A program made the position numbers and the translations under genes. A stretch of DNA of 7,780 nt from a virus (taxonomy: Duplodnaviria; Heunggongvirae; Uroviricota; Caudoviricetes), in the IMG/VR virus record IMGVR_UViG_2537562231_000014, positions 1 to 7,780 of that record; one strand, given 5' to 3'. Under the pieces are notes generated by a model. It saw only the letters and a list, made by a program, of their open reading frames with translations, was not told the origin of the DNA and did not search any database. This document shows, piece after piece, positions 1-7,780 of the stretch; position 1 is the first letter of the stretch; each line of letters opens with the position of its first letter.

Positions 1-927
1 CTCCAGAATATTAATAAGCGGATTATCCTTCTGCCCCTGCGGCGCACCGGCGATATATTCAAAGGCCTTTTCGGTATCAAGGTCACTTTCAATCGTCGCT
101 GCATACATGGCCTTCACAATGGCCGACTGAAGCTGTGTTGCCTGCAGGGAATCGAGCATCTTCAGCCGTTCCATGACGCTGTAAAACTGGTTGGCCCCAC
201 GGGTCTGCCCGTCCTCCACCGGCTCGAAAATATGCAGCATGGCCGGACGCCCGGTGGGAAGTTCACGCGGGATCCGTTCCCATCGTCCACTCCCGGAGCG
301 AGGAAAATCATCCTCACAGATATGGTACGCAACGGCACGGCCATATCGATCGACCTCCACCCCGGCCCGCAGAAAACGGTTCCCCATACCGTGTCCTGGC
401 GTGTCCACCCGTTTCGGACTCACGGCTTTAAAACGCGTACGGAATAACTGCGTGGTTTCCGTATCCCAGACCGGCTGCACAAAGATTTCGCCGTTAAACG
501 CATGAACGCCCACACCTTCACGGATAAATTCCGTGAACGTGCGTTTTCCTTCCACGTCGATCTCGCCAGACATCCCTTCGGCGTATTCCGACCAGGCCGC
601 CTCCACCTCATCGACAAAGCTTTTTGCTGCGGTCTCCCGCATCCCCAGCCAGCGCCAGTTCGGACGGTAGCTGATAAGAAACATATGCCCGACAATGTGA
701 TCCTTATGCAGTGCCACCGCATTGGCCGCTATTCCGTTATTGCGCACCAGATCATCTGCCCGGGCATTCCCCAGACGCAACGCGGGCAGCAGGGCCGCAT
801 CGGCACTCTGCGCCGGTGGCAACCACTCCGCCATTTGCCCGCCAAATCCTGCACCGCCCCCGTTGTAGCTGAGACTCTCACGAAGCGGAACGCCGTTCAC
901 ATCAATCAGGACAGGCGTTCGTTTCAT
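1..927 (-). CDS. B: Portal protein (lambda gpB-like), N-terminal 309 codons; the gene continues past the window start
   Basis: The minus-strand frame is open from ATG at 927..925 down to position 1. It translates as MKRTPVLIDVNGVPLRESLSYNGGGAGFGGQ...LRLGNARADDLVRNNG...HIFEPVEDGQTRGAN..., which I recognise as lambda gpB-like. The start overlaps the W stop (ATGA), as in lambda. It is absent from the ORF track because no stop lies inside the window. Confidence 0.9.
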   Translation of the reverse strand, partial: MKRTPVLIDVNGVPLRESLSYNGGGAGFGGQMAEWLPPAQSADAALLPALRLGNARADDLVRNNGIAANAVALHKDHIVGHMFLISYRPNWRWLGMRETAAKSFVDEVEAAWSEYAEGMSGEIDVEGKRTFTEFIREGVGVHAFNGEIFVQPVWDTETTQLFRTRFKAVSPKRVDTPGHGMGNRFLRAGVEVDRYGRAVAYHICEDDFPRSGSGRWERIPRELPTGRPAMLHIFEPVEDGQTRGANQFYSVMERLKMLDSLQATQLQSAIVKAMYAATIESDLDTEKAFEYIAGAPQGQKDNPLINILE

Positions 928-1130
928 AACCTCACTCCCAGCGGACGACGGCGACGCCGGGTTGTCCCCAGTACCGACTCCGCATCATTGATCGCCCGGT
1001 TAAGCTCATCCAGAGAAGCCGCCGTATATTCAATTCTGCGACCATCTTTCTGGACAGACACCACCCGTTTACCGGTTAATAAATCAAGGCGCGCCTGACG
1101 CAGCGCCTGCAGTTCAGCGACTGTAACCAT
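924..1130 (-). CDS. W: Head-tail joining / head completion protein (lambda gpW-like), 68 aa
   Basis: Track ORF of 68 aa, MVTVAELQALRQARLDLLTGKRVVSVQKDGRRIEYTAAS..., the same length as lambda gpW with a similar central motif ([21 protein letters not shown]). A GGAGG Shine-Dalgarno sits at 1134..1138 (minus strand). The gene lies between A and B as in lambda, and its start overlaps the end of A. Confidence 0.85.
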   Translation of the reverse strand: MVTVAELQALRQARLDLLTGKRVVSVQKDGRRIEYTAASLDELNRAINDAESVLGTTRRRRRPLGVRL

Positions 1131-3042
1131 TCACTCCTCCGGACAGCTTCGCTGCCAGTTCTTTAAGGGTTGGCCGGGTCGTCTCTTCTTCCCGGGATTT
1201 TGCCAGTACAGCCAGATCAAGCTGCCAGCGTTGCACGGACACACGTAATGCCGCGTAGGCATACACCAGGCAGTCCAGCGCTTCGTTACGCCGCTTTTTG
1301 TTATCCCACAGCAGACGCATCTTTCCTTTTTCCCACTTCTCCACAAGCTCTTCCGCCACCAGTTGCTGCGCCTCTGTCTGCGAAAAAATCTCCGGATCAT
1401 CAGGAAAACGGATGGCATACGACGTGGCTTCATCCGCAGGCGTGGGATCGGCTTTCATACGGGCATAGAGAATTTCTTTTGCGGTGTCCGTCCCCACTTC
1501 GCACAGATACACGCCCCGCTGATTGCGGGTTTTCGGCATGGTGATCACCGGCTTGCCATAGACAGACGCGCCTTTTACCGGCAGCACCCGGAAAACACCG
1601 TGTTTTTTTGATCTCTGATAGACAATTTCACCATCGATCCCCCCGGTGTCCCAGCAGACACGGGAAATGGTCATTTCGGTGCCATCCGCATGGCGATATT
1701 TTTTGTTGATCGCAGCATCCACACGTAACAGCGTCTCTTCCTCATCGGGACGCCCCATAATGATGATTTTATCCACCAGAAAGGCTTCCTCTCCCGGTGC
1801 CCATCCCCAGACATACATCTCAAAACGGTTTCGCTGCGAGTCAATGCCCGCCGTCAGATAAACCACCCGGGAAGGCACCGCCGCCGTGTAATGCACGACC
1901 TTATCCATCAGTACCTGGTGATCGAGTTTTTCGCCCACGGCCTCTTCCCAGGTCTCGCCCAGCGTGGTGTTAACAAAAGTTTTCAGACCGTTGGGATCTT
2001 TCAGTGCATCCAGCCAGTCATAGACAATCTGTACCCAGGTGGTGAACGGACTGTACGCCGTCCAGATATGGAAAGTGATGGAGCGCGGCGGCGGAATTTC
2101 ATTATCCGCGGCGCTGAAAAACGTCAGGCCGTCACGGGTCCACATGCCCGTGTTTTCACAGATCCACCACCCGTTACTCTGGTCAAGCTCAGACTGATGG
2201 ATCACACAGCCATGATGCTCACAAAGGTAGAAAACACTTTCTGGCTTATTCTTCTCCCACTTAAGACCGAAAGGCGAGGCATCATCGCCAAATTTCAGAT
2301 ACTGCGCCTCCCCACAGTGCGGACAGGGCACGTAAAAACGCATGAAATGTGCCGACTCGTTAGCGGCTTTTTCGATCTGGCAGGAGCCTTTGATTTTAGG
2401 CGTCGAGCCGCGAATGGATTTTGGCCATACAGAGCCCTCGATACGCTTATCCCCCAGCAGGGTTGGCGAGCCCTCTTTTTCGACATCCGGCTCGAACGAG
2501 GAAAGTTCGTCATAGCAGACCACGTCCACGGATTTTTCACGGTAGTTTTTGGCGGCAGCGCCGCCCAGGCACCAGAAACCGACGCCCGATGAAAAGCGTT
2601 TCAGCGTGAGAGTATTGTCACGATGTTTACGACCCAGCCACGGGGAAAGGTCTTTCAGGCATGGCACGTCCCGAATCGTCGCCTCCACGTGAGACTTCAT
2701 AAAATCTTCAGCGGCAGAATCCGTGGGCTGAAAAAGCAGACTGTTTCGGGATTTATGCTCAATAAAATACCCGGCGACTCCCAGCAACATCTTTGTATAG
2801 CCAACACGGGCAGATTTAATCAGGTTAACCGTGCGAACCTGATCATTACCCATACAGTTCATAATGGCGATCTGGAATGGCAGCGTTTTCCATTCGCCGT
2901 CACCGTATGAGGATTCTTTAGGCAGATAATAATACTGATCAGCCCATTCAACTGCCGTCATCGGTACAACCCTGACCAGAGGCTGCAGCGCAACCGAAAC
3001 GGCAGCCATCATATTATTCAGTTGTTGCTCTGATATATTCAT
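1114..3042 (-). CDS. A: Terminase large subunit (lambda gpA-like), 642 aa
   Basis: The track ORF 1114..3099 aligns along its whole length with lambda gpA as I remember it (for example WADQYYYLPKES, KSARVGYTKMLLG, ITFHIWTAYSPFTTWVQIV, RRNEALDCLVYAYAALR). The homologous start is the internal Met MNISEQQ (lambda MNISNSQ) at 3042..3040. The upstream 19 codons of the track ORF overlap the nu1 3' end and are unlikely to be translated. Confidence 0.95.
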   Translation of the reverse strand: MNISEQQLNNMMAAVSVALQPLVRVVPMTAVEWADQYYYLPKESSYGDGEWKTLPFQIAIMNCMGNDQVRTVNLIKSARVGYTKMLLGVAGYFIEHKSRNSLLFQPTDSAAEDFMKSHVEATIRDVPCLKDLSPWLGRKHRDNTLTLKRFSSGVGFWCLGGAAAKNYREKSVDVVCYDELSSFEPDVEKEGSPTLLGDKRIEGSVWPKSIRGSTPKIKGSCQIEKAANESAHFMRFYVPCPHCGEAQYLKFGDDASPFGLKWEKNKPESVFYLCEHHGCVIHQSELDQSNGWWICENTGMWTRDGLTFFSAADNEIPPPRSITFHIWTAYSPFTTWVQIVYDWLDALKDPNGLKTFVNTTLGETWEEAVGEKLDHQVLMDKVVHYTAAVPSRVVYLTAGIDSQRNRFEMYVWGWAPGEEAFLVDKIIIMGRPDEEETLLRVDAAINKKYRHADGTEMTISRVCWDTGGIDGEIVYQRSKKHGVFRVLPVKGASVYGKPVITMPKTRNQRGVYLCEVGTDTAKEILYARMKADPTPADEATSYAIRFPDDPEIFSQTEAQQLVAEELVEKWEKGKMRLLWDNKKRRNEALDCLVYAYAALRVSVQRWQLDLAVLAKSREEETTRPTLKELAAKLSGGVNGYSR

Positions 3043-3196
3043 CGAGTAAATCCGGTAATTTATCCCCTGCCCGCGCACACTGATTTGCCCCCTTAGCAAT
3101 AAGGGTTTTCAGATGGTCAAGATGGCGCGGTGTTAAATCAGGAAACTGTCGCTGCATGGATAAAGGGATGGAATCAAGCGTACTGGATAACGCCAT
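3014..3196 (-). CDS. nu1: Terminase small subunit (Nu1-like), C-terminal segment in a different frame from the N-terminal segment
   Basis: Track ORF of 60 aa, MALSSTLDSIPLSMQRQFPDLTPRHLDHLK...LLDEYI, matching the lambda Nu1 C-terminus (ILDGLPLSVQRRFPELENRHVDFLK...LLSEYIEQ). The frame is open upstream to 3232 (HRVLYFALSKLA, compare lambda TFVLSRIAGEIA). Its 3' end overlaps the start of A by 29 nt, as nu1 and A overlap in lambda. Together with 3133..3522 this forms one nu1 gene broken by a 1-nt frameshift near 3215..3220. Confidence 0.65.
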   Translation of the reverse strand: MALSSTLDSIPLSMQRQFPDLTPRHLDHLKTLIAKGANQCARAGDKLPDLLDEYIRATTE

Positions 3197-3522
3197 TGCC
3201 AGCTTACTGAGGGCAAAATACAGAACCCGGTGTCAATAAGTTTTCCTTTTGACACCTCATTTTTTAACTGCTGTGTAACAGCCTGTTCTGCTGTCAGTTC
3301 CCATCTGGCAATAAGCAATTTCTCCTCATAGTCGTCTTCGCTATCGCCATCAGGCACATCGTTTTTACTTCTCCTCAGATACGATATGTAAAAATCGCGC
3401 CAGGCATCCAGATCCAGTTGCCCTCGCTTATTCGATATCGGGGCACCCGGCAATTTCTGCAATCTGCGAAGCTGGCGATCGGTCAGACTTAAATGCCTGG
3501 CAACTTCAGTCTGCGTAGCCAC
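3133..3522 (-). CDS. nu1: Terminase small subunit (Nu1-like), N-terminal segment of a gene interrupted by a frameshift
   Basis: Track ORF of 129 aa with a GTG start at 3522..3520. Residues 1-101 (MATQTEVARHLSLTDRQLRRL...TGFC) align with the lambda Nu1 N-terminal DNA-binding domain and linker (...ETAFC). After residue 101 the frame no longer matches Nu1 and stops 28 codons later. The rest of Nu1 continues in the -1 frame (next feature). Confidence 0.7.
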   Translation of the reverse strand: MATQTEVARHLSLTDRQLRRLQKLPGAPISNKRGQLDLDAWRDFYISYLRRSKNDVPDGDSEDDYEEKLLIARWELTAEQAVTQQLKNEVSKGKLIDTGFCILPSVSWQWRYPVRLIPSLYPCSDSFLI

Positions 3523-3562
3523 TCCTCACCTCGCAAAAACTCTCACCTCACAATCACAACAA

Positions 3563-3667
3563 AACCGGTCATGTCCGGTTTACATGTCTGTTTTTTGTTC
3601 ATGTCCGGTTCACAGAAGACCTGTTTTTATATTTTTCATATAGTTAACTTGAAGAGAAACCGGACAT
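3563..3667. repeat. cosB-like cluster of three copies of ATGTCCGGTT (candidate small-terminase binding R-elements) flanking an AT-rich, probably bent segment
   Basis: ATGTCCGGTT occurs at 3571..3580 and 3601..3610 on the plus strand and inverted at 3658..3667. The first copy sits in a larger palindrome, AACCGGTCATGTCCGGTT. The AT-rich stretch 3611..3657 separates copies 2 and 3. The cluster lies between cosN and the nu1 start, where lambda has R3-I1-R2-R1. Confidence 0.6.
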
Positions 3668-3705
3668 GGATCCCGGAAAATTTTCATAAATAGCGAAAAC
3701 CCGCG

Positions 3706-3717
3706 AGGTCGCCGCCC
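3706..3717. other. cosN (12-nt cohesive-end site) of a lambda-type cos; cosQ-like flank at about 3718..3750
   Basis: The minus strand reads ...GGGTCCTTTCCGGCGATCCGACAGGTTACG|GGGCGGCGACCTCGCGGGTTTTCGCTATTTATGAAAATTTTCCGG.... This matches the lambda right end joined to the lambda left end as I remember them. The match stops where the lambda cosB R3 element would begin. Confidence 0.8.
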
Positions 3718-3924
3718 CGTAACCTGTCGGATCGCCGGAAAGGACCCACGAAAATGATAATAATTATCATCTACATGAGGTTTATCACGACATGTGTGTA
3801 CGCCATCAAACCACGAGAAATAATCAATTATTACGCAGGTATCGTATTAATTGATCTGCATCAAATTAGCGTAAAAGCAACTTCAGATAATACAAATCAG
3901 CAACACTGAATACGGGGCAACATT

Positions 3925-4149
3925 ATGTCATCAAAGAACAGAACCCGCAGAACAACAACCCGCAACATCCGATTTCCAAACCAGATAATTGAACAAATTA
4001 ACATCGCTCTTGACCTGAAAGGTTCAGGTAATTTTTCAGCGTGGGTTATTGAAGCCTGCAGAAGAAGATTAATTAATGAAAAACATGCTCAATTTGTACC
4101 CAACAAAGACAAACACGACCAGAGCACCTGTTCAGACAGGTTTACTTAA
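3925..4149 (+). CDS. Small YlcI/YnfO-like protein (DUF3950-type), 74 aa
   Basis: Track ORF MSSKNRTRRTTTRNIRFPNQIIEQINIALDLKGSGNFSAWVIEACRRRL.... The motif TRNIRFPNQ.IEQINIAL..KGSGNFSAWVIEACRRRL is as I remember the cos-proximal YlcI/YnfO proteins of E. coli lambdoid prophages. It is the only convincing plus-strand gene in the window and is followed by a hairpin terminator. Confidence 0.7.
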   Translation: MSSKNRTRRTTTRNIRFPNQIIEQINIALDLKGSGNFSAWVIEACRRRLINEKHAQFVPNKDKHDQSTCSDRFT

Positions 4150-4168
4150 ACGACTTATATATGACACA

Positions 4169-4197
4169 AAAAGCGACCACTAAAGTCGCTTTTTCTT
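4169..4197. terminator. Bidirectional rho-independent terminator between convergent genes
   Basis: AAAAGCGAC-CACTAAA-GTCGCTTTT followed by TCTT: a 9-bp stem with an A-run on the 5' side and a T-run on the 3' side, so either strand sees a hairpin followed by U-rich sequence. It sits between the plus-strand gene ending at 4149 and the minus-strand gene ending at 4231. Confidence 0.65.
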
Positions 4198-4230
4198 ATG
4201 GTAACAGGCAATAACTCTCTCAGATATTTT

Positions 4231-4545
4231 TTAGCATTTTTTTGACCGCGCGTTTCCGGACGTATTCTGTTCTCCTGTCCCTTTATATCGTCGGAATACC
4301 CGCCGCTCTTCAAATCCCATTCCCAACTCAGAATGTAGTCTGTTGACCGCTTGTTTTATTTCGGTCAGGTTCACCGGTGAAACCGGAGTCCGGCGCGCCT
4401 TACGCAAACACTCTGCTCGTTTCTGTGCCGCCACTTTTCTTTTCTGGTCATCACTTAGCTGTACCATCACTTTTGCCCATCGTTCAGCTGCTCTCCGGTA
4501 CAGTCCTTTTTTCTCCAGACATTCTGCCACGTGATCATGTAGCAT
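4231..4545 (-). CDS. PerC-family-like small basic regulator (prophage accessory gene), 104 aa
   Basis: Track ORF MLHDHVAECLEKKGLYRRAAERWAKVMVQLSDDQKRKVAAQKRAECLRKARR.... A strong Shine-Dalgarno (GGAGG) lies 6 nt upstream of the ATG. The N-terminal LE.KGLYRRAA.RW motif and the basic, helical character fit PerC/Pch-type proteins as I remember them. The family assignment is from memory, not a search. Confidence 0.5.
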   Translation of the reverse strand: MLHDHVAECLEKKGLYRRAAERWAKVMVQLSDDQKRKVAAQKRAECLRKARRTPVSPVNLTEIKQAVNRLHSELGMGFEERRVFRRYKGTGEQNTSGNARSKKC

Positions 4546-4779
4546 AAGTGACCTCCGATTATCTACAGACTGCCATCCTGAATTTACCTTCCCTTAATGA
4601 AATAACAATAAAAACACAAACCACGCAAAAACAATAAAACAACACAACAAAAAAACTAAATAATAAACAAAATAATCACCTTATTTTATTATTTTTTGAG
4701 GGAGCAATTACTGAACAAAAAACGCTGACTATATACTCAAAACCAAACAACTATTCTGCCAATCAGGTATCATGGCAAC

Positions 4780-4800
4780 ACACGGAATTACCGTGTTTTT
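4780..4800 (+). terminator. Small hairpin plus T-run (weak terminator-like element) inside the AT-rich gap
   Basis: ACACGG-AATTA-CCGTGT followed by TTTT (6-bp stem, 5-nt loop). No convincing upstream plus-strand gene, so its function is uncertain. Confidence 0.25.
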
Positions 4801-5010
4801 GCCTTCTCTGCCCATACAATACGGGCATATACTTCATTCTCTATTGTAATATTTCTATCCATGTGCCCCACTCCATTTACCTGTAAATAATATTCAAAAT
4901 ATTTATCACAGAAATCGTTTTTGGCCATGAACTGAGCACACTATAAAGTCCGGAACTGACTCTTTGTTAAATTACCTTAACGTTACCAGTAACACCTTCA
5001 TAACAAAACA

Positions 5011-5478
5011 TCACGGTGTACACTGGGTACGGATATATTCCTGTGCTCCTTCCAGTTGCTTCTGCATTGCCATCAGCCGTTCTCTGAGGATGAAATAATC
5101 CCGTTCAGCGGTGTCTGCCAGTCGGGGGCCGGTTGCATTATCCACGCCGGAGGTGCCGGTGGCTTCACGCACGGTACCGGAGCAGGTGGCGTTGATCCGC
5201 AGGCGCTTACGACCAGCGGCAACATCAGCACGCAGAGTTTCATTTTCAGCTCTCGCATCGGCTAATTCCCTCGAGTATCTGGCATCAAGTGCAGCGACAT
5301 CACGCTGGCGTACCTGCATATCAGTAATTGTCACGTTCGCCAGCTCCAGCTCACTGGCTTTTTTATCGCGCTGCGCTTTGTAGGTAATGGCGTTATCACG
5401 GTAATGATTCAGCCCCAGACTAAGCGCACCACAGGCCACCAGCAGGACAATAATCACCACACACAGAACACGGTTCAT
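5011..5478 (-). CDS. Rz: Spanin inner-membrane subunit Rz (i-spanin), 155 aa
   Basis: The track ORF 5011..5502 contains [39 protein letters not shown]...[34 protein letters not shown]...[24 protein letters not shown], closely similar to lambda Rz. The start is taken at the Met before the transmembrane helix (ATG 5478..5476). Confidence 0.9.
5073..5258 (-). CDS. Rz1: Spanin outer-membrane lipoprotein subunit Rz1 (o-spanin), embedded in the +1 frame of Rz
   Basis: Track [64 protein letters not shown]. It has a lipobox (LVVSAC), a proline-rich mature part, and near-identity to the lambda Rz1 motif [30 protein letters not shown]. It lies wholly inside Rz. Confidence 0.9.
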
Positions 5479-5479
5479 T

Positions 5480-5617
5480 TCACCACCAGCGTATCTGACC
5501 AATGAAATAACCGGAAGCCATAATCACAAACACCAGCCAGATAAGGATGAACTTCCAGGTGGATAATTTTTCAGCCATCATTCGAATCTCCCGAATCAGT
5601 TTGCTAAAATCAAACAC
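5480..5617 (-). CDS. Candidate small single-pass membrane protein (45 aa from GTG at 5617, or 33 aa from ATG at 5581), translationally coupled to Rz; function unknown
   Basis: This is the 3' part of the track ORF 5480..5698. Internal starts have strong ribosome-binding sites: AGGAG-5nt-GTG (start 5617..5615) and GGGAG-6nt-ATGATG (start 5581..5579). The product, ..[40 protein letters not shown], has one hydrophobic helix. Its TGA stop (5482..5480) abuts the Rz ATG (TGAaATG). The track start at 5698 has no Shine-Dalgarno and would span a stable hairpin. Confidence 0.4.
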
Positions 5618-5653
5618 ACTTTCTCCTTTGACTTTTCCGGAGTCAGGAAACAC

Positions 5654-5686
5654 AAAACCCCGCTTGCGGCCAACAAACGGGGTTTT
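5654..5686. terminator. Terminator-like hairpin between the endolysin and the small membrane-protein ORF
   Basis: AAAACCCCG-(15-nt loop)-CGGGGTTTT: a GC-rich CCCCG/CGGGG core flanked by an A-run and a T-run, followed on the minus strand by GTGTTTCC and on the plus strand by ACTTTTATT. It could act on either strand. It lies about 90 nt downstream of the endolysin stop. Confidence 0.45.
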
Positions 5687-5775
5687 ACTTTTATTCACTT
5701 AGTTTTTGCCAGTTCGCAGGATTTCGTGTTATCCGCCCGTGTGAGCAAACCGCATTTTTCAGCAAAATATTCTGC

Positions 5776-6309
5776 TTATCTGTCAATTCCCCAGCACGCC
5801 AGCGCGCTCTCCTGGTCACGACGGGATACCTGACCGTAACAGTTGTTTGAACGAATACGGCAGTCTCTGCCACCGTCCTTAATCCACCAGCGAATCGCTT
5901 CGCAGGCACCTTTTCGATCACCTGCATTAATTCGTCTGTAAAACGTAGACGGGAAACACTTACCGGGACCAATGTTGTACGGACAGAATGACGCAATACC
6001 CGCTTTCTGGGGTTCGGTCAGTGGCACTCTGATGTTTTTCGCCACCCATGCCAGCGCCTTATCACGTTCAATGGCGTTAACCTGGTCGCATTTTTCCTTC
6101 GACAACTTCATGCCCGGGAGGACAGGCTTACCATCCACCCGGGTGGCTCCACGGCAGATGGTCCAGATACCCGCACCATCACGGTATGCCGTGGTGTGGT
6201 TACCTTCCTTTTCATCCAGAAACTGGTCGAGGATTTCAGGCGCAGGCGCACCTGCGGCAATCAGCGCCAGAACGGCAGCCGACAGGCCGTATTTGATTTT
6301 GGTGTTCAT
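5776..6309 (-). CDS. R: Endolysin, lysozyme family (phage 21 R-like), with an N-terminal hydrophobic anchor of the signal-arrest-release type, 177 aa
   Basis: Track ORF MNTKIKYGLSAAVLALIAAGAPAPEILDQFLDEKEGNHTTAYRDGAGIWTICRG.... It has a Gly/Ala-rich hydrophobic N-terminus, then the lysozyme catalytic pattern E-x8-D-x5-T (DEKEG...YRDGAG.WT), and a C-terminal region like R21 (RRINAGDRKGACEAIRWW). It is paired with a pinholin upstream. Confidence 0.85.
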   Translation of the reverse strand: MNTKIKYGLSAAVLALIAAGAPAPEILDQFLDEKEGNHTTAYRDGAGIWTICRGATRVDGKPVLPGMKLSKEKCDQVNAIERDKALAWVAKNIRVPLTEPQKAGIASFCPYNIGPGKCFPSTFYRRINAGDRKGACEAIRWWIKDGGRDCRIRSNNCYGQVSRRDQESALACWGIDR

Positions 6310-6351
6310 GGATATTTATCAGGGTTTATCGATTTCAAATCCCTGGATATG

Positions 6352-6684
6352 TTAAGTCTTCAGAGAACCAGTAATTATTCCCGGTAGTTTTCCTCTGTAG
6401 ATTATCAACACATCCTGCGCCTCTAAAATGATGGGCCGCTTTTCCGGCAACGGACCATCCCCTTCACATAACCCGGCAGCAACATCCATGAAAAACTGCT
6501 TCGCCTGCTTTTTCGCCTCAGCTTCGTAAAACTCCAGCGTGGCTCCTTCAGTACGGTCAAGACTAATCGCCACATCTGGCAACAACAGTGACGGATACCC
6601 ACCAATTTCCAGTGCCACAGTAACAGTAATCTTATCCGGGTAATTATTTATCCCTTTAACAACCAGTTCGTATTTTTTCTTCAT
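6352..6684 (-). CDS. Conserved prophage protein of unknown function inserted between holin and endolysin (possibly YdfR/DUF1327-like), 110 aa
   Basis: Track ORF MKKKYELVVKGINNYPDKITVTVALEIGGYPSLLLPDVAISLDRTEGATLEFYEAEAKKQ.... A GGAGAG Shine-Dalgarno precedes the ATG, which lies 5 nt after the holin stop. The holin-X-endolysin position matches Qin-type prophages (essQ-ydfR-rrrQ). The family name is from memory of gene order, not from sequence identity I can verify. Confidence 0.6.
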   Translation of the reverse strand: MKKKYELVVKGINNYPDKITVTVALEIGGYPSLLLPDVAISLDRTEGATLEFYEAEAKKQAKQFFMDVAAGLCEGDGPLPEKRPIILEAQDVLIIYRGKLPGIITGSLKT

Positions 6685-6688
6685 CGCT

Positions 6689-6895
6689 TTACTCTCCCCG
6701 GGCAGCCTTGCGACGGTCCTCTCTGATTTTGAAATACAGGTTAGTCAGATACGTCAGCAGGCCAAACAGCAGACTCCCCAGCACACCGATTGCCACCCAC
6801 TGGGACGGAGAGACTTTGTCCAGCAGCTGCAGTAACCAGTATCCCGTCCCCACCGCTGACGTGGTGTATGACACACCTGTTGTGATTTTTTCCAT
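6689..6895 (-). CDS. S: Class II holin (phage 21 S21-type pinholin), 68 aa
   Basis: The track ORF 6689..6964 contains [68 protein letters not shown], nearly identical in its C-terminal two-thirds to S21 as I remember it. The start is taken at ATG 6895..6893, preceded by GGAGA at a 10-nt spacing. The upstream GTG at 6964 has no Shine-Dalgarno. Confidence 0.85.
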
Positions 6896-7151
6896 CTGAT
6901 GTATGTCTCCGTCACCGCCGACAGAAAATGAAAGTAAAGGAAAACAAAAAGCCGCCAGTGTCACCCACTGACGGCCAACGCCGGGAGCCGTGATTATGGC
7001 ATTCAGGCTCTGCTAAAAATGCCAGATAACATTCCGACCAACCCCTGATTCAGGTTATAAATGACACAATATCTTGACAACATCCGTCACTGTCTGTCAG
7101 AAAATGTACTGCCAGATATAAGTATCATGTGAAACCCAACTATCCTTCTTA

Positions 7152-7191
7152 GCCAGTACTTCTCCGACGAAAGTCAGTACTGGCTGTTTTT
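7152..7191 (+). terminator. Plus-strand rho-independent terminator, antisense to the late operon
   Basis: AGCCAGTACT-TCTCCGACGAAAG(TC)-AGTACTGGCT followed by GTTTTTTTATT: a 10-bp stem with a T7 run on the plus strand only. On the minus strand the hairpin is followed by AAGAAGG, so it is not a terminator for the late genes. Confidence 0.55.
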
Positions 7192-7194
7192 TTA

Positions 7195-7780
7195 TTATGC
7201 TGCCGGTGCATTTATCTCCAGCACCAGACTTTCTATCTCAACGCCATACGCTGCATTTTTTGTAACATCCGTCAGCGTCAGCGCATTCAGCCCCAGTGTC
7301 AGACTGTCTTTTATGACCTGGAATGCCGGGCCAGCCACTCCATTCAGTTTCGGAGTAACCGTGGCACTGCCGGCGGTGAACACCAGCTCCAGCGTCTGCC
7401 AGTCGTTACCGTAATCGCCGAACTCCCCCAGCTTCGTGTTTCCGGCTTTCCTGTGATGCATCAGATTCACTCTGCCGTCAGTGGTCTGAGTGAAGTACGA
7501 CATCAGGAACGGATTACCGGTACCCGTCATCGCCACACCATCAGGAACGGGAGCGTCCGTATACAGATAAATCCCCAGCCCGAACTGATTGTTGGTCAGT
7601 GCGCCTGACAGGCGGAACTTACAGGTCAGTCTGCCGCCCTGTGTCAGCAGGGTAATTGCGTCATCCACCGGATGCGTCAGGGACCAGGTTTTATTGCTCT
7701 GCTTGGTGATCTTAAATACACCATCTGACAACTGAATTCCGCCATCCTTAATGCTCCAGCCCTGCGCAGCAGCCTCTCCG
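7195..7780 (-). CDS. Late-region accessory (moron) protein, C-terminal 195 codons; the 5' end lies beyond the window. Function not assigned (possibly the C-terminal domain of a large NanS-p/YjhS-like protein)
   Basis: The track ORF 7195..7731 is open on the minus strand all the way to the window end (in-frame upstream: GEAAAQGWSIKDGGIQL-SDGVFKITK..., no stop), so the track start (TTG) is an artefact. It sits directly upstream of the holin, where lambdoid prophages carry morons. The beta-rich sequence (..NQFGLGIYLYTD..GEFGDYGNDWQTLELVFTAG..) suggests a binding or lectin-like domain. Confidence 0.7.
   Translation of the reverse strand, partial: GEAAAQGWSIKDGGIQLSDGVFKITKQSNKTWSLTHPVDDAITLLTQGGRLTCKFRLSGALTNNQFGLGIYLYTDAPVPDGVAMTGTGNPFLMSYFTQTTDGRVNLMHHRKAGNTKLGEFGDYGNDWQTLELVFTAGSATVTPKLNGVAGPAFQVIKDSLTLGLNALTLTDVTKNAAYGVEIESLVLEINAPAA

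Follow-up and report, generated by a model that had tools for sequence, protein, structure and literature searches.

The analysed stretch of DNA (7,780 nt, hereafter the window) carries lysis genes on the minus strand of a Shiga-toxin-type prophage, with a gap of 297 bp (5479..5775) between the endolysin gene R and the i-spanin gene Rz (Table 1). The measured gap agrees with the approximately 300 bp reported in the initial annotation, and all sequence facts recorded there hold: the hairpin that it placed in the gap was recovered by folding on the lysis strand, and the stop codon of the small open reading frame (ORF) that it described does abut the Rz start. The stop codon TGA occupies 5482..5480 and is separated by the single base 5479 from the Rz ATG at 5478..5476.

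Table 1. Features in and around the R-Rz interval (positions in the window)
Feature	Position	Strand	Description
Holin	6895..6689		PF04971 match
R, SAR-type endolysin (lysozyme)	5776..6309	-	PF00959, 1.4e-24; upstream neighbour, outside cassette
Spacer after R, 89 nt	5687..5775	-	Outside cassette; common to prophages with a different insert
Hairpin 1	5654..5686	both	A-tract/U-tract-flanked stem-loop; marks 5′ edge of cassette
Hairpin 2	5629..5645	-	5-bp stem TGACT/AGTCA; ends beside Shine-Dalgarno sequence
Small ORF, long form, 45 aa	5480..5617, including stop	-	GTG start at 5617; Shine-Dalgarno GGAG 5626..5623
Small ORF, short form, 32 aa	5480..5578	-	ATG at 5578 (Met14); internal Shine-Dalgarno GGGAG 5592..5588
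Predicted antisense sigma-70 promoter	5582..5610	+	Frozen synonymous sites, conserved position
Predicted cis-antisense RNA, ~80 nt	5617..5697	+	From predicted promoter and terminator
TGAaATG junction (small-ORF stop, 1 base, Rz start)	5476..5482	-	Conserved in lysis cassettes
Rz (i-spanin)	5011..5478	-	PF03245, 9.7e-49; downstream neighbour, outside cassette
Rz1, embedded in Rz	5258..5073	-	PF06085, 1.7e-21

A mobile cassette in phage late operons

Comparison of the R-Rz junction across prophages, as the initial annotation had suggested, revealed a variable insertion site with four states: empty, an Ant insert with a 48-aa transmembrane (TM) ORF, the window-type cassette, and a variant cassette. 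R overlaps Rz and the insert is absent in Qin and DLP12 of K-12, the Ant-type insert is found in Sakai Sp5, Sp6, Sp9, Sp10, Sp12, and Sp15, and Sakai Sp4 carries the variant cassette. Other small TM ORFs in the same slot are ECs_1094, ECs_5707, and a phrog_12997 member in E. fergusonii. The 89-nt spacer that follows R is identical in Sakai Sp5, where divergence into the Ant insert begins at the position of hairpin 1, and partial similarity to the spacer extends to Salmonella and Edwardsiella.

The segment was present at ≥80% coverage in 871 of 5426 complete E. coli genomes and was also found in Stx1a, Stx2a, and Stx2c phages, including H-19B. Homologues of the small ORF are spread over E. coli, E. 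albertii, E. fergusonii, Salmonella, and 10 further genera, and the cassette is found across Enterobacterales and in a Pseudomonas phage. The unit of hairpin plus ORF follows four types of endolysin (PF00959, GH19, GH108-like, and a 138-aa type) and precedes two families of spanin. Moreover, the same unit lies between the baseplate spike and wedge genes of Salmonella phage SEN34 and in Yersinia similis, and the cassette is found in the tail-gene moron cluster of Pseudomonas phage YMC11/02/R656. In Serratia and Dryocola, the ORF occupies the same baseplate site without an adjacent hairpin, and a similar hairpin lies further upstream.

The junction with Rz is also conserved. The arrangement TGGTGGTGA-N-ATG is shared by the window, Salmonella (L006), E. 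fergusonii (L010), Escherichia (L015), Citrobacter (L017), and Sakai Sp4, and these six lysis cassettes use two unrelated i-spanin families, PF03245 and DUF2514. In baseplate contexts, the gene downstream of the small ORF has its own Shine-Dalgarno (SD) sequence 8 to 17 nt away. The GC content of the cassette is 0.41 versus 0.50 to 0.63 in the flanks. We conclude that 5480..5700 is a self-contained, horizontally mobile cassette (a "moron") of ~220 bp inserted between R and Rz and that its hairpins and ORF move as a unit between unrelated late-operon positions.

The small ORF and its product

Among 12 diverged copies, pN/pS was 0.31 in the ORF frame versus 0.77 and 1.74 in the other frames (pS 0.62 and pN 0.19 in the ORF frame by the Nei-Gojobori method, NG86, with synonymous change saturated), and dN/dS of small-ORF copies relative to the window copy was 0.08 to 0.26. 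Substitutions within the TM helix of homologues were conservative, and a GTG or TTG start stood behind an SD sequence in all copies. Start, SD sequence, length, and C terminus were conserved from Escherichia to Pseudomonas phages in a family that comprises 40 clusters at 50% identity. We conclude from this codon-level purifying selection that the small ORF, which had been put forward as genuine, is a real gene encoding a single-pass membrane peptide. The ORF had also been called unannotated, which is the case for H-19B, but PGAP, CP-1639, and PHROGs already list it: CP-1639 has the 45-aa form, 32-aa forms are annotated in some genomes, and PGAP gives a 72-aa form as "hypothetical protein" in some genomes. 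The 72-aa reading (from GTG 5698) was rejected as an over-extension because its first 27 residues are not conserved elsewhere and cross the hairpin. Also set aside was a plus-strand ORF of 51 aa (5547..5702), the start of which precedes the predicted antisense transcription start and the frame of which crosses the hairpin.

Two in-frame starts appear to be maintained. Met14 was invariant, the G-rich internal SD sequence was retained despite changes in the residues that it encodes (RE to QG and RE to GG), and the third-position G of codons 9 and 10 was invariant. Moreover, natural alleles exist that knock out the long form only: CGA12 is changed to TGA in at least three haplotypes, and a G-run frameshift allele and the Serratia copy likewise lose only the long form, in each case with Met14..Trp45 intact. 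Viral contigs retrieved by a pattern scan that preselected codons 3 to 6 were used only for codons 7 to 45 and for these natural alleles. The initial annotation had begun the protein at MMAEK (ATG 5581 or 5578), and this internal start looks genuine, but the conserved start is the GTG at 5617, giving 45 aa; the ATG at 5581 provides a 33-aa alternative to the short form in the window copy. The sequence thus strongly suggests that the peptide is made in two forms, one of 45 aa from a weak GTG with a partly occluded SD sequence and, behind a separate SD sequence, one of 32 aa from an internal ATG.

AlphaFold2 modeled the peptide as a helix at residues 4 to 17, a break, and a second helix at residues 20 to 44 (pLDDT 85). 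Residues 20 to 44 are hydrophobic and the C terminus consists of RWW only, and the helix-break-helix model bears out the single hydrophobic helix originally described. We conclude that the product is a small inner-membrane peptide in which an amphipathic N-terminal helix is followed by a single transmembrane helix and the terminal residues RWW. With so plain a model, a fold search would be meaningless.

Of the profile searches, which had been proposed as a check, only PHROGs matched the peptide, with an end-to-end match to phrog_6632 (E = 1.8e-29). No match was found in Pfam at E ≤ 1, in NCBIfam at E ≤ 10, or among PADLOC defence profiles at E ≤ 10, and by these three collections the peptide showed no sequence relation to toxin, holin, or defence families. 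Profiles of Hok/Gef, Ldr, TisB, Ibs, ShoB, and other toxin families likewise gave no match (Pfam, E ≤ 1; NCBIfam, E ≤ 10), and size and hydrophobicity, at 45 or 32 aa, fit those of small (<60 aa) membrane-directed type I toxins. The peptide has no charged hydrophilic C-terminal domain of the holin kind and no holin match in Pfam or PHROGs, and it has no periplasmic domain, no lipobox, and no spanin-family match. Turning to the literature, we found no mention of a small ORF between R and Rz in work on lysis cassettes, word searches with the peptide, the hairpin DNA, and the promoter DNA returned nothing relevant, and a paper on the Enterobacteriaceae microproteome did not discuss the small ORF.

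Leader hairpins and a predicted antisense promoter

A pair of conserved hairpins structures the leader of the small ORF. The 311-nt gap segment folded better than 100 of 100 shuffles (z = −3.2), and hairpin 1 has, on the lysis strand, a 15-bp stem followed by UUUUGUGUUUCC. In an alignment of 14 diverged copies, 96.7% of the cells of hairpin 1 were paired, against 34 to 58% in slid controls, and 6 of 13 pairs were changed on both sides, values that were reached by none of 500 shuffles. RNAalifold gave consensus energies of −17.6 kcal/mol for the sense strand and −14.9 kcal/mol for the antisense strand, and G.U wobbles in the inner stem (8 to 9 cells) favored folding of the sense strand. With its A-tract and U-tract flanks, hairpin 1 looks like a bidirectional intrinsic terminator. 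At the position of hairpin 2, other copies have CCTTG/CAAGG, TCTTG/CAAGG, CGTTA/TAACG, CCTG/CAGG, or CATG/CATG; these stems were compared by eye, the alignments being out of register there. A search of the whole window against Rfam at E ≤ 1 gave no match in 5480..5780 and two weak matches, both elsewhere.

Neither the leader nor the sequence upstream of it showed a conserved sense promoter for the peptide gene, and sequences further upstream were unrelated between copies. A promoter-like site on the plus strand at 5495..5524 was discarded, as it was not conserved in Salmonella or E. fergusonii. Frozen synonymous sites, by contrast with the rest of the gene, were found only in codons 3 to 12, where the opposite strand spells TCGAAT-17-TGcTAAAAT. 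The predicted promoter would consist of a −35 element TCGAAT (5582..5587), a 17-bp spacer, an extended −10 TGc (5602..5604), and a −10 element TAAAAT (5605..5610). The synonymous choices in codons GAT, NTT, AGC, and CGA were invariant in 13 of 13 copies, an unbiased set retrieved by the C-terminal half of the protein. These codons supply the −8 A, −11 A, −12 T, −14 G, −35 T, and −33 G of the predicted promoter, the sole nonsynonymous variable base of which is −9. Frozen codons made up 6 of 11 in codons 2 to 12 versus 0 of 16 in codons 21 to 45 (Fisher P = 0.0016), and the motif was retained in the GC-rich Pseudomonas phage.

In 14 of 14 copies, the top antisense site of a position weight matrix (PWM) fell at one and the same position. 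Single-copy PWM scores were 8.3 to 11.6 bits and not above the 95th percentile of shuffled sequence (11.0), and the score of a single copy thus does not rise above chance; only the conservation of the site does. In E. fergusonii, where a leader of like kind precedes a different small ORF, TGcTAGACT occupies the corresponding place. An RNA started at the predicted promoter would contain, in order, an anti-start/anti-SD segment ACACUUUCUCCUUUG, hairpin 2, an A-R-N-rich linker GGAAACACAAAA, hairpin 1, and a U tail, and this layout is kept in 14 copies of the antisense alignment. We propose, from the predicted promoter and terminator, that the peptide gene is probably controlled by an antisense RNA. 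The leader of Sakai Sp4, which precedes a different ORF body, goes without the promoter motif, and is the sole leader copy in Sakai, had no Hfq-CRAC peak, and the transcription start site supplements for EDL933 gave no sequence-word match to the cassette.

Proposed mechanism, alternatives, and related systems

One way in which these features could act together is as an antisense-RNA-gated, dual-start membrane peptide of the late operon that serves as a late-acting membrane-perturbing factor, a reading to which we give about an even chance. Read on the opposite strand, codons 3 to 12 would serve as an extended −10 promoter as well, and the resulting ~80-nt antisense RNA would pair with the SD sequence and start of the long form and terminate at the upstream hairpin. 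With a terminator just upstream and no conserved sense promoter in view, the Q-antiterminated late transcript would be the only source of peptide mRNA. The antisense RNA may silence leaky translation in the lysogen and early in induction, and the surge of late transcription may then titrate it out. In the window, where a single nucleotide parts the ORF stop from the Rz ATG, spanin translation would come under this switch too. The whole would be a device akin to a type I toxin-antitoxin system riding on the late operon, and the most likely role of the peptide would be late membrane perturbation, influencing the timing or efficiency of host killing and lysis.

The same cassette and dual-start peptide could instead operate without an antisense RNA, the frozen sites (codons 3 to 20) serving translation initiation at two starts through constraint on an unstructured A/U-rich start region and the internal SD sequence, and hairpin 1 working on the sense strand, where it would partly terminate or insulate transcription within the late operon or would stabilise the 5′ end of a processed RNA. 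Constraint does reach past the proposed promoter, taking in the GGGAG of the spacer, ATG14, and (in 12 of 13 copies) TTA18; the U.G wobbles strengthen the sense hairpin, the sense consensus energy is slightly better, and the single-copy promoter score is unremarkable. Composition by itself, however, leaves unexplained AGC (of six Ser codons), the rare CGA at Arg12, and GAT, even in the GC-rich Pseudomonas phage; the first base of codon 4 varies freely; and a sense terminator within the essential baseplate operon of a phage such as SEN34 would be costly and of no evident use. We regard this reading without an antisense RNA as rather unlikely. That the ORF is fortuitous and only the hairpin functional, as a terminator between R and Rz, is a view to which we give almost no credence: several records, including that of H-19B, do lack an annotation, but selection is specific to the frame, and start, SD sequence, length, and C terminus are conserved.

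The initial annotation had also offered the reading that the small ORF encodes an accessory lysis factor (antiholin-, spanin-, or timing-related), and a dedicated protein of this kind (an antiholin/pinholin modulator or spanin partner) could have co-evolved with the position beside Rz. It lies directly upstream of the i-spanin gene with a 1-nt stop-start gap in six cassettes, its dual start and SD-proximal stem are like those of lambda S, and the slot is shared by the further small TM ORFs ECs_1094, ECs_5707, and phrog_12997 of E. fergusonii. Nevertheless, the SEN34, Yersinia, and Pseudomonas phage copies have the same leader far from lysis genes, a holin-type charged C-terminal tail is absent, and most related prophages lyse without the small ORF. 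Since the cassette is also found in baseplate and tail operons, the ORF does not behave as a dedicated lysis gene, and we consider such a role quite improbable. Scarcely to be favored, too, is a moron expressed in the lysogen, the membrane peptide of which would block superinfection or benefit the host in the manner of HK97 gp15. The low GC content of the insert, its occurrence at several places in late operons (among them a classical cluster of tail-gene morons), and the small inner-membrane product fit this picture. PADLOC, however, gave no match, and an intrinsic terminator just upstream, ~35 nt ahead of the SD sequence, together with the lack of a visible conserved sense promoter there, speaks against superinfection exclusion.

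The proposed antisense-gated peptide has partial likenesses to several known systems. Canonical type I toxins are expressed from a promoter of their own and have a stable mRNA. Type I systems with a cis-antisense RNA over the toxin ribosome-binding site (SymE/SymR, Ibs/Sib, and hokW-sokW) share with the cassette a product of <50 aa with one hydrophobic helix and residence in prophages. The layout of SymE/SymR is further matched by a predicted 75- to 80-nt antisense RNA with its promoter in the first codons of the ORF, covering SD sequence and start, and cassettes are tandem or arrayed in some genomes (E. fergusonii and Dryocola). The cassette differs in having no conserved sense promoter and no long structured toxin leader, in its apparent reliance on late-operon read-through, in a stop codon coupled to the downstream phage gene, and in showing no similarity (Pfam) to the Hok, Ldr, TisB, Ibs, ShoB, or Zor families. 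Of the type I toxin likeness raised in the initial annotation, the architecture gains support from the conserved predicted antisense promoter, which that annotation did not describe, but no match to Hok or Ldr and no conserved promoter of its own was found.

The dual-start motif of the lambda S and S21 holins has an upstream sdi stem-loop, and the small ORF likewise has two conserved in-frame starts, predicted to give a longer and a shorter membrane protein, a stem-loop abutting the SD sequence of the upstream start, and, here, a location in the lysis cassette. Its starts, however, are 13 codons apart rather than 2 to 3 as in holins, it has one TM helix and a 3-residue C-terminal tail rather than a charged cytoplasmic tail, and it occurs outside lysis cassettes without holin homology. 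HK97 gp15 is a phage moron, and classical morons have a promoter upstream and a terminator downstream of the gene. As in gp15-type morons, low-GC DNA encoding a small membrane protein lies between late genes and varies in presence among relatives, and the extra DNA of deviant GC content separates genes that overlap in Qin and DLP12 of K-12. The cassette differs in that its terminator is upstream with none at the gene end, its one conserved promoter-like element is reversed, and it has no conserved sense promoter.

The moron concept is cited in work on Stx prophages (PMC4104026), in the late regions of which several small RNA genes lie antisense (PMC4104026, PMC13502914), and phage release is aided by hokW-sokW, a type I system of the Stx phage Sp5 (PMC8621323). 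AgvB and AsxR (PMC4104026) and HnrS, formerly EcOnc10-12 (PMC13502914), lie upstream of S or downstream of Rz and act in trans via Hfq. Like the predicted antisense RNA, they are short, end in an intrinsic terminator, run against the late operon, and are multicopy via prophages; unlike it, they do not overlap a peptide gene. The cassette was not identified with AgvB, AsxR, or another EcOnc RNA, as AgvB and AsxR lie upstream of S and all are absent from the window, including EcOnc10-12, which lies downstream of Rz in Sp9, Sp10, and Sp12.

The cassette is found in about one-sixth of complete E. coli genomes and in many Stx1a, Stx2a, and Stx2c phages, the reference phage H-19B among them, and it lies within the operon through which Shiga toxin is released. 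Should the peptide and its predicted antisense RNA modulate host killing or the synthesis of spanin, lysis timing and toxin release would have a control point that has gone unstudied. More tentatively, and with some doubt, we propose a class of antisense-gated dual-start peptides carried from Escherichia to Pseudomonas by promoterless late-operon cassettes, which in H-19B-type phages could control a toxin-like peptide and, by translational coupling, the spanin, and with them the timing of lysis and toxin release. Such a class would mean that toxin-antitoxin-like modules can spread without promoters by borrowing phage late transcription, and three PHROG families of small membrane proteins would be assigned a function. 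The cassette also offers a clean test case in which overlapping signals (a promoter, two starts, and coding) are read from synonymous-site conservation. The peptide class is marked by an [IV][RK]WW end and by PHROG 6632, with 12997 and 4493 as partners or alternates; PHROG 6632 and its neighbours, 12997 and 4493/1115, are sequence clusters without annotation.

The R-Rz gap and its membrane-peptide gene

The initial annotation had placed a hairpin and a small membrane-protein open reading frame (ORF) between the endolysin gene R and the i-spanin gene Rz. That description was accurate, as the gap, read on the minus strand, holds those elements in order and ends in a TGA-1 nt-ATG junction (see the table). 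Folding of the gap surpassed 100 of 100 shuffles (z = -3.2).

Features of the lysis region and predicted antisense elements (SD, Shine-Dalgarno sequence)
Feature	Position	Strand	Remark
S21-type holin	6895..6689	minus	PF04971
DUF1327/YdfR gene	6684..6352	minus	between holin and endolysin
R, SAR-type lysozyme	6309..5776	minus	PF00959
R-Rz gap	5775..5479		297 bp
Spacer, 89 nt	5687-5775	minus	first element of gap after R
Hairpin 1	5686..5654	minus-strand reading	A-tract and U-rich tail on its sides
Hairpin 2	5645..5629	minus-strand reading	5 bp
SD GGAG	5626..5623	minus
Small-ORF start GTG	5617	minus
Small-ORF end TGG TGG TGA	5482..5480	minus	1 base, then Rz ATG
Rz	5478..5011	minus	PF03245
Rz1	5258..5073	minus	PF06085; embedded in Rz
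Predicted antisense -35	5582..5587	plus
Predicted antisense extended -10 TG	5602..5603	plus
Predicted antisense -10	5605..5610	plus
Predicted antisense RNA start	about 5616..5618	plus
Predicted antisense terminator	5654..5686	plus	U tail to about 5697

Searches at the protein and DNA levels yielded copies of the ORF from E. albertii, E. fergusonii, Salmonella, Citrobacter, Trabulsiella, Edwardsiella, Yersinia, Izhakiella, Sodalis, Brenneria, Symbiopectobacterium, Providencia, Serratia, and Dryocola, from the isolated phages SPN3UB, FSL SP-016, SEN34, and Rac-SA53, and from two Pseudomonas phages. Every copy had a start codon behind an SD (GTG, or TTG in two), all full-length copies but one (48 codons, in a Pseudomonas phage) had 45 codons, and most ended in GQIRWW. 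Among 12 diverged copies, mean pS was 0.62, near saturation, versus a pN of 0.19 in the ORF frame, and pN/pS was 0.77 and 1.74 in the other two frames; dN/dS of diverged copies relative to the window copy was 0.08 to 0.26. AlphaFold2, given a small alignment, predicted a helix at 4-17, a break at 18-19, and a helix at 20-44 (pLDDT 85), such that the peptide would comprise an amphipathic juxtamembrane helix and one transmembrane (TM) helix, for which the positive-inside rule suggests an N-in topology. With pN/pS low in this frame only and a helix-break-helix model, we conclude that the small ORF is a real membrane-peptide gene, as had been proposed.

The family is already catalogued yet uncharacterised. 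The 45-aa form is phrog_6632 of PHROGs, function unknown (E = 1.8e-29), and a HMMER scan of 1.8 billion representatives gave only 40 clusters, every one of short proteins. Profile searches of the peptide against Pfam, NCBIfam, and PADLOC returned no match, and the Pfam search did not bear out membership in the Hok or Ldr families, whose toxins the peptide had been said to recall; Rfam had no family in the region of the cassette (leader hairpins plus small ORF). A 361-nt query around the gap matched 2029 of 5426 complete E. coli genomes, 871 of them at a coverage of at least 80%, and 318 phage records, chiefly Stx1a, Stx2a, and Stx2c phages. Annotation differs among records: a 45-aa "putative bacteriophage protein" in CP-1639, nothing in H-19B (97.5% identity to the query), and in some PGAP records a 72-aa "hypothetical protein". 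The 72-aa reading was rejected, its extra 27 N-terminal residues running across the hairpin without conservation; one such protein, WP_001043239.1 (NZ_CP027591.1; 5480-5698, minus), starts at a GTG 5′ of the hairpin and looks over-extended. The searchable literature held no paper mentioning the peptide or cassette DNA words, and the EDL933 transcription start site supplements held no words matching the cassette sequence. As far as these searches show, the cassette organisation, probable dual start, and predicted antisense promoter are undescribed.

Hairpins and ORF move as one unit among late operons

Hairpin 1 stood at a fixed distance 5′ of the ORF in every copy with the 45-aa form. In a comparison of 14 diverged copies, 96.7% of its cells paired and 6 of 13 pairs had changes on both sides; 0 of 500 shuffles reached these values, and sliding the partner by 1 to 3 columns lowered pairing to 34 to 58%. 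The hairpin is able to fold on both strands; the inner stem contains U.G wobbles, a point in favour of the sense strand, and the single C.A of the Salmonella copy would be G.U on the antisense strand. Hairpin 2 adjoins the SD and keeps its stem while the letters change (TGACT/AGTCA in the window; CCTTG/CAAGG, TCTTG/CAAGG, CGTTA/TAACG, CCTG/CAGG, and CATG/CATG elsewhere), the versions being read by eye because alignments were out of register there. Conservation of both leader hairpins indicates that they belong to the small-ORF gene.

The cassette lay between endolysin and i-spanin in E. coli, Salmonella (locus L006 and SPN3UB), E. fergusonii, Citrobacter, and Edwardsiella, alongside four endolysin types, two spanin families, and differing holins. 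The junction TGGTGGTGA-N-ATG was kept in these contexts, consistent with the coupling to Rz that had been put forward. In Salmonella phage SEN34 and Yersinia similis, the hairpin-plus-ORF unit lay between baseplate spike and wedge genes; the ORF occupied the same site in Serratia, directly 3′ of the spike gene and without a hairpin, and in Dryocola. Elsewhere it was found within a small-ORF cluster between tail genes (Pseudomonas phage YMC11/02/R656) or 3′ of a 964-aa gene (Brenneria and Symbiopectobacterium). Copies were unrelated upstream of the A-tract and downstream of the stop codon, and cassette GC was 0.41 versus 0.50 to 0.63 in the flanks. We conclude that hairpins and ORF move as one unit among late operons. 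The baseplate and tail contexts, unrelated flanks, and low GC therefore rule out a dedicated antiholin or spanin partner as the general function, and the idea of a lysis-specific component fails on the SEN34, Y. similis, and Pseudomonas phage copies.

Compared across related prophages, the R-Rz junction was variable: R overlaps Rz directly in K-12 Qin and DLP12, an Ant gene and a different 48-aa TM ORF fill the junction in Sakai Sp5, 6, 9, 10, 12, and 15, and Sakai Sp4 (locus L109, 5560-5960, minus) has the same leader as the window, followed by another small TM ORF, ECs_1094 (37 aa, phrog_4493), ending ...IRWW-TGA-T-ATG(Rz). The junction is thus an insertion hot spot. Prophages with different insert types have the 89-nt spacer next to R in common. 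It contains a hairpin, GGAUAACACGAAAUCC, at 5734-5719, is present in Ant-insert prophages (Sakai Sp5, L014 9544-9640), and recurs in part behind unrelated endolysins in Salmonella (L006) and Edwardsiella (L018). In Sp5, ECs_5707 (48 aa, phrog_4906; L014 10383-10529) lies 3′ of the Ant gene, in the slot just before Rz.

A search with a leader covariance model also turned up the leader that precedes a small TM ORF of phrog_12997 in E. fergusonii. In Dryocola clanedunensis (L026 2518-3110) it picked out a single leader hairpin, behind which four small TM ORFs with coupled translation lie between the baseplate spike gene and the wedge gene, in the order 12997-like (ending IRWW), 1115/4493-like, 12997-like, and 6632-like (ending IRWW). 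A Pseudomonas phage carried 6632 and then a 12997-like ORF, and several peptides of the set end in [IV][RK]WW. The window gene thus belongs to a loosely defined group of small membrane peptides with a leader in common, which occur together or stand in for one another. The E. fergusonii phrog_12997 ORF (L010 3671-3908; ...WVKWW) has two hairpins of its own, stands in tandem 5′ of the 6632 cassette, and ends WW-TGA-T-ATG, followed by an apparent remnant gene start.

Translation starts and the opposite strand

Met14 (ATG 5578) was invariant among copies, with GGGAG (5592..5588) nine nt 5′ of it. Codons 9 and 10 had third-position G without variation, and the G-rich motif was kept despite changes of RE to QG (Symbiopectobacterium) or GG (a viral contig). 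Natural alleles losing the long form, by CGA12 to TGA (at least 3 haplotypes), a G-run frameshift, or a stop just upstream (Serratia), kept the Met14..Trp45 frame whole, and genome annotations include 32-aa versions; an extra ATG (5581) in the window accounts for the 33-aa form of the initial annotation. Two translation starts are strongly suggested, and the gene probably makes both 45-aa and 32-aa products. The N-terminal extension, with synonymous changes at Leu7, Ile8, and Arg9, is likewise under protein-level selection.

The frozen-site test was restricted to copies whose recovery relied on the C-terminal half of the protein, which kept the set free of bias from selection on 5′ codons. Synonymous sites were frozen at 6 of 11 in codons 2 to 12 versus 0 of 16 in codons 21 to 45 (Fisher p = 0.0016). 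Asp3 (GAT), codon 4 (NTT), and Glu10 (GAG) were invariant, Ser5 was AGC throughout though six codons are possible, and Arg12 was the rare CGA in every copy; at its first base, codon 4 varied freely (F, I, or L). The opposite strand reads TCGAAT or TCGCAA, a 17-bp spacer, and TGc-TAANAT, and the frozen sites coincide exactly with -35 T, -33 G, the extended -10 TG, -12 T, -11 A, -8 A, and -7 T, with -9 free. The Pseudomonas copy, from a GC-rich host, retained GAT TTT AGC AAG and CGA, and E. fergusonii had TGcTAGACT at the same place, with a similar leader and a different small ORF. A simple PWM put the top antisense site at the predicted promoter in 14 of 14 copies; its scores, 8.3 to 11.6 bits, lay within the shuffled range (95th percentile, 11.0), which leaves conservation rather than strength as the evidence for the putative promoter. 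The CGA12-to-TGA allele, recurrent among viral contigs, also turns the predicted -35 TCGAAT into TCAAAT.

The predicted antisense RNA, about 80 nt, would comprise the complement of start codon and SD, hairpin 2, an A-R-N-rich linker, and hairpin 1. The Hfq-CRAC table for Sakai had no peak at Sp4, the sole related copy there and one without the promoter motif. The late-region sRNAs AgvB, AsxR, and HnrS are located elsewhere, none in the window; the HnrS locus lies downstream of Rz in Sakai Sp9, Sp10, and Sp12.

Proposed antisense gating and its rivals

A constitutive cis-antisense RNA would cover the ribosome-binding site of the long form and stop leaky translation until late transcription swamps it. 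With a terminator 5′ of the gene and no sign of a conserved promoter on the sense strand, peptide mRNA would exist only as a stretch of the antiterminated late transcript; in the window, Rz translation would hang on the same event via the 1-nt stop-start junction. The cassette would thus resemble a type I toxin-antitoxin pair in logic and layout but lack the toxin promoter, and we hold this whole mechanism with roughly even confidence. Among phages of this group, the type I pair hokW-sokW of Sp5 offers a precedent, being an aid to phage release (PMC8621323). The layout part of the earlier type-I-toxin-like idea gained support from a conserved promoter and a terminator predicted on the opposite strand.

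The main rival, which we regard as possible if improbable, keeps the cassette and both starts, takes the frozen sites as translation-initiation constraints, and has hairpin 1 act on the sense strand. The remaining explanations are less likely than either. A dedicated lysis factor is unlikely given copies in contexts unrelated to lysis; an exclusion moron expressed in the lysogen, ranking after it, is doubtful in view of the terminator ahead of the gene and the lack of a visible conserved promoter in the sense direction; and a spurious ORF is scarcely credible with the in-frame difference between pS and pN. The initial annotation was partly right: the gene is real, membrane directed, Rz coupled, and type-I-like in layout, but it is neither lysis specific nor a Hok/Ldr relative.

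Elsewhere in the lysis region, the DUF1327/YdfR-family gene (function unknown) occupies the same place in K-12 Qin and is a further non-canonical resident of the lysis cassette. Just 5′ of the holin start, within an extended ORF (6964..6689), lies a terminator-like hairpin of 11 pairs followed by TTTTGTTTTC (6950-6976, minus). Downstream of Rz (4546-5010, 3925-4149) the window is unlike Sakai Sp9, Sp10, and Sp12, only a YnfO/YlcI-like gene (3925..4149, plus) being common to them, and a plus-strand terminator-like hairpin is present at 4780-4796.
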